From positions 62,001 through 126,000 of the IMG/VR virus record IMGVR_UViG_3300043464_001630: a stretch of 64,000 nucleotides of DNA. One strand, 5' to 3'. The notes beneath the pieces were generated by a model that did not search any database, had not been told where the DNA came from, and saw nothing but the letters and a program-made list of their open reading frames with translations. Positions 1-64,000 of the stretch are shown piece after piece (position 1 is the first letter of the stretch; each line of letters opens with the position of its first letter). The translations under genes and the position numbers were made by a program.

Positions 1-1
1 T

Positions 2-148
2 TCTTCACCTAAATTAGAATATTCATTTAATGAAGAATTAGGATTAAAAGTAATAAATGTACATGAAATGGGTCATGACGATTATTGCGAGTTCGAAATT
101 GTTGATGAAAAGCTTTGGATGTTAGCAGTTGTTAAATATGGCTTCTAA
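2..148 (+). CDS. 3' end of a hypothetical protein entering from the left edge
   Basis: Open frame 2 (SSPKLEYSFNEELG...VVKYGF*) ending at TAA 146-148, overlapping the convergent stop of the 145..1197 gene. Confidence 0.5.
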   Translation, partial: SSPKLEYSFNEELGLKVINVHEMGHDDYCEFEIVDEKLWMLAVVKYGF

Positions 149-1197
149 GCCGTAGGAGTTTTGTATCCGTGCTGAATTGGGGCTGCTGTACCTATATTGC
201 CAGAATTCAGTACGGATGCTCTAGCTCTCATTTGTTCATTACCCGTAGTGAATGAAAGTGGTATATTATTGAACGGATGTTGATGAGGAAGAACAAATAC
301 CGAATATTCTGGATTTTTATGACTTCCTCCGTTACCAGCACTAGATGCTACGCTAGTTCCTCCGTCTGATAAAACCAAAACAGGAACCTTGTCGGGGCCT
401 GTCCAAGGAGATTTTGGAGCACCGATACTATTATACAAATTTTTAATATAACTTACATCAGCATATGCAATAATAGCAGTTCCTCCTCCACCTTTTCCGT
501 CTCCGTTTATTCCACTAGAAGACATTAACTGTCCAAAACTACCAATACCTCCTCCTGTGTATTGAACTTCTGCTGGACAAGTGATATGGTTTACATAAAC
601 TTCTCCATCAATAAATGCACATCCATTGATAATTGCATTTTTAGCCACTCCTAAATTAGAATTAACTACAACCTGATTTGGAGTTTCGAGATTCATAGAA
701 TCTGATTTCAATGATATATTATTACCAGATCTAATATTAACATTTCCTTCCGAAGCTACGTTCATTTCTTCCGAAGCAGAAATGATACTTCTTCCGCCAG
801 AACCTAATCGCATGTTTCCAGCAGTTGCTATACTAGCACCTCCTGCTCCTACAGAAACATCATACTTATTTCCAATATTTAAAGAATAAGTTCCGCAAGG
901 AAATTTACTATTTTCTACTTCTTCTGTATAAGGAACTGGTTCGTTTTTTACGAAAGATCCTTTTCCTTCGATATCTACAGACTTGGGTCTGAATTCTCCT
1001 TTAACATCTTTTCTAATATGAGGAAAAGTATTTGTGGCTGCACCTATGTGTTCTTGTTTATCTTTTTCGTAAGAAATTATTTGATTTCCTCCTGCCTTGA
1101 TATTGCTTTCAATTGGAATCAAATTTTCACAAACTTTTGCTAAAACTTCACCTTGATTTGATTTATCAAATTTTTGTGTATTCGTTACGTCTGGCAT
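145..1197 (-). CDS. Baseplate spike, gp5-C-like beta-helix protein with distal HxH motif
   Basis: Gly/Ser/Val/Ile-rich beta-strand repeats (VSVGAGGASIATAGNMRLGSGG...VNIRSGNNISLKS); LPHQHPF near C-terminus; directly downstream of and in frame with the gp5 OB-fold gene. Confidence 0.65.
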   Translation of the reverse strand: MPDVTNTQKFDKSNQGEVLAKVCENLIPIESNIKAGGNQIISYEKDKQEHIGAATNTFPHIRKDVKGEFRPKSVDIEGKGSFVKNEPVPYTEEVENSKFPCGTYSLNIGNKYDVSVGAGGASIATAGNMRLGSGGRSIISASEEMNVASEGNVNIRSGNNISLKSDSMNLETPNQVVVNSNLGVAKNAIINGCAFIDGEVYVNHITCPAEVQYTGGGIGSFGQLMSSSGINGDGKGGGGTAIIAYADVSYIKNLYNSIGAPKSPWTGPDKVPVLVLSDGGTSVASSAGNGGSHKNPEYSVFVLPHQHPFNNIPLSFTTGNEQMRARASVLNSGNIGTAAPIQHGYKTPTA

Positions 1198-1209
1198 ATT
1201 ATTTTATAT

Positions 1210-2436
1210 TTAAGCAGGTTTTACTCCTAATTCAACATGCTGAACCTTTTTCATATATTTACTAGGATTCATACCCTTTAACAGATTTGTCCAATTTGTA
1301 GACAATGTTAATTGATTTGATGGATGAGAAAAGGTATTGTTTGCGTTTCCCTTAGATGCGCCACTCTTTGTGGGGTCTGTTATTTTTCTTTCTTTTTGTG
1401 AAAATTGTGCAGATTGAGCAAATGCAGGTGCTGCGGTTTCTACCCATTCGTCGTAGTACGTTTTGTTATCAGGATCTCCGTATGTTAAATAATGATCTCC
1501 TTCGTACCTTTCGTGATTATCTCCCATCACACGAATTGCGCGATCACCTTTTACTGTGTGGGTTTCTTGCTGATTAACAACAGAGATTTTATTTTCTACT
1601 GCAACTTCTGCGGTTACGTGATTTGAAATTTCATAAAAAGAACCGCTATAATGTGATATTTTTATTTTTTCAAAATCATCAGTTTCAATAAATTCTAATG
1701 ATCCTGCTTTTGAATTGAAAACTGTTTTTCCTGTAAAGAAAAAAGGTTCGCCATCTTGCATGTTTTCGCTTCCTGCTGGATAATGTAAGTCTGGATTACT
1801 TCCTTGTGTATTCATTACACTATTCCAATCTGACTTGTCGAATACATATCCGATATATACAGGATAATCTAAACTACCATTTTCGAAAAATACCCAAACT
1901 TGCGATCCAACACGAGGAACCGAAAACATTCCTTTTGTTGCATTGTTAATTGGTGATGGTGCTAATGTTTGATTATAAACATCACATATTCCAGTTTTAT
2001 ATCCCACATCAAACCCTCCGGGAATTGCATTAACCGATGCTGCTGCTTTTGGTGATACACTTTCGCCCGATGGTGTAATACTTTCTTCACCTAATGGTTC
2101 ACGCAAAGTTCCCCGATATCCTTCTCCTACGGTTGCGTCTCCATTTTTAGCATTAAACACCCCAGCGGTTCCTCCTCCAATTAACGGTGCGGCTTGTTCT
2201 GCCCATTTCAATACATCACAAAATTTTTGTAAAATGTCTCTGCTGTAAATTGTATTGATATTATCTCCTACAAATCGTGCATTGTAAATATCAGGAGGCA
2301 ATCCTAGATCTCTTGCTAATTGTGAAGTAAATTCTGGTATTGCTATTTTAACTCGTCCTCTTCTGTCTGGGTCATTGTTTTGTACAACAGTTCCCCGAAA
2401 GAATCCATAATGTTTTTCTTCGAAAGGATTTGGCAT
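1210..2436 (-). CDS. gp5: Baseplate hub, gp5/VgrG OB-fold N-terminal part, no lysozyme domain
   Basis: YGFFRGTVVQNNDPDRRGRVK and GMFSVPRVGSQVWVFFENGSLDYPVYIG are typical gp5 OB-fold motifs, followed by the start of beta-helix repeats. Confidence 0.8.
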   Translation of the reverse strand: MPNPFEEKHYGFFRGTVVQNNDPDRRGRVKIAIPEFTSQLARDLGLPPDIYNARFVGDNINTIYSRDILQKFCDVLKWAEQAAPLIGGGTAGVFNAKNGDATVGEGYRGTLREPLGEESITPSGESVSPKAAASVNAIPGGFDVGYKTGICDVYNQTLAPSPINNATKGMFSVPRVGSQVWVFFENGSLDYPVYIGYVFDKSDWNSVMNTQGSNPDLHYPAGSENMQDGEPFFFTGKTVFNSKAGSLEFIETDDFEKIKISHYSGSFYEISNHVTAEVAVENKISVVNQQETHTVKGDRAIRVMGDNHERYEGDHYLTYGDPDNKTYYDEWVETAAPAFAQSAQFSQKERKITDPTKSGASKGNANNTFSHPSNQLTLSTNWTNLLKGMNPSKYMKKVQHVELGVKPA

Positions 2437-2437
2437 A

Positions 2438-3019
2438 CTATGTTAATAATTTAGTTTGAAGATCTGCTTTTACTAGAAATTGAGTGTGACGATTTACGAA
2501 CGTATCAATAGTTCCGTTCACTTTTAATGATTCTTTGGTCACATTATTTGCGATCTTTCCTATGTGTTTATCTACATTCATTGCTACTTTATTTGTTATT
2601 TTATTAATAGCATTTTGTGCTAAACAATTCATAAGTTCCGCAGCAAATCCAGAACAATCTTGTTTGTTTTTAAAGTAATTATCCATATTAGTAGCTTTGT
2701 CTAATATGTTTTGTACTCCTACTAATGTATCTGTTAGATCTTTTATTAATCCTTCTATTTTTCTAATAGGAGATAATACAGAATTAACTATTTGATCTAC
2801 TCGTTCCATTATAACAGTTGTTACTGCTCCTATAATGGCAGATACCATTCCTGCTGCTACACTTGCTAGACCTCCTAGTATAGATGCTGGATTTGGTATT
2901 GCTCCAACTATAGCTGATTTCAAACACATCAAACCATTTGATGCGGAAATTAATTTATCAACAGTACCGTTAACTGGATTTAAGAATCCTGTTTTGTTAC
3001 GTTCGAATAATAATCCCAT
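2438..3019 (-). CDS. Hypothetical helical late protein (baseplate neighbourhood)
   Basis: Start moved to ATG 3019 (MGLLFERNK) because TAAATA lies 5 nt upstream; hydrophobic central helix. Confidence 0.7.
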   Translation of the reverse strand: MGLLFERNKTGFLNPVNGTVDKLISASNGLMCLKSAIVGAIPNPASILGGLASVAAGMVSAIIGAVTTVIMERVDQIVNSVLSPIRKIEGLIKDLTDTLVGVQNILDKATNMDNYFKNKQDCSGFAAELMNCLAQNAINKITNKVAMNVDKHIGKIANNVTKESLKVNGTIDTFVNRHTQFLVKADLQTKLLT

Positions 3020-3044
3020 AAAAATATTTAACATCAAAATACAA

Positions 3045-3072
3045 AAAACCCCACCATTTCTGGTGGGGTTTT
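3045..3072 (-). terminator. Intrinsic terminator
   Basis: AAAACCCCACCA-TTTC-TGGTGGGGTTTT inverted repeat with T6 on the minus strand, after the 3103..3744 gene. Confidence 0.8.
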
Positions 3073-3102
3073 ATGCCTACGAAAACTTAAACAACAACAA
3101 AA

Positions 3103-3744
3103 TTAGATTTCAATAGCAAAGCGACGACGTTCATTAGGCCCACGATTATCAAAACCGATAGCACCAGTCACAACTTGTGTAGCAGTGGCGGTAGCCACTG
3201 TGAATGTAGTAGTGGAACGATCTGGGAAATAAAGACTAAAAGTTGCGCCGTCGTATTCTGGAGCTACCTTAAATTGAATACGATCAGCTACAGAAAGTGT
3301 AACACTGGCAGTAGATGCACCAGAGAGTTCATCAAAAAGAATTCCATTTACAGGTACTCCGTTGTAGCTACCAGAAGAGAAAATAGAAGTAGCAGTGATA
3401 CGAGAAGTTAATACATCAACTTGTGTACTGAGTAAGGGAGTAGATGCATAAATTGCGGTAAGCGCACCGAATTGTAGATCTGTATATTTCGTATTCAATG
3501 GAATACCACTTGCGACCCAACCAGCAAAAAATCCAGAAAGAACAGAACTTCCAGTGATAGCAGTATTTTGTGTAGAACTAAGTGGAGGAGTAGTAAATAC
3601 TGTATTAGGAACTGCGGTAGCGGTGTTAAAAACAGTTACAGTGGGAAGAAAAACTACAGAATTATTAGATGCAGAAAGACTAACTCCAATTTGAGGAGGA
3701 TTTTCTGCTGCTGAATTGAATACGAAATTCGTAAATGTTGCCAT
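3103..3744 (-). CDS. Ser/Thr-rich putative virion structural protein
   Basis: 213 aa, S/T/A/V-rich beta-type composition, late motif TAAATA-N5-ATG. Confidence 0.6.
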   Translation of the reverse strand: MATFTNFVFNSAAENPPQIGVSLSASNNSVVFLPTVTVFNTATAVPNTVFTTPPLSSTQNTAITGSSVLSGFFAGWVASGIPLNTKYTDLQFGALTAIYASTPLLSTQVDVLTSRITATSIFSSGSYNGVPVNGILFDELSGASTASVTLSVADRIQFKVAPEYDGATFSLYFPDRSTTTFTVATATATQVVTGAIGFDNRGPNERRRFAIEI

Positions 3745-3797
3745 ATTTTTATTTATCTTTATATGACTATTTTTTCAATTATAAAGTAAATAATAGT

Positions 3798-4070
3798 ATG
3801 AATTTCGAAATGTTATTAGAAAGAATGGAACTACTAGAAGCCAAATGTACAAAGGTAACAAAGAAAGCACATTCAAACAGAAAAGGAAAAAAGTGGACTA
3901 AATGTGCTCGTCAATCTGATGGTAGTATTAAACGAATTCACTGGGGACAAGCAGGTGTGCGCGTAGGAAGTGGAAATTCCAAACGTGCTAAAAGCTTTCG
4001 TAAAAGGCATGGCTGTAGCAAAGCAAAAGCAGGAACTCCAAAAGCAATGAGCTGCAAAAATTGGAAATAG
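3798..4070 (+). CDS. Small basic Cys-containing protein (KSFRKRHxC type seen in T4-like phages)
   Basis: Start at 3798 (TAAATA 3787-3792, N5); Lys/Arg-rich; RAKSFRKRHGCS...MSCKNW. Confidence 0.7.
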   Translation: MNFEMLLERMELLEAKCTKVTKKAHSNRKGKKWTKCARQSDGSIKRIHWGQAGVRVGSGNSKRAKSFRKRHGCSKAKAGTPKAMSCKNWK

Positions 4071-4096
4071 CTTATTACCAAATACTTATAAAATAT

Positions 4097-4465
4097 TTAC
4101 TTCCTCCGTGGACTACTTGTAGTTCCAAATTTAGCATTCTTTAAAGATCTTAAATTCTTTTTAGCATCTTTTTCTACGTTTGGATTATAAGATTTCCAGT
4201 CACCCAGATGTCCAATTTTTAAATGACATCCCGCATCTCCTTTTTCTTCACACAATGTAATTAGATTTGTAGCTTCTAATTCTAATTCTGGATGAATATG
4301 AAACGGCTTTTTGTGGTGAACTTGAAGGTTATTAGAGTTACCACAATTTGCACAAGTTTTATTAGATTCTAAAAATTCTTTACGAACCTTTTGCCACTTG
4401 GATGATCTTACAGAAAATGGCTTTCCTTGTAACTTTTCTTTAATGGCAACTACGAATCTAATCAT
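4097..4465 (-). CDS. HNH endonuclease
   Basis: CxxC...QVHHKKP...NLITLC...CHLKIGH zinc/HNH pattern. Confidence 0.85.
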   Translation of the reverse strand: MIRFVVAIKEKLQGKPFSVRSSKWQKVRKEFLESNKTCANCGNSNNLQVHHKKPFHIHPELELEATNLITLCEEKGDAGCHLKIGHLGDWKSYNPNVEKDAKKNLRSLKNAKFGTTSSPRRK

Positions 4466-4790
4466 TTAAGTATTTAATGTATAAATCTTTCGGATCTTCA
4501 AATAGATTAAAATAAGAACCGAATTTACTTCCCATGAAAAACGATTCACCATTCCATTCGTAAATTAAAGTATAGTCAGTATTATCTTCGTATTTCAAAA
4601 TGACATCATAATCTTCTATATATTCCGTAGAAATTTCTACTTCGAAGTCTTTACACATAAATTGGTGCTTGTCCATTATGTGATCTATGACAATATTCAT
4701 TTCTGTACTGATATAATCATATAACCCATCTTCGGATTCAATCCTCCACATCAATCTGTCTGGGTCGTAAAATCTACAAATCTTTTTCAT
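4458..4790 (-). CDS. Hypothetical acidic protein
   Basis: 110-aa ORF with TAATG coupling to the upstream gene. Confidence 0.65.
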   Translation of the reverse strand: MKKICRFYDPDRLMWRIESEDGLYDYISTEMNIVIDHIMDKHQFMCKDFEVEISTEYIEDYDVILKYEDNTDYTLIYEWNGESFFMGSKFGSYFNLFEDPKDLYIKYLND

Positions 4791-5440
4791 TAAGATTTAA
4801 TTAAAAAATAACTTAAATGTTTTTGTATCGAAAGCTCTGGGTATACAGGTTTTACTATTTTATCAAAAGCTCTTTTATATAAATTTTCTCTTTGAGAGAA
4901 TCCTCGTTTTGATTCTCTATCGTTTCTTATTTGTTTAGATATTTTATTCATTGAGAAATTCGCTAAGACATCAAAACGAATTATTCCGTTTTTAGTTCTA
5001 TTTTCCCAATCTTTTGTTGTCTTATTTACACAATTTTTATAAGAATTTAAAAACATTATCGCGATATTCATAACCGTAGAAACGATAGTCGTCGCATCGA
5101 ATGAACTTGTTTTAAGTTTAAATTTATCTATTTTAGGACGGAAAAGAATAACGAAAGTTTCTAAAACATCCTCGATAAAAAGATTTCCATTCAATGTCGA
5201 TGGATATATCATCACTTCTATTTCTTCTCCTGTTTTATTTTCAAAATAACATTTTATATAATAAACTGGATTTTTGCTTTTATATTTTAAATGATAATTA
5301 AATATCTTATCAAAATTTGGAAATCTTTCTTCTCTACCAGCAGCAAATACTGCCGTTATTTCTTTTAATGGATAAGAATTATCGAATAATTCACATAATA
5401 AATATTTTTCATAAATCAGTTCATTATCCGATAAGTTCAT
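4790..5440 (-). CDS. Hypothetical late protein with N-terminal IYEKY..L.E signature
   Basis: 216-aa ORF, perfect TATAAATA 5 nt upstream. Confidence 0.7.
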   Translation of the reverse strand: MNLSDNELIYEKYLLCELFDNSYPLKEITAVFAAGREERFPNFDKIFNYHLKYKSKNPVYYIKCYFENKTGEEIEVMIYPSTLNGNLFIEDVLETFVILFRPKIDKFKLKTSSFDATTIVSTVMNIAIMFLNSYKNCVNKTTKDWENRTKNGIIRFDVLANFSMNKISKQIRNDRESKRGFSQRENLYKRAFDKIVKPVYPELSIQKHLSYFLIKS

Positions 5441-5445
5441 ATCAT

Positions 5446-5453
5446 TATTTATA
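5446..5453 (-). promoter_or_regulatory. T4-type late promoter TATAAATA
   Basis: Exact T4 gp55 consensus, 5 nt before ATG 5440. Confidence 0.8.
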
Positions 5454-5976
5454 AGTACTTTTTTAATTCTGAATATATTACCAATCTTTCGTCTTTATTC
5501 TTAAAGATCAGTTCTTTCAAATTATTAATAATTGATTTATTAAATTCTGTATCTTTCGTACTTTCTAAAAAGTTTGTGAATTCTATTTGACCTAGTTCAC
5601 AAAAATCCGCAGGAAGCATTGCTTTCTGATCAATAAAGCCGTGTGGATAATCATTAAACTTGTCTTTATTGCTGATTAAATCTCTGAAATAATAATCGAT
5701 AGCTTCCGAATTTAATTGCACGAAATAAGGAATTCTTATTAATTTAAATCCCAAATCATTTGCTACTCGATTTTTTATTTTATCAGAAATGATTTGTTTA
5801 GAAGAATTGAAATGTCGATACCCATCAAATTCTACGATTAATTTATGATCGTAAAAAATATAATCATATCGTCCTCGTATATTAGATTCTTTTAAGACTC
5901 TGTCGTTTTCGAAATTATCAGAGAATCTTTGCCTGAGGAAATCACCAAGTAAATTTTCGGTTAAATATTCTTTCAT
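5449..5976 (-). CDS. Vsr/DUF559-like PD-(D/E)xK endonuclease
   Basis: RYDYIFYDHKLIVEFDGYRHF...KNRVANDLGFKLIRIPY pattern. Confidence 0.75.
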   Translation of the reverse strand: MKEYLTENLLGDFLRQRFSDNFENDRVLKESNIRGRYDYIFYDHKLIVEFDGYRHFNSSKQIISDKIKNRVANDLGFKLIRIPYFVQLNSEAIDYYFRDLISNKDKFNDYPHGFIDQKAMLPADFCELGQIEFTNFLESTKDTEFNKSIINNLKELIFKNKDERLVIYSELKKYL

Positions 5977-5977
5977 T

Positions 5978-6454
5978 TTATCGATTGAACCCTACTGTTT
6001 TGATTTTATTTTTAAAATCTTCACTTTTAGCATAGTTCTCTACTCCATATTTTTCCATATTCGTAGCCTTTATCCTTTGCTTTCCTTCTTCAGAAGCTAG
6101 ATAGTTAGTAGAACCGTATTTTGCCAAATTAGTTTCTTTCAATTTTTCCATTCTATCTTCCGATTTTATATGGCAAGTTCTGCTGCATGATGTCTGCCAG
6201 CCGTTATTTGAATTAAAAATTGTATTTTTGCCACATACTTTACACTTGGGATTTTCAAAAACTTCTTCAACATAAGACCTAACTCTCACAGAAAACGCAT
6301 AACCACTATTGTCTAAAAATGAAGTTTTTTCTATGACTTCATCAAAAGCATCTTTTCCGAACTGTGAAATGAACATCTTTTCTTTAACAAAACGATATGA
6401 TCCGTTGTATTTATTTTTCAATAAATCCGACACTTTATTTTTTAAGTTTTCCAT
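5978..6454 (-). CDS. Zinc-ribbon protein with TNxxKYGxxN repeats (homing-endonuclease-associated DNA-binding region)
   Basis: CKVC...CSRTC plus KETNLAKYGSTN / KATNMEKYGVEN repeats; start moved to 6454 from TTGATA-N16-TATATT-N8-ATG. Confidence 0.7.
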   Translation of the reverse strand: MENLKNKVSDLLKNKYNGSYRFVKEKMFISQFGKDAFDEVIEKTSFLDNSGYAFSVRVRSYVEEVFENPKCKVCGKNTIFNSNNGWQTSCSRTCHIKSEDRMEKLKETNLAKYGSTNYLASEEGKQRIKATNMEKYGVENYAKSEDFKNKIKTVGFNR

Positions 6455-6508
6455 AGACCCCCAATATATCATCTCTTAATAAATTATCAATAAATTTTTA
6501 AATTATTT

Positions 6509-7294
6509 TTATTCGTCTATTCTTCCTGTAGATTCGAATACACAGCCAACTTCGAAATTATGGGTAGTTCTAGATGTTCTTCTTTTAATTTTGAAAGTTT
6601 GTCCCTTACTTAACATTGTGAAATATTCTCCATCTATTTTAAGTTCATTCATAAAATTTGTGTAGTTGTATAGATATTCTTGAGTATTTCCATTTGGATG
6701 AGTAACTCTAATGTTTAGTTTGAAATGGCCGAACTCTCTTAATTTTTTTGAAAATTCCTTTTGTTTTTCGCTAGTTCCATTATTTTTATAATATTGTTTT
6801 AATTTTTCTGAATTATCTTTACATTTCTTTAAATGCATTTGTTTGAAATTTTCATCATTTTTGTATTTCTCTTTCATGGTTGCGGATTGTTTGATTCTTC
6901 CCAATAATTGTAATTCTGTGTGTCCTTCTTTGTATCTTTTCTTTTTAGTTGTTGATATTTTTTCAAAAACTTGATTTTTGAAAGATTCATCAAAATAACA
7001 AAGCATATACCCACCAGTTCCTCCAATATGGATATTGTAACAATTTTTTCCATATTTATACTTCAATCTTCTTATTAATTTTTTCTCTAATAAATCTAAT
7101 TTTTCTTTACTGTCTATTTTTAATTTTAACCAACGTCTGGTGAAATTTTCTCTTCCGTACTTTTTAACTGCTTTCAGAAAAATGGTAGTGCCAGAACCAA
7201 TATAATCATCGGTTCTATATCCTATGTGTTGTCCTCCGTAAACTTTTCCATTTATGTTGTTGACTGTTATATATAATAAAAATTCTTTTTGCAT
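6509..7294 (-). mobile_element. Free-standing GIY-YIG (Seg-like) homing endonuclease gene
   Basis: LLYITVNNINGKVYGGQH...YIGSGT...NF.R..L...E motif; basic C-terminal half; immediately downstream of gp23; start at 7294 (TAAATA-N7-ATG). Confidence 0.85.
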
Positions 7295-7364
7295 ATGAAG
7301 GTATTTACTATAATGATAACCGGAAATATAGCAATTTGTTAGATAAAAGCATAATGACAAAAAA

Positions 7365-7394
7365 AAAACACCGCAGATTTCTCTGCGGTGTTTT
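7365..7394 (-). terminator. Intrinsic terminator after gp23
   Basis: AAAACACCGCAGA-TTTC-TCTGCGGTGTTTT stem with a long T-run on the minus strand. Confidence 0.9.
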
Positions 7395-7426
7395 GTAAGT
7401 TACTTATTTTTAAGTATTTATGTGAC

Positions 7427-8983
7427 TTAAAAATATATTGAGCTGTTACCGGGCGTAAATGCCTGACCAAGATTCTTGAGAATAATGGTGTGGTAGTATA
7501 AACTAGCTCCGAAGATGTTATCTACCACCCCATATCTCGTCAATAGTCCAACGCGAGGAGCGAAGTCATTCGGTCCGATTGTGCGTTGTACCATTACAGG
7601 AATGTAAGGGCAATAGATGATACCAGAATCATAAAATTCAGTACCTTTGTATCCGAGGAGTGCATACTCGATGCCTTCTGGACCAGTACCAACTCCATAG
7701 CCTACGTCACCATAAACTCCACTGTTCTGTACTTCGGTGCGTGTATCACGATAAACTTGGAAACGACCACCGAGTGAACCAACTTTAGCTACGCCAGTTT
7801 GCTGGGTAGAAACGTTGCCTTGTACAGTTACCCACTGGAATTCGGGGAGCATTTCAAAAATAGCGCACACGCGAGGTGTTGCTACGATGAAGTTTGCTGG
7901 TCCACGACGATTGCGGATAGCGATACGATTTGCTTCAATAATTACTCTCTGGTAGAAGTCACGATTACGTTCAACAAGCCAACGGCCATCGGCAGTAGAT
8001 GGAGACCAGACTGAGAATCCTTTACGGAAACCACCATTTAAGGAGGTTTGGATCATACGGATAATCATTTCACGGTCGATTTCTGCTTGAATCTCATATG
8101 CCATTGCATTAGTGATTTCAGCGTCGATATCAATACCGTTCATGTTACGTAAGTCTTGCTCTAGCTCGACAGACCATTTTGCACCTAACCTACGAGTACC
8201 AGCTTCAACGGCAGTCTTCTCGAAGGATACTTCAACAGTTGGGATGTTTGCGTTGATTTCGAAATTCTTGAGAATTTCAGCAACACCACCATCAGCAGCA
8301 TTAAAGTTCCACGTTACGCCAGATTCGGCATGAGTACCGAGACCTGATAGCGCACCAGCAGAAACGCCAGTGAAACGTGAATCGAGATATTGCCATCCTA
8401 GTTCGTTGTCGCCTTGTGGGGACTTACCACCTGCTCCACCGGGAAGACCACTTCCGAAGTTATCACCAGAAGCTCTGTAATTTACAGTAGTTTGGTTATG
8501 AACTCCGGGGGCTGCATCCCAAGAACCACTCTGAGAGGAGTCTTGATAGTTGCCACCTAGGGTATCCTTGGAGTACTTATAACGTAGAGCGAATGCTAGT
8601 CCAACGGGACCAGACATGGGCTGAACGCCAACGATTTCGTTGGAGATAAGTTCTGGGAAGGTACGACGAATCATCGGAATAAGAATCTTAGGAAGACGAT
8701 TGTCGCCAGAAGCATAGCTATCAGAGCCACCGGGGAATGCTCCACCAGTGCCACCGTTGTTGATAGAACCGAACATAGTTCCTGTTCCACCAGCTACGTT
8801 TGCTTCACGTAAGCAATAAGCTTCTTGGTTTTCAAGTAGCATTGCAGTGTTTAGACGAGTATGATCATCTTCAATTGCGGCTACGCTCTTGCTGGTGTAG
8901 TCGAGCACTGGTGCCCACTTTTCCAAAAGAACCTTAGCGCGATCTTGATCGATGTATGATTGTGCGGGTTTGATTTGTTTCAT
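7427..8983 (-). CDS. gp23: Major capsid protein
   Basis: EIVGVQPMSGPVGLAFALR, RRLGAKWSVELEQDLRNMNGIDIDAEIT, GIIYCPYIP...FAPRVGLLTRYG. Confidence 0.98.
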   Translation of the reverse strand: MKQIKPAQSYIDQDRAKVLLEKWAPVLDYTSKSVAAIEDDHTRLNTAMLLENQEAYCLREANVAGGTGTMFGSINNGGTGGAFPGGSDSYASGDNRLPKILIPMIRRTFPELISNEIVGVQPMSGPVGLAFALRYKYSKDTLGGNYQDSSQSGSWDAAPGVHNQTTVNYRASGDNFGSGLPGGAGGKSPQGDNELGWQYLDSRFTGVSAGALSGLGTHAESGVTWNFNAADGGVAEILKNFEINANIPTVEVSFEKTAVEAGTRRLGAKWSVELEQDLRNMNGIDIDAEITNAMAYEIQAEIDREMIIRMIQTSLNGGFRKGFSVWSPSTADGRWLVERNRDFYQRVIIEANRIAIRNRRGPANFIVATPRVCAIFEMLPEFQWVTVQGNVSTQQTGVAKVGSLGGRFQVYRDTRTEVQNSGVYGDVGYGVGTGPEGIEYALLGYKGTEFYDSGIIYCPYIPVMVQRTIGPNDFAPRVGLLTRYGVVDNIFGASLYYHTIILKNLGQAFTPGNSSIYF

Positions 8984-9085
8984 ATGTGTTTGTTTTCTTT
9001 CTTTTTTAGTTTCGACCTCAAGATATTTAATATCAGGATCTCAAGTAATATTTACTTCTACCAAATTTTTATAAGAGCAAATATA

Positions 9086-9973
9086 TTAGTATTTACTCAA
9101 TTCGTTCAAATAATTTGAAACGCTACCAAATTTTTCTTCGGTTGTTGCGACTTCTTCGATTGTATCTTCTTCTAATACAACACGATCTTGTTTAATTTGA
9201 CGATGTGTGAAAGCTTCTTCTTTTAAAGTCTGAAGACGTTCTTCTTCTTTCTTATCAAAAAGTGAAAGTGTGTAATCAATGTTCTCCATGATGAACTTAG
9301 GAGACTTACCTTCGAAAACACGTTGTGCATATTCTTTCTTCTTAGGACTTAGCTTAGAAGTCTTTTGTTCGAGAATTAATGCAGCCTTTGCCTTGGCAAG
9401 TGTTTCACGAAGTGTTGATACTTCTGATTTGGCTTCTTCTGCAACTTTACGTGATTCGGTGATTTGAGTTTTGCCGTCTAGAATAGCTTCTTTTAATGAG
9501 TCGTTCATTAATGCAGAATCAATTGCGAGACTTTCGCGAAGATTGTTTAGAATGATACGAGCTTTCTTGTTTTGAACGGCTTCTTCGATAGCTTTCTTTG
9601 GAATTTTGCTTTCGATAAATACGTCGATATAATCAGAAACTTTTCCTACCAAGTCAGACTTGAATTGTTTAGCTTGTTCGCTGATAACAGATTGATACTT
9701 ATTAACTACTGCTTTTAGTTTAGCGGTGTTATTAACGTCTAGTGCTTCTACAACTTTTTGTAATTTCTTGCTATGATCAGCATCGATAGCTTCTAAGAGT
9801 TGTTGTGCTTTTTCTGTATATTCAGAATCTTGTTCAGTTAGAGCTTTTTCTACGTGAATCTTTACTCGTTCATTAACAGCACTATCAAATGCTTCTTGAA
9901 TTTGGCCGAGTGTTTCGTCTGTTAAAATTCCTTGGGTAGCTTCTTTTAGAAGTTTTGTAATTTCAGTTGCCAT
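9086..9973 (-). CDS. gp22: Prohead core scaffold protein
   Basis: Glu/Lys-rich coiled coil, FDSAVNERVK, VSDYIDVFIE, position directly upstream of gp23. Confidence 0.9.
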   Translation of the reverse strand: MATEITKLLKEATQGILTDETLGQIQEAFDSAVNERVKIHVEKALTEQDSEYTEKAQQLLEAIDADHSKKLQKVVEALDVNNTAKLKAVVNKYQSVISEQAKQFKSDLVGKVSDYIDVFIESKIPKKAIEEAVQNKKARIILNNLRESLAIDSALMNDSLKEAILDGKTQITESRKVAEEAKSEVSTLRETLAKAKAALILEQKTSKLSPKKKEYAQRVFEGKSPKFIMENIDYTLSLFDKKEEERLQTLKEEAFTHRQIKQDRVVLEEDTIEEVATTEEKFGSVSNYLNELSKY

Positions 9974-10014
9974 AATATTAGTTAGTCTTTTTTATTTATT
10001 TTTATTGAGAAATA

Positions 10015-10653
10015 TTAAAAATCTTCAGGAATGTTTGGGGGAACGTCTAGATGTTCTTTGGTATCAAACTGCATTTGATCTTCGAACCTTTGTTCGAGTT
10101 TTCCCAATTCTCTATATAACTCTTTGAAATTTTCTTCGTGTTCGATTTCGCCTTGTTGATGAGCAATTTTAATTGCTTTTCCGATTTCAGATTTAAGACC
10201 TCCGATATCTTCGATTCTAATTTTTCCGCTAGAACTTACTCCATACATATGTGAGCGTTGACCACCGTGATAATGTTGTAAATCAAACAAAGCAGAAGCA
10301 GCTCCGCTTCCATCAGAAACATAATCATGAAGATCAATCAAAGATGATTCTGACAAACCTTCTTTAACTAATTTTTTTTTAGATTTTGCTTTAGGAAATT
10401 TTCCCTTACCAAATGCGCTTTTATCTGCGGCGGCTTTTTCACCTTTTTCGTTTCGAGCTTTCTTTTTGAATGGCTTGAAACCTTTCTTTTTATCTTCTTT
10501 GGTCTTTTTAAATGGATTAACTTTTGCTGCTTCTGAGATTGTAATTTTAATTTTTTGATTAATTACATTTTCTAGAAATTTATGAGCAGTACTAAAGTCA
10601 TCAATAATTAAAGAATCGACAAATTTTACAATATTTTGTTCTACGATATTCAT
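10015..10653 (-). CDS. Prohead core protein, gp67-like N-terminus with basic linker and C-terminal extension
   Basis: N-terminal FVDSLIIDDFSTAHKFLENVINQKI helix recalls gp67; lies between gp21 and gp22. Confidence 0.55.
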   Translation of the reverse strand: MNIVEQNIVKFVDSLIIDDFSTAHKFLENVINQKIKITISEAAKVNPFKKTKEDKKKGFKPFKKKARNEKGEKAAADKSAFGKGKFPKAKSKKKLVKEGLSESSLIDLHDYVSDGSGAASALFDLQHYHGGQRSHMYGVSSSGKIRIEDIGGLKSEIGKAIKIAHQQGEIEHEENFKELYRELGKLEQRFEDQMQFDTKEHLDVPPNIPEDF

Positions 10654-10661
10654 ATTTTTAT

Positions 10662-11333
10662 TTAGCTTAATTTAATTTTATTTAAAAAATTAATGATGGA
10701 TTCTTTTAAATATTCTTCTACTTTCTTTTTTGGTAGATTAGAAATGCTACGTTCGAAGTCATCATATATTTCTTCAAAAGATCCAGATTCTCCCAGAACC
10801 CATGCTTTGGATTCTAGAATTCCGTTTACGAATGCTTTTGGAAAACTTGGGTCGGCTACACAATCAATAGAAATAAGACGTAGATCTTTTACTACATTTT
10901 TACCACCAGCGGCTTCTTCTAGTTGTCCTAGTGCTCTGGAACTCATGCCCACTCGAACTCCGTCATTTACTAGTGCTCTTACGATATGTCCGCAAGGTGT
11001 AGTTAGTACTTTGCTTTTTCCGTGGAAAATATTACCGTCTTGATAAAGTTCAGTTACGATATGACAAGCTTTGTCGAGACTAACTTCTGCGCTACTTTCG
11101 TGGTTTAAAGTTCCCATCGAACGGTTGGTACGAATCATCTCTTCTTTATAACGATTAACTTCTTTAACCATTTCGTCTAATTTGTACAAACGATTGTTGC
11201 GGTTGTAATTTTCCGCCATCATGTAAGGCCCTTTAATAAACAGGGTAGATGGACTCTTTCTATCTTTTTCCTCAAAGATATACTCAAACTGTTCGTCTGG
11301 TGCAGGTTTTTCTACAATTAATCGTAGTGACAT
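10662..11333 (-). CDS. gp21: Prohead protease
   Basis: YMMAENYNRNNRLY, GTLNH, VGMSSRALG, IDCVADPSFPKAFVNGILE. Confidence 0.97.
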   Translation of the reverse strand: MSLRLIVEKPAPDEQFEYIFEEKDRKSPSTLFIKGPYMMAENYNRNNRLYKLDEMVKEVNRYKEEMIRTNRSMGTLNHESSAEVSLDKACHIVTELYQDGNIFHGKSKVLTTPCGHIVRALVNDGVRVGMSSRALGQLEEAAGGKNVVKDLRLISIDCVADPSFPKAFVNGILESKAWVLGESGSFEEIYDDFERSISNLPKKKVEEYLKESIINFLNKIKLS

Positions 11334-11383
11334 AAAACTATTTAGAGTAATTAATTATTTTTTCAGATATATTTAACCAAAAA

Positions 11384-11391
11384 TATAAATA
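11384..11391 (+). promoter_or_regulatory. T4-type late promoter TATAAATA
   Basis: Exact consensus 5 nt before ATG 11397; divergent from the gp21 motif at 11339-11344. Confidence 0.8.
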
Positions 11392-11396
11392 ATCGT

Positions 11397-12422
11397 ATGA
11401 CTACAGATTCAGTAGAAATTTTTGAAAATTATTTAAAATCGTTAAACGAAGCACGAGCACCAAAAGGTACTCCTCGTCCAGATGTTATTGGAAGCAAAAT
11501 GCACATTCAAAAAACTACAATGGCGAGTAATCCAGACGCCGCAGAATCACAAGGAGCTACTATTGGTAGAAATACTGCACTAACTCCAACGCAATCAGAT
11601 AGAATTCGTGATAGAAACTTCGAAGAATATATGATGGATGATATGGAAGAAGGTTTATATCTTCAATTAACTGGAGAAGGATCTAGAGTTCCGAGAAATT
11701 CGCAAAAAAATTTAATGAAATTAATGCGTGAATATTCAAATAACAAATACTTTCAAACCCAAGTAGATGGCGATTTAGTAATTCCTTATTGGATAGTTCC
11801 AGAATGTATTCAATATTTCACAATGAATGCAAAGTCTGAAAAAGATCAGAATATCAAACAAGCATATATAGATGCACTCATATTTATGTACGAAGCCATG
11901 AGTGATAAAAGTACATACGAAGATGTGTATAGAAATTCCAAACCTGTATTAAGAATTAAAACAGAAGGAGGAACAAGAGAAGTATCAGATTTGAAAGATA
12001 CATATGAAGAATTCTCTCCTAAAATAATCGGAAGAATTAAAACATTAAAATCTAACCCAGCTATGGGATTAGCATTAAAGACATTTCTACTTCCAAATCA
12101 AACAAAACCAAGAGAACAAATAAAATTCGGATCTGACATTTATAGAGATGCTCCGTTCGTACACGATCCCGAAACAGGTCGTCATGGTATTCACGGAAAA
12201 GGTGAACACGAACCTAAAAATAAATATGATGCGACAGATCCAACATACGGAGTAAGCAGTGCTGAAAATCTCAGAGATAGTGATTTCGAAAAGATTCGCA
12301 TAAAAAACAAAGAACAAAGAGAAAGTACTCCGACTCCAGCAAGATCATTAGGAGCGCCAAAAGTTAAAAAATCTAGAAAAAAAGTTAACGAATCCTTTTT
12401 TATTAAAGTTATTCCATTCTAA
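11397..12422 (+). CDS. Hypothetical late protein with N-terminal IFENY..LNEA signature
   Basis: 341-aa ORF with its own late promoter. Confidence 0.75.
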   Translation: MTTDSVEIFENYLKSLNEARAPKGTPRPDVIGSKMHIQKTTMASNPDAAESQGATIGRNTALTPTQSDRIRDRNFEEYMMDDMEEGLYLQLTGEGSRVPRNSQKNLMKLMREYSNNKYFQTQVDGDLVIPYWIVPECIQYFTMNAKSEKDQNIKQAYIDALIFMYEAMSDKSTYEDVYRNSKPVLRIKTEGGTREVSDLKDTYEEFSPKIIGRIKTLKSNPAMGLALKTFLLPNQTKPREQIKFGSDIYRDAPFVHDPETGRHGIHGKGEHEPKNKYDATDPTYGVSSAENLRDSDFEKIRIKNKEQRESTPTPARSLGAPKVKKSRKKVNESFFIKVIPF

Positions 12423-12889
12423 ACAAAAATCTCAGACAGAAAACTTTCCCACTTTTCGTGGTGCTCTGCTATGTCTTCTTGATTGTTTTTTATGAACAAG
12501 GTTTTAGATAAACCTCTATAAAAATCAGAAGAAGGTGCTCCTCTTTTTGCTCTGCGCTCCATTGCAGCTCTGAAGAAAGATAATGCTACCAGAGTTTTTT
12601 CGGCTAGAATAAATCCTCTATCATCTAGTACATACGGAAGTGGATCTTTTCTCTTTAATCCATTATATACAATAATTGCTACTTGATGGCATTCTTCTTT
12701 GTTTTCTGCAAAAGTAGCAGTCATACACAGAAAAGTTAAAACATCTAATGGTTTGGAAGATAAGAATGTTTCGCTTTTCTCTAAAATTTTAGTTCCGAAA
12801 GCAAAATAGAGTTGTTTTGGATCTTCGGAATACAATACTTTGATTATCTTGGCCGATTTATCATCGTATAACTCATCAATTAAGCTCAC
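12419..12889 (-). CDS. Hypothetical helical protein
   Basis: GTG start with TAAATA-N5. Confidence 0.7.
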   Translation of the reverse strand: MSLIDELYDDKSAKIIKVLYSEDPKQLYFAFGTKILEKSETFLSSKPLDVLTFLCMTATFAENKEECHQVAIIVYNGLKRKDPLPYVLDDRGFILAEKTLVALSFFRAAMERRAKRGAPSSDFYRGLSKTLFIKNNQEDIAEHHEKWESFLSEIFV

Positions 12890-12897
12890 TATATTAT

Positions 12898-13356
12898 TTA
12901 ACTTGGAAAGAGTTCTTTTTCGGTTAATATTATAAACTCTGCTCCTCTATCTTTTGCATACTTTTTAGCGGCTTCCCATTTAGCTTGGTTAACCGCCCAT
13001 TGTGTGTTTTCATACAATACCGTAGCTTTCTTTTTCTTTTTAGAAGGAACTGGAGCCAAAGTTTGTTTGTATGGCTTTATTTCTATGAGATATTTCTTAA
13101 TTTTATCTCCTTCTTTTAAGACTATGTAATTGTCTACAAAATATCGGTGTATTCTGTTGTCTATTGGACTTCTATAATTTACTACGATATTCTCAGATCC
13201 CCACTCAATAACATTAGGGTTGGAATCTGCCCATAAAAGAAACTTTCGTTCATAAGAAGATCTGAAGACTGCATATTCTCCCATGAACTTTTGGGGATTT
13301 TTAGGTTTAAAATAACCTTGTTTAAATCGTTCATCTTTTTTTCCTAATGGAAGCAC
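12898..13356 (-). CDS. gp4: Head completion nuclease (TnsA-like)
   Basis: FRSSYERKFLLWADSNPNVIEWGSE...HRYFVD...LIEIKP...NQAKWEAA...ILTEKEL; GTG start with TAAATA-N5. Confidence 0.95.
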   Translation of the reverse strand: MLPLGKKDERFKQGYFKPKNPQKFMGEYAVFRSSYERKFLLWADSNPNVIEWGSENIVVNYRSPIDNRIHRYFVDNYIVLKEGDKIKKYLIEIKPYKQTLAPVPSKKKKKATVLYENTQWAVNQAKWEAAKKYAKDRGAEFIILTEKELFPS

Positions 13357-13364
13357 GTTATTAT

Positions 13365-15521
13365 TTAACTTTTCAATAATAAACTTCTGATTAAATTGTA
13401 AATCACAGAATCATTTAATTTTTCCTTTTGTTCCGTAGGTTCTACTATTTCTAAATTTTGTAGATCAATTCCAGATATATATTTTATCAAATTTCTGCTA
13501 ATCGTAATTTTTTGTAACTTGCTAGAATAAATAACTGCATAATCTCCTTTAAGTTCTTGTAACTTTGGTAAATAAATAATATTTGCGTTATGAGCACGGA
13601 TATAACCGCTCTCTTTTAATTGTGGTAATTCTATTTTAGCAGCTTTTTCACAATCAATATCACCACTTTCTTTTAATTGTGTTAAATGTAATGAACGTAC
13701 CGAATTCGCAGAAATTTTACCACTTTTTACTAATTCTGGTAATGATAAAGTCTGTGTTAAACTAGCATATATAGCCCCACTCTGGATTAATTCGGGTAAT
13801 GATAAATTTAATGTTCTTCGGCAGAAAATAGATTTACAATATTTTAATTTTGGTAACGATAAATTTCGTATTTCTTCAAAAAGAATATTTTCACTTTTTT
13901 CTAATTGTGGTAATGTTATTGTTATGGCTTTTTCGCATCCAATATCACCACTTTCTTTTAATTGTGGTAAGTCCAAATTTGTCGCTAAATGTGCAGTTAT
14001 ATTACCGCTCTTTTTTAAGAATGGTAAAGATACAACTGTTGCGTATTCGAAATTCATATCTCCGCATTCTAACAAATTAAATGGAAATAATACATATTTA
14101 AGAGGCCATACAAATCTATCTAAAATAACCACCCCATTTTCATTTATTTGATGTTTTCGATTATTTAAAAAATCTTGAACAATTTTATTTATATTTTTAT
14201 TAAATTTTGGATCATCTTTCTTTAAACTTAAAAACCACATGGTGCTACCAAAATTTTCCAAAAAACTATTTGAAAAATTTTCCACATCTTTCAAAGCATA
14301 TAATTGATTTGGCGTAAAATCCAGTCCATCTTCATAATCATAGTCGTCAGGAGTCCATTCCGATACTTCAAGTTCCACTCTTCTTTTTACATTTTGTAAA
14401 TATTGTTTATGTAATCTAGGCTTTCCTTCGAAAACATAATCAGGAATATCATATTTTTCCGTAACATAAATAGCCTTTTCCAAAATCTTATTCCATTCTT
14501 CTTTTGGAATTCCATTCCATTCTTCTGGTTTTATATCTTTAAATGATGCAAACGTCACTCGATCTTCCGTATTTTTAAGTTCTAAGATACTTTCTAAATC
14601 ATAAAATTTTTGATAGAATTCCAATTCTCTGCCTCTAATTCGAACATAATTGAATACATTATTTTCAAAAGGTTCTGTCAATTCTGGGTAAAGTTTCAAT
14701 AATTCTTCTTTAGAAATACTAATATCCTCATTTTTTGTCATCGGATTGTACTCTAATTCTCCATCTTCATCTACATCAACCAACATATAGCGTCCTCTTT
14801 TTTTGAGATAACAGAAATATGTAGTTAACTTGTCATTCCATCTATAATCGTGATAATGATAACTAGCATTTGACCCAGAAATACACAGATTTGTTCCTTT
14901 TCCAAATTCTTTACATCTTTTGACTCCATTAATCGGATTTTCCGTATCATTAGCCAAATACACCGCAACATCATCATTTTCGAACAATGCTTGTTCTGTT
15001 TGAGTTTTTTTAATTTCTTGTGGTTTATGTTTTTCCTTACCAGCCAAGGAATGCACAATATCCATCCATTTTGGGATACCTTTTTGAAAAAGATTAGAAA
15101 ATTGAGGGTTGTTCAGTAATTCCTCTTTCTTATCTAAACTATCTTTGTAATCATGTAGAAGAACTGGTAATGCTCTATTATATAAATTTTTATTAATCTT
15201 GGATTCATCTCCATTAATCTGATTAACATATTGTTGTGTACCAGACATCATAAGCAAAGAATTGATCAAGCTCATTAAATCTTTACCTTCAAATAATTCC
15301 CCGCCTTTTTGTTTTTGTATTTGTAAAATCTGATTTATTATATCAGTAGCTATCGAATCTGCTTCGTTTTTTAAATTTGGATTAGATTCATAAAGAGAAG
15401 ATCCAGTAATAAATTTAGCCAATAATTCTTCAGGATCATCAGATTTTATAACATCTTTAGCTTCTAATAAAATTCTATTATAATATATATCAAATATACT
15501 ATTTTCGTCATTCATCAACAT
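13365..15521 (-). CDS. Large late protein with C-terminal 19-aa leucine-rich repeats
   Basis: Eight consecutive 19-aa LPxLxxSGxIxxxxxxxLx units; central CKEFGKGTNLCIS...YFCY domain; N-terminal RILLEA. Confidence 0.75.
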   Translation of the reverse strand: MLMNDENSIFDIYYNRILLEAKDVIKSDDPEELLAKFITGSSLYESNPNLKNEADSIATDIINQILQIQKQKGGELFEGKDLMSLINSLLMMSGTQQYVNQINGDESKINKNLYNRALPVLLHDYKDSLDKKEELLNNPQFSNLFQKGIPKWMDIVHSLAGKEKHKPQEIKKTQTEQALFENDDVAVYLANDTENPINGVKRCKEFGKGTNLCISGSNASYHYHDYRWNDKLTTYFCYLKKRGRYMLVDVDEDGELEYNPMTKNEDISISKEELLKLYPELTEPFENNVFNYVRIRGRELEFYQKFYDLESILELKNTEDRVTFASFKDIKPEEWNGIPKEEWNKILEKAIYVTEKYDIPDYVFEGKPRLHKQYLQNVKRRVELEVSEWTPDDYDYEDGLDFTPNQLYALKDVENFSNSFLENFGSTMWFLSLKKDDPKFNKNINKIVQDFLNNRKHQINENGVVILDRFVWPLKYVLFPFNLLECGDMNFEYATVVSLPFLKKSGNITAHLATNLDLPQLKESGDIGCEKAITITLPQLEKSENILFEEIRNLSLPKLKYCKSIFCRRTLNLSLPELIQSGAIYASLTQTLSLPELVKSGKISANSVRSLHLTQLKESGDIDCEKAAKIELPQLKESGYIRAHNANIIYLPKLQELKGDYAVIYSSKLQKITISRNLIKYISGIDLQNLEIVEPTEQKEKLNDSVIYNLIRSLLLKS

Positions 15522-15533
15522 ATTTTTATTTAC

Positions 15534-16091
15534 CTACTTTCTAAAAAAGAACCCTATTATGGAGCTTCCAATACTTAGAAACTTAGTAGGAAAAAAGTAA
15601 AACAAAGCTCCTAAAGAAGAAAGTATGATTCCAAGTATTGCATATAGCTTTATGGTTTTCTTTCTTTCGTAATCTTTAATTGTCTTTGCTTCTATATTAT
15701 CAGTAACTATTTCAGCTACTAATTCTTCGTTCTTTTCTTCTAGAACTTCGATATCTGATAAGTCTTTTTTACTTTCGTTGAACACTTCTTCTATAGCTTT
15801 ATCTTGTTCTTCTGTAGATAAATCTTTATATTCCGAACCGTCGTCTACTTTTGCTCCTAGTAGAGTTTGACTTTTTTCTATAATATCAATAGCTCTTTTA
15901 ATTTCAGACTTTTTTAAATCTTTTTTGTTTAAAATGTTTTTAGCAGTTGCTATGAAATCTTTGGCATCTTCTTGAAGCTTTTGTTGCTTCGTGTCGATTT
16001 CTTTTTGATATTTTGTACGACTTGCTGTGGGTGTTGAACATCCAGAAATCAATAAACAAAGTATTAATAAATATTTGTATAAAGTTTTCAT
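15534..16091 (-). CDS. Lipoprotein with coiled coil and C-terminal transmembrane segment (spanin-like)
   Basis: MKTLYKYLLILCLLISG|C lipobox; charged helical middle; hydrophobic C-terminus LYAILGIILSSLGALFYFF. Confidence 0.65.
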   Translation of the reverse strand: MKTLYKYLLILCLLISGCSTPTASRTKYQKEIDTKQQKLQEDAKDFIATAKNILNKKDLKKSEIKRAIDIIEKSQTLLGAKVDDGSEYKDLSTEEQDKAIEEVFNESKKDLSDIEVLEEKNEELVAEIVTDNIEAKTIKDYERKKTIKLYAILGIILSSLGALFYFFPTKFLSIGSSIIGFFFRK

Positions 16092-16118
16092 AAGTAATTG
16101 ATAATAAGTAAATTATGT

Positions 16119-17294
16119 CTACGAAATCATAAAAATCGCAGGTGAACTGTCGCCGAACGCCGCCGCGTTAGTAAACAATTGTGTTTCTAACTTCTCTTTT
16201 TCAGTTAAACCTTGTTGCATTAAATCATTTGTAAATACTTGTCCTCCGAATAGATTCACTCCGCTAAATTTACCTCTAACATTACCTATCATTATTTTTG
16301 ATAGAGCTAATGCATATTGATATACCCACATTTCTTTTATTAAATCGCGTATCGGGCGTTCTACATAACAATAGATAACTCCGTAAAATCTGACCGAATC
16401 TGAAGGTTCTGGATATATTCTTAATATTTGAGTTCTGTCATCAAATTCAAAAGATCTTTTAGTTGCTAAAACCTTTTCACGAGTATCTAGCCATTGCTTT
16501 ACAGTATACCAACTAACAAGATCAAATCCATAGTTACCCATTGCATAACTAAAATAAGTTTGTTGTGCTAAAGTCTGTTCAATAGTGAAAAGAGTATTAA
16601 TACCAGTAGATGCTCCTTCTTGGAAATCGGTAACTGCTATTACTTTTCTATAATCCATTGCATCATAATCAAACATGTTGTTATAAATTACTGTAGGTTG
16701 ATTTTCGTCTACAGTTCCTTGCATACTTATAGTCTGGCTATATGATGGTATGAAATAAGTTGAAATTGGTATTACATTTAATGTAGGATCAGCCGCAAAT
16801 GCGGTGACTACTTGATTGTAAGTAGAATAATCCAAAATAACATTTCTTTCTAATCCATCTACGAATAATCCAGATAATTCAGAATTAATGGAAAAGAATG
16901 CTTTATTAAGAGCAGAAGCTGATATATAAAAAGTATCTTCGTTCTTTATGTAAGGAGCAGTATCTCTAGATTGTGTACGATGTGCTACTTTGTTTTGTGG
17001 AGAAATATTGCCATTTGCTAACGTAAATAACTTATCAATTGGCAATCCTCTTCCTCTTTCATATAAACTAGAATCTATTACTAGATATTCTTGGGTATAC
17101 CCAGCATATTTAGAGAAAAATTCACATGCTTGCGAAATAGCATCAAATAGTTGGTCTCTGCTAATTTCAACAGAAACCAATGGTGCTCCCAGAGTTCTTA
17201 CGATTCTTTGTGCCAACTTATCAAAAGAATCCATTTTATTATTCAGATTGGTATTCTGAAAAGCCGAAACTGGCGTTAAATTTCCACAAGACAT
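16119..17294 (-). CDS. gp13: Neck protein
   Basis: LGAPLVSVEISRDQLFDAISQACEFF and WVYQYALALSKIMIGNVRGKFSGVNLFGG. Confidence 0.93.
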   Translation of the reverse strand: MSCGNLTPVSAFQNTNLNNKMDSFDKLAQRIVRTLGAPLVSVEISRDQLFDAISQACEFFSKYAGYTQEYLVIDSSLYERGRGLPIDKLFTLANGNISPQNKVAHRTQSRDTAPYIKNEDTFYISASALNKAFFSINSELSGLFVDGLERNVILDYSTYNQVVTAFAADPTLNVIPISTYFIPSYSQTISMQGTVDENQPTVIYNNMFDYDAMDYRKVIAVTDFQEGASTGINTLFTIEQTLAQQTYFSYAMGNYGFDLVSWYTVKQWLDTREKVLATKRSFEFDDRTQILRIYPEPSDSVRFYGVIYCYVERPIRDLIKEMWVYQYALALSKIMIGNVRGKFSGVNLFGGQVFTNDLMQQGLTEKEKLETQLFTNAAAFGDSSPAIFMIS

Positions 17295-17307
17295 ATAATT
17301 ATTTAAT

Positions 17308-17342
17308 GAAAACGCCTATCATTTTTGGTGATAGGCGTTTTC
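17308..17342 (-). terminator. Hairpin/terminator after the portal gene
   Basis: 14-bp perfect inverted repeat GAAAACGCCTATCA / TGATAGGCGTTTTC with a 7-nt loop. Confidence 0.75.
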
Positions 17343-17350
17343 TAATTATT

Positions 17351-19588
17351 TTATGCTGCTGGTGGGGGAGCTGATTCTGCTGGTGGAGGAGTTTCTCCTC
17401 CTTCTGGTGGCGCTCCTTCTTCTCCTCCTTCTGGAGGTGGAGGTGGTGCTCCTCCCATTCCACCCATGCCGCCTCCTCCCATTCCTCCACCCATACCACC
17501 ACTTGGTGGTGCTCCTCCACCTCCGGGGGCTCCTCCTGCTTCTGCTTGCGCAGCTACGGCTTGTTTCCAGTTAGGCCCCATATTTTCAATTTGTGTCAAT
17601 TCCCAACGTAATTCTTTATCTTTTCTCAAGAATTCACGATTCGCTTTGATATCTACATCACTCCATCCCAGATATCTCTTCTGTGCAAAAGAAGGAGAAA
17701 TTGATTCATTAGATGCTAACGAACCGAAATTCTGTACTTTAAGTTCTAGCTTCTGACTTTCTCTAAGTTCGTAGAAGTTCGTCGGAACATTAAATTCAAT
17801 ATGAATAGTTTCTTCTTTTAATTCATATTCTTTCCACATTCCTTTTAATTGTAAATGTGTAATAAATCCATTCTTTAATCCACTTGCAAATATATTTTGT
17901 AAACGAATAATAAAACGTGCAAATTTTAATTCTTCACGAAGCATATCAGCACCATCACGAAATGCATCTTGTGGATCTAAACGAGTCGTAGGAACTTTTA
18001 ATGATTGATAAAGCTTCTTAACGAAGTACATTAAATCTTCCAAATTTCCAAGGTTCGAATTTTTCGTAAATACCCCACAATCAAGGGCAAACGTATGATA
18101 ATCATGATATTTCTCATCGTTATCAATAGTCAGTGTACCTACTTGAATTTTTTCTGATAATTTGTTTATAGTTTTTATATAAACCTCATTATCATCAATA
18201 CTCATCATTTTCTGACCTTCTGTTAGATCTTTGGCTTCTACATTTCCAATTCCATATATAGGAAATTTATGATCTAACGTACATACAACATTTTTACCAT
18301 TAGTAAAAATTATTTCCAATACTTCCGCAGAATCTTGGGTAACTCCAGCCCAAGATACAATTCCTTGTTTAATATCACCAGTCTTGTAATCAACGCTATA
18401 AGACCACAATTCCTTGCCATTTTTAAATTCTTCTGTTATTTCAGAAATAGACAATATTCTTCCATCAGTAAGAAGAACCTTCGTATCCATAGCCAAACAT
18501 CCTCCAGCTAATTGCGTAACACTAGTTCCTTCAGAACCAGCACGTTTTGCAAACCAAAAGTTATCAAGAATTGATTGTGGTTTAAATTTCTGCACAATAC
18601 CAGCTTGATCTGGATCATATGTTTTAGAAGACCAATAATTAGTAATTAATTTACGAAGGTATGCTTCTGCTTTTGGTGCTGGCATGTTTCCAACATCAAC
18701 ATTAAACACCAAACGTTCGGGAGCACGAGCCAAACGATAAATGATAATCGAATCTTCGATCATGGATAATTGGCGATATGCTCTTCTTGCGTTTTCTAAG
18801 AATGGAAGACGCATGGTTTTATTTTCATTCCATACATCAGAATGTACATATGTAATCTGATTTTTATCCATCGGAACGTAATCAATACCAACTTGTTTCA
18901 AAGGATTATTCGGATCAAATTTAGGCTTACGATACAAATATCCCTTTACCATTACATTCTGAACATTAGAAAATACAGGATCAATTAATTCAGTAGGAAC
19001 CTGAACAACTCCCAAAACTCCTTCTTCTACATAATCTTTATGAATAATATGTTCCCAATAAATTTCTCCTTCGACTAATAGCTGACGAAAATAACTCCAG
19101 CCTTTATGTTCGAAGTCGAAATAATTAGTATACTTTAAAAACTCCTTTTCGATGGTTTCTTTTTGGAAATCCGAAAGATTGACATTTCTGTATTTTATTT
19201 TTAAACAGCTACTTGTGTGAGGATCTATATTAATAATTTCATCACAAATCTCATCTAATGCATTAGCAACTTCGGAAAAAGCTGCCATGATACGATAATC
19301 TTTAACACGAGCCAATTTATCCTTTTGGATATTGGCATACATTACTTCACTGTAACGCTTATCAGAAGATACGGTTCCTACGGTTTCGTTGTTAAACTCA
19401 AAATTTTGTGAAATCGAATGGCGGGACAAAACTTCCGCACGTTTCATTCCAGTATCTTCAAAATATCTATACTTCGGATTTAAATTCTGAACCATTTGAT
19501 TTGTATCAAATCCAGAATACGGAAGCTTAGATGAAATATAATTCATCAATTCTTGTCTAAAGGATGTAGATCCATTAATTTCAGCCAT
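17351..19588 (-). CDS. gp20: Portal protein containing a mini-intein
   Basis: YRLARAPERLVFNVDVGNMP..KAE.Y, FVKKLYQSLKVPTTRL, REELKFARFIIRLQ; Gly/Pro-rich tail. Confidence 0.97.
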   Translation of the reverse strand: MAEINGSTSFRQELMNYISSKLPYSGFDTNQMVQNLNPKYRYFEDTGMKRAEVLSRHSISQNFEFNNETVGTVSSDKRYSEVMYANIQKDKLARVKDYRIMAAFSEVANALDEICDEIINIDPHTSSCLKIKYRNVNLSDFQKETIEKEFLKYTNYFDFEHKGWSYFRQLLVEGEIYWEHIIHKDYVEEGVLGVVQVPTELIDPVFSNVQNVMVKGYLYRKPKFDPNNPLKQVGIDYVPMDKNQITYVHSDVWNENKTMRLPFLENARRAYRQLSMIEDSIIIYRLARAPERLVFNVDVGNMPAPKAEAYLRKLITNYWSSKTYDPDQAGIVQKFKPQSILDNFWFAKRAGSEGTSVTQLAGGCLAMDTKVLLTDGRILSISEITEEFKNGKELWSYSVDYKTGDIKQGIVSWAGVTQDSAEVLEIIFTNGKNVVCTLDHKFPIYGIGNVEAKDLTEGQKMMSIDDNEVYIKTINKLSEKIQVGTLTIDNDEKYHDYHTFALDCGVFTKNSNLGNLEDLMYFVKKLYQSLKVPTTRLDPQDAFRDGADMLREELKFARFIIRLQNIFASGLKNGFITHLQLKGMWKEYELKEETIHIEFNVPTNFYELRESQKLELKVQNFGSLASNESISPSFAQKRYLGWSDVDIKANREFLRKDKELRWELTQIENMGPNWKQAVAAQAEAGGAPGGGGAPPSGGMGGGMGGGGMGGMGGAPPPPPEGGEEGAPPEGGETPPPAESAPPPAA
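18059..18499 (-). mobile_element. 147-aa mini-intein in portal (no endonuclease domain)
   Basis: LAGG|CLAMDTKVLLTDG (block A), VCTLDHKF (block B), YHTFALDCGVFTKN|S (blocks F/G, +1 Ser). Confidence 0.92.
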
Positions 19589-19632
19589 GAATCTATTTAC
19601 TCTGACTTATACCAAAAGATATTTACTTCTTT

Positions 19633-21222
19633 TCACGGTTTGTTATTTTTATTTTTATTTCGAGATTCCGTGAAGAATGTTTTAAAGGATTCTAATTTAG
19701 TTGAGTTTCTCTGTTTAGATTTTTCCATAGCTTCTATGATATCTACATCTGTAAATTTTACAGGATTGTAATTAGAATCGAACATTAGTACTATCTGGGG
19801 TGCTCCTTCTAGTGTAGTTAATTTATTATAACTACAATCAAATGTACCATTTACTTCGTGTGGTGCCCCTTCTAGTGTAGTTAATTTATTATAACTACAA
19901 TCAAATGTACCGCCGACTTTTTTCGGCGAGCCTTCTAATGAAGTTAATCTATTTTTTCTACACAAGAATCCACCATATGTATTCTGAGGTGCTCCTTCTA
20001 ATGAAGTTAATTGATTATCAGAACAATCAAACGAACCATATACAATTTCAGCAGGAGCACCTCGCAAATTAGTTAATTTATTTTTTCTACAATCAAAAGT
20101 TCCGATAACTTTTTTTGGTGCTCCTTCTAATGTGGTTAACAAATTATCTTCACAAGAAAACTTACCAGTACATGTAATATTACTAAAATCTGGTAATTTT
20201 TTAATTAACATATTTGATATATTGATATCAGAATCAATAAATCCGTTTTTTATTTTACTAGCATAATAAGAAAATCTAGCCTCTTGGAAAGGTATTATTT
20301 CGAGTTCATATAATTTTTTAAATTCTTTGGTATCTTCGTGATAAAATTTTCCTTTCCATTCCAACATTCCTATATTTTTACCATCAGATACAACTGTGAA
20401 ATTTTGATCTTCTATAAATTTTCTACAAGCTTTCCTATATCTTTCGCTAACTTCTCGGTTTGCTGGCCCTTTTATTTGAACTATATGAAATTTTTTTTCT
20501 CCATATACTTTGTTTAATTCGAATGTTACTGATGGATGATTGTGTTTTTTGGGATCTCTTAAAGAATATATAAGCAATTCACCTTCTTTATATCTTTTAA
20601 AATAACGACTCTCTCCACCTTCAATCCTAGTTACTTTAGTCTCTCCTGCTGCTTGCCCCACACAGTGCCCCATGTACATACTTTCTTCTCTAAAAGCTTT
20701 ATTTGAAATTAACTTCCAAACTGGATAACCCTCATAAACTCCAACTACTTCGTAATCTACTCCATCTACACTCTCTAGTTTAGCCTTCTCAGCCTTCTCA
20801 GAGGATCGTTCCATTTCTTGATCCCACTTTTGTACTTCCTCAAACATCTGAGGAACAGTTACTTTAAATAAAGATTTTAAATAATTTTCGTCTTTAGTCT
20901 CTAAAAAATCTATTAAGTGCAATAAACGATCTTTGTACTCTGGTGCGAACTGATTGAATTGGTATATACCTTCTTTCTTAGCCCATTCTGGATCGGTATC
21001 TTTAGCTTGATAAGGAGATATGAATCCAATCTTTTGGTTATCATCAGCAGGTGACTGAAACCATTTAATATAGGTTTTTAAAAACCAATCTTTAATCTGT
21101 GAATTCTGTACGTTCTTTTCTTTTAAAATATTTTCTAATTCTAAATGTAAAGGATCTTTGGAAATTAAATTAGCTTCATGTAAGCTAGTGTATTTTTCCC
21201 ATATTAATACGGAATCATTCAT
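19633..21222 (-). CDS. Late protein with PcfJ-like domain and C-terminal leucine-rich repeats
   Basis: ESMYMGHCVG...LIYSLRD...VTFEL...VQIKGPAN; about six FDCxxNxLTxLEGAP repeats of 21-22 aa. Confidence 0.75.
   Translation of the reverse strand: MNDSVLIWEKYTSLHEANLISKDPLHLELENILKEKNVQNSQIKDWFLKTYIKWFQSPADDNQKIGFISPYQAKDTDPEWAKKEGIYQFNQFAPEYKDRLLHLIDFLETKDENYLKSLFKVTVPQMFEEVQKWDQEMERSSEKAEKAKLESVDGVDYEVVGVYEGYPVWKLISNKAFREESMYMGHCVGQAAGETKVTRIEGGESRYFKRYKEGELLIYSLRDPKKHNHPSVTFELNKVYGEKKFHIVQIKGPANREVSERYRKACRKFIEDQNFTVVSDGKNIGMLEWKGKFYHEDTKEFKKLYELEIIPFQEARFSYYASKIKNGFIDSDINISNMLIKKLPDFSNITCTGKFSCEDNLLTTLEGAPKKVIGTFDCRKNKLTNLRGAPAEIVYGSFDCSDNQLTSLEGAPQNTYGGFLCRKNRLTSLEGSPKKVGGTFDCSYNKLTTLEGAPHEVNGTFDCSYNKLTTLEGAPQIVLMFDSNYNPVKFTDVDIIEAMEKSKQRNSTKLESFKTFFTESRNKNKNNKP
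19805..19911. repeat. Exact 44-nt direct repeat at 63-nt spacing inside the LRR gene
   Basis: CCTTCTAGTGTAGTTAATTTATTATAACTACAATCAAATGTACC at 19805-19848 and 19868-19911. Confidence 0.95.
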
Positions 21223-21247
21223 GAAATTATTTATTTATAAACTATAT

Positions 21248-22369
21248 TTACAAACTATGATATAAGAATGTATCTATACTGTTTGTGTCTTTCCAGCCCA
21301 CTGGATTCACTACTACTAAATTAAAGTCTCCTTCGGCAGACAACGGAGGAAGATTTAAATGTATTACATTCTCGCTCATTATAGTGTAATAAGAACTTGG
21401 AATTAAAAATCCACTTACTGTTGGATAATATTCAAAATCAAACGAAGTTAATGTTTCATACATACTAGTCACATTTGTGCTGATCAATATACATGTAGTA
21501 TATTGCAACATTTCTCCTAATATGTTAAATGAAAGATTTTGATCTTTTGTTTTCTTTACAGTAGAGTTTCCGACCAATTCTATCGGATATGTATTATTAC
21601 GATTTAACGAATAGATATTTGTTAATAAAGGTGCTGCTGAAATAGATATAGTATCCATTTCTGTTAAATCTCCACTCAATGTAGGATACAGATCATAGTC
21701 TAATTTAAATCTATTTGTTAAATGGAAATTAGAATCAATAAAGTATATGGTTTTATTCAGGTCTTTAGGAACCGCAGGAAATAACCATCCTTTAATAGTA
21801 AAATTAGTAGTAGACTGAAATCTTGGCTTGTCTGTGGGTTGTAGTTCTATTGGTTGTTCTACTGAAATAGAACCACTCCACAACACTTCAGAACGTATCT
21901 CACTCAATTCTGATAAACCAAATTCAAGTGGTATTTTCCAAGAAATAACAAGATAAGGATTGGAATAAGGAACAAAATTCGAAAGAATCTGATCCATATC
22001 ACTCTGATAATTTGTTAATATGGTAACAGTTACTCCAAGATTAATTGGAATAGGCATTGGTACACGAGTAGACATTTTATCGACTCCTCGTGTAACTGGA
22101 GTATAAAATCCCTCGATCTTATTAAAAACTCTGTTCTCGTCTCTATCTATCGATGAAACATTAACTGCTATTACTGGTACAGTAATGTTCTGGGATTTGT
22201 TTATTATATCTAACAGAACTCTTTGTACTGGAGCATTGACATATCTTACTTTTAATTGTTCTTGCTCTTCACGATTTTTATTGTAACGAGAAATTACAAC
22301 ATCATCCATTGCCGCAACAAATTGCGTCAAAAGATCGTGTATTTCAAAATGAAATCCTTTATTGTACAT
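21248..22369 (-). CDS. gp15: Tail terminator / sheath-stabilising protein with C-terminal extension
   Basis: FVAAMDDVVISR, KVRYVNAP.QR, PIPINLGVTVTILTNYQSDMDQILSNFVPY, NFTIKGWLF. Confidence 0.85.
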   Translation of the reverse strand: MYNKGFHFEIHDLLTQFVAAMDDVVISRYNKNREEQEQLKVRYVNAPVQRVLLDIINKSQNITVPVIAVNVSSIDRDENRVFNKIEGFYTPVTRGVDKMSTRVPMPIPINLGVTVTILTNYQSDMDQILSNFVPYSNPYLVISWKIPLEFGLSELSEIRSEVLWSGSISVEQPIELQPTDKPRFQSTTNFTIKGWLFPAVPKDLNKTIYFIDSNFHLTNRFKLDYDLYPTLSGDLTEMDTISISAAPLLTNIYSLNRNNTYPIELVGNSTVKKTKDQNLSFNILGEMLQYTTCILISTNVTSMYETLTSFDFEYYPTVSGFLIPSSYYTIMSENVIHLNLPPLSAEGDFNLVVVNPVGWKDTNSIDTFLYHSL

Positions 22370-22401
22370 GCTCCTCTATTATTTAGCGGAACAATCACAA
22401 G

Positions 22402-24036
22402 TTAAACGAACCTAGCCAAGAAATAGCGTGGGAGTTTTCTTGCTGATCTGAGTACCGCATCGGTAATAGATCCATCCAAGATATACGTGATACATTTGTC
22501 GTTTTTTGTACGAACCCCACGACCACAAGCCTGAATCAAATTGTTCAGCATCTTGTTTACGTACCAGTCAGGATCTTCTTTAAACAAACGCTTTATTCTT
22601 TCGTCATTTAATGGCATGTATGCAGCTTTCATCAAAATCTGAAATCTAGCCAAATCTTCTTTCAAATCCACCCCGAAAGCCATAGACGGACTCACTAATA
22701 CAGTAGGTTCTGGAGATTCGAAGTGCTGTTTAATAATACTTTCGTTATTCTGTCCATCAATTCTGAACAAAAATCTAGGATCGTTTGTACGATCTTTTAG
22801 ATATTGAGTGATCTCCATAGTATGAGTATGGATAATACCTTTTTGGTTTTTATGAAGCTCGCAAATCTTTAATACGTTCTCACATAATTTAGGAAGCTTT
22901 TCTTTTAAATTTTTGAAATTTATCTTGTCTCCCACTTTTACATAAATCGGAGCACTTTTAGGATCAAATCCAGAATCCACTTCAATGTATTTGTATTTTT
23001 TAATTCCTAGAGTTTTAGCAAAATTAGCAGGATCAATAATTGTTGCAGACATTAACAATACTTTATCTCCAAATCTGAAGATACTATCAGATAGTTTGTC
23101 AACACGAAGTGGCTTTAATGTCACTCCTTCTAAATTATGTTCGATTACGTATTCACATTCTTCCCATGTATCTAAAGTTACTTTGATTTGAGAATGTAAA
23201 TTACTAAAAAGCTTATAACGCTGAACATCAGAATCGACAAACGTACTCTTCTTCTTTTTGTTCAGAATCTTTTTTAGTTCTTCTACTTCTGTTCCTAAAT
23301 TAATCTTAACACTTTCCAACCAAACTCTGAACTTTTTGTAATTCTCTACTGGTACGTCTTGTGGACGAAATCCTAATCTTTTTAAGATTTTATAATTCAA
23401 ATTTCTACTGAAACGCTTAACCAGTTCGTCTTCTAGTTCAGAAGCCTCATCACACACTATATATTCTCTTCTCTTTACATGATCTGGAAGAGACATAAAC
23501 ATGCTGTAATTTAGAATTCCAAACTTGTTAATCAGCGTGTCTCTTCTACTATTGTAGTAATCGCAGCGAGAATTCAGAATACATCCTTCTTTTAATTTTG
23601 CATTAAAAAGACAAGGAGCTACTTCTACATCACAACTAGGATCAACCCTACAAAGATAGCTACTCTTGCCTTTCAAAGAAAAGGCATCATTGAAACTGTT
23701 TGTATATTGATCCTGCAATCCTTTTGTGATAGTCAACGCAAACGCACCAAAAGGTGGTTCGTCACGACATTCATCTGCTTTAAAATAATCTCCGTATTGA
23801 TCAGCTCTGAATGCATTGTACGATTCTACAAGAGTTCTGAACTTCTCTGTAACTTCACCAGAGAAGTTTGCTAATGTTTTAGAAAGAAATGATTTACCAC
23901 TTCCTGTAGGCGCACAGCAAATTACAAATTTATATCCACTATTGAATGCTTCATCAATACTTTCTATTAAAGTTACTTGTTCTTTAGAAGGTTCGAATTT
24001 ACCACCTTCGTAAGGAAAATAATCAATCAACGGCAT
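22402..24036 (-). CDS. DinG/YoaA/XPD-family SF2 helicase
   Basis: APTGSGKS, Cys cluster (YLC...CDVEVAPC...CILNSRC), VCDEASELE, SATI, SPSMAFGVDL, QACGRGVR..ND.C.TYILD. Confidence 0.9.
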   Translation of the reverse strand: MPLIDYFPYEGGKFEPSKEQVTLIESIDEAFNSGYKFVICCAPTGSGKSFLSKTLANFSGEVTEKFRTLVESYNAFRADQYGDYFKADECRDEPPFGAFALTITKGLQDQYTNSFNDAFSLKGKSSYLCRVDPSCDVEVAPCLFNAKLKEGCILNSRCDYYNSRRDTLINKFGILNYSMFMSLPDHVKRREYIVCDEASELEDELVKRFSRNLNYKILKRLGFRPQDVPVENYKKFRVWLESVKINLGTEVEELKKILNKKKKSTFVDSDVQRYKLFSNLHSQIKVTLDTWEECEYVIEHNLEGVTLKPLRVDKLSDSIFRFGDKVLLMSATIIDPANFAKTLGIKKYKYIEVDSGFDPKSAPIYVKVGDKINFKNLKEKLPKLCENVLKICELHKNQKGIIHTHTMEITQYLKDRTNDPRFLFRIDGQNNESIIKQHFESPEPTVLVSPSMAFGVDLKEDLARFQILMKAAYMPLNDERIKRLFKEDPDWYVNKMLNNLIQACGRGVRTKNDKCITYILDGSITDAVLRSARKLPRYFLARFV

Positions 24037-24051
24037 TCAGACATCCTACTG

Positions 24052-24408
24052 CTAGACAACAGAAAGATCAAGGGAATTTTTTTCGAACATCATAACCTTG
24101 TTGTTGTAAAATCTAGACACTTGATTCTTATTCAATGACAATAACCTATAATACAATTCCGAATCGTTCTTAGAAATAGACTCGATTTTATAATCAAATG
24201 TTAAATAATTCTTCTCTCGATCTATATTAAATGGATAAGGAAGTTCGTACTTTTTATTATCTCCGTTACTGTTTTTTAAATGAAAAATTAAGTAATAATC
24301 TTTTTGCGAAAAGAGAATTAATTTTCCTTCTTTAATTATTTTATTATCCATCGAAAACACTACGTCTCTTTGTAAAAAATAATTAAACTTACTTTCGATA
24401 TTATGCAT
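24052..24408 (-). CDS. Hypothetical protein
   Basis: 118-aa ORF, TAAATA-N6-ATG. Confidence 0.7.
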   Translation of the reverse strand: MHNIESKFNYFLQRDVVFSMDNKIIKEGKLILFSQKDYYLIFHLKNSNGDNKKYELPYPFNIDREKNYLTFDYKIESISKNDSELYYRLLSLNKNQVSRFYNNKVMMFEKNSLDLSVV

Positions 24409-24446
24409 TTGTGATATTTAGGATCATAATACAAATGATCAACAAA

Positions 24447-24932
24447 CTAATCCATCCATGCGTATCTTTCTGATTGAGACATTGAGAGATATGCATTATT
24501 TAAAATATATTTTCTTATAAAGTTCAATCCACCCATGAAATTGTCTTTTGGATCTACTTTTACCCACATTAAACTTATTGGATGTAAAAACAATCCTTTT
24601 TTCATCCAAACCCTTATGTCTTTTTGATTCACTGCGTATTTGTGAATCATGTATGTATCATCTAAGTTTACGTTACGATGATCATGCATTAATATATCCC
24701 ACGTAGTTACTAAATTATATCTACGAGCATCAAATGGTGGTGGATTTTTTGGTATTCTAAACAACAAACGAGTTGCTCCGTGAAATGAACGAAGCAACTC
24801 GTTAGAATTTGTACACAACATTCTCCTATAAACAGGACGATCTCTAACTAATATCCTGCGACGTTTTATGAAAACTTCACAGAGATTATTTCTCAAATCA
24901 TTTTCTAAAGTAGAGAGAGACAGTTTCTGCAC
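24447..24932 (-). CDS. Hypothetical protein, possibly WYL_2/SH3-like
   Basis: GTG start at 24932 from TAAATA-N5; L.NNLCEV.I.....RRMLCT recalls phage WYL_2 proteins. Confidence 0.5.
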   Translation of the reverse strand: MQKLSLSTLENDLRNNLCEVFIKRRRILVRDRPVYRRMLCTNSNELLRSFHGATRLLFRIPKNPPPFDARRYNLVTTWDILMHDHRNVNLDDTYMIHKYAVNQKDIRVWMKKGLFLHPISLMWVKVDPKDNFMGGLNFIRKYILNNAYLSMSQSERYAWMD

Positions 24933-24936
24933 ATAA

Positions 24937-25365
24937 CTATTTAGTTTTAGAAGACTCTTTCTTCTTAGCAATTCCGAACATGCGCTGTTCGTTCAGAAAC
25001 ATTCCCTTTTTTACCTTTCCGTATCCGTCAATTTCTAGATTAGCAACCGATACTCCTTTATCATTCGGAAAGATGACGATATCGTCTTTCTTGCAGTAAG
25101 ACACGTTAGGCCCAGTTAACACGACTTTCGCCTTCCTCCATGCCTTTGTATTCACGTTAGTTGGAACATACAGTCCATTACGCATTACAGCAGATCCCTT
25201 AGAATCTTCTACTTCATCAACAAATTCAACTAAAACAATGTCATCGAACACGAAAAAAAGCTTATAATCATCTAGTCCGAAAAATCCTTCGGAATTTGCA
25301 TCTAGATCGATCATTCCTTTTTTATGCTTAACATTATCCATGTGAGAAGGTACTTCTATAGCCAT
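24937..25365 (-). CDS. GroES-like co-chaperonin (gp31-like)
   Basis: DDIVLVE...GLYVP...KAKVVLTGP......DDIVIF pattern. Confidence 0.75.
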   Translation of the reverse strand: MAIEVPSHMDNVKHKKGMIDLDANSEGFFGLDDYKLFFVFDDIVLVEFVDEVEDSKGSAVMRNGLYVPTNVNTKAWRKAKVVLTGPNVSYCKKDDIVIFPNDKGVSVANLEIDGYGKVKKGMFLNEQRMFGIAKKKESSKTK

Positions 25366-25404
25366 GAAAATAGTTAAGACACTATTTTAAGAAATCAAGA
25401 ATGT

Positions 25405-26244
25405 TTATATTGTTTGTATCAAATAATTTTTGTATTCTGAATTAGGAAGACCGTTTAATAAATTAGAAAATTCAATCTTATTTATAAAATGCTTATTAAA
25501 TGCGATTTCTTCTAAACATGCTATCTTAATTCCTTGACGAGCTTGAATAGTTTCTACATAAGAAGAAGCTTGATGTAGTGTAGAAGGAACGCCAGCATCT
25601 AGCCAAACAAATCCTCTGTCTAATTTACTTACGTATAACCTGTCATTTTCAAGGTATACTTTATTCAAATCAGTAATTTCCAATTCTCCTCTTGGAGATG
25701 GTTTTAAATTTTTTGAGATATCAATTACTTCATTGTCATAAATGTATAGACCGGGAATAGCAAATTTACTTACAAATTCTTTAGGCTTTTCTACCAACAT
25801 TGTTGCCTTTCCGTTCTCGTCAAATTTTACAACTCCGTAATCTTGTGGATTACTAACTTCGTAGGCAAATACTTTTGCTCCAGTGAAGAAAGTGAAATCT
25901 ATGTTTCCGTGAAAAATATTATCACCAAGAATCAACATCACTGAATCATTTCCGATGAAATCTTCGGCAATAATGAAAGATTGAGCAATACCATCAGGCT
26001 TTTCTTGAATTTCATATGTAATATCCAAACCAAGATGTCTGCCGTTCTTTAATAATTTTTTATATGCAGGAACATAATCAGGAGAAGATATAATGCAAAC
26101 TTCCTGAATACCAGCATTCATTAATGTTGCCATTGGATAATAAATCAATGGTACATCATATACCGGCAATAATTGTTTATTGACGGATTGTGTTAATGGA
26201 TAAAGACGAGATCCAGTTCCTCCTGCTAAAATAATTCCTTTCAT
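25405..26244 (-). CDS. rmlA: Glucose-1-phosphate thymidylyltransferase
   Basis: MKGIILAGGTGSRLYPLT..VNKQLLPVYD.P.IYYP, EKPDGIAQ, VEKP, KPSPRGELEITD, WLDAG. Confidence 0.97.
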   Translation of the reverse strand: MKGIILAGGTGSRLYPLTQSVNKQLLPVYDVPLIYYPMATLMNAGIQEVCIISSPDYVPAYKKLLKNGRHLGLDITYEIQEKPDGIAQSFIIAEDFIGNDSVMLILGDNIFHGNIDFTFFTGAKVFAYEVSNPQDYGVVKFDENGKATMLVEKPKEFVSKFAIPGLYIYDNEVIDISKNLKPSPRGELEITDLNKVYLENDRLYVSKLDRGFVWLDAGVPSTLHQASSYVETIQARQGIKIACLEEIAFNKHFINKIEFSNLLNGLPNSEYKNYLIQTI

Positions 26245-26615
26245 CCTAGTAATTCTAATAATTTAATATTTTCTTCTAATTCTCTTTTAGACATCTCCAT
26301 AGCTTTTGCAATTAAAGCTAATTCGGTATCTTCTTTTTTAGGTTCTTCTTTGGTTTTCTTAATATAATTAATTCGTTTCTTTTTAACTTTTGGAAACAGG
26401 TTTAGTACAAATTGGTACTGCTCTTCTTTCGTCTGAAATAATTTACCGTATTTGTTCGATGTTTCGTTGATGATGTAAGCAACATCGGAAGAATACATAG
26501 AACCCCAGCGATTAAGCATATACAAATTGAATTGAGTTTCGCCTTCATTGATGGTATTTAGTTTCTTCTTTGTAAAAAGAACAGAATCTATATAATTAAA
26601 AATAGTGTCATCCAT
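26241..26615 (-). CDS. gp62: Clamp loader small subunit
   Basis: FNLYMLNRWGSM...QYQF.LN..PK.KK.RINYIKK helical pattern of T4-like gp62. Confidence 0.75.
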   Translation of the reverse strand: MDDTIFNYIDSVLFTKKKLNTINEGETQFNLYMLNRWGSMYSSDVAYIINETSNKYGKLFQTKEEQYQFVLNLFPKVKKKRINYIKKTKEEPKKEDTELALIAKAMEMSKRELEENIKLLELLG

Positions 26616-27091
26616 TATCGTTTCAAATTAATATAACAAGCTTCTTTACTATACATGTTTTGTTCGAAAATTTCTTCTAGTTCTTCTTTAGAAGAAGGAT
26701 GAATAGATTTGATATTTTTGAAATTACTCATGATGCTTAAATCATCTTCAGCCCAATGACTGAAACCATCATGTGAGTAATCTTTATCTCTTCCAGATCC
26801 GATAAGCTTTACTGGAATTTTTTCTTCATTCAAGTAATTTCTGATTAATTCAAAAGGTCTGTACAGAAGAAAAGGTGTGATACTATAACACACTGGAATT
26901 TTCCCATCAAGAGCCAAACCAACAGCAGCACCAATCATTAATTGCTCTGCTGCGCCAACATTATAGCAACGATCTGGATATTTTTGTAAAATATTATCAA
27001 AAAACCTAAATCCCAAATCTGCTGTTAAAAAATAAGCATTGGGTTCTTTCTCGATAAAGTTTTCAATTAAATTTGCGAATGTTTTTCTCAT
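26615..27091 (-). CDS. Transketolase-like, pyrimidine-binding subunit
   Basis: FLTADLG, YNVGAAEQLMIGAAVGLA, PFLLYRPFE.IR, HDGFSH. Confidence 0.9.
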   Translation of the reverse strand: MRKTFANLIENFIEKEPNAYFLTADLGFRFFDNILQKYPDRCYNVGAAEQLMIGAAVGLALDGKIPVCYSITPFLLYRPFELIRNYLNEEKIPVKLIGSGRDKDYSHDGFSHWAEDDLSIMSNFKNIKSIHPSSKEELEEIFEQNMYSKEACYINLKR

Positions 27092-27726
27092 GAAAATAAT
27101 AGTTGGTTTTTCTCCTCTTCACTTCTCAATACATAGTAGTGAGCTTCCATTTCTTTCTCTTTTAAGAGGGGATATTCATTAAGATTTGTTAGATGAAATT
27201 TAGCATCTGGACAGAATAGTTTAATTTTTTGAATTAGCAAATCAGTATCCACTAAATCATAAGCAGAATATCCATTTGCATTTACATGCAATTCTAAATT
27301 AGAAATTTTCTTATTTCCGATAAAATTTAAACTTTCCCAAATACTTCCTTCGAAGGATTCCCCATCGGAAATAAGGCAATAAGAAGTTTTATCAGGATTA
27401 GCCAAAGCAAATCCAACTGCTATAGGCAGTCCTAACCCAAGGCTTCCGGTAGAACAGTCTAGACGATTCTCTTCATCAAAACAAGGATGAATTCCATGCT
27501 TTTCCAAAAGGTACTCTGCATCTACCTCATAGAAATGCTCCAACACAACATACAAAGCCAACCCTGCATGTCCGTTCGATAAAACAAAACGTTCGTCGTC
27601 TTTCTTTTTGTTGTAGATATCGTATATAATTGGTAGAGAAGTCAAACAACTGCTAATGTGAGATAACTTATGATCATAAGAAATCTGAACAATACGATTT
27701 GAAAGTTTTTTTATAATATCTTCCAT
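27088..27726 (-). CDS. Transketolase-like, TPP-binding subunit
   Basis: HISSCL, FVLSNGHA, STGSLGLGLPIAVG, ISDGE..EGSIWE...NANG TPP motif. Confidence 0.92.
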   Translation of the reverse strand: MEDIIKKLSNRIVQISYDHKLSHISSCLTSLPIIYDIYNKKKDDERFVLSNGHAGLALYVVLEHFYEVDAEYLLEKHGIHPCFDEENRLDCSTGSLGLGLPIAVGFALANPDKTSYCLISDGESFEGSIWESLNFIGNKKISNLELHVNANGYSAYDLVDTDLLIQKIKLFCPDAKFHLTNLNEYPLLKEKEMEAHYYVLRSEEEKNQLLFS

Positions 27727-27728
27727 TT

Positions 27729-28439
27729 TTATAAATTTTTAAAAGCAAGCATGTTCAAATTGTTATTCAAAAATTCACTATTCATCATTTTAATCTGATA
27801 TCCCATATTAATGAATTTCTGAGCCAACTGCTCTGGATAAGAAAATGGAGGATGTATTTCGATATAGATATTATTACAAATATCCTTACATTCTTCAAAT
27901 GTCGGATCTTTCAATACAGCAGACACTTCACCGCCTTCAATGTCCAATTTCAATAAGTCAATTACAGGTTCTTTGATTACATTTTTGATAAAATTTAAAA
28001 TAGTAGTGCATCGTACCAATCTACCTGTTTCTGAAATTCGATTCGTCGTAGTATTGCTGTCGTCAATACTAAAACTACAAAATCCATGATAGTCATTAAA
28101 TGCTAAATCGTGTAGTTCGATATTAGTCAAATTGTTACTACGGCATAAGTCTTGTAGTACTTCGATATGCTCGACTGTAGGTTCGATGGCGTAAATCTTT
28201 TTAGAAACTTTATTCAAGTATAGAGAAAATAATCCAATATTTGCTCCCGCATCAATTACTACTGCATCTTTATTTTCGAAGATTTTTAAAAACTGCGGAT
28301 CGTTATAATGACCGTTATTAATTTCTCGCTCAATAATATGCTTTGAGTAAGAATTCTTATTATTATAATAATTTAGAAAAGAATTCGAACCCGACAAATC
28401 AATAGGACTATCTCCCAAAATGTTTAGTAATATACTCAT
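27729..28439 (-). CDS. FkbM-family SAM methyltransferase
   Basis: VIDAGANIGLFS, IYAIEP, IDLLKLDIEGGE. Confidence 0.92.
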   Translation of the reverse strand: MSILLNILGDSPIDLSGSNSFLNYYNNKNSYSKHIIEREINNGHYNDPQFLKIFENKDAVVIDAGANIGLFSLYLNKVSKKIYAIEPTVEHIEVLQDLCRSNNLTNIELHDLAFNDYHGFCSFSIDDSNTTTNRISETGRLVRCTTILNFIKNVIKEPVIDLLKLDIEGGEVSAVLKDPTFEECKDICNNIYIEIHPPFSYPEQLAQKFINMGYQIKMMNSEFLNNNLNMLAFKNL

Positions 28440-29250
28440 TTTGATATATTTTATACGATTCTAAACCTTTTTCAAGTGTAAACTTACTTTTAAAGTTGTA
28501 TTTTGTAGAAATATAATCTGTGTCAGCTTTCCATATCACCGAATCACATTCTTTAAATTTATCAATTAGTATACATTTTAAATCTTTATTCAAAACTTTA
28601 GAAAATATATATGCAATTTCTAAATTAGAATAAGACACTCCAGACCCTGCATTCAAAATATCTGCTTTAGTTAAACTTTTATCAGATTTTAATACCAATT
28701 CAATTAAACTAGTAAAATCTTGGATGTAGAAAAAATCATGATAACCATGTATCAAAGATACTTCTTCTCCGTTTAATATCTTTCTGTATAGCGTAGGAAT
28801 TAAACGATGTTCTGGTTCGAATTCTCCGTATATGCTAAATGGACGAACCACACAAATGTCTTTATCATATGTTCGTGCATATGCCTGTGCTAAAACCGTT
28901 CCGCATGTTTTAGTAGCTGCATATATTGTTTCTGGATTGCACACATCTGTTTCTTTCATATTATTTTGAACTTTTCCGTATTCAGAAGAAGATCCAAAAT
29001 ATATCATTTTATTCACATCATTATCACGAACATAATTAAGAATATCTAATGTCAAAACGACATTACTATCAAACATTAATTCATTTTTGTAAATTTCTCC
29101 AGCACTATGAATAATAATTTCTGGTTTAAACTCTTTTAATTTTTCGGTTACATTATCTCCTCTTTTATAACAAAAATATTCATATTGAGGAAGATAATGC
29201 ATGATAGCTTTTCCTAAAAAGCCAGAAGACCCTGTTAAAAACAATCTCAT
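28408..29250 (-). CDS. NAD-dependent epimerase/dehydratase/reductase (extended SDR)
   Basis: TGSSGFLG, GSSSEYG, YAATK, RPFSIYG. Confidence 0.92.
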   Translation of the reverse strand: MRLFLTGSSGFLGKAIMHYLPQYEYFCYKRGDNVTEKLKEFKPEIIIHSAGEIYKNELMFDSNVVLTLDILNYVRDNDVNKMIYFGSSSEYGKVQNNMKETDVCNPETIYAATKTCGTVLAQAYARTYDKDICVVRPFSIYGEFEPEHRLIPTLYRKILNGEEVSLIHGYHDFFYIQDFTSLIELVLKSDKSLTKADILNAGSGVSYSNLEIAYIFSKVLNKDLKCILIDKFKECDSVIWKADTDYISTKYNFKSKFTLEKGLESYKIYQNEYITKHFGR

Positions 29251-30074
29251 AAAGTTTCACAAATTTTAACAAGATTACGAACCGTATCAAGTTGTTTATT
29301 AGAAAATTCTTTAAAATTATCAGAAACTAAATGTAATGTCGATTTGGCATGTTCTATATTATCCATTCCGTATGCTACGCCACATCTTTTGTGAGGAAAT
29401 TTAGAGTACCATTCTTCCGCAGACATCTCTGAATCTGGTATTACAATCGGAATACAACCACACAATGCTGCTATAACCACCCAAAAACAAGCATTGTCGT
29501 AGCAATAAAAATATTCCACTTTTCTCAAAACATCACCCATAACTTTCCAATTATTTTCTAATTTAGATAGGTCAATTGCATCATCTGGATGAATTTTATT
29601 TTTCATACCACCTTTTTTTACAAAAAACGCCGATCCTTTTCTAGGTTCAGAAGATGCAAAAAAATAATCAGTATCAATAAAAGTTGTAGTTAATAATCCT
29701 CTAGACTCTGATTCATTTTTAATATGAAAATATTCGGAATATTTAAATATTAAATCTGTATCTAATTTATTAGAATAAAATCCATTAGCTCCAACTCCAG
29801 CACATTCACCCGGAGTGTTGAGAATCCATCTTACCACATTTTTAGCCTTCATTGGATTTCCTATAGTAATCTCTGGATATATAACTACTACCTCTTCTCT
29901 GGAGAACTTTTTAGCTCCTACAAATGGAGCATTTAAATCTTTATGCGTTATTTTAGAAGTGACGTATGCTTCTTCTCCCAATTCATTTAAATCATGACAC
30001 AATTTATGTAAAGCTACAATTCCTCCCGAATTGTATATAAATGTACAAATATCAATTATATATTTTTTCTTCAT
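29247..30074 (-). CDS. Putative glycosyltransferase / glycan-modifying protein
   Basis: SGGIVALHKL, VIYPE, VRWILN, FYCYD...AALCGC.PIVIP; context in sugar cluster. Confidence 0.5.
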   Translation of the reverse strand: MKKKYIIDICTFIYNSGGIVALHKLCHDLNELGEEAYVTSKITHKDLNAPFVGAKKFSREEVVVIYPEITIGNPMKAKNVVRWILNTPGECAGVGANGFYSNKLDTDLIFKYSEYFHIKNESESRGLLTTTFIDTDYFFASSEPRKGSAFFVKKGGMKNKIHPDDAIDLSKLENNWKVMGDVLRKVEYFYCYDNACFWVVIAALCGCIPIVIPDSEMSAEEWYSKFPHKRCGVAYGMDNIEHAKSTLHLVSDNFKEFSNKQLDTVRNLVKICETL

Positions 30075-31027
30075 TAGAATTTTTTAATAACAAAATTATT
30101 AGAATCAATCTCTATCTTTGATGGATTGAATTTATCAATCTTATACAAGATCTTTTTTATTAAGTCTTCGGTTAGTGTCATGTTACAATCGAACACATAA
30201 TGACCATAAACTTCTTCATCATTTTTATTGTAAAATTTAACCAAATCATTATCTACTCGAATCTGATCATCTGTCACAACTGCTAATTTTACATACTTCA
30301 AGAATTTCTTGGTGAAAGGCTCGTATCTCCACTTAGAGATGAAAGTATTACCAGATTCTCTTAATTTCTTGTGTGTTTCTTCTGTCGAAACGCCTGTGTC
30401 TGGTTTGTTTTCTCCGTGTACAATATGAGCAGACGTAACCAATGCATGTTTTAGTTTATTAACTTTTAAACAAACTTCGTAATCATTGTCTTGATGATAG
30501 AACCCAAATCTTTCGTCGTACTTTCCAATCACATCATATACCGAACGCCTACAATAAACATTGAAACCTAACAAATATTTCGTGGTTTGATATCCATAAT
30601 AGATATGATCATCTAATGGAAAATTATTGTAAGAGTTTTGATGCCATGTTCGATCTACCGGACTTGCAGACATTAATTCTGGATCTTTCTCGAACTCTTT
30701 TAGAATATTACCGACACAATTTGGTAATACTTTCAAATCACTATTTGAAATACAAATAAATTCAGAATCACAATGTTCTAATGCAATGTTTAAAAATTTG
30801 TTGTAGTTAAAATCAAATTCTGGACAAATTGCTAAAATTTTATCAGAAACCGAAGACCATACAGATAAATCAAAATTTTTATTAGATTCTACCAATACGA
30901 TACGCTTAATGAAGCGATCCCCGTCTTGTAAAGAAGACTCTACACATTTCTTCACCATTTGGAAATGTGCTTCATCTTTAGCTAAAGAAAGTACGATAAT
31001 ATCAAGATTTTCCATAAGATAAAACAA
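30074..31027 (-). CDS. GT2-like glycosyltransferase
   Basis: YNKFLNIA, CISNSDL, IGKYDERFGFYHQDNDY. Confidence 0.8.
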   Translation of the reverse strand: MFYLMENLDIIVLSLAKDEAHFQMVKKCVESSLQDGDRFIKRIVLVESNKNFDLSVWSSVSDKILAICPEFDFNYNKFLNIALEHCDSEFICISNSDLKVLPNCVGNILKEFEKDPELMSASPVDRTWHQNSYNNFPLDDHIYYGYQTTKYLLGFNVYCRRSVYDVIGKYDERFGFYHQDNDYEVCLKVNKLKHALVTSAHIVHGENKPDTGVSTEETHKKLRESGNTFISKWRYEPFTKKFLKYVKLAVVTDDQIRVDNDLVKFYNKNDEEVYGHYVFDCNMTLTEDLIKKILYKIDKFNPSKIEIDSNNFVIKKF

Positions 31028-31736
31028 GCGAGTTCAAGCAACTCGTTTCTTTTTTATAATTTTCTAAAACTTGTAATCCATAATTATAGAGAGCTTTGTT
31101 ATTGTGTGTTCCCGAAACATCATTATCAATATCACCATCAGAATCACCGAATCTATTCACTCTCCACGACATTCCTTCATAATGTTTAAAATAGTATGGT
31201 TCTGCTTTAACTTCGCCAATTCTTAATCCAGATTTTTTAATGTCTTCAAAAAAAGAAGATCCAACATCATAACGAATTTCTCCTCGGCTTCTTAAACGTT
31301 CTTCATCATAAAACTTAATACCCTTCGACTTGATGTTCTTAACATTGATGAAACAAAACCAAGGATGCGCTCGTTTATGTAAACGCTTTCCTCCACGATC
31401 ACCTACGATTTCTCCCATTAAACTCAAATCATTATTTTTAAAAGATTCGAATAATTCTGAACAAGATCTGAAGAATACCACATCTGTATCTACTAAAAGT
31501 GCATAATCTGTATCAACTTTTTCTAATAAAAGATCCACAGATGATCCATGCAATCCTCCTGAGTTTAGAAAAAATGGTACATTTCCTTTTTCTAAAATAT
31601 CTTTTGTTTCAGTATTAGTAGAATTTTCAGAAATTAAAATTTTTGTATCAGGATGAATGTTCAAAAATGATTTGAGCATGTTCTCCGTAACTAACGGAGT
31701 ATTATAAGAGCAAGAAATTAAGGTAAGGTTATTCAT
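31002..31736 (-). CDS. GT-A-fold glycosyltransferase
   Basis: ISCSYNT, HG..VDL, ALLVDTDVVF (DxD). Confidence 0.7.
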   Translation of the reverse strand: MNNLTLISCSYNTPLVTENMLKSFLNIHPDTKILISENSTNTETKDILEKGNVPFFLNSGGLHGSSVDLLLEKVDTDYALLVDTDVVFFRSCSELFESFKNNDLSLMGEIVGDRGGKRLHKRAHPWFCFINVKNIKSKGIKFYDEERLRSRGEIRYDVGSSFFEDIKKSGLRIGEVKAEPYYFKHYEGMSWRVNRFGDSDGDIDNDVSGTHNNKALYNYGLQVLENYKKETSCLNSLVLSYGKS

Positions 31737-32518
31737 TTATTTTTGTAAATTTGTTTAAGTGTATTTTGCACCATATCAATGGATACTGAGGGGATTTTCA
31801 ATAATTCTTCTCCGTGTTTTTTATGAAAATAATTAAGTCCCCTTAGTACTGTTTCATTGTGTTTTGGAGAAGACGAAATAGTACTGGTACTCACAGACCA
31901 AGGAATATCAGCCAAATACTTGTTGGAATTTGCTATATCAGCAAACCACCAAAAAGGAGGATGCATATCATTCTTAATAATATTATAGGTATGTTCTAAA
32001 TGCTCCGTCGCATTGAAGAAATTTTCATCCATCAATCCTACTTTATCCAAACACTTCTTTGTGTAAAAGCAAAATGCCCCCACACAATGGGGATAAAGCT
32101 CAACAGAGACATCATTTTTATAATCAATCTTAACTCTCGGATTTGGCGTTTCTGAATTCGGGAATTTATTCATCAATCCATGTTGACTGTAATTGAAATG
32201 CTGAATTCCAGTTTCCTTAGAAGCATTTATATATCTCTCAAATACCGAAGAATCTTTGATAATAATATCATCTTCCATTAAGAAGATATATTCACATCCC
32301 TTTTCTAAAAGATGCTTCATTGCATCGTTTTTACTAACTCCAATTCCTTTATTCGTTTCGTGCTGAATTAAAGTCGCATCAATATCGAAATCATAAGGAG
32401 TTCCGTCATTTACTACCACAAGTTCATGTACTGCTTCTTTAGGAACAGAAGAGAAAATCTTTTTAAAATAATCAGGACGTTTATACGTCATGATTCCTAA
32501 ACCAATTTTATTAGACAT
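31733..32518 (-). CDS. GT2 glycosyltransferase
   Basis: IMTYKRP, VVVNDGT, NKGIGVSKN, FLMEDDI, KVGLMDENF. Confidence 0.88.
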   Translation of the reverse strand: MSNKIGLGIMTYKRPDYFKKIFSSVPKEAVHELVVVNDGTPYDFDIDATLIQHETNKGIGVSKNDAMKHLLEKGCEYIFLMEDDIIIKDSSVFERYINASKETGIQHFNYSQHGLMNKFPNSETPNPRVKIDYKNDVSVELYPHCVGAFCFYTKKCLDKVGLMDENFFNATEHLEHTYNIIKNDMHPPFWWFADIANSNKYLADIPWSVSTSTISSSPKHNETVLRGLNYFHKKHGEELLKIPSVSIDMVQNTLKQIYKNK

Positions 32519-32532
32519 AATGTAATTATAAA

Positions 32533-33480
32533 CTAAAATGAATAAAATTCAATAGTTTTCATTAATCCGTCAATAAAATTAGTTTTAGGAGTCCAGTTTA
32601 ATTCGTTCTTAATTTTACTGAAATCAATGGCATACCTATAATCATGTCCTTTTCTGTCTTCTACGTATTCAATAACATCGCCTACTTTAACGTCCATCAA
32701 ACAACATACTGTTTGTAAAATCTGTAGGTTATTTCGTTCGCAATCTCCTCCGATGTTATAAGATTCTCCGTCTTTACCATTCTTTAGAATTTCCCAAATT
32801 CCATCACAATGGTCATCTACATACAGCCAATCGCGGATGTTCTGACCGTTTCCATAAATAGGAACTTTCTTTCCTTCGCGGATGTTTTTAATAATTTTGG
32901 GAATTAGCTTTTCCTCGTGTTGACGAGGTCCATAATTGTTCGAACAATTAGACATCGTAACAGGAAGCTTATAAGTATGATGATAACTGTTCACTAAATG
33001 ATCACTAGCTGCTTTTGATGCCGAATATGGCGAGCGTGGACTATATGGCGTGGTTTCGGTAAAATACCCAATATCTGTTAATGAACCGAATACTTCATCA
33101 GTAGAAATGTGGTGAAATCTTTCCAAGTTTCCGTATTTTCTACTAGCTTCTAACAGAGAAAATGTACCATTAATATTTGTTTTGATAAACTTGTCGGGAT
33201 TAGCGATAGAATTATCTACGTGACTCTCTGCTGCGAAATGAACCACGTGTGTAATTTTATTAACATACAACAAACTTTCCATCAAATGAGTATCATTGAT
33301 ATCAGCTTCTACGTTGATTAACTTGTAATTTAAAATATTATCTACATTTAAATTATCTTTATTTCCTGCATAAGTACAAGAATCTACATTAACTACAACG
33401 TTAACTTCCGGAAGATTTATAATCTTATTAATGAAGTTACTTCCGATAAATCCGTATCCTCCAGTTACTAGAATTTTCAT
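32533..33480 (-). CDS. rmlB: dTDP-glucose 4,6-dehydratase
   Basis: Start MKILVTGGYGFIGSNF at 33480; HFAAESHVDNSI, HISTDEVFG, PRSPYSASKA, NCSNNYGPRQHEEKLIP, RKGHDYRYAID. Confidence 0.97.
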   Translation of the reverse strand: MKILVTGGYGFIGSNFINKIINLPEVNVVVNVDSCTYAGNKDNLNVDNILNYKLINVEADINDTHLMESLLYVNKITHVVHFAAESHVDNSIANPDKFIKTNINGTFSLLEASRKYGNLERFHHISTDEVFGSLTDIGYFTETTPYSPRSPYSASKAASDHLVNSYHHTYKLPVTMSNCSNNYGPRQHEEKLIPKIIKNIREGKKVPIYGNGQNIRDWLYVDDHCDGIWEILKNGKDGESYNIGGDCERNNLQILQTVCCLMDVKVGDVIEYVEDRKGHDYRYAIDFSKIKNELNWTPKTNFIDGLMKTIEFYSF

Positions 33481-33513
33481 CCTAAAATTTATCAGTTTGT
33501 CTAAATAATTCAA

Positions 33514-34134
33514 ATGGCTAATGAAGTATTCATAAATATTAAAGATTTACCAGAAATAACAGAACCAGCTAATGGAGAATATCTATTAATAGAGACTTCT
33601 ACTGGTACTCATATTATAGATTTTGCTAATTTCATTATACCAACTGCAAATACCGTAATTACTACAACAGTAGAACAGAATACTACCGCAATTTTAAATC
33701 TGTCTTCTGCTTACACTAGCGGAGACGATTCACTTTCTGCTAGTATTGATACTACTAATACAAAATTAGAAACATTATCCACTTCTACTCTAGAATTATC
33801 TAGTACTGTCGGAACTTTCCAAAATGTTTATATTGGAAAAACACAAATAACCATTCCTTTTGGTGGATTTCAAGCATCTAATATATTATCTCCTCTGTCT
33901 ACTTCTGTAAATCTACTAGCCAGTGATTTGATCATCACTCCAGCAAATCAATATGCCACAAAACAAAGTGCATATGTAACAACTATTGATAACGGAGTAG
34001 TGACAATAAAAGGAGGGTTTTACAAACTTTATGCCAATATTTCAGCATTAAGCAGTAAAACCCTCATAACTTCAGAGGAAGGATTAGCAGAAGAAGATGC
34101 TATCTATAATGTAATGGCAATTAAGAAAGTTTAG
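33514..34134 (+). CDS. Putative fibre/decoration protein
   Basis: N-terminal IKDLPEIT..ANGEYLLI module, S/T-rich coiled-coil middle; TAAATA-N6-ATG. Confidence 0.55.
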   Translation: MANEVFINIKDLPEITEPANGEYLLIETSTGTHIIDFANFIIPTANTVITTTVEQNTTAILNLSSAYTSGDDSLSASIDTTNTKLETLSTSTLELSSTVGTFQNVYIGKTQITIPFGGFQASNILSPLSTSVNLLASDLIITPANQYATKQSAYVTTIDNGVVTIKGGFYKLYANISALSSKTLITSEEGLAEEDAIYNVMAIKKV

Positions 34135-34882
34135 TCTTCTTAACGAAATCACGAATAAGTTCTTCTTGTTCTTTGATGTGCTTTTCTTTTCTGTCTTCTT
34201 CGACTTGTTGACTGATCAATCTTTCCAAGTCTTCGATGTTTTCTGGATTTAGAATAGTGTCGTCTTCTTCTCCGTAAACATTACCTGTTTCATCTAAGTA
34301 TTGACGAATCAATAGAATACGCTCTTCTGGCTTACCGAAAATTTCAATAATAGCAGGACAATCGTCTGCTGAAAAGAAAGGTGTCTTTCCTAAAGAATGT
34401 TGGTATTCGTGAAACAATGCCTTAAAGATGTTATCAATTTCCCCAATATACTGAGGATCGGTTTCTCGCTTTCCGTTATCAACAATTTCAACTGGTGAAA
34501 CTGCTGTGATAGGAATGAAGAAAATTAAGTCTAAATTCTTTAGAGATTCCTTAACAATAGGAATCATTTTATCGATGAATTGCTTATCGATGTCAGAAGT
34601 TTCCATTTCCGCAGCCCACAATGAAAACACCAAACAATCTAACGGATTTCGGTCAAAAATAACGTCATCCGTCTTAGAATACTTCTGCATTTCATCAATC
34701 ATATGATTGAGAATAGCCCACTGTCCTTCTTTATTGCAGTTCTTACTATGGGGATAGTTCCCAGACTTCAGAAGATCTCTGTAAGAGGATTCTGGAGTTT
34801 TGTAATTAGGCCAAGCTCTTAAAAAGTCATTTACTAATGTGGTTTTACCAACATTGATACTTCCTGAAATTCCAATTCGCAT
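34121..34882 (-). CDS. P-loop nucleotide kinase (AAA_28/NadR-kinase-like)
   Basis: RIGISGSINVGKTTL Walker A; IFDRNPLD. Confidence 0.8.
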   Translation of the reverse strand: MRIGISGSINVGKTTLVNDFLRAWPNYKTPESSYRDLLKSGNYPHSKNCNKEGQWAILNHMIDEMQKYSKTDDVIFDRNPLDCLVFSLWAAEMETSDIDKQFIDKMIPIVKESLKNLDLIFFIPITAVSPVEIVDNGKRETDPQYIGEIDNIFKALFHEYQHSLGKTPFFSADDCPAIIEIFGKPEERILLIRQYLDETGNVYGEEDDTILNPENIEDLERLISQQVEEDRKEKHIKEQEELIRDFVKKTKLS

Positions 34883-34899
34883 AAGTTATTATCTTACTA

Positions 34900-35310
34900 C
34901 TAAAGTTCTGGATTTTCAAGGCGTTTCTTCCTCTCTTTAATCTTTTCGTAGCTTTTCTGTAAACCCCAAATGTCGCGTTTTGTATAATTACAGAGAGGAT
35001 ATTTGTGGGCATCTTCAATTTTAGCCCAAATATATCCATCATGTTCATCACTTAACTTAACAGGAGAAGCATAAGCTCCTCCTTTATATAAGCAGAAATT
35101 AGGTTTACAAAAAATAATCTTAGACCAAGAAATAGTCAAACCTGTCTCTTCTTTGACTTCACGATTCAATCCTTGAGTAAATGTTTCGTTGTTCTTGATA
35201 TGACCACCGGGAAGATGGAACTTCTTCAAATGTTTAGACATTAATAGAAGAACCTTATCTTTATTCAAGATCAAAATTTTGGCAATTTTATTAGTATCAT
35301 TATCATCCAT
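34900..35310 (-). CDS. NUDIX hydrolase
   Basis: LPGGHIKNNETFTQGLNREVKEETGL Nudix box; LSDEH. Confidence 0.93.
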   Translation of the reverse strand: MDDNDTNKIAKILILNKDKVLLLMSKHLKKFHLPGGHIKNNETFTQGLNREVKEETGLTISWSKIIFCKPNFCLYKGGAYASPVKLSDEHDGYIWAKIEDAHKYPLCNYTKRDIWGLQKSYEKIKERKKRLENPEL

Positions 35311-35392
35311 GAATGGATTATAACAGCCAAGGATGATAGAATCAACGTTTTATTTGTGCTTACAAACGGTACATTTTTGCTAAATAATATTG

Positions 35393-36151
35393 ATGGCAAA
35401 AAAAGTTCGTAAACGCGAAGTCGTGGAGAATATCGAAGAAGATATACTCCTTCATGGTTTAGAAGACACCCACAAAAAAGAACTATTTTGTAATTTCAAA
35501 ATAACAAATAACTTCAAACTAAATGAAGTACATAATTCATTTTTAGAACTAGTTTTGTATAAAGATACAAAAATGGTTTTTGTGGACGGCCCAGCAGGAA
35601 GTGGTAAGAGTTATCTTGCCGTATATGCAGCATTACAATTACTGAAGAAAAAACAAACAAATAAAATAATTTATATTCGTTCAATAGCAGAAAGCGCATC
35701 AAAAAGTATCGGAAGTTTACCCGGAGAGCTATCTGTCCGATTTCAGCCTTGGACACTACCATTGATCGAGAAAGTCGAGGAATTAGTAGGTTCTAAAATA
35801 GGAGGAGAACTTATGAGAAATGGATTTATCGAAAGTATTCCAATCAATTTCGTAAGAGGTCTAACATTTAGAGATTCTGTTGTGATTCTCGAAGAGTCAC
35901 AAAATTTCACAAAAGAAGAACTAGTGACAGCACTTACTAGATTTGGAGAAAATACAAAATATATAGTAATCGGAGACAGCTTTCAATCAGATATTGCAAA
36001 CAAATCAGGTTTTAACAAAATTCGTGATGCATTCGATGACGAGGAAAGTGAGGCAAAAGGAATTCATAATTTCACATTCACTGAAAACGAAGTAGTGCGG
36101 TCTCAAATATTACGATTTATTGTTAAAAAATTGGAGAATTCTCCGCATTAA
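35393..36151 (+). CDS. phoH: PhoH-family ATPase
   Basis: GPAGSGKSYLA, F.RGLTFRDS.VILEESQN, GD..QSD, VVRS. Confidence 0.93.
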   Translation: MAKKVRKREVVENIEEDILLHGLEDTHKKELFCNFKITNNFKLNEVHNSFLELVLYKDTKMVFVDGPAGSGKSYLAVYAALQLLKKKQTNKIIYIRSIAESASKSIGSLPGELSVRFQPWTLPLIEKVEELVGSKIGGELMRNGFIESIPINFVRGLTFRDSVVILEESQNFTKEELVTALTRFGENTKYIVIGDSFQSDIANKSGFNKIRDAFDDEESEAKGIHNFTFTENEVVRSQILRFIVKKLENSPH

Positions 36152-36410
36152 TACTCTTTTCTAATTCTAGCAATTCTTTCATCGCTTCTTCGATAGAAAC
36201 CACTTTCAGATCATTTTGTTTATTAGGTGGTCTGTTAGTGGGTTCTTCGAATTGTTTAGTCAATTCGTTTATTTTAGAAAAAACGCTATTTTCTAATTTT
36301 CTAAAAGCAGGATCACGTTCATACACCGCACCGAAAGAACCTCCAGCAGATCCAGCTCGTACAGATCCTCTTGGTTGTACTTGTGAAGTATATACTTTCT
36401 CCAAGTCCAT
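36123..36410 (-). CDS. Hypothetical protein
   Basis: 95-aa ORF continuing the minus-strand run. Confidence 0.6.
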   Translation of the reverse strand: MDLEKVYTSQVQPRGSVRAGSAGGSFGAVYERDPAFRKLENSVFSKINELTKQFEEPTNRPPNKQNDLKVVSIEEAMKELLELEKSINAENSPIF

Positions 36411-36413
36411 GTT

Positions 36414-37157
36414 TTAAAAACTTATTTGTTGATTTTGTTTTGCCAAAATATACATCCACAAAATCTTTTTACCTAAAATATCTTTTGTTGGGCGGGTATC
36501 TTTAAATAAAGATTCTACATATTTCACAAGATCCGACCAAACTTCATTAGGATTCAATTTCGTTTTAGTCTTTTGATCTCTTTCAAAGTCTTCAATTTCC
36601 TTAGTTATATAAGGAATATAAGTATTTTCCAAAGTTCTTACTTTAATTTGTTTATTTAAATCATTACTAATAAACAATTGACTAATTCTTCTATCTTGTT
36701 TTAAGAAATTTTTTAGTTGCTTGTATGTCAAAACATAATTACCAATACTAGGAAAACTGAATCGAACATACTTGTTAGCAGTAAAATACTTATCTTGTAT
36801 CTGTTTTATTATTTTATTAGAATTATAAGAACTTTTTTGTTCGTTTTCTTCATCCTTGTCTTGTCCTACAAATGGATTATACTTATCACTTTTAAAAGGA
36901 TCTGTAATATCTTTATACAAACGCTTTCCTACTGCTTTTAAAGCTCCTCCTACCGCATCAAAAAACCCTTCGTTTTGCAGTGTATATTGTTTCAGTAACT
37001 TTTCATAAGTCTTTTCAAATTCTTTCTCTGCCAATACAAATCCTACGTATTCCTTAAAATGAGTAATTTCTCCGTTCTTACATGCGGCAGGATCTACCTT
37101 CATAGTAACCTTCATCATCTCGTGTTTCTTCTGAATAAGATCCGAAAACTTGCTCAT
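36414..37157 (-). CDS. Hypothetical late protein
   Basis: 247-aa ORF, TAAATA-N5-ATG. Confidence 0.7.
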   Translation of the reverse strand: MSKFSDLIQKKHEMMKVTMKVDPAACKNGEITHFKEYVGFVLAEKEFEKTYEKLLKQYTLQNEGFFDAVGGALKAVGKRLYKDITDPFKSDKYNPFVGQDKDEENEQKSSYNSNKIIKQIQDKYFTANKYVRFSFPSIGNYVLTYKQLKNFLKQDRRISQLFISNDLNKQIKVRTLENTYIPYITKEIEDFERDQKTKTKLNPNEVWSDLVKYVESLFKDTRPTKDILGKKILWMYILAKQNQQISF

Positions 37158-37161
37158 AACA

Positions 37162-37563
37162 TTATTTAATTTCGATTACCGCTTTAATGGGTTTCAAGAA
37201 CTTTAAACCAATTAAAACTTTCTCGTCGTTGTCTTTTCTATCGCCTATCGAAAACTTAACATTTTTGTGTGTTTGTTTTTTAATTTCCATGTCAAATTCC
37301 ACGACTGGACGATCTTCGTGTGTTCCTGCTCCTACATTCACTTTTATGGTATCAATTAAAGGCTTCTTGATTGTTTTACCATCAATTGTATCAAATGATA
37401 CCTCATTACCATTTATAGAGATATTGTCTCCGTGTAAAACACAATATCCATCATTGCCGCTATCTACTTTAGCTTTATAATTACCAACACCAAGAATTTT
37501 CACATTTTCTTTCTGTGAAAATTCTTCAGTGTTTTCGTAAAAATATCTGCTAAACGAGATCAT
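37162..37563 (-). CDS. Retropepsin-like aspartic protease (RimK-associated 'ATP-dependent zinc protease' family)
   Basis: KAKVDSGNDG..LH, RPVVEF, F...DR.....VLIG. Confidence 0.8.
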   Translation of the reverse strand: MISFSRYFYENTEEFSQKENVKILGVGNYKAKVDSGNDGYCVLHGDNISINGNEVSFDTIDGKTIKKPLIDTIKVNVGAGTHEDRPVVEFDMEIKKQTHKNVKFSIGDRKDNDEKVLIGLKFLKPIKAVIEIK

Positions 37564-37989
37564 TTAAAATGTACTAGTAGAAGTTGATCCAGTATTTGGC
37601 TTTATCATTCTGCCAAGTTGCATTCCAGCCTTTAGAGTTTCTCTCATCCTAGGATCTGTCTTGGCTTTCTTCAAATTCATGATTTCTAGTTGCTTCTTCT
37701 TTTCTAGCTCATTTGCTGCTTTTTGTTCGTCTGGAGATAAAGGAGCAGGTTGTTGAGTCGGCATAATAGCTTCATCAAAGATGAAAAGCTTCAAGTAATC
37801 GTTAACAACATTATCAAAAGATTCTTTATTTACGGACTTCTTTTTCTTCGTAGCCTTCTTCTTCTTTTTGCTCAAACCAGCTACACTATAAGCAATAGCA
37901 ACTGCTTGTTTTGGTGGCTTGCCCGCTTTGATTTCTGTCTTAATATTTTTTGCAATAGTTTTCTTGGATTTTCCTTTTTTAAGTGGCAT
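37564..37989 (-). CDS. Basic protein with MPLKKGKS...KQAVAIAYSVA module
   Basis: Start moved to 37989 (TAAATA-N5); Lys-rich N-terminal module common in phage genomes. Confidence 0.7.
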   Translation of the reverse strand: MPLKKGKSKKTIAKNIKTEIKAGKPPKQAVAIAYSVAGLSKKKKKATKKKKSVNKESFDNVVNDYLKLFIFDEAIMPTQQPAPLSPDEQKAANELEKKKQLEIMNLKKAKTDPRMRETLKAGMQLGRMIKPNTGSTSTSTF

Positions 37990-37993
37990 AACC

Positions 37994-38434
37994 TTATTTA
38001 GCTTTTTTCCAACTTTGGAAGAAGCTTTCTCCCATAGTTTCTGAAGCAGGTTCGTACAACCCCTTTCCAAGATTAGAATTTATCACCTTTTCCATTTCCG
38101 ATAACTTAGAAGTATAGTCAGCTCCACTCATCGAAGCTTCTTCTAAATTTTTAAGAAATTCTTCTAATTCTGGAGACAAGCGAGTTTTTTCTTTATCTGT
38201 AGAGGCTTCGCGAATAAAAGAAACGATGTTATTAATCATGTCATACACCCTTCTTTGTGATTTTTCAATCATTTCTTGCATCTGCTTCGCCTGATCATCT
38301 TGTTCTGGCAATCCTTCCTCGCCCATTCCCGATTTCTGGGGGGTTTCTGGAGTTTCTGGTACATTTTGACCCTGAGGAGGATTTTCCTGTTCTAGCAAAG
38401 TATAATGAGTTTCTAAAAGGCTTTTAAATTTCAT
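37994..38434 (-). CDS. Hypothetical late protein (N-terminal TLLEQE)
   Basis: 146-aa ORF, TAAATA-N7-ATG. Confidence 0.7.
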   Translation of the reverse strand: MKFKSLLETHYTLLEQENPPQGQNVPETPETPQKSGMGEEGLPEQDDQAKQMQEMIEKSQRRVYDMINNIVSFIREASTDKEKTRLSPELEEFLKNLEEASMSGADYTSKLSEMEKVINSNLGKGLYEPASETMGESFFQSWKKAK

Positions 38435-38440
38435 ATAAAC

Positions 38441-38953
38441 TTATTTATGCAACAAATTTTTTAAACTGAGATCTTCTTCAACTTTTTTGCCAATAAATCT
38501 AAGATTTGAAGTTTTGCAAAATTCTTTTAATTTTTTGTAGTTTATACTTTTTTTGTTCTGCAAGAATTTTTTCAACGAATAAATATTGTTATTATCAATT
38601 ACAAAATTTGTAGAAATTTCAAATAAAGAATAATTAAATATTTTTGTTGACTTTGTAATTATTTTATGTAAAATAGATTTACAATCTTTTTCTGCATATA
38701 AATTATGCAAAGTCTTTAATTCATATTCTGGATTAAAAATTAATATATTATTGTAATCTTCTTTTAAGTGTTTAATTATTTCTTCGTTGAGAAAATGTAA
38801 TATTATTTTACTTAAATCTCTGCTGTTAATTTTTAATTTTAAATTATTATCAAATAAGTAATTACCTATTACTGTTTCTATTTTTTCTTGTAAAAGATAA
38901 TTTAAATTTATTATATTAATATTATATTCTGTTAATATAACGTTTAAGAACAT
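38441..38953 (-). CDS. Hypothetical protein
   Basis: 170-aa extremely AT-rich ORF. Confidence 0.55.
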   Translation of the reverse strand: MFLNVILTEYNINIINLNYLLQEKIETVIGNYLFDNNLKLKINSRDLSKIILHFLNEEIIKHLKEDYNNILIFNPEYELKTLHNLYAEKDCKSILHKIITKSTKIFNYSLFEISTNFVIDNNNIYSLKKFLQNKKSINYKKLKEFCKTSNLRFIGKKVEEDLSLKNLLHK

Positions 38954-39051
38954 TTTATTTATCTTAACTTAAAAAAATTAATTGTCAAGTAAAAATTTTA
39001 AAGAAAAATGAAAAAAGTTGAAAAAACTTAATTATTGGTAAATAAAATTTA

Positions 39052-39477
39052 ATGGAATGGGAAAATATACCCGAAGACGTTAATAATTGGTTTGGTTTTG
39101 TATATTGCATCGAAAGATTGAATGCAAAAGAAGGAGAGAAACGTTATTATTGGGGATGTAAACAATTTATACGAAATTCTAAATTACCGCCATTAAAAGG
39201 TAAAACTCGCAAAAGAAAAGTAGTAAAAGAATCTGACTGGAGAAATTACTACGGAAGTAGCGAAGAGCTAAAAAAAGATGTAGCAGAACACGGAAAAGAA
39301 AATTTTAAACGTACAATTTTAAAATTATGTACTTGTAAATGGCAATTAAAGTACGAAGAGTTGAAGACGCAATTAGAGAATGATGTACTGCTAAGAAGAG
39401 ACTCGTACAACGGCATTATCCATGCTCGTATAAACTTCTGTCCCAAGAGTTTACACGAACACTACAATATATTATAG
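39052..39477 (+). CDS. Short GIY-YIG-like nuclease
   Basis: FGFVYCI...YYWGCKQF...ESDW.NYYGSS..L..D......NFKR.IL..C.....L.Y.E. Confidence 0.8.
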   Translation: MEWENIPEDVNNWFGFVYCIERLNAKEGEKRYYWGCKQFIRNSKLPPLKGKTRKRKVVKESDWRNYYGSSEELKKDVAEHGKENFKRTILKLCTCKWQLKYEELKTQLENDVLLRRDSYNGIIHARINFCPKSLHEHYNIL

Positions 39478-39648
39478 TGTATTTTTTAATTTTCTTTTTT
39501 GATATTTTTTCTTTTTCCCGAGAATTACAGGAATTCTGTTATCTCCAGCGGCATATTCTTTGTTTTGATCTGGATTTAAGATACTTCCTGCTCCTCCAGC
39601 AGTCATTGTTTCTAACAATTTTTGATATAATTCATCAAATCTCTTCAT
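39472..39648 (-). CDS. Small late protein (N-terminal KLLETM)
   Basis: 58 aa from ATG 39648, TAAATA-N5. Confidence 0.6.
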   Translation of the reverse strand: MKRFDELYQKLLETMTAGGAGSILNPDQNKEYAAGDNRIPVILGKKKKYQKRKLKNTL

Positions 39649-39685
39649 TGCAATATTTAACTCTAATGTTATAATTATAATCAAG

Positions 39686-40081
39686 ATGAGTCTTTACGAT
39701 AGATATAAAAAAGAAATCGCAGAAGAAGTTAAAATTGATGCTTTTAACATCAAAGATGTAGCAATGTTAGCTCCTTCTAAGAAGCATTTCTGGGCAGCGA
39801 GATTAAATGATCACAGAATTGAAATTCAAGATTTAAAATCTAAAAAAGCAAAAATTATCCGAGCTTTGGTAGAAAAGGCAGATCAAAACTCTCCAGTAAA
39901 GCTATCTAAAGTGAATCTAGAAAAAATGGTAGAAGATATGCCAGAGATTCAAGAATTAGACTCAAAAATTAAAGAACAAGAACATTTAATAGCATATCTC
40001 GAAGATGAACGTTGGACATTCTCAAAGCTCACAGAAGACATCAAGAATGTGATTGAAATCATGAAACTCGAACAACTATAA
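39686..40081 (+). CDS. uvsY: Recombination mediator
   Basis: EEVKID...KDVAM.APSKKHFW, coiled coil, IKN.IE..KL C-terminus; upstream of uvsW. Confidence 0.8.
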   Translation: MSLYDRYKKEIAEEVKIDAFNIKDVAMLAPSKKHFWAARLNDHRIEIQDLKSKKAKIIRALVEKADQNSPVKLSKVNLEKMVEDMPEIQELDSKIKEQEHLIAYLEDERWTFSKLTEDIKNVIEIMKLEQL

Positions 40082-41517
40082 TGTTAAAGGTAGATTTCGA
40101 TACTAAAAAAGGAAAGGGAATTATTTTTGGAGATCGTCTTCCAGAAATAAGAGAGTATTTTTCTGTTGAAAATCCAGCATCGAAGTTCAATCGTTCTTTT
40201 TTTGTACCGAAACGGTTATATTGCATTGCTCCCAACGGATACTTCGACATTGGTCTTTCGCATGAAATAGATCTTTTCTTGGAAAAGAGAGGATACAAAG
40301 ACAGAATAGAATACACAGAAGAAGCAAAAAAAGAATTATTCCCAAAATTAGATAAAAAGCTAATACAAAGATTAGCATTAGATCTCAGAGACTATCAAGT
40401 CGATGCAGTTAACAAATGCATGGAAAATGGAAGAGGTATTGCAGTAATGGGAACTGGAGCTGGCAAAACTCTGACCATAGCTACTTTAATAGAAAATTTC
40501 TATCTTTATTCCGAAGAACTTAAAAAGTTCAAGTGTTTGGTTATTGTTCCTGATTTAGGTTTGGTAAATCAGACATATACCGACTTTGTGTCTTATAAAT
40601 CCAGCTTCACATGTTCTAGGTGGACTGGAAGTATCAAGCCAGACTTTTCTTGTAATGTCATTATAGCAAATATTGACATTATCCGAAGCAAATTCGAACA
40701 AAATCAGTGGCTCACTGATGTCGATCTTTTAATTGTTGACGAAGCTCATAAATTCGGCAAAGGAAACAAATCTTCTAAATTAATAGAAAAAATCAAAACT
40801 CCGAATAAGTTTGGATTTACGGGAACCTTACCAGACGATAATTTAGACAGATGGAATGTAATCGGAAAGCTTGGAAGAGTATTGATAGAAAAAAATTCAC
40901 ACGAATTGCGAGAAGAAAAGTTTCTCACAACTGTTCATGTGAATATGATAAAGCTTTCTTATAACGACGTTCCTGCCAGAATTATTAATTCAGGAAATCC
41001 TACGGACGATTATTATAACGAACTAATATTCATATCAAACAATCCTTTCAGAAACAAAGTTATTCAAACAACCTGTAATAACTTTAATAATAACATACTG
41101 ATATTAATCAATAACATTGATCATGGTCAGCATTTGTATGATTTGTTCTCTCAGAATTTAAAGAACAAACAGGTATTCTTTATTAAAGGAGACGTAGCAG
41201 TAGACGACCGAGACAAGGTTAAACAGATCATGGAGTCTACAAACAACGTAGTGTGTATCGCAGTGAGTGCTATTTTTTCCACTGGTGTTAACATCAAGAA
41301 TATTCATATGATTATTTTCGCCGCTGGTGGAAAGAGCTTTATCCGAACTGTACAAAGTATCGGTCGCGGACTTCGCTTAAATGATAACAAAGAAGAATTA
41401 AAAATTATAGATATATCTGATAATCTTCAATACGGAAAAGAGCATTCTTCTAAACGCAAAGAAATATACAATAACGAAAAAATATCATATAGCGAACATA
41501 TTATAAAAGAAAAGTAG
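40081..41517 (+). CDS. uvsW: SF2 DNA helicase
   Basis: LRDYQ, GTGAGKT, VDEAH, FGFTGT, FSTGVNIKNIH, TVQSIGRGLR. Confidence 0.96.
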   Translation: MLKVDFDTKKGKGIIFGDRLPEIREYFSVENPASKFNRSFFVPKRLYCIAPNGYFDIGLSHEIDLFLEKRGYKDRIEYTEEAKKELFPKLDKKLIQRLALDLRDYQVDAVNKCMENGRGIAVMGTGAGKTLTIATLIENFYLYSEELKKFKCLVIVPDLGLVNQTYTDFVSYKSSFTCSRWTGSIKPDFSCNVIIANIDIIRSKFEQNQWLTDVDLLIVDEAHKFGKGNKSSKLIEKIKTPNKFGFTGTLPDDNLDRWNVIGKLGRVLIEKNSHELREEKFLTTVHVNMIKLSYNDVPARIINSGNPTDDYYNELIFISNNPFRNKVIQTTCNNFNNNILILINNIDHGQHLYDLFSQNLKNKQVFFIKGDVAVDDRDKVKQIMESTNNVVCIAVSAIFSTGVNIKNIHMIIFAAGGKSFIRTVQSIGRGLRLNDNKEELKIIDISDNLQYGKEHSSKRKEIYNNEKISYSEHIIKEK

Positions 41518-41545
41518 TTGAATTATTATGGTTTTGAGGTATAAT
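41518..41545 (+). promoter_or_regulatory. sigma70-type promoter of gp55
   Basis: TTGAAT-N16-TATAAT, 9 nt before ATG 41555. Confidence 0.75.
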
Positions 41546-41554
41546 GCTTATTAT

Positions 41555-43030
41555 ATGGAAATACCACTGGATTTATCAAATTCTCCTAAAAAGTTAAAAG
41601 AACAATTTTATGTAGATCCTGAAAAATTTAAAAAAGCTATTAAGGAATATTATGTAGATGGTGAATGTACGGAATATCTTGGGGGTTGTTTGAATAAAAT
41701 TGCTGAAGGATTAGGTTATAATCCTAAGTTCATAAATTATTGTGTTGACGAAGAAACAGAAGCGTTAACTAAACGCGGATGGTTAAAATACGATCAAATA
41801 ACCCTAAATGATAAGATTTTATCTTATGATGTTAATACTAAAAACTTAGTATGGAGTAATATTATAGATGTGTTTGTGGGTCATCATAATGATTTGATGT
41901 TTAAATTGACTAATATCGGACTTGATGCATTGGTTACCCCCAATCATAAATTTGTAAGTTTGAAAGATGGTATCAAGCCAATCGAAGAATTCCGAACTGA
42001 TGATCATTTAGTTTTGATGGGATCTCATGTTTCTGATGAAAATCAAACGGAAAAATACTCAAATGAATTTGTTCAATTAGTAGGATGGGCTGTTACCGAA
42101 GGAAATTACTTATTAGGTAAACGAACCAACTCTGTTCAGATCTTCCAAAAAGAAGGAGAAAAGGCAGATAGGATCAGAAAAATTCTAAGCGTTCTAAACG
42201 AAGATTACAAGGAATATAACTGGACAAATCCAGAAATTAAGTGCTTCCGCCTTAAGGGTAATACCGCCAATCAAATTGTTGAGAAAGCCGCCAATAAGAT
42301 TGTTAGTATGGATTTCATTCTGGATTTAACACAAAATCAAAGAATGCTTTTGATAGAAACGATGATATCAGGAGATGGCTGGCGCAGAAATAGTATCGAA
42401 AATAAAACAAATTGGTCATATTCCCAGCAAAATAAAGAACACGTAGATAATTTTATTGCTTTATGTACTATAGCTGGATTAAGTACTTCTACACATTTTA
42501 ATACCAAACTGAGAGGTTTTACCAAAAAGCCTTATTATATTGTAAATATCTTTCTTGAGCCTAAGAAGACTTGTTTTTTCGAAAATGTTAACATGTATGG
42601 AGGAAGAGCGAAAGCTGGAGGAAATCGACGAAATGGTAATATTATTCCGAATACGCCAACTGTTCCTTACGATGGAGCTATTTGGTGTCCTCAAACTGAA
42701 TACGGAACATTTGTTTGCAGAAGAGGAAAGTACGTATATATTACTGGAAATTCTTACAAGGAAGATATGATTGGAGATGCACTCATTAAGATGTTCAGTG
42801 CATTAAAGCGTAAGAAGTTTAACGTTGACTCTGAAACTTCGCCATTTGGCTATTTTACTACAATAGCATTCCATGCATTTATTAATAGAATCAAGAAAGA
42901 AAAGAAGCACCACGATACTTTGGTAGAGTATCGACAAAGAAAGTACGAAGAAGAATTGTCTTCTTCTGAAGGGCATATTTACGTAAAGCCTATCTTGGAT
43001 TCTACAGAAGAAGAATTAGTTTTGGAATAA
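41555..43030 (+). CDS. gp55: Late-transcription sigma factor precursor containing an intein (about 154 aa after splicing)
   Basis: YLGGCLNKIAEGLGYNPKFINY|...|SYKEDMIGDAL...SPFGYFTTIAFHAFINRIKKEKK reconstitutes the T4-like gp55 pattern; upstream of gp47/gp46 as in T4. Confidence 0.93.
   Translation: MEIPLDLSNSPKKLKEQFYVDPEKFKKAIKEYYVDGECTEYLGGCLNKIAEGLGYNPKFINYCVDEETEALTKRGWLKYDQITLNDKILSYDVNTKNLVWSNIIDVFVGHHNDLMFKLTNIGLDALVTPNHKFVSLKDGIKPIEEFRTDDHLVLMGSHVSDENQTEKYSNEFVQLVGWAVTEGNYLLGKRTNSVQIFQKEGEKADRIRKILSVLNEDYKEYNWTNPEIKCFRLKGNTANQIVEKAANKIVSMDFILDLTQNQRMLLIETMISGDGWRRNSIENKTNWSYSQQNKEHVDNFIALCTIAGLSTSTHFNTKLRGFTKKPYYIVNIFLEPKKTCFFENVNMYGGRAKAGGNRRNGNIIPNTPTVPYDGAIWCPQTEYGTFVCRRGKYVYITGNSYKEDMIGDALIKMFSALKRKKFNVDSETSPFGYFTTIAFHAFINRIKKEKKHHDTLVEYRQRKYEEELSSSEGHIYVKPILDSTEEELVLE
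41741..42751 (+). mobile_element. 337-aa intein with LAGLIDADG homing endonuclease
   Basis: CVDEETEALTKRGW (block A), LVTPNHKF (B), LVGWAVTEG (C), IETMISGDG (E), IWCPQTEYGTFV...YITGN|S (F/G). Confidence 0.93.
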
Positions 43031-43764
43031 TGAAAAGATTGGGATTTACATTTAAAGAATTGTACGAATCTATAATAGAAGATAATATTTTATTAGAAGG
43101 TTTACAATACACACATTATTCTAATGTAACTTTAACGCATATTATACAAGAATTCGGAAACATACTTTTGGGTAAGTATTGCAGATCTAGTGCCGATTTA
43201 AAATCTACCAGTCCTAAAGAATTTATAGATTTGGTTCATTTAGTACCTTTGGCAGATAATGAAGAATTGAGGAAAAGAATGAAATTTTTTGGTTATCATT
43301 ATTCCATAACCAAACTCATTTCTCCCGAAGAAATGGAATTTTTTAAATTTCCTAGCAAATATAAAAATGTATACGTTTCTACATTTGAGGGAACATATCC
43401 TACTTTAGTAGAAAGAAATAATTTGCCAAGAATTTTATATCATGTTACTTTAAGAAAAAATGCAGAAGAAATAAAAAAACGCGGATTGCTTACCAAAGCC
43501 TCAAAGACTTCGTTTGATCATCCTTCTAATAGAATATATTTATTTGCTACTGTAAATCCTTCTTCTGACTTACCTAAGTTAATTCGAATTTTGGCAAAAA
43601 ACAAAAAAGAAGTCACAAGCGAATACGTAATATTGAAGATTGTGGATTATTATCCAACAGGAGAAAAGTTTTTTCTAGATCCTTCTATGGATATAGGAGA
43701 TGTTTCGAACACTTGTCGAGGAATTTTTGTACACAGAGCAATCCATCCGAAATTTATTGACTAA
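43030..43764 (+). CDS. Putative ADP-ribosyltransferase-fold (Tpt1/KptA-like) protein
   Basis: LYHVT..N.E.IKK.GL...RIYLF...YVILKI...F.DP...I.P.FI; N-terminal ILLEG. Confidence 0.6.
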   Translation: MKRLGFTFKELYESIIEDNILLEGLQYTHYSNVTLTHIIQEFGNILLGKYCRSSADLKSTSPKEFIDLVHLVPLADNEELRKRMKFFGYHYSITKLISPEEMEFFKFPSKYKNVYVSTFEGTYPTLVERNNLPRILYHVTLRKNAEEIKKRGLLTKASKTSFDHPSNRIYLFATVNPSSDLPKLIRILAKNKKEVTSEYVILKIVDYYPTGEKFFLDPSMDIGDVSNTCRGIFVHRAIHPKFID

Positions 43765-43784
43765 GCAGACAGTTCAGGTATCAT
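43757..43784 (+). promoter_or_regulatory. sigma70-type promoter of gp47
   Basis: TTGACT-N16-TATCAT, 6 nt before ATG 43791. Confidence 0.75.
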
Positions 43785-43790
43785 CCAATA

Positions 43791-44837
43791 ATGGGATTAT
43801 TTAGGAATTCTAAAATAGCTATCTTCTCTGATATTCATATTGGGGTTCATCAAGATTCAAAATTTTGGCACGACATTTCTTCTGATTGGGCGAAATGGTA
43901 TATCTCTGATTTAAAGAGTAAGGGAATCACAGACATTGTTTTTTGTGGTGATTATTTCCACACAAGAGACGAAGTTAATGTAGACACATTACACTTTGGA
44001 ACTAAACTGTTAGAATACTTCTCTGATTTCAACATGGTGATGTTAGTGGGAAATCATGATTGCTATCTTAAAGACAGTTCTGAAGTAAATTCAATCGCTC
44101 AGTATAAAAACTGGCCGAATATAAAGATTGTAGACTCTACTCTTTCAGTTAAAGAATACGGAAAAACTTTAAATTTCATTCCTTGGGGAATTAAATTAGA
44201 AGACATTCCAAAGGCAGATGTAACATTCGGTCATTTTGAAATTCAATTGTTCAGAATGAACACATTCGCATTGTGTGATGACGGATTCTTGGCTGAAGAA
44301 ATTCTAGAGAAAAGCCCATTAATTTTCTCTGGGCATTTTCATTTAAAAGATGAAAAAGAATACGGAAATGGAAAGATCGTGTACGTAGGAAATCCATTTC
44401 AGATGGATTTTAACGATGCAGGAACAGAAAAAGGTTACTACACTTTTGATATAGAAACTGGTGAACTAGATTTTACAAAAAATACAGTATCGCCAAAGCA
44501 CTACAATTTTAAGCTATCTGAGTTAATTTCTCAGAAAACAATTACAGAATCTATTAAAGAAAAGTTTTTAAATAATTTTGTTAAGTTAAAAATTGATCGT
44601 AGAATTACTCCAGAAGATACGGAATTTTTATTGACAGTATTTAAGTCTTTAAATCCGTCGCAGCTTAATGTAGAATACGAGTCTAATGTATCAGATTATG
44701 ATCTTGAAGAAGAAAAGAGAGACTTTTCTGGAATTGATGTACAACAAGCTATCATTGAATTTATTGACATGTTAGACACTAACAATAAAAAAGATCTTAT
44801 TCAGTATACAATCGAACTTTACCAAAAAAGCATCTAA
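43791..44837 (+). CDS. gp47: Recombination endonuclease (Mre11/SbcD-like)
   Basis: SDIHIG, GDYFH, LVGNHD, GHFE, FSGHFH, YVGNP. Confidence 0.95.
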   Translation: MGLFRNSKIAIFSDIHIGVHQDSKFWHDISSDWAKWYISDLKSKGITDIVFCGDYFHTRDEVNVDTLHFGTKLLEYFSDFNMVMLVGNHDCYLKDSSEVNSIAQYKNWPNIKIVDSTLSVKEYGKTLNFIPWGIKLEDIPKADVTFGHFEIQLFRMNTFALCDDGFLAEEILEKSPLIFSGHFHLKDEKEYGNGKIVYVGNPFQMDFNDAGTEKGYYTFDIETGELDFTKNTVSPKHYNFKLSELISQKTITESIKEKFLNNFVKLKIDRRITPEDTEFLLTVFKSLNPSQLNVEYESNVSDYDLEEEKRDFSGIDVQQAIIEFIDMLDTNNKKDLIQYTIELYQKSI

Positions 44838-46645
44838 TGAAACGAGTAAATTTTAAGAAAATTAGTATCAGTAACTTTCTCTCATTTGGAGAAGAACCAG
44901 TTGTTCTGGAGTTTAAAAAAGGTTTACATATTGTTACTGGAGTAAATCGCGACAAGTCGGATAGACAAAATGGAATTGGTAAATCCGCGATGATAGAATC
45001 GTTGTATTTTGCTATTTTTGGAATGACTATCAGAGATTTGAAGAAAGATCTGATTCCTAATTCATTCACTAGTGGAGCATGTCAGGTGATATTAGATTTT
45101 GATGTAATTTCTGAAAATTCACAAGATTCTTACAAGATTCACAGAACACTGAATCCTTCTAAGTTACATTTTTATAAGAACGGAGAAGATGTTACCAGAG
45201 ACAGTATCAAAAATACTGAGTCTGTGATTCATTCTATTCTTAATGCTACTCCAAGTATTTTTGAAAATTGTGTTATCATGACACTCAATAACACAACTCC
45301 ATTCATGGCGAAATCTAAAGTAGATAAGCGCAAGTTTATCGAAGGAATTTTTAATTTAGATGTCTTCAGCCGAATGCTCACAAATGCCAGAGATTCTTAT
45401 AATGATAAGAAGCGAGAATACGAAATTGAACTGAACAACATGGAGAATGCCGATAAGAATTTGTCTTCTTTAGTTCTCCAAAAAGATCGTATCGTTTCAA
45501 ATAGAAAAACTAAAATCACTACTTATGAGAAGAGAAAAGTAGATAACACAGAAGAGAAAAGTAAGCTTAACGAAGAAATTTCTAAGCAAGAAGTCTTAAA
45601 TTTAGAAGAGATTAAGAATAATATTAAATCATTAAAAGATGCAAAGATTTCTTTAGAAGAAAAGATTGAATCTCTCACAGATGAACGTTCTAAAATTCGT
45701 GCATCAGTAAATCATAATACAGCATTATTGCCTAAGATTGGAGTAAGCGGCTCTTCTTGTCCTGTTTGTTTGCGCACCATGAGTGAGCACGACAAAGAAT
45801 ACATCACAGAAGAAAAGACTAAGATCTCAGAACTTATAAAAGAAGATCAGAAGAAAATTTCTGATCTAGATGAAAAGATTGAAAAGGTAAAATCTAACAA
45901 AATTAAGTTAGAAAGTGCTTATGAAAAGTGTACCAAGAAACTGAATCAATATGCACTAAATGAGCAAAAGAAAAAAGGAATTAAAGACAGAATCAAACAA
46001 TTAGATCAATGGTTAATTCAGTTGGACGGAGATATAGCCGAACTAAATTCAGAAAAGACTGAAGTAGATCCATTCATCGGTCAAGCTAAAGATGTTTTAG
46101 AAACACTCAAGGACTCTGTTAATAAGTTCAGATACGAAATGAATCTATTAGATACAGTTAAGTTTATTGTATCTGAAGAAGGTGTTAAATCTTATATCTT
46201 AAAGAAGATTCTTTTATTATTCAATGAAAGAATTCGCCATTATTTATCTAAACTAGATGCAAATTGTATCTGTAACTTTGATGAATATTTTGAAGAACAA
46301 ATTGTAAACAGTAAGAATAAAGTTTCAAGTTACTTTAGTTTCAGTGGTGCTGAGAGAAAGGCAATTGATTTTGCATGTTTGTTTACATTTATGGACATGC
46401 GTAGATTACAAGGAGACGTTACTTATAATATCAGCATCTATGACGAATTATTCGATTCTTGTTTAGACGAACGTGGAATTGATCATATCACTAAAATCAT
46501 TAACGAACGTGTAGAAAAATACGACGAATGTGTTTTAGTAATCTCACATAGAAAAGAAAGTGTAAAAGCCGCAACAGGTGATGTTATTTTTCTAGAGAAA
46601 CGCGACGGTATTACATCTAAGCTAAATTATAATCCATTTGTTTAA
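44837..46645 (+). CDS. gp46: Recombination ATPase (Rad50/SbcC-like)
   Basis: NFLSFG, NGIGKS, CPVC zinc hook, FSGAERK, YDELFDSCLD, ISH. Confidence 0.96.
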   Translation: MKRVNFKKISISNFLSFGEEPVVLEFKKGLHIVTGVNRDKSDRQNGIGKSAMIESLYFAIFGMTIRDLKKDLIPNSFTSGACQVILDFDVISENSQDSYKIHRTLNPSKLHFYKNGEDVTRDSIKNTESVIHSILNATPSIFENCVIMTLNNTTPFMAKSKVDKRKFIEGIFNLDVFSRMLTNARDSYNDKKREYEIELNNMENADKNLSSLVLQKDRIVSNRKTKITTYEKRKVDNTEEKSKLNEEISKQEVLNLEEIKNNIKSLKDAKISLEEKIESLTDERSKIRASVNHNTALLPKIGVSGSSCPVCLRTMSEHDKEYITEEKTKISELIKEDQKKISDLDEKIEKVKSNKIKLESAYEKCTKKLNQYALNEQKKKGIKDRIKQLDQWLIQLDGDIAELNSEKTEVDPFIGQAKDVLETLKDSVNKFRYEMNLLDTVKFIVSEEGVKSYILKKILLLFNERIRHYLSKLDANCICNFDEYFEEQIVNSKNKVSSYFSFSGAERKAIDFACLFTFMDMRRLQGDVTYNISIYDELFDSCLDERGIDHITKIINERVEKYDECVLVISHRKESVKAATGDVIFLEKRDGITSKLNYNPFV

Positions 46646-46682
46646 ACATGGATAGGAGTAATAAAATTCTCTTGAATATTAT

Positions 46683-47243
46683 CTAATTTCCGAACGCAAT
46701 CCAGTATACGTTAACATTCACCGCATTGCCATTACCTGCATTTGTGTATGGAGTAGCACCGGACAATGTGAATGTTACACCAGACCCGACGCCTATGCCC
46801 CCGTATGGTACGGGTGTAATGTTAACAGACCAACACGCATTAGGAAATGGAATTGGAAACGAAAATGCAGTACCTCCTGTGCCAGTACCCCATTGCATTA
46901 ATATTCCATTTGGAAGATATGTGTAACCTTTAGCTGATAAAGAAGCAGTGAATCCTTGTGCTGATAAACTACTAGCCATCCATGTACTAGTAGATCCATT
47001 ATAAGTTAATACTTGACCATTAGTAGCACTATCTGGCTTTTTAATGAAATTAGATGATAACTTCTGAATTACGGTATCTCCTGTTAAACTATTGGTAATA
47101 GAAGAACTTACTGTTTGAGAAATTGTATCAGATACTGTGCTAAAAGAAACTGTACTCGTAGTTCCTATATGATTAATTAAAAATGCATCACCACCTGCGA
47201 GTGTTGTTGTTACTGGAAATTCTGAAATCTTCTTGTTAGCCAT
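46683..47243 (-). CDS. Short tail-fibre-like protein with gp53-like C-terminal domain
   Basis: GYTYLPNGILMQWG...FPIPFPNAC...YWIAFG; N-terminal KKISEFP module; TAAATA-N6. Confidence 0.8.
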   Translation of the reverse strand: MANKKISEFPVTTTLAGGDAFLINHIGTTSTVSFSTVSDTISQTVSSSITNSLTGDTVIQKLSSNFIKKPDSATNGQVLTYNGSTSTWMASSLSAQGFTASLSAKGYTYLPNGILMQWGTGTGGTAFSFPIPFPNACWSVNITPVPYGGIGVGSGVTFTLSGATPYTNAGNGNAVNVNVYWIAFGN

Positions 47244-47315
47244 AAAAACTATTTATATTTTTTTGTAAATTTTCTCTTCTTGAATAATTAGATATTTTTC
47301 ATAACTAAACTGTAA

Positions 47316-48524
47316 ATGATCCCGACATTTACTCCTCCGAAACCTTTTCAGAGTTTCAGTCCAATTACTCCGATTTCTCAACCGCAACAACAGGTTCAGA
47401 AAGAAAAGCCACCAGAAGCACAACTTCCACGAATTGTACAGTACGGAGCTGATACTAGCGGTTGTGGATTGTATCGTCTAGGATGGGTAAACCATCTTCT
47501 TAATTATCAAGGAAAAGCTATGGTATGTGACAGTACTGTAATGGTCACAGATCCTCGTTTTTATCACAACGTAAAGAGCATTCGTCTACAACGCCAAGCC
47601 TTGAATGCACAAAGAGATTTCGTAAAATTTCTAAAAAGTATTCAAAAAGATTGTGGTTTTAAGCTTATTTACGAAGTAGATGATGTCGTATTCCGCGAAG
47701 ATATTCCAGATTATAATAAGTTTAAATCTGCTTTCGTATCAGATGAAATTCGCAATAATATCGTAGAGATCATTAATTTATGTGATGAAGTTAGTGTTAC
47801 TTGTGATTTTATGAAAGAACTTTACCAGATGCGTACTGGTAAGAAAGAAATCACAGTGATTCCCAATTTTCCCGCTAAATTCTGGATTGGTAATTTTTAT
47901 AATCAAGATCGAATCACATCCTTATACGAAAAGAATAAGAAGAAGCCTCGTATTCTTTATGCTGGAAGTGGAGCACATTTTGATGTAGAAAATCGAACAG
48001 GACAAAAAGATGACTTCGAACATGTAATCAAATCTATCATTGATAGCAGAAAGAAGTATCAATGGGTGTTTATGGGTGCGTTTCCTCTGGCATTACGTCC
48101 ATATATCGAAAATGGCGACATTGAATTTCATCCTTGGCAGAGACTTTACAATTATCCACAAAAGATTCATGATCTTGGAGTACAAATGACTGTAGCTCCT
48201 CTTCAGGATAATGCATTCAATAAGGCAAAGAGTGATTTGAAATATATCGAAGCATGTGCTTACGGACTTCCTGCGGCATGTCAGAATATTCGTACATACG
48301 AAAACGCTGAGATCAAGTTCAATAACGGGGATGAAATGATGGAGTGTATCGCAAAAGAAATGAAGAGTGGATGGGATTACAAGAAGAATGCACCAAAACG
48401 CCGACTTGTAGCAGAAGATAGATTCATGGAATTAGATAAAAATTTAGGATGTTATGAAGAATTATTCACAACTCCTTACGGAGATCCGAAGCGTGTGAAT
48501 CTTGGACGCTACAACAAGGTTTAG
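47316..48524 (+). CDS. GT-B-like glycosyltransferase
   Basis: SGCG.YRL, YEVDDVVF, VIPN, VAPLQDN.FNKAKSDLKYIEA.AYG. Confidence 0.7.
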   Translation: MIPTFTPPKPFQSFSPITPISQPQQQVQKEKPPEAQLPRIVQYGADTSGCGLYRLGWVNHLLNYQGKAMVCDSTVMVTDPRFYHNVKSIRLQRQALNAQRDFVKFLKSIQKDCGFKLIYEVDDVVFREDIPDYNKFKSAFVSDEIRNNIVEIINLCDEVSVTCDFMKELYQMRTGKKEITVIPNFPAKFWIGNFYNQDRITSLYEKNKKKPRILYAGSGAHFDVENRTGQKDDFEHVIKSIIDSRKKYQWVFMGAFPLALRPYIENGDIEFHPWQRLYNYPQKIHDLGVQMTVAPLQDNAFNKAKSDLKYIEACAYGLPAACQNIRTYENAEIKFNNGDEMMECIAKEMKSGWDYKKNAPKRRLVAEDRFMELDKNLGCYEELFTTPYGDPKRVNLGRYNKV

Positions 48525-48526
48525 GC

Positions 48527-48555
48527 TTGATTAGTGTGTGTATGTTTGGTAGTTT
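48527..48555 (+). promoter_or_regulatory. sigma70-type promoter of DNA polymerase
   Basis: TTGATT-N17-TAGTTT, 6 nt before ATG 48562. Confidence 0.6.
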
Positions 48556-48561
48556 GAGTAG

Positions 48562-51123
48562 ATGTTTGGGTACAGAAACGCAGTATACGATTACAAGAAT
48601 AAAGCAGTAGACATATACACTTGGGCGGAGGACGGCACTCGAATTATGACTTCAGTCGAGTGCCGTCCTTATTTTTATTACGAAGATAATTACGGAAACG
48701 AAACCAGCATTTTTGATTCATCTGTATCTAAAAGGTCATTTGAAACAGTTTTTGATAAACATAAATTTATCAAAGAACGAGGGCTGAGAAGATTATTTGA
48801 TAACTTTAATCCAGTACAACAAGTACTGATTGATACTTTTTGGAACTATAACGACACAGAAGATTTTACTAAATTTCCACTTAAAATTCATTTCGTAGAC
48901 ATTGAAGCAGTAGGTCAAAATGGATTTTCGTCTCCAGACGATCCGAATGATGAAATTAATGTAATCACAATTTACGATTCATTAAAGAAGAAATTTTATG
49001 TATGGGGTACTGAACCATACACTCCATCACAAAGTGACGTTAAGTACTTTTATTGTGGAGCAGAGCACGTACTTTTAGATAAATTTGTAGATTTCCTCAA
49101 GAAAGATCCGCCAGATATTTTATCAGGATGGTCATCTAGCGGATACGATATCCCATATATTGTTAACAGAGTAGAGCGTGTCTTAGGAAAAGACAGAGCA
49201 GACGAACTTTCACCGTACGGAAGAAGGTATACCAAACAAGTATTAGGAAAATTCGGAAAAATGAATACCATTCATCATCTAGAGGGTATTTCTTCTGTGG
49301 ATTACATGGACATTTATAAAAAGTTTTGTCCTAAAAATCGAGAGAGTTATAAACTAGATTACATCGGTCAAGTTGAATTAGACGAAACGAAAGTAGACTA
49401 CGGAGACATGAGTCTTTACGAATTCATGACATCTGATTGGAATACATTCGTGGATTATAACATTCAGGACGTTCGTCTTTTGGTTAAACTAGAAGAAAGA
49501 TTACAATATATTGAATTGCTTAGAATGTTGGCATACATGGGATGTAGTACATTCGAATCTGCACTAGGAACCGTGAGTGTAGTTACAGGAGCCGCTGGTA
49601 TCGAAGCGAAGAAAAGAAATCAAAAGTTATTCACAAACGTAGTAGATGATCAAGAAGTAAGAGACTTCGAAGGAGGTTATGTAGCAGATCCTATTTCTGG
49701 TCACCATAGTGGGATTGTAACGTTTGATGCAAACTCGTTGTATCCTAATACAATGATTACATTAAACACTTCACCAGAAACAAAAGTAGGAAAAATACTA
49801 GAAATAGAAAAAGATAAAATAACAATCAGAAATGTAGACGGAATTATCGTAGACATGAAGAATCGGGAATTTAACGATTTTATTAGAAAAGAAAGAATAA
49901 CCATTTCTAGATCTAAAGTATTATTTTCACAGAAGAAAAGAGGAATTCTTCCAGACATGGTTGATAAATTTTACAAAAAGCGTGTTGAGATAAGATCTGT
50001 GTTAAAGCAATTAAAATTGGATATTAAAAATGCCGACAAAGAAAATAAGAAAAAGTTAAAAATCCGTATCAATCAATTAGATACGAAGCAACAATCTATC
50101 AAGTTGGCACTTAATTCTGTGTACGGATCTACTGGAAATAAATATTGCCCCATTGGAGATGCAGATATTGCAGAATCTATTACATTAACTGGGCAAGCAG
50201 TAATTAAACAAGCAAGAGAAATTTATAAAAATTACATCAGAGAAAACACAAACATCACTGACGAAGCAACAATAGAAAGTGGATTGATTTTCGGTGATAC
50301 AGACAGTTTAGGAGTGTTAATTACTCCATTGGTAAAACAATTTTCAGTAGATGGTAAGATAACAAAAGAAACTTACGAAGCTGCTGAAAAGTTACAAACT
50401 TATATCAACGACAACATCAATAAGTGGGCAGTAAAAACACTGAATACGAATGATTGTAGATTTGAATTTAAGCGTGAACTGATGTGTGATGCCGCTATTT
50501 TCTTAGAAAAGAAGCGTTACGTTTTTCATGTTTTAGATAAAGAAGGAATTCCATGTGATGATTGGAAATACACTGGAATTGAATTGGTTAGAACAACAAT
50601 GCCAAAAGCTATTAAGCCATATGTAGAAAAAATCATTCAAAGTATGGTGATGACTAAATCTGAAAAATTAGTAAATGACATTTTCCGCGAGGCATACGAA
50701 GAGTTCGTTAAAATGGATATTCCAGAAATATCTTTGTTATCAGGAATACGAAACATGGAAAAATACGAAGCAAAATCCGAAGGATTCAAAACTGCTAAAG
50801 GTATGCCTTGTCATGTAAAAGCTGCTTATTATTACAATTTATTACTAGATGAGCTTGGATTGGATAAGAAATATGAAAAGATAACCAGCGGCGACAAAAT
50901 CAAATATTTCTATACAGAAAAACCAAATGTTTATTCTATAGATGCAATTGCTTTTAAGAATAAGTATCCCACAGAATTCAATGATTTATTAAAACCAGAC
51001 ATGTATGTTATGTTTGAAAAAGATATGTACAAATGTGTAGAGCGTTTTTATAACATCATGAATTGGGTTCCTAGAAAGCCAACAGAACAATTGGTTATAA
51101 CATTAGATGAACTTTTTAGTTGA
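48562..51123 (+). CDS. gp43: Family B DNA polymerase
   Basis: Exo motifs DIE, GWSS.GYDIPY, DYNIQDV; pol motifs DANSLYP, KLALNSVYG, GDTDS, KKRY. Confidence 0.98.
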   Translation: MFGYRNAVYDYKNKAVDIYTWAEDGTRIMTSVECRPYFYYEDNYGNETSIFDSSVSKRSFETVFDKHKFIKERGLRRLFDNFNPVQQVLIDTFWNYNDTEDFTKFPLKIHFVDIEAVGQNGFSSPDDPNDEINVITIYDSLKKKFYVWGTEPYTPSQSDVKYFYCGAEHVLLDKFVDFLKKDPPDILSGWSSSGYDIPYIVNRVERVLGKDRADELSPYGRRYTKQVLGKFGKMNTIHHLEGISSVDYMDIYKKFCPKNRESYKLDYIGQVELDETKVDYGDMSLYEFMTSDWNTFVDYNIQDVRLLVKLEERLQYIELLRMLAYMGCSTFESALGTVSVVTGAAGIEAKKRNQKLFTNVVDDQEVRDFEGGYVADPISGHHSGIVTFDANSLYPNTMITLNTSPETKVGKILEIEKDKITIRNVDGIIVDMKNREFNDFIRKERITISRSKVLFSQKKRGILPDMVDKFYKKRVEIRSVLKQLKLDIKNADKENKKKLKIRINQLDTKQQSIKLALNSVYGSTGNKYCPIGDADIAESITLTGQAVIKQAREIYKNYIRENTNITDEATIESGLIFGDTDSLGVLITPLVKQFSVDGKITKETYEAAEKLQTYINDNINKWAVKTLNTNDCRFEFKRELMCDAAIFLEKKRYVFHVLDKEGIPCDDWKYTGIELVRTTMPKAIKPYVEKIIQSMVMTKSEKLVNDIFREAYEEFVKMDIPEISLLSGIRNMEKYEAKSEGFKTAKGMPCHVKAAYYYNLLLDELGLDKKYEKITSGDKIKYFYTEKPNVYSIDAIAFKNKYPTEFNDLLKPDMYVMFEKDMYKCVERFYNIMNWVPRKPTEQLVITLDELFS

Positions 51124-51157
51124 TAAGTAATAAGTTTTTGTTAGAATAATAACTGAC

Positions 51158-51499
51158 ATGAAAATCACTACATTCATCGATTCAATCGGACGAACTATTA
51201 TTGCTGACGAAGTTAAGACCGAAAATGGTCTCTTGTCTGTAAAGAATCCTGCTATGGTTAATGTTGTTCAAGCCCAAAACGGACAACTACAAGTTCAACT
51301 AATTCCATTATTCTTTGCTGAATTCATTGATCCTACCACACGAAATGAAGGAACAACTTGGCATTATAATACACAAAATATCACACGAGGTTCTGTAACT
51401 TTTGATCAGAAGCTTGTGGAACAATATACACGAGTGTTTAATCCTGCCGCAGCAGCTCCTCCACAAGAAGCTCCAGTAATTAAGCTATTTGAAGATTAG
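51158..51499 (+). CDS. Hypothetical small beta-rich protein
   Basis: 113-aa ORF with sigma70-type promoter and downstream terminator. Confidence 0.75.
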   Translation: MKITTFIDSIGRTIIADEVKTENGLLSVKNPAMVNVVQAQNGQLQVQLIPLFFAEFIDPTTRNEGTTWHYNTQNITRGSVTFDQKLVEQYTRVFNPAAAAPPQEAPVIKLFED

Positions 51500-51516
51500 A
51501 AAATAGTTGAATCCAT

Positions 51517-51550
51517 AAAAAGCCACCAACTAAAAATTGGTGGCTTTTTT
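51517..51550 (+). terminator. Intrinsic terminator (bidirectional shape)
   Basis: AAAAAGCCACCAA-CTAAAAA-TTGGTGGCTTTTTT. Confidence 0.88.
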
Positions 51551-51589
51551 GTTTTGCATTTTCATAATTAACTGTTATTATAAAATTCC

Positions 51590-52699
51590 ATGGATAAAGA
51601 CATCTTAAAGACATTAGAAATTTTAGAAGAAGGAAACCCGTTCGCTACTTTTTTGAACGAGTCTAGCATGAGTAGGGTTGATACTTGGATTGATACTGGT
51701 TCGTATGTACTCAATGGTATCATGAGCGGAAAGTTAAGAGACGGAGGAGTGCCTATGGGTCGGGTGACCATGTTGTATGGCGAATCACAAACTGGAAAAA
51801 GTCTTTTCATTCAAAAGATTCTAGCAAATGCACAAAAGAAAGGACTCACTGCTGTTATTTTTGACACAGAAAATGCGATTGATGCAGAGAGTGCTGAACG
51901 TCTTGGGCTAGATACAACGAAAGTTAAGTACGTTCCAGTTTTCAATATCGAACAATGTCGAAACAGTATTCATAAGTTCTTAACAGCAGTAAAAGAAAAC
52001 AATCTAGAAGGAAAGTTTATTATTGCTATTGATTCTTTGGGTAACCTACAAAGTTCGATGGAAAATGCACGAATTGAAAAAGATTCTACTTCTGTAGACA
52101 TGGGTACACGTGCCAGAGCAATTAAGTCTTTGATGCAAACTTGCACTCAATTAGCAGCGATTACAAAGACTGGTATTGTGATTACAAATCATATTTACGA
52201 TAATCCCGGCGACATGCATCCTTCTTTAATCAAGACAATGAGCGGAGGAAAGAGTGTTGTATACATGCCAAGTCTTTCTGTTCAGCTTTCTAGGAAGCCA
52301 GTAAAAGAAGATGAAATTAAATCAGAAACTGGTTCTATTGCAGCATTACAAAAGAATTACGTAGGCATTCTACTAAGAGCACTAATTTCGAAGAATCGCT
52401 TTATTAAGCAATATTTACAAGGAGAAATTTATTTGTCTTTCAATACTGGAGTAGATAAGTATTATGGATTATTAGAATTAGCAGTAGGTTTAAATGTTCT
52501 GCAACAGACTGGATCTACTTACGTGTTTAATGGAGAAAAGATTGGATACGCAAAGACATTCATTAATGATTCCTCATTTTGGGAAGAAAAGATCATTCCT
52601 CTCTTAGAAACACGAGTTAAAGAAGAATGGGTATATTCCGCAGCACAACACGCAGAAATTAAGAAAATGGAATTAGAAGCAGAAAACGAAGAAATTTAA
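51590..52699 (+). CDS. uvsX: RecA-like recombinase
   Basis: IDTGSYVLN, YGESQTGKS, FDTENA, IDSLGNL, TNH.Y, GG. Confidence 0.95.
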   Translation: MDKDILKTLEILEEGNPFATFLNESSMSRVDTWIDTGSYVLNGIMSGKLRDGGVPMGRVTMLYGESQTGKSLFIQKILANAQKKGLTAVIFDTENAIDAESAERLGLDTTKVKYVPVFNIEQCRNSIHKFLTAVKENNLEGKFIIAIDSLGNLQSSMENARIEKDSTSVDMGTRARAIKSLMQTCTQLAAITKTGIVITNHIYDNPGDMHPSLIKTMSGGKSVVYMPSLSVQLSRKPVKEDEIKSETGSIAALQKNYVGILLRALISKNRFIKQYLQGEIYLSFNTGVDKYYGLLELAVGLNVLQQTGSTYVFNGEKIGYAKTFINDSSFWEEKIIPLLETRVKEEWVYSAAQHAEIKKMELEAENEEI

Positions 52700-52701
52700 T
52701 T

Positions 52702-52926
52702 ATGAACACAATCAGTAACATCACATCATTATTGTTCCACGAATTTTCAAAAACTGGAAAGACCGTGGCAATTCATACGGAAAATAACTATCTAGTACTA
52801 AAAGTCGGAGATTCTGATACTAGGATCATGAATTGGGAAGGCATGACTCCTCAGTCTATTTTAGAAATCGCTAAGAGTTTAGTGATTCAAGAAACTTATA
52901 AAGGAAACGTTCTACTGCACGGCTAG
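52702..52926 (+). CDS. Hypothetical protein
   Basis: 74-aa ORF 2 nt after uvsX. Confidence 0.65.
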   Translation: MNTISNITSLLFHEFSKTGKTVAIHTENNYLVLKVGDSDTRIMNWEGMTPQSILEIAKSLVIQETYKGNVLLHG

Positions 52927-52945
52927 TGAACTAGTCGTATAAATT

Positions 52946-52979
52946 AAAAAAGCCACCAGTAATTTGGTGGCTTTTTTTT
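52946..52979. terminator. Bidirectional terminator between convergent genes
   Basis: AAAAAAGCCACCA-GTAATT-TGGTGGCTTTTTTTT. Confidence 0.88.
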
Positions 52980-52997
52980 GTTTTAAATTTAAATTTT

Positions 52998-53771
52998 TTA
53001 GTAGTTACGGTATTTTTCTTCTTGTTTAAATTTATGCTGGCGAGATTTAATATAATTTTCTTGTAATAGTTTTGTTACTTGTTCTTTTGATAATTTTACG
53101 TTTTCTTTTGCTATTTCTTTCGGATGATATACTTTCTTGATATTATTTTTTGCATATCCAGCATAAAAAGGTGATTGGCGAGTTTCACATCCGCATGTTT
53201 TGACTTCTTCGGCATCTTCTTCCTCTGATTCTTCGTCGTCTGATTCGTATCCTTCTTCGTCTTCGTAGTCGTGTTCTTCGTCTTCTTGTTGTTCGCCAGA
53301 AAATTCCATTTCCAAATCATCATCTTCTGATTTGATAGGAGTAGCATTAATTATTACTGCGGTCGGTGCTGATTCTTCGGTTTCGTCATCGTAAAAATCT
53401 TCGAAATCGTCGTCATCGTCGCTAGAATCTGAAGGAAGTCCGCTATCCATTACATCAGACATTTCACCTTCATCTTCTTGGCGAGAATTAGCAATTCCAT
53501 CTTTTAACTCAGGAATGAATTTATTTCTAGTGATAGATTCTGAATTTGCAATTCTGATGATATCTTCGTCAGTTACTTCGTTGATATCATAATCTTCTCC
53601 TAATTCTTCTCTGAGAGTATCTGCGATTTTACCAACTACATAAGTAGGAGAATTACCAAGAGAAGTTCTTTTAAATAAATTAGCAATTCGTTGCTTTAAT
53701 CCATCTGTATGAAGCAACCCTTCATTTATAATTTCTCTGTTAGCCCATCCTATGCGGTTTAAAATACTCAT
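52998..53771 (-). CDS. Acidic low-complexity late protein
   Basis: Long D/E tracts; N-terminal IINEG; TAAATA-N6. Confidence 0.75.
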   Translation of the reverse strand: MSILNRIGWANREIINEGLLHTDGLKQRIANLFKRTSLGNSPTYVVGKIADTLREELGEDYDINEVTDEDIIRIANSESITRNKFIPELKDGIANSRQEDEGEMSDVMDSGLPSDSSDDDDDFEDFYDDETEESAPTAVIINATPIKSEDDDLEMEFSGEQQEDEEHDYEDEEGYESDDEESEEEDAEEVKTCGCETRQSPFYAGYAKNNIKKVYHPKEIAKENVKLSKEQVTKLLQENYIKSRQHKFKQEEKYRNY

Positions 53772-53817
53772 ATTAACTATTTATTGATTTTTTGTTTATT
53801 TCTGTTAGATTATAAGT

Positions 53818-54501
53818 ATGTTTAAAGTAATATTAGTTTCTTGTACTAGGAAATCAAAAGAAGAAGCACAATCACTTCCATTGTATCGTTCTTATATGAA
53901 CGGATTACATTCTTCTCTTATAAAATTAGATATGGTCTGGGATAATTCAGAGGGTATGCCCACTGTTTATAATAGAAAGTTAGAAGAATACCGAAACAGT
54001 GATGCTGAATTTTTAGTGTTCGTACATGATGACGTTTATATCGATGATCTTAAATTGTACGAAAAGCTAACATTAGCTAAAAACAAGCTAAATTACGATA
54101 TAGTAGGACTAGCTGGTGGATTAAATCCTCGTCTAACAGAATTAGCATTATGGCATATCATGACAGAAAAGAATCAGCAAAGAGGAGAAGTAGCACATCC
54201 AGCAGGTAATCAAGGACAAACCATGACGACTGCGTTTGGGCCTACCCCTTCACGAGTAGCCATTGCTGATGGGCTATTTCTCGCAGCTCATCTACCTTCT
54301 ATTAATAAAACAAAATGGAAGTTTAACGAAAATTATAAATTTCATCATTATGATATAGCTAGTTGTATTGATGCCAATCGACTTAATTTAAAGATCGGTG
54401 TGTATCCGATTCATGTAATACATAGTTCACCGGGATTGTTATCTATACATGATAAGTCGTGGTCAGAAAGCAATTCTAAATTTCTACAAGAATACAGATA
54501 A
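53818..54501 (+). CDS. GT-A-like glycosyltransferase
   Basis: YN..L, LVFVHDDVYI, DIVGLAG, DGLFLA, FH.YDI..C. Confidence 0.7.
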   Translation: MFKVILVSCTRKSKEEAQSLPLYRSYMNGLHSSLIKLDMVWDNSEGMPTVYNRKLEEYRNSDAEFLVFVHDDVYIDDLKLYEKLTLAKNKLNYDIVGLAGGLNPRLTELALWHIMTEKNQQRGEVAHPAGNQGQTMTTAFGPTPSRVAIADGLFLAAHLPSINKTKWKFNENYKFHHYDIASCIDANRLNLKIGVYPIHVIHSSPGLLSIHDKSWSESNSKFLQEYR

Positions 54502-54540
54502 TGAAAATGGATTTATTTATTATTATAGATAAATCCATTC

Positions 54541-54930
54541 ATGAGTAATGATTTCGAAGAATCTGAAATTTCAAATGAAAATGTTCATAATTTTCTTTGC
54601 TTTTGTAGTTTAATTTGTTTGATCAATGGTAAGAAATTAAATCTTCCTAATATTTTTTTATTACTTTTGAATAATGATGCGTATAAAGCATTATTAAAAC
54701 ACATGCTAACAATAGACAACGATTTTGATCTATTTAAATTTTTCATTGATTACGAATCTTCTATTTCAAAAAGCAAATATATTTCAAAATATTTAAACTC
54801 GACACAAGGGATAAAAATTAAAAAAGATGTTTACGGATTTCGAAAAAGCGATTTACAACGCGCATCTAAAAGAGTCAAGAAGCGCAAAAAACCAGCCGTA
54901 CAAGCTACGAAAAGACTTCTCAAAAGTTAA
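54541..54930 (+). CDS. Hypothetical protein
   Basis: 129-aa ORF; last ~35 codons overlap the next gene. Confidence 0.6.
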   Translation: MSNDFEESEISNENVHNFLCFCSLICLINGKKLNLPNIFLLLLNNDAYKALLKHMLTIDNDFDLFKFFIDYESSISKSKYISKYLNSTQGIKIKKDVYGFRKSDLQRASKRVKKRKKPAVQATKRLLKS

Positions 54931-55123
54931 CAGCACGGTAACTCTGTCTTTAAAAAAACTTTCTGATTTCTTCACAAAGCATAAAGAAATCCGTCCGAAC
55001 GATTTCTTCAAAGCTCCGTATTTCGTTTATCCAGAAGGAGAAACGTTCGATTTGAAGTTCTACACAACACAGAAAGCAATATCTGTGTACAAAATCTTCG
55101 CAGAATCTCAAAAACCAAGTTGA
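54827..55123 (+). CDS. Hypothetical basic protein upstream of gp32
   Basis: 98-aa ORF; its position is the gp59 slot of many T4-like phages but the motif was not confirmed. Confidence 0.6.
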   Translation: MFTDFEKAIYNAHLKESRSAKNQPYKLRKDFSKVNSTVTLSLKKLSDFFTKHKEIRPNDFFKAPYFVYPEGETFDLKFYTTQKAISVYKIFAESQKPS

Positions 55124-55147
55124 CAGAGTCATATTCTCTGCTAATAT
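55120..55147 (+). promoter_or_regulatory. sigma70-type promoter of gp32
   Basis: TTGACA-N16-TAATAT with TG extended -10. Confidence 0.75.
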
Positions 55148-55227
55148 GGGCGCATCAACAAAGCACACAACGCGGTGTTGATAACAAAAACTAAACTAAA
55201 AATAAATTAACTAACCAACTAATTAAT

Positions 55228-56082
55228 ATGACATACAATCCATCAATGTTTCAATCAATTCGTGACGCAATCGCCAAGAGCGAAACCACAGGAGGAAATC
55301 CGCTTTATAAGGAAATTCTCAAGTTCAAGGTAGGAAACACATACGTTCTTCGTTTGCTTCCTAACATCAATACTCCTCAGAATACTTTCTATCACTTTTA
55401 CACACACGGTTGGAACAGCTTCACCACTGGTCAGTATGTTTCTACACTAAGTCTTCAGACAATCGGTCAGCCAGATCCTATCTCAAAGGAGCGTTATCGT
55501 CTTCTGAAGAATGGTACACTAGAAGAAAAGGCAAAGGCTGAAACTGTGAAGTGGCAAGAACAGTGGTACGTTAATGTCTACGTTGTGGATGATCCAGTAA
55601 ATCCAGAAAACAACGGAACAGTTAAGATCTTCCGATATGGTAAGATGCTCGATAAGATGATCAAGTCTGCTATCGAAGGTGACGATTCTGATGAATTCGG
55701 AGCACGAGTATTTGATCTTTCTCCTAATGGCGTTAACTTCAAGCTCAAGGTAGAAAAGCAAGGCGAATGGACTTCTTACAACAGCAGTCGCTTCACTTCT
55801 CCTGCGGATCTTGGTCTCTCTGAAGAACGGATCGAAGAAATCTACGGCAGTGTTCATGATCTGACTAGTGTTAATCAGATCAAGTCGGAGAGTGAAATTG
55901 TTGAAATGTGGAATACCCATTTCTTGGGAACTTCTACAGTAGAACAGAAGCCATCACTTCCAACTGTTGCTACTACTAACACTGCTCCAGCAGCAGCGAC
56001 CGCCTCTTCAAAAGAACCTCTTAACTCGAAAGAAGAGATTTCAGACGAAATGGTAGAAGAGCTACTGAAGGGTCTCAACTAA
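55228..56082 (+). CDS. gp32: Single-stranded DNA-binding protein
   Basis: LRLLP, YVNVYVVDDP.NPENNGTVKIFRYGK, VFDL...G.NFKLK, YNSSRF, acidic tail. Confidence 0.93.
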   Translation: MTYNPSMFQSIRDAIAKSETTGGNPLYKEILKFKVGNTYVLRLLPNINTPQNTFYHFYTHGWNSFTTGQYVSTLSLQTIGQPDPISKERYRLLKNGTLEEKAKAETVKWQEQWYVNVYVVDDPVNPENNGTVKIFRYGKMLDKMIKSAIEGDDSDEFGARVFDLSPNGVNFKLKVEKQGEWTSYNSSRFTSPADLGLSEERIEEIYGSVHDLTSVNQIKSESEIVEMWNTHFLGTSTVEQKPSLPTVATTNTAPAAATASSKEPLNSKEEISDEMVEELLKGLN

Positions 56083-56096
56083 GTTTCGAGAAACCT

Positions 56097-56131
56097 AAAA
56101 AGCCCCAAGTATAGAAAACTTGGGGCTTTTT
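56097..56131 (+). terminator. Intrinsic terminator after gp32
   Basis: AAAAAGCCCCAAGT-ATAGAAA-ACTTGGGGCTTTTT. Confidence 0.9.
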
Positions 56132-56151
56132 TCTAACTAAAAATAAATTAT

Positions 56152-56619
56152 ATGAACGATAACGAATACGATATCTCACCAGAAGAACTACAGAAAACTT
56201 TGATTGGATTTTTAGGACACACTTACAAAGAAGTGTCTCAATTTGACAGCAGGCTTGTGTCTCCTAATAATACATTGACTCCTAAGAAACAAGAGTTTCA
56301 GAATATAGCCAACAAAGTATTTCAAGAAGCACTAACACCGAATACGGGACAGATTCCAGTTGGAAATGTTCAGCACAATCCCGTACATAGTCAGCATATT
56401 CAACCGAATATTGCACATCAAAATCTCGTACAACCACAAATTCATCAGCAATTACAACACGATCCGAATCAATTAGAATTTTCGTTTGATAACAGTGTTA
56501 CTGCGTTAACAATCGATAAGAAGTTAACTGATATCGAAAACCGTCTTAAAAAGCTAGACATCGCACTATCAAAAGTGTTAGGATTGTTAGATCAAAATGA
56601 TATTACGAATCTTAAATAA
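56152..56619 (+). CDS. Hypothetical Gln/His-rich protein with C-terminal coiled coil
   Basis: 155-aa ORF; QLEFSF motif resembles a clamp-binding peptide. Confidence 0.7.
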   Translation: MNDNEYDISPEELQKTLIGFLGHTYKEVSQFDSRLVSPNNTLTPKKQEFQNIANKVFQEALTPNTGQIPVGNVQHNPVHSQHIQPNIAHQNLVQPQIHQQLQHDPNQLEFSFDNSVTALTIDKKLTDIENRLKKLDIALSKVLGLLDQNDITNLK

Positions 56620-57337
56620 AACAAACTTTGTTCAGAAGTTTTTAACTCCGATTTCTAGAATTAACGAACTTTGTACTTTAACTGTACAAAAAAATAACAT
56701 CTACAACTTAAACAGAACAGCAGATACAAATTTTAGTTTGTATTCTGTTTGTTCTGATGTGGAAACTGAAGGTGTAGAAGAAAATGTTAATTTAAGTTTT
56801 GCTGATGTTAAAAAGCTCATCAAAGTTTTAGATCTTTTATCAGAAAATTCATTAAATTTAGTCTTAAACAAAAACAATGTAGAATATAGTGACAAAGGAA
56901 CAAAATTCCGTTTTCATCTTATTAGTGATAACATTGTTAAGTCGCCAAATTATAACATTGATAAAATCAATGCACTACAATTTGACACTGAATTTAAGTT
57001 AAATAACACCGTAAATAGTCACTTGATAAAGAGCAGTACATTTATTACAGACAGTAATAAAATTTACATCTCTACTGAAAATGGCTATGTAATGGCAGAA
57101 TTAACTGATAAATCTAAAAACAACATCGACAGTTATTCTGTTAAAATTTCTGATTTTTATGGAGGAGATTCAATTACTAAGCCTATATCTTTTAATTTTG
57201 ATTTGTTTAGGAATCTTTGTTATTTAAAGACTACCGAAGCATCGGTTAGGTTAAATACTAAGATGGGATTTATCGCTTTTGATATCGAAGACGATAAGTA
57301 TAAACTGAAATACACCGCAACTGCATATTCGATATGA
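56597..57337 (+). CDS. gp45: Sliding clamp
   Basis: 246 aa, two-fold beta-alpha-beta repeat size and pattern (DVKKLIKVL; FNFDLF.NL), replication context. Confidence 0.75.
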   Translation: MILRILNKTNFVQKFLTPISRINELCTLTVQKNNIYNLNRTADTNFSLYSVCSDVETEGVEENVNLSFADVKKLIKVLDLLSENSLNLVLNKNNVEYSDKGTKFRFHLISDNIVKSPNYNIDKINALQFDTEFKLNNTVNSHLIKSSTFITDSNKIYISTENGYVMAELTDKSKNNIDSYSVKISDFYGGDSITKPISFNFDLFRNLCYLKTTEASVRLNTKMGFIAFDIEDDKYKLKYTATAYSI

Positions 57338-57696
57338 TCTTGAACAAAAGACAAAAAAATAAAATAAAAACGCCCGGCTATTTCATTAAACGTCTTAGAG
57401 ATTGTAAGTTTGGTGTGCTTCGTGTATTTCAAAATTACGCAATAATGGATTGCAGAAAATGGACAGTATTAATAGATCCGGGTAATACTTCTATTTTTGT
57501 AACTTGTTATGTTAACAAAGATTTTGATAATCAAATAATGTTTGAATTCAATGATAGTGGAAATTATTTTCCCAAGAATTTTTCTGTGAATACAGAATCA
57601 ATCGAAGTTATTGTACAAACATTAATTGACCGAGGTATTCCAACAATTTCAGAAAACAGTCAATTTTTCAAAGAAAAGGAGAATAATGCAAACTGA
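57334..57696 (+). CDS. Hypothetical protein
   Basis: 120-aa ORF coupled to gp45 (ATGA overlap). Confidence 0.7.
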   Translation: MILNKRQKNKIKTPGYFIKRLRDCKFGVLRVFQNYAIMDCRKWTVLIDPGNTSIFVTCYVNKDFDNQIMFEFNDSGNYFPKNFSVNTESIEVIVQTLIDRGIPTISENSQFFKEKENNAN

Positions 57697-58030
57697 TAGC
57701 GACAACCCAGAACTTCCAAAAAAGAAAAAGACTCCTATTAAGAAGTCTAAAGAAACAAAACCTGTCGTTTCTACTGATCAAATTAAAAAATTACTAAGAG
57801 ATGCATTGATTAAAAATATAGATGATGCTGCAAAGCAAAACGAAATTGAAATAGATGCATTAATTGCTACTATGGAAGAATTTCTAAGATCATTTATTTT
57901 AATTGGATACAACTTAAATAGCGAACCAGTGGTTATTACGAATGCTAGATCACAAATAGATGCTGATGCATTAAACACTGCATTATCTAGATTATTTTTT
58001 AGTATTCATGGAGGACACGGTGGAGTTTAA
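57686..58030 (+). CDS. Hypothetical protein
   Basis: Start moved to ATG 57686, preceded by AAGGAG Shine-Dalgarno. Confidence 0.7.
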   Translation: MQTDSDNPELPKKKKTPIKKSKETKPVVSTDQIKKLLRDALIKNIDDAAKQNEIEIDALIATMEEFLRSFILIGYNLNSEPVVITNARSQIDADALNTALSRLFFSIHGGHGGV

Positions 58031-58033
58031 TTT

Positions 58034-58291
58034 ATGAATCATCCTATTAAACGACATGCATATGCAGTGACTACAGGAGCGTATGTAGGCGAAATAATGG
58101 TTTTTGTTAATAAAAATGAAGACTCATATAATTTCATATCTATACCTAAAAACATCAATAGAAGTATTCCTGTAGGCAAATTTGAAATTGGTCTAGATCA
58201 TTCAATTGTTGAACATGTAGAAGAAATACCAAATGATGTTTATTCTATTTTAGAGAAACAATTTGAATTTAATCAAAATTTAGATAAATAG
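58034..58291 (+). CDS. Hypothetical protein
   Basis: 85-aa ORF in operon. Confidence 0.65.
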   Translation: MNHPIKRHAYAVTTGAYVGEIMVFVNKNEDSYNFISIPKNINRSIPVGKFEIGLDHSIVEHVEEIPNDVYSILEKQFEFNQNLDK

Positions 58292-58296
58292 TATTT

Positions 58297-58500
58297 ATGG
58301 AAATAGTAAGACCAGTACAAATCACATCACCAATTAGCGGTCAGCCATCAATTCCTAAGATCACTGAACGCCAATATGGCGATAAGATTTACGTAGAAGC
58401 AGTATGGTATGATAATGCTTCTGGTGCCTTTATCAGGAAGGGTGTTGTACGAATTCTTGATGCTACCACCAAAGAAGACATCACTTCCCAATGTAAATAA
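58297..58500 (+). CDS. Small hypothetical protein
   Basis: 67-aa ORF, TAAATA-N6-ATG. Confidence 0.65.
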   Translation: MEIVRPVQITSPISGQPSIPKITERQYGDKIYVEAVWYDNASGAFIRKGVVRILDATTKEDITSQCK

Positions 58501-58536
58501 GTTGATTTTTAGAATCACTTTTGTTAGCATGGTTAT

Positions 58537-59520
58537 GTGAACCATATTTCCGAAGACTTTATTGTAAATAAATTCTATCAATTCGTTGGGCTTCCTAAAA
58601 AGAACCGATACAGTGATACTTATCAAGGTTCTTGCCCAATGTGTAGAGAGGGTTCTAGTTGGTTGAGAAAGCAGAGATTCTTCTTTATTCCTAAGAAGAA
58701 TCTTTGTTTTTGTCATAATTGTGGTTATTCGGCTAATCCTATAAAATGGGTCGCTGATGTTTCAGGAATCACAATAAAAGAGGTTATGGAAGAAATGGGA
58801 AATAACGTAGTCGATATTTCTCTAGAAGAAGAACATAAACCAAAAAAAGTAGCAGACACGCTTCCTAAAGATTGTATTAATCTTTTCGATCAAAGTCAGG
58901 TAGATTATTACAAGAATAATAAGATTGTAAACAAAGCAATAGAATTTATAAAGAATCGAAAATTAACTGATGCAGTTAATAAACCAAAGGCACTGTACTT
59001 GTCATTAAGTGACAGTGTACATAAAAATCGACTTATAATTCCTTTTTTTGATGATAACGAAAAGATTGTTTATTATCAAAGTAGAACAATCTTAGAAAAT
59101 GAAGAAATGTTCAAGCCCCGATACATTTCTAAAATAGGAGCAGAAAAGTCGGTATTTAATATAAATTTGGTGAGTGCAGATTCTGAGTATATCTTCGTTT
59201 TTGAAGGGCCTATCAATTCCTGCTTTATGAAAAACGGAGTAGCAGTCGGCGGAATACAAGAAAACTCCTATCAATTATTCACCAACTTCCAAGAAGAACA
59301 GATGAATAAATATCCGTTTCATAAAAGAATTTGGATATTAGATTCTCAGTGGAAAGACAAGGCGGCTTTCAATAAGACTAAAAAGTTAATAGAATCTAAA
59401 GAAAAAGTCTTTATGTGGCCTAAAGAAATAGGAAAAATCTGTAAAGATTTCAATGACATAACAATGAAGTTAGACAAAAACGAAATCTCTACAGATTTTG
59501 TATTGAAGAATATTATCTAA
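58537..59520 (+). CDS. gp61: DNA primase
   Basis: CPMC...CFCHNC zinc ribbon, RLIIPFF, YQSR, TOPRIM FEGPINS...ILD, KDFND. Confidence 0.93.
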   Translation: MNHISEDFIVNKFYQFVGLPKKNRYSDTYQGSCPMCREGSSWLRKQRFFFIPKKNLCFCHNCGYSANPIKWVADVSGITIKEVMEEMGNNVVDISLEEEHKPKKVADTLPKDCINLFDQSQVDYYKNNKIVNKAIEFIKNRKLTDAVNKPKALYLSLSDSVHKNRLIIPFFDDNEKIVYYQSRTILENEEMFKPRYISKIGAEKSVFNINLVSADSEYIFVFEGPINSCFMKNGVAVGGIQENSYQLFTNFQEEQMNKYPFHKRIWILDSQWKDKAAFNKTKKLIESKEKVFMWPKEIGKICKDFNDITMKLDKNEISTDFVLKNII

Positions 59521-59524
59521 AAAA

Positions 59525-59971
59525 CTAGACTCCTTTGAGACTAGAATTGTTAGAACTAGCTAGATAACCTTTAAACATTTCGTTTAAAGAAGAAACTTCC
59601 ATAGCAACACGGGCAATCTTCTTTGTTTCTGCTACACGAATCTTATCGAAGAGAGTATCTGGTACACAATTCTTTAGTTTTGATTGTAAAGAACTTTCAT
59701 CTGTACCGTTGAGAAATTTAGAGAATTGTTCGAGTTGTGTAATCCAACCTTTCAATGAAGCTACCATGTTGGCTTGCATCTTTGAAGTAGCCATCATGTG
59801 ATCAGCAGCAGCTCCTGCATCACCGTCAAAATCTGAAGGATTTGTTCCTTTATCTAGTGTTTGAGCCATAGCATCAGCATCTGATAGTTCTGATGCTGGA
59901 TCTGGTTGAACTGGTTCTGGAGCTTCGCGTAATACGTGTACGAATGCTTTTTCAAAAAGATTACTACTCAT
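59525..59971 (-). CDS. Hypothetical late protein (N-terminal LFEKAF..VLREA)
   Basis: Start moved to 59971 (TAAATA-N5). Confidence 0.75.
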   Translation of the reverse strand: MSSNLFEKAFVHVLREAPEPVQPDPASELSDADAMAQTLDKGTNPSDFDGDAGAAADHMMATSKMQANMVASLKGWITQLEQFSKFLNGTDESSLQSKLKNCVPDTLFDKIRVAETKKIARVAMEVSSLNEMFKGYLASSNNSSLKGV

Positions 59972-60005
59972 GAAATTATTTAGTTCAAAATAGTAAATAA
60001 TTCTA

Positions 60006-60347
60006 GTGAAACGTAAAATTTTAAAAGAAGACATGATGGCTAATGCAGAACGCCAAACGACAAGCGTTGGGCCGGGTGCAACAGATCATCCATTCTATCA
60101 AATGGCTGTTCCCACAAGTCCTGATGCATTTAAAAGTCCATCAGATCGTGTATTGCCGTTCGAAATAGATAAGTTTAAAAATAGACTGTTTGAAATCTTA
60201 GAAAAGACTATTTTATTACGAAAAGACTTTGATAAGTCTTTAAAGAATCCATCTGTAAAAGATTCACAAAAAGTAGCAATTCGTAAATCTATTAAAAGAT
60301 TAGATCGTATTAACGAAATGCTCATAGATATTCCTGATTATCTGTAG
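60006..60347 (+). CDS. Hypothetical late protein
   Basis: GTG start, TAAATA-N6; divergent partner of 59971. Confidence 0.7.
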   Translation: MKRKILKEDMMANAERQTTSVGPGATDHPFYQMAVPTSPDAFKSPSDRVLPFEIDKFKNRLFEILEKTILLRKDFDKSLKNPSVKDSQKVAIRKSIKRLDRINEMLIDIPDYL

Positions 60348-60389
60348 TTTTTTATTGAAAAATAACAAAAACTAGAGTATTATTATTTA

Positions 60390-60815
60390 ATGCTTAGAAA
60401 AATACTTGTTCCTATTCTCACATTAATCAGTGTGAGTACTTTAACATCTTTGCCATTATCTAATGATCTAATTTCGTTCTCCAAGGTATTTCTTTGTGCT
60501 ACTATCGCACAAATTATTCTCTATAATTTATATAAGAAATATTTAGAAATTAAATTAGAACACATCAAAAACGAAAGAATCAAAGAATTCTCTAAACAAG
60601 GGTTAGATATTAACTGTCCTTGTCATAAAAACATTCCGATGTTTGTTCCAGTTACTTTGAATCAAAAGAATTCGTTTAAGTGTGGTGAATGTAAAAAAAC
60701 CGTAGCAGTGGATATTACTGCAAAGGCTTTTCTAGAAACAGAAATCATTGATTTAGATGCAGCAGATGCTGCTTTTGTAGAAGTTTACAAGAAGATCCAA
60801 GAAACCAATGAATAA
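60390..60815 (+). CDS. Membrane protein with zinc ribbon
   Basis: Two hydrophobic N-terminal helices, CPC...CGEC. Confidence 0.7.
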   Translation: MLRKILVPILTLISVSTLTSLPLSNDLISFSKVFLCATIAQIILYNLYKKYLEIKLEHIKNERIKEFSKQGLDINCPCHKNIPMFVPVTLNQKNSFKCGECKKTVAVDITAKAFLETEIIDLDAADAAFVEVYKKIQETNE

Positions 60816-61209
60816 CGAAACTTTTCAATCACAAGAACTGAAAGATGCCGTTTCAGTTGCTCCCAGTATCACTTACTATGAATTACCAAAAGTTGATACA
60901 CAAAATTTAAAAGATGAAATTAAGAAATACTTAGTTCTTAAAGATTCTAAATTATTGGGTATTTTTGAAAATGCCTCAATGGGTCGTGTTAATAAGTCTT
61001 CTGGAAATGAAAATATTAAGAATTTGCTTCATTTAATAAGAGATTTATTTGCTCTTAAATTCAGAGAAGATAACACGAAGAATTTGACAGTTAGAAAAAA
61101 TATTGATATAATGTTTCTAGCATTAGAATCTATGATGATCAACAATATTGATCTTTCCGCAGATGAAATTAATGCACTAATTTTAGGATACATTTCAAAA
61201 ACTTTATGA
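60808..61209 (+). CDS. Hypothetical protein
   Basis: 133-aa ORF in operon. Confidence 0.65.
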   Translation: MNNETFQSQELKDAVSVAPSITYYELPKVDTQNLKDEIKKYLVLKDSKLLGIFENASMGRVNKSSGNENIKNLLHLIRDLFALKFREDNTKNLTVRKNIDIMFLALESMMINNIDLSADEINALILGYISKTL

Positions 61210-61448
61210 TCGAAAATATTTCAATTACTACCAAATCCAATAAAACACACGTAATGTCCGTAGATACTTACACACGTTGGTTATGTTTAGCAGAATCTAT
61301 GGAATTTATTAACTTAAAAGCCAAAGAATGTAAAATGGATTTGGAAAAAACTGATAAATGGATCAAGCCGTTGTCGTTACAAAAATACATTAACGAACGC
61401 TTTCCTAGCATGAGTCACGATTTTAGAATAGAAGAGTACTTGGATTAA
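61206..61448 (+). CDS. Hypothetical protein
   Basis: 80-aa ORF, ATGA coupling. Confidence 0.65.
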   Translation: MIENISITTKSNKTHVMSVDTYTRWLCLAESMEFINLKAKECKMDLEKTDKWIKPLSLQKYINERFPSMSHDFRIEEYLD

Positions 61449-62293
61449 AGTATTAATTTTTTAATTTTATTATTGTTTTTATCTGCTATATAAATAAAAT
61501 CATTTTTGTATAATATATTACGAATATTATTAAATTTTGACAGAGATGCTGCTCCTATACTATCTCCAGCAGTTGCAGTTCCTGCGAAATTGGATAAACT
61601 TCCCGGATAAAATTTTTTAATTATATTTCCGTCAACTACATATAAATTATCGTATTTATCTAAACAAATGCTATTGGGGTTGGTAAATCCTCCTCCGTAT
61701 TGCGTCCAACTTGATCCGTCTTTTTTTATTTTATATGTTACCTTATTTTTAGAATCTGAAAAATATACATTTTCATTATTATCTAAAGCTACTGCTTGTA
61801 TAGTCGGAGCAGCTTGTAAAGTATTTGTTTTGCCAAAATTAGAAGTTCTAGTTCCACTTAAATTAAATTTATTTATCTGAAAATAATCAGAAACAAAAAT
61901 ATTATCACTTTTGTCTATAACAATACCAGAACTATTGCCTAGATTTTTATAAAATGTAGACAGTTGACCTAGTGTATCTATTTTGTATATATTAAAGTTG
62001 TATATCGCACTTCCTTGTGTAGTGGGATCTGTCGTATAAATATTATTAGAACTATCTATTCCTAAAAATAATGGTCTTATACTTCTGGTTGCTGTTATAA
62101 TTTGAGTAAATGTTGTCATCACACCAGTTGGTGTGATTTTATTTATCCAACTTCCACCAGAACAAGTAACAAATAAATTACCACTAGAATCAAAAACCAT
62201 AGCTTCTGGTTGATTAATATTAATAAAAGTTTCCACCATTGGTACTTTTACTTTTACAGATTTTAAAATTGTAAATGCGTTTCCTATTGGCAT
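61445..62293 (-). CDS. NHL-repeat beta-propeller protein
   Basis: Repeated PxxxxxDxxxNxYVxD units (PEAMVFDSSGNLFV, LGIDSSNNIY, VIDKSDNIFV, ALDNNENVYF, CLDKYDNLYV). Confidence 0.88.
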   Translation of the reverse strand: MPIGNAFTILKSVKVKVPMVETFININQPEAMVFDSSGNLFVTCSGGSWINKITPTGVMTTFTQIITATRSIRPLFLGIDSSNNIYTTDPTTQGSAIYNFNIYKIDTLGQLSTFYKNLGNSSGIVIDKSDNIFVSDYFQINKFNLSGTRTSNFGKTNTLQAAPTIQAVALDNNENVYFSDSKNKVTYKIKKDGSSWTQYGGGFTNPNSICLDKYDNLYVVDGNIIKKFYPGSLSNFAGTATAGDSIGAASLSKFNNIRNILYKNDFIYIADKNNNKIKKLIL

Positions 62294-62296
62294 AAA

Positions 62297-63241
62297 TTAA
62301 AAATTTTGTCCACCAATAAACCCGTACCAATCAGATCCTACTTTTGTAAAAGCAAATACATCAGTTTTTCCAGTAGTTGTATTCACTACGGGAATCACTC
62401 CATTAGCCCATTTTACACTAATTCCTGCTATTGTAAAATTAACAGTAAATGTGCCTGTTTGGGTGATGAACATGGTAATACTGAAAGAATCGGTAGGAAT
62501 AGTTCCAGCTAAAGTGAAACCTGTGATATTTCCTGTTAAATTAATAGGAAAAGTGTTTCCATTATCTAAATTAAGAGATACCGATCCAGTACCAGTAACG
62601 AAACTAGACTTTTCCGAAAATCCTTTCAATACCAAAGATCCTGTCATTTCTCCACCACTGAGCGGAAGAAACTTACCGAATGGATTAAACTTATCTACGT
62701 ATTGCTTTGGTGCTGCATGTAAATTTTGAGTTGGATCTGCTGCTAGTACCAATGATCCAGTCATGGTGTCTCCGGATTTTAAAATGTAATTAGCAGTGCT
62801 TGGAATCGGAATAGCAGAAATTTTACTATTTAATGTTTTTAAATTAACAGCATCATAATCTAAAATTGGATCTTTTACATTAACGATAAAATTGTTATGT
62901 ACATCGACTTTTTGATTAAAGTGCGCTTCTCCAAATGCAGATAAAGTAGCATTAACCGATAAAGTTCCGTTCATCCTCTCTGTTGGAGCGAACGTCAAAC
63001 CATTTTTATCTAATTTATTCGCAATAGACTGAGAAATTGTATTTAGATTTGTTTGTAAATTATCTATTTGAGTTTGTACTGACGTATTAACTTCTGTTTT
63101 TATTTTAGAAGTTAAATTATCAAAAGAAACTTTTTTCGTAAAATATCCTCCAGTTGCGGGATCTGCTATATCAAACGCAGTAAAATCAGTACCCTTTACC
63201 GTGGTACTTTCTGCTAGTTTATTAATGAAAGAATCAGCCAT
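62297..63241 (-). CDS. Tail-fibre-like structural protein
   Basis: Coiled coil, DAVNLKTL / AAPKQYVD fibre joints, LPLSGG.MTG repeats, C-terminal beta-sandwich. Confidence 0.8.
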   Translation of the reverse strand: MADSFINKLAESTTVKGTDFTAFDIADPATGGYFTKKVSFDNLTSKIKTEVNTSVQTQIDNLQTNLNTISQSIANKLDKNGLTFAPTERMNGTLSVNATLSAFGEAHFNQKVDVHNNFIVNVKDPILDYDAVNLKTLNSKISAIPIPSTANYILKSGDTMTGSLVLAADPTQNLHAAPKQYVDKFNPFGKFLPLSGGEMTGSLVLKGFSEKSSFVTGTGSVSLNLDNGNTFPINLTGNITGFTLAGTIPTDSFSITMFITQTGTFTVNFTIAGISVKWANGVIPVVNTTTGKTDVFAFTKVGSDWYGFIGGQNF

Positions 63242-63253
63242 ACATCTATTTAG

Positions 63254-63964
63254 TTATTTTGATTTGTGCATCAGTGATCCCACACTAGTCGGATCTGGAT
63301 TTCCTATATCAATATGTCCACTCAATGGCGATTGAATAATATAGAATGTTTCGATTTTTGTTTCGATTTCTGGTCTTGGTCTGAAAATAGTAGTCGGAAC
63401 TGCTGTGTTTCCTTGTATGTGTATGTCTTTTATATTAAAAATACATTTTTGTTCACCTGAATTAAGAGGAGAAGAATATCCAAATCCTATTCTGTAAAAA
63501 TCAGTATCACTAGCAGAGATTCCGGTATTAATAGAAGCTAATTTGACGTATCTATTCGTTTCTTTATTTTTCGCTGCTATTTTCAAAGTCTGAGCACAAT
63601 TTGTAAAATTAAAACGAATAGTATCAAATTCGTTGTTAGGTTTTATCAACGAAGACAACATCGGAAAAAGTGCAAAAGAAGTGATAGTAGTAAATGACGT
63701 TCCTCTTTTTATAGTTAATGTGTCGTTGCTGTCTATCATTACACCTAAAACTGCTCCGGTCACTCCTGATCTACTTTGATATGGTGCGAATCCAAGTCCT
63801 TCGTATGTACCCCCTCCTACTAACGTGGGATTGTTAAATAAAAAAGTAGAAAATCCTCCGGTGGAATTTGTTGATCCTGATAAATTATATCCAAATGACC
63901 ATGTAATGTCAAAATTGGCATTGAATGCGCTATTGATAAAAAAATTGCAAGAAGATTCTGACAT
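63254..63964 (-). CDS. ConA/L-lectin-like beta-sandwich protein
   Basis: FDITWSF...GGFSTFL...GLGF...LGVMID pattern; TAAATA-N6. Confidence 0.55.
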   Translation of the reverse strand: MSESSCNFFINSAFNANFDITWSFGYNLSGSTNSTGGFSTFLFNNPTLVGGGTYEGLGFAPYQSRSGVTGAVLGVMIDSNDTLTIKRGTSFTTITSFALFPMLSSLIKPNNEFDTIRFNFTNCAQTLKIAAKNKETNRYVKLASINTGISASDTDFYRIGFGYSSPLNSGEQKCIFNIKDIHIQGNTAVPTTIFRPRPEIETKIETFYIIQSPLSGHIDIGNPDPTSVGSLMHKSK

Positions 63965-64000
63965 CCTAATTATTTAGACTATATAACTAAATAATTGAAT

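What the first reader, a model, noticed from the sequence alone, without database searches (positions are those of the whole stretch)
41555..43030. The late sigma factor gp55 is interrupted by a homing-endonuclease intein
A 337-aa insert (41741-42751) with blocks A, B, C, E, F and G splits the conserved NFINY|S-x-x-EDMI segment. Removing it yields a normal ~154-aa gp55. Inteins typically occupy replication, recombination, nucleotide-metabolism and terminase genes; one in a sigma factor is unusual to my knowledge. The insert is more than twice the host protein, ends in GN (no penultimate His) and has Cys in block F. Every TAAATA gene in this window would depend on its splicing, making it a possible conditional (redox, metal, temperature) checkpoint for the early-to-late switch. 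That regulatory role is inference.
Basis: partly seen in the sequence, partly recalled or inferred. Interest (0 to 1): 0.85.

Follow-up and report, generated by a model that had tools for sequence, protein, structure and literature searches.

The report
Homing-endonuclease intein splitting phage late sigma factor
The late-gene sigma factor (gp55) of this uncultivated T4-like phage is interrupted by a self-splicing, mobile intein. The intein belongs to a large family found at the same spot in hundreds of environmental phages, which I found described in no paper, and nothing suggests it acts as a regulatory switch.

Summary
ORF 41528/41555-43030 encodes a gp55-type late sigma factor. An in-frame 337-aa insert (41741-42751) has all intein splicing blocks and a two-motif LAGLIDADG homing endonuclease.

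The boundaries are exact. 78 of the 80 best IMG/VR relatives, including sister genomes 83-88% identical in flanking DNA, join ...FINY directly to SYKE... with no insert. Of the other two, one is the window's own contig and one is cut at a contig end.

The AlphaFold model (pLDDT 95) matches PI-SceI, PI-PfuI and VMA-type inteins. An intein-free relative matches T4 gp55 (7D7C_F). The site is the H2-H3 loop, just before the helix that binds the RNA polymerase clamp.

It is not a singleton. At least 190 examined homologues carry the same intein at the same site, including the cultured cyanophages B3 and B23, where it is unannotated. I found no paper describing it.

The Gly-Asn end and the block-F Cys are traits of a wider phage intein clade that also occupies portal, DUF4417 and AAA_25 genes. 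They are not gp55-specific.

The checkpoint idea has no support. Intein-free sister genomes and the conserved endonuclease point to an ordinary selfish homing element. Verdict: new member of a known kind, moderate interest.

The parts
41518..41545 (+). Sigma-70-like promoter match TTGAAT-16-TATAAT, which would start transcription at about ATG 41555 (tentative)
   Evidence: 10 of 12 matches. The number of such sites in the region is no more than chance, so this is a consensus match only. It agrees with relatives whose gp55 starts at the equivalent of M10.
41555..41740 (+). gp55 N-extein, 62 aa from ATG 41555 (71 aa if translation starts at ATG 41528); helices H1-H2 of the sigma region-2-like domain, ending ...KFINY
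   Evidence: phrog_234 profile positions 6-64. Aligns to T4 gp55 up to Y63. Contiguous with the C-extein in the intein-free alleles.
41741..42040 (+). Intein, N-terminal splicing (HINT) part, residues 1-100, with block A (Cys1) and block B (TPNH)
   Evidence: PF14890 hit. C1, T66 and H69 are invariant or nearly so in 114 homologues. All-beta in the AlphaFold model.
42041..42637 (+). Intein, nested LAGLIDADG homing-endonuclease domain, residues 101-299. Motifs at 42071-42106 and 42347-42382, with acidic residues E120 and D212
   Evidence: PF14528 in 50 of 114 family members. Both acidic residues are kept in 103 of 114, including the window. Foldseek matches to I-DmoI, I-SceI and PI-SceI. dN/dS about 0.08 against L162.
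42638..42751 (+). Intein, C-terminal splicing part, residues 300-337: block F (W315-C316 invariant) and block G (T335-G336-N337)
42752..43030 (+). gp55 C-extein (92 aa plus stop), starting with Ser+1; helices H3-H4 with the RNA polymerase clamp-helix contacts and the promoter -10 pocket residues
   Evidence: phrog_234 positions 66-135, E=1.8e-15. T4 gp55 7d7c_F from S66. Window D413, D417, F431, Y442 and T444 align to T4 E70, D74, F86, Y97 and T99, whose roles are given in PMC7892883.

Best explanation
This is a genuine mobile intein inside the gene for the phage's late-promoter specificity factor, gp55.

The gene is translated as a 491-500 aa precursor. The 337-aa intein folds into a HINT splicing domain with a LAGLIDADG endonuclease nested inside it. 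It then excises itself by the standard route, which here is inferred from sequence: Cys1 forms a thioester at Tyr-1, the acyl group passes to Ser+1, Asn337 cyclises, and an O-N shift follows. The product is a ~154-aa gp55.

The intein sits in the H2-H3 loop of the sigma region-2-like domain, two residues before the helix that binds the RNA polymerase beta' clamp helices. The unspliced precursor is therefore most likely inactive, and every TAAATA late gene depends on splicing.

At the DNA level, the endonuclease is expected to cut the conserved empty site (TTYATHAAYTAY|WSNTAYAARGA...) in intein-free gp55 genes of co-infecting relatives. Recombinational repair then copies the intein in (homing).

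I read it as a selfish element that must splice fast enough not to harm the phage, not as a dedicated regulator.

Shown here: the anatomy, the exact boundaries, the folds, the family, the empty alleles and the selection on both domains. Inferred: splicing, cleavage and homing.
For: Exteins are gp55:
- phrog_234, E=5.6e-21.
- A profile of intein-free relatives hits T4 gp55 7d7c_F at E=9e-11.
- The model of an intein-free relative matches 7d7c_F with TM 0.63/0.69 and rmsd 1.7 A.
- Gene order is uvsY-uvsW-55-47-46-...-43-uvsX. Phage B23 has uvsW upstream and 55-47-46 in the same order.

The insert is an intein:
- PF14890 in 87 and PF14528 in 50 of 114 family members.
- AlphaFold pLDDT 95, pTM 0.92.
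- Top PDB matches are the endonuclease-bearing inteins TliVMA, PI-PfuI, PhoVMA and PI-SceI.
- C1, H69 and N337 are invariant; T66 and the +1 Ser/Thr are kept.

Boundaries are exact:
- 78 intein-free alleles have gap 0.
- Sister contigs L004, L005 and L007 are 83-88% identical in flanking DNA and lack precisely 41741-42751.

Mobility and function:
- The same site is occupied in all 113 full-length database hits and 77 IMG/VR loci.
- P0075 and P0078 have identical extein cores but only 54% intein identity.
- Mini-inteins without the endonuclease occupy the same site.
- pN is far below pS in the endonuclease, the HINT parts and the exteins.

Late promoters:
- TAAATA lies 2-10 nt upstream of 26 of 71 start codons, and 32 of 71 upstream regions hold it against 4.2 expected.
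Against: - No experiment: splicing and DNA cleavage are inferred from sequence and models only.
- The window's own intein scores below Pfam's gathering threshold (26.9 against 35.8 bits).
- The penultimate residue is Gly, not His. Block F position 4 is Cys, not the usual Asp. The chemistry may therefore differ from the textbook class 1 route.
- dS against L162 is near saturation, so the dN/dS values are rough.
- Only 64 kb of a 236-kb genome was seen, so a second, intact sigma gene elsewhere cannot be excluded. There is none in the window.
Confidence: 0.85

Rival explanations
1. Conditional-splicing checkpoint. Cys1 and the invariant block-F Cys316 form a reversible disulfide or a metal site. 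Oxidative, metal or temperature stress then holds gp55 as an inactive precursor and delays the early-to-late switch.
For: Two cysteines are invariant in 114 homologues, C1 and C316. Position F:4 lies at the splicing active site in other inteins (PMC2807308). There is precedent for redox-trapped catalytic cysteines in Msm DnaBi1 (PMC6195587). The host protein controls all late genes.
Against: The same CVD...WCP...TGN|S/T signature occurs in related inteins in portal, DUF4417 and AAA_25 proteins, so it is a clade trait and not a gp55 adaptation. Closely related genomes lack the intein. Its scattered occurrence, together with an endonuclease under purifying selection, fits selfish homing. Penultimate Gly is common in phage inteins (PMC5050341). 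No sequence feature speaks for regulation specifically.
Confidence: 0.1
2. Class-3-like or hybrid chemistry. The block-F Cys316, not Cys1, makes the first attack on the N-terminal junction, forming a branched thioester. The acyl group then passes to Ser+1, as in mycobacteriophage class 3 inteins. The biology (mobile intein in gp55) is otherwise unchanged.
For: Cys at F:4 is invariant, Thr at G:5 is present in 107 of 114, and the +1 residue is always Ser or Thr. These are three of the class 3 hallmarks (PMC2807308). WCT inteins with an N-terminal Cys or Ser exist.
Against: Cys1 is invariant. Block B keeps the class 1 Thr at B:7 (111 of 114). B:12 is Phe in 103 of 114 and never Trp. Class 3 inteins usually lack the B:7 Thr and need the B:12 Trp. 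That F:4 corresponds to C316 rests on block alignment by eye, not on coordinates.
Confidence: 0.25
3. Domesticated or weaponised element. The endonuclease is kept because cutting the essential gp55 gene of co-infecting intein-free relatives excludes competitors or drags flanking markers along. It would then benefit the phage rather than being purely selfish.
For: The endonuclease is under purifying selection, and both catalytic acids are kept in 103 of 114. Many near-identical empty target sites occur in related environmental phages. The intein tree broadly follows the gp55 subfamilies, implying long-term persistence.
Against: This cannot be told apart from ordinary homing with sequence data. 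Mini-inteins that lost the endonuclease persist at the same site. 11 of 114 have lost a catalytic acid.
Confidence: 0.15
4. Dead insertion. The intein no longer splices, and this gp55 copy is a pseudogene replaced by another factor.
For: None specific. Only the sub-threshold Pfam score and the unseen 172 kb of the genome.
Against: The 500-codon frame is intact. All catalytic residues are present. The exteins are under strong purifying selection in two intein-bearing genomes, dN/dS 0.03-0.11. Late promoters are abundant. There is no second copy in the window.
Confidence: 0.03

Closest known systems
gp55 of Synechococcus phages B3 and B23 (MN695334, MN695335; b23_0289, 'hypothetical protein; phage T4-like gp55')
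   Same: Same intein at the same site (..NY|CVD...TGN|SYKED..). 337-340 aa, 45% intein identity. uvsW lies upstream and 55-47-46 run in the same order.
   Different: Cyanophage of family Kyanoviridae. The exteins are only about 39-50% identical over the aligned parts. The intein is not annotated in the record or in the genome announcement.
LAGLIDADG endonuclease-bearing class 1 inteins: PI-SceI (Sce VMA1), PI-PfuI, Tli/Pho VMA inteins
   Same: HINT domain with a nested two-motif LAGLIDADG endonuclease. These are the best structural matches, TM 0.58-0.65. Cys1, block B TxxH and terminal Asn are shared.
   Different: 9-16% sequence identity. The host genes are an ATPase or ribonucleotide reductase. 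They have a penultimate His and, per Tori et al. (PMC2807308), standard inteins usually have Asp at F:4; here these are Gly and Cys. This intein is smaller (337 aa) and has no extra DNA-recognition region evident from sequence.
Class 3 inteins (mycobacteriophage Bethlehem DnaB, M. smegmatis DnaBi1)
   Same: Cys at block F position 4, Thr at G:5, Ser/Thr at +1, phage association.
   Different: Has an invariant Cys1 and the B:7 Thr, and lacks the B:12 Trp. It does not meet the WCT definition.
Mycobacteriophage and Gordonia phage inteins in portal, TerL and phosphoesterase genes, and metagenomic inteins in portal, DUF4417 and AAA_25 proteins
   Same: Same wider intein clade, with the CVDxxT...WCP...TGN|S/T signature. 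Non-His penultimate residues are common in phage inteins (PMC5050341).
   Different: Different host genes and insertion sites. Only 22-27% identity to the isolates' inteins, against 40% or more within the gp55 group.
Inteins in other transcription proteins: archaeal TFIIB inteins (M. jannaschii, M. vulcanius) and eukaryotic RNA polymerase subunit inteins
   Same: An intein interrupts a core transcription initiation or polymerase protein (PMC6801210, PMC1635734).
   Different: Different domains of life, unrelated host proteins and unrelated insertion sites. The MjaTFIIB endonuclease is degenerate, whereas this one looks intact.
T4 gp55 (PDB 7D7C chain F)
   Same: The exteins share its fold and key residues: T4 L54, E70, D74, F86, Y97 and T99 have counterparts. 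A TAAATA-type late promoter motif is present.
   Different: T4 gp55 has no intein, has two extra residues (T64-Q65) at the site, and has a longer N-terminus.

Membership tests
Intein (HINT self-splicing domain) | N-terminal nucleophile (Cys/Ser/Thr) at residue 1 | tested here: met
   Cys1 at 41741. Invariant in 114 of 114 homologues.
Intein (HINT self-splicing domain) | Block B TxxH | tested here: met
   T66-P-N-H69. T in 111 of 114, H in 114 of 114.
Intein (HINT self-splicing domain) | C-terminal Asn followed by a Cys/Ser/Thr +1 extein residue | tested here: met
   N337 is invariant. The +1 residue is Ser here, and Ser (56) or Thr (66) across 122 sequences.
Intein (HINT self-splicing domain) | Penultimate His (block G:6) | tested here: not met
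   Gly336 (108 of 114 Gly, 6 Ser). This is not a strict requirement: phage inteins often have Gly, Lys or Ser here (PMC5050341).
Intein (HINT self-splicing domain) | HINT fold | tested here: met
   AlphaFold pLDDT 95. Foldseek top hits are inteins at E down to 2.8e-14. PF14890 in 87 of 114 family members; the window's own score is below the gathering cut-off.
Intein (HINT self-splicing domain) | In-frame insertion whose precise removal restores a conserved host protein | tested here: met
   78 natural intein-free alleles with gap 0. Sister genomes lack exactly 41741-42751.
Intein (HINT self-splicing domain) | Protein splicing actually occurs | not testable with these tools
   Needs expression and detection of ligated exteins.
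LAGLIDADG homing endonuclease (two-motif, monomeric) | Two LAGLIDADG motifs, each ending in a catalytic acidic residue | tested here: met
   VQLVGWAVTE120GN and LLIETMISGD212GW. Both acids are kept in 103 of 114.
LAGLIDADG homing endonuclease (two-motif, monomeric) | Alpha-beta-beta-alpha-beta-beta-alpha fold, duplicated | tested here: met
   Secondary structure of residues 108-279 in the model. Foldseek matches to I-DmoI, I-SceI and I-AniI. PF14528 in 50 of 114.
LAGLIDADG homing endonuclease (two-motif, monomeric) | Site-specific cleavage of the intein-free allele | not testable with these tools
   Candidate target sites are catalogued, but no assay was possible.
T4-type late sigma factor gp55 | Sequence membership in the gp55 family | tested here: met
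   phrog_234 E=5.6e-21. C-extein hits T4 gp55 at E=6.5e-4. The profile of intein-free relatives hits it at E=9e-11.
T4-type late sigma factor gp55 | Sigma region-2-like helical fold | tested here: met
   Tested on the closest intein-free relative (L006, 97% identical over C-extein residues 1-87). Top PDB hit is 7d7c_F, TM 0.63/0.69, rmsd 1.7 A, followed by sigma region-2 domains.
T4-type late sigma factor gp55 | Residues that bind the clamp helices and the -10-like element | tested here: inconclusive
   Counterparts exist for T4 L54, E70 (Asp), D74, F86, Y97 and T99. N13, R57, H95 and E77 are replaced. Read from the alignments, with roles from PMC7892883.
T4-type late sigma factor gp55 | TATAAATA-type late promoters upstream of late genes | tested here: met
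   TAAATA lies 2-10 nt before 26 of 71 start codons. 32 upstream regions hold it against 4.2 expected. The total count of TATAAATA in the window is not enriched; only its position is.
Class 3 intein | No N-terminal nucleophile | tested here: not met
   Cys1 is invariant.
Class 3 intein | WCT triplet: Trp B:12, Cys F:4, Thr G:5 | tested here: not met
   B:12 is Phe (103 of 114) and never Trp. Cys F:4 and Thr G:5 are present. Definition from PMC2807308.
Conditional (stress-sensing) intein | Splicing reversibly blocked by a physiological signal | not testable with these tools
   Only the invariant cysteine pair C1/C316 is shown, and its spatial proximity was not measured.

The most novel reading that the evidence does not exclude
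The invariant Cys1/Cys316 pair makes gp55 maturation reversibly sensitive to oxidation or metals. In the many phages that carry this intein, the whole late transcription programme would then be gated post-translationally by the state of the host cell. That would be a one-protein, intein-based developmental checkpoint, and it could be tested in the cultured cyanophages B3 and B23.
Probability: 0.1. Interest if true: 0.8.

Novelty: new member of a known kind. Interest (0 to 1): 0.5.

Why it matters
Known inteins cluster in replication, recombination, nucleotide-metabolism and packaging genes. A large family that always sits at one site of a phage sigma factor extends that list to the master regulator of late transcription.

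Standard annotation misses it. The window's intein scores below Pfam's threshold, and the B3 and B23 copies are labelled hypothetical.

One small protein controls all late genes, and two cultured cyanophages carry the same intein. This gives a clean system for asking whether an intein is merely tolerated or affects the timing of a viral programme. It also allows homing and marker exclusion to be measured between natural intein-plus and intein-minus phages.

The clade may also be useful to protein engineers. It is compact, naturally uses Ser/Thr at +1, ends in Gly-Asn and has natural 139-158 aa mini versions.

Tried and rejected
- blastn of the gene against 50,697 phage records found nothing. 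The lineage is too distant at the DNA level.
- The N-extein alone gave no meaningful PDB hit. Only the profile of intein-free relatives reached T4 gp55 across both halves.
I rebuilt the alignment without it.
- DNA for the closest homologue, P0001 (94% identical), was not retrievable. dN/dS therefore had to use L162 (83%), where dS is near saturation.
- The overall count of TATAAATA is not above chance. Only its position before start codons is significant.
- My motif-based extein groups were crude. Group 'D' is a rag-bag, so the 20 label changes on the intein tree overstate transfer. The tree mainly shows the intein diverging along with the gp55 subfamilies.
- Class 3 membership was considered and rejected (Cys1 present, no B:12 Trp).
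- A dead-intein reading and a non-intein domain-insertion reading were both rejected on residue conservation, fold and exact empty alleles.
- Six literature searches on gp55, sigma factors and inteins, plus the B3/B23 genome announcement, gave no description of this intein. Subscription journals are not covered, so prior mention cannot be excluded.
Full report
THE OBSERVATION

Window 41528..43030 (+) is one uninterrupted ORF of 500 codons. The sequence shows ...GYNPKFINY | CVDEETEALTKRGW ... GKYVYITGN | SYKEDMIGDA....

The two flanks match the late sigma factor family phrog_234 on either side of the insert: N-extein to profile positions 6-64 and C-extein to 66-135, whole protein E=5.6e-21. The C-extein alone finds T4 gp55 in the PDB, starting at T4 S66.

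The 337-aa insert (41741-42751) hits Pfam Intein_splicing, though below the curated cut-off (26.9 against 35.8 bits). By tblastn it matches inteins annotated inside TerL, portal, DNA polymerase and phosphoesterase genes of actinophages.

EXACT BOUNDARIES AND EMPTY ALLELES

A scan of IMG/VR with the C-extein returned 80 loci.
- One, L002, is the window's own contig (IMGVR_UViG_3300043464_001630, 236,391 bp).
- One, L042, is cut at a contig end.
- In the other 78, the codon for N-extein residue 71 (Tyr) is followed directly by the codon for C-extein residue 1, with a gap of 0 bases.

Their gp55 ORFs are 146-177 aa. The window would give 154 aa from ATG 41555.

Three of these contigs (L004, L005, L007) are colinear with the window at 83-88% nucleotide identity across uvsY-uvsW-gp55 and on into gene 47. 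They lack exactly 41741-42751. L007 lies on a 242.6-kb contig, probably a near-complete sister genome.

The empty site is conserved as FINY|(S/T)YK(E/D)(E/D)M(I/V)GDA, with variation mostly at third codon positions. Up to 23 of the 24 central bases equal the window's flanks.

WHAT THE INSERT IS

I aligned the window intein with 113 full-length homologues (alignment A2).
- Invariant: C1, H69 (block B:10), W315-C316 (block F:3-4) and N337.
- Nearly invariant: T66 (B:7), T335 and G336.
- The +1 residue is always Ser or Thr.
- The catalytic acids of the two LAGLIDADG motifs (E120, D212) are both present in 103 of 114 sequences, including the window.
- Pfam finds Intein_splicing in 87 and LAGLIDADG_3 in 50 of the 114.

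The AlphaFold model built with this alignment is confident (mean pLDDT 95, pTM 0.92). It has a beta-rich splicing domain (residues 1-~95 and 308-337) around an alpha/beta domain (108-279). Foldseek against the PDB puts endonuclease-bearing inteins first: TliVMA, PI-PfuI, PhoVMA, PI-SceI and PI-TkoII. Free-standing LAGLIDADG enzymes such as I-DmoI and I-SceI follow.

Against the intein-bearing relative L162 (protein P0003, 83% identical), non-synonymous change is far below synonymous change in every part:

| Part | dN/dS |
|---|---|
| Endonuclease domain | 0.08 |
| HINT parts | 0.05-0.11 |
| Exteins | 0.03-0.11 |

dS is near saturation, so only the direction is safe. Both the splicing function and the endonuclease have been maintained.

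WHAT THE HOST PROTEIN IS, AND WHERE THE INTEIN SITS

A profile of 54 intein-free relatives hits only T4 gp55 in the PDB (7d7c_F, E=9e-11). The modelled structure of the closest one, L006, has 7d7c_F as its single significant match (TM 0.63/0.69, rmsd 1.7 A, 31% identity). Sigma region-2 domains follow.

In that model the junction (residue 59|60) lies in the loop between helix 37-51 and helix 62-78. In T4 numbering it falls between Y63 and S66.

According to the cryo-EM study of T4 late transcription (PMC7892883):
- H3 residues E70, D74 and E77 bind the beta' clamp helices.
- L54, R57, F86, H95, Y97 and T99 line the pockets for the -10-like element.

The window keeps counterparts of L54, E70 (as Asp), D74, F86, Y97 and T99 (alignments). 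The intein thus splits the sigma region-2-like domain just before the RNA-polymerase-binding helix. That the precursor is inactive follows from this by inference only.

The genomic context is T4-like: uvsY, uvsW, gp55, an extra ORF, gp47, gp46, a tail-fibre-like gene, a glycosyltransferase, gp43 and uvsX. Phage B23 has uvsW upstream and 55-47-46 in the same order. The DNA polymerase is only about 30% identical to that of any isolated phage, so this is a distant, uncultivated lineage.

LATE PROMOTERS

TATAAATA is not more frequent in the window than in shuffles, but its position is telling. TAAATA lies 2-10 nt upstream of 26 of 71 start codons, exactly 5 nt in 14 of them. 32 of 71 upstream regions hold it against 4.2 expected. 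Most are in the minus-strand structural block. The replication genes and gp55 itself lack it. The claim that the late genes here depend on a functional gp55 is therefore reasonable.

NOT A SINGLETON

The precursor finds at least 252 protein clusters.
- All 113 full-length hits begin their insert with Cys after ...Y, end it with Asn, and continue with a C-extein that aligns from residue 1.
- A profile scan of IMG/VR finds at least 524 stretches. All 77 loci I examined have the context N(F/W)xxY | C...(T/S)GN | (S/T)Yx(D/E)(D/E)M.
- They span several gp55 subfamilies, including proteins with 170-220 aa N-terminal extensions on contigs of 200-640 kb.
- Among 50,697 isolate records, only Synechococcus phages B3 and B23 carry it: 504-aa 'hypothetical protein; phage T4-like gp55', 45% intein identity, same junctions. 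Their genome announcement does not mention it.
- Three natural mini-inteins of 139-158 aa, without the endonuclease, occupy the same site.

The intein tree broadly follows the gp55 subfamilies, which implies a long association. Exchange also occurs. P0075 and P0078 have identical extein cores but inteins only 54% identical. The window's C-extein is closer to the intein-free L006 (97%) than to the intein-bearing P0002-P0004 (90-93%). Presence is therefore patchy even among near relatives, as expected for gain and loss by homing.

THE 'ODD' CATALYTIC FEATURES

Both are constant across the family. A profile search of 1.84 billion representative proteins found 1,709 hits at E<=1e-30. Of 82 I inspected, 51 are not in gp55 yet share CVDxxT...TGN|S/T. 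Their hosts include portal proteins at two sites, DUF4417 proteins and an AAA_25 ATPase. These features therefore belong to a wide phage intein clade.

Kelley et al. report that the penultimate His is poorly conserved in mycobacteriophage inteins, being replaced by Gly, Lys or Ser. They also found that changing a native Gly to His caused precursor to accumulate (PMC5050341).

Cys at F:4, Thr at G:5 and Ser/Thr at +1 recall class 3 inteins (PMC2807308). But Cys1 and the B:7 Thr are kept and B:12 is Phe, never Trp. The class 3 definition is not met. A hybrid chemistry in which Cys316 takes part remains possible, and I give it 0.25.

THE CHECKPOINT IDEA

For it:
- Two invariant cysteines, at least one of them at the active site.
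- A precedent for redox control of a catalytic intein cysteine in M. smegmatis DnaBi1 (PMC6195587).
- The pivotal role of gp55.

Against it:
- The signature is not gp55-specific.
- Sister genomes do without the intein.
- Most alleles among close relatives are empty.
- The endonuclease is conserved.
- Mini-inteins and 11 endonuclease-defective copies look like stages of the usual homing cycle.

I rate it at about 0.1. It is untested rather than refuted.

COMPARISON WITH WHAT IS KNOWN, AND NOVELTY

In kind this is a standard endonuclease-bearing intein. The host gene is new. Searches of the held literature for inteins with gp55, late sigma factor, sigma factor, cyanophage or intein-containing sigma returned no description. 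Subscription journals are not covered. Inteins in other transcription proteins are known: archaeal TFIIB (PMC6801210) and eukaryotic RNA polymerase genes (PMC1635734). A specialist would therefore be interested rather than astonished.

I file it as a new member of a known kind, interest 0.5. It marks a very populous, unannotated insertion site, and it offers a tractable system (B3 and B23) for asking whether an intein in a master regulator matters to a virus.

Noticed in passing
window, upstream of many ORFs, e.g. 3103..3744(-), 4790..5440(-), 10015..10653(-), 12419..12889(-), 13365..15521(-), 16119..17294(-), 17351..19588(-), 36414..37157(-), 62297..63241(-), 11397..12422(+): The late-promoter-like motif TAAATA sits at a fixed, very short distance from the start codon: 5 nt in 14 ORFs and 6 nt in 4. 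Late transcripts would therefore be leaderless or nearly so. There is no Shine-Dalgarno sequence in between.
   Followed up: partly
window 43030-43764 (+): A 244-aa ORF whose ATG overlaps the gp55 stop (TAATG). It has no Pfam or PHROG hit. It is absent from the intein-free sister contigs L005 and L007, where gp55 is followed by gene 47 after about 36 bp, but present next to the intein-bearing gp55 of L162. Atlas leads, which are weak, point to an ADP-ribosyltransferase or RNA 2'-phosphotransferase-like fold.
   Followed up: partly
window 39052-39477 (+): A 141-aa free-standing SegE-like GIY-YIG endonuclease gene (PF19835, E=7.8e-30), preceded by TAAATA. This is a second putative selfish element 2 kb upstream of the intein. 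L162 has one too.
   Followed up: partly
window 41518-41545 (+): TTGAAT-16-TATAAT lies just before ATG 41555. If real, the gp55 mRNA itself would start at its ATG. That favours 41555 over 41528 as the start, as do relatives whose N-extein is 58 aa.
   Followed up: partly
P0039 (residues 89-246), P0040 (85-241), P0112 (78-216): Natural mini-inteins of 139-158 aa, lacking the endonuclease, at the same gp55 site. They retain C1, TPNH, WC and TGN, and lie on contigs of up to 207 kb.
   Followed up: partly
P0172, P0177 (portal, PF04860); P0137, P0170 (DUF4417); P0144 (AAA_25): Closely related inteins with the same CVD...TGN|T signature (300-390 bits to the gp55-intein profile) occupy other phage genes at other sites.
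   Followed up: partly
P0032 (593 aa): An intein-bearing gp55 homologue is named in NCBI as a hypothetical protein of a 'Patescibacteria group bacterium' MAG. It is probably a phage contig binned with a bacterial genome.
   Followed up: no
window 46683-47243 (-): A tail-fibre-like gene (gp53-like C-terminal domain, PF21882) with a perfect TATAAATA 6 nt before its ATG. It lies on the opposite strand inside the replication and recombination gene block.
   Followed up: no
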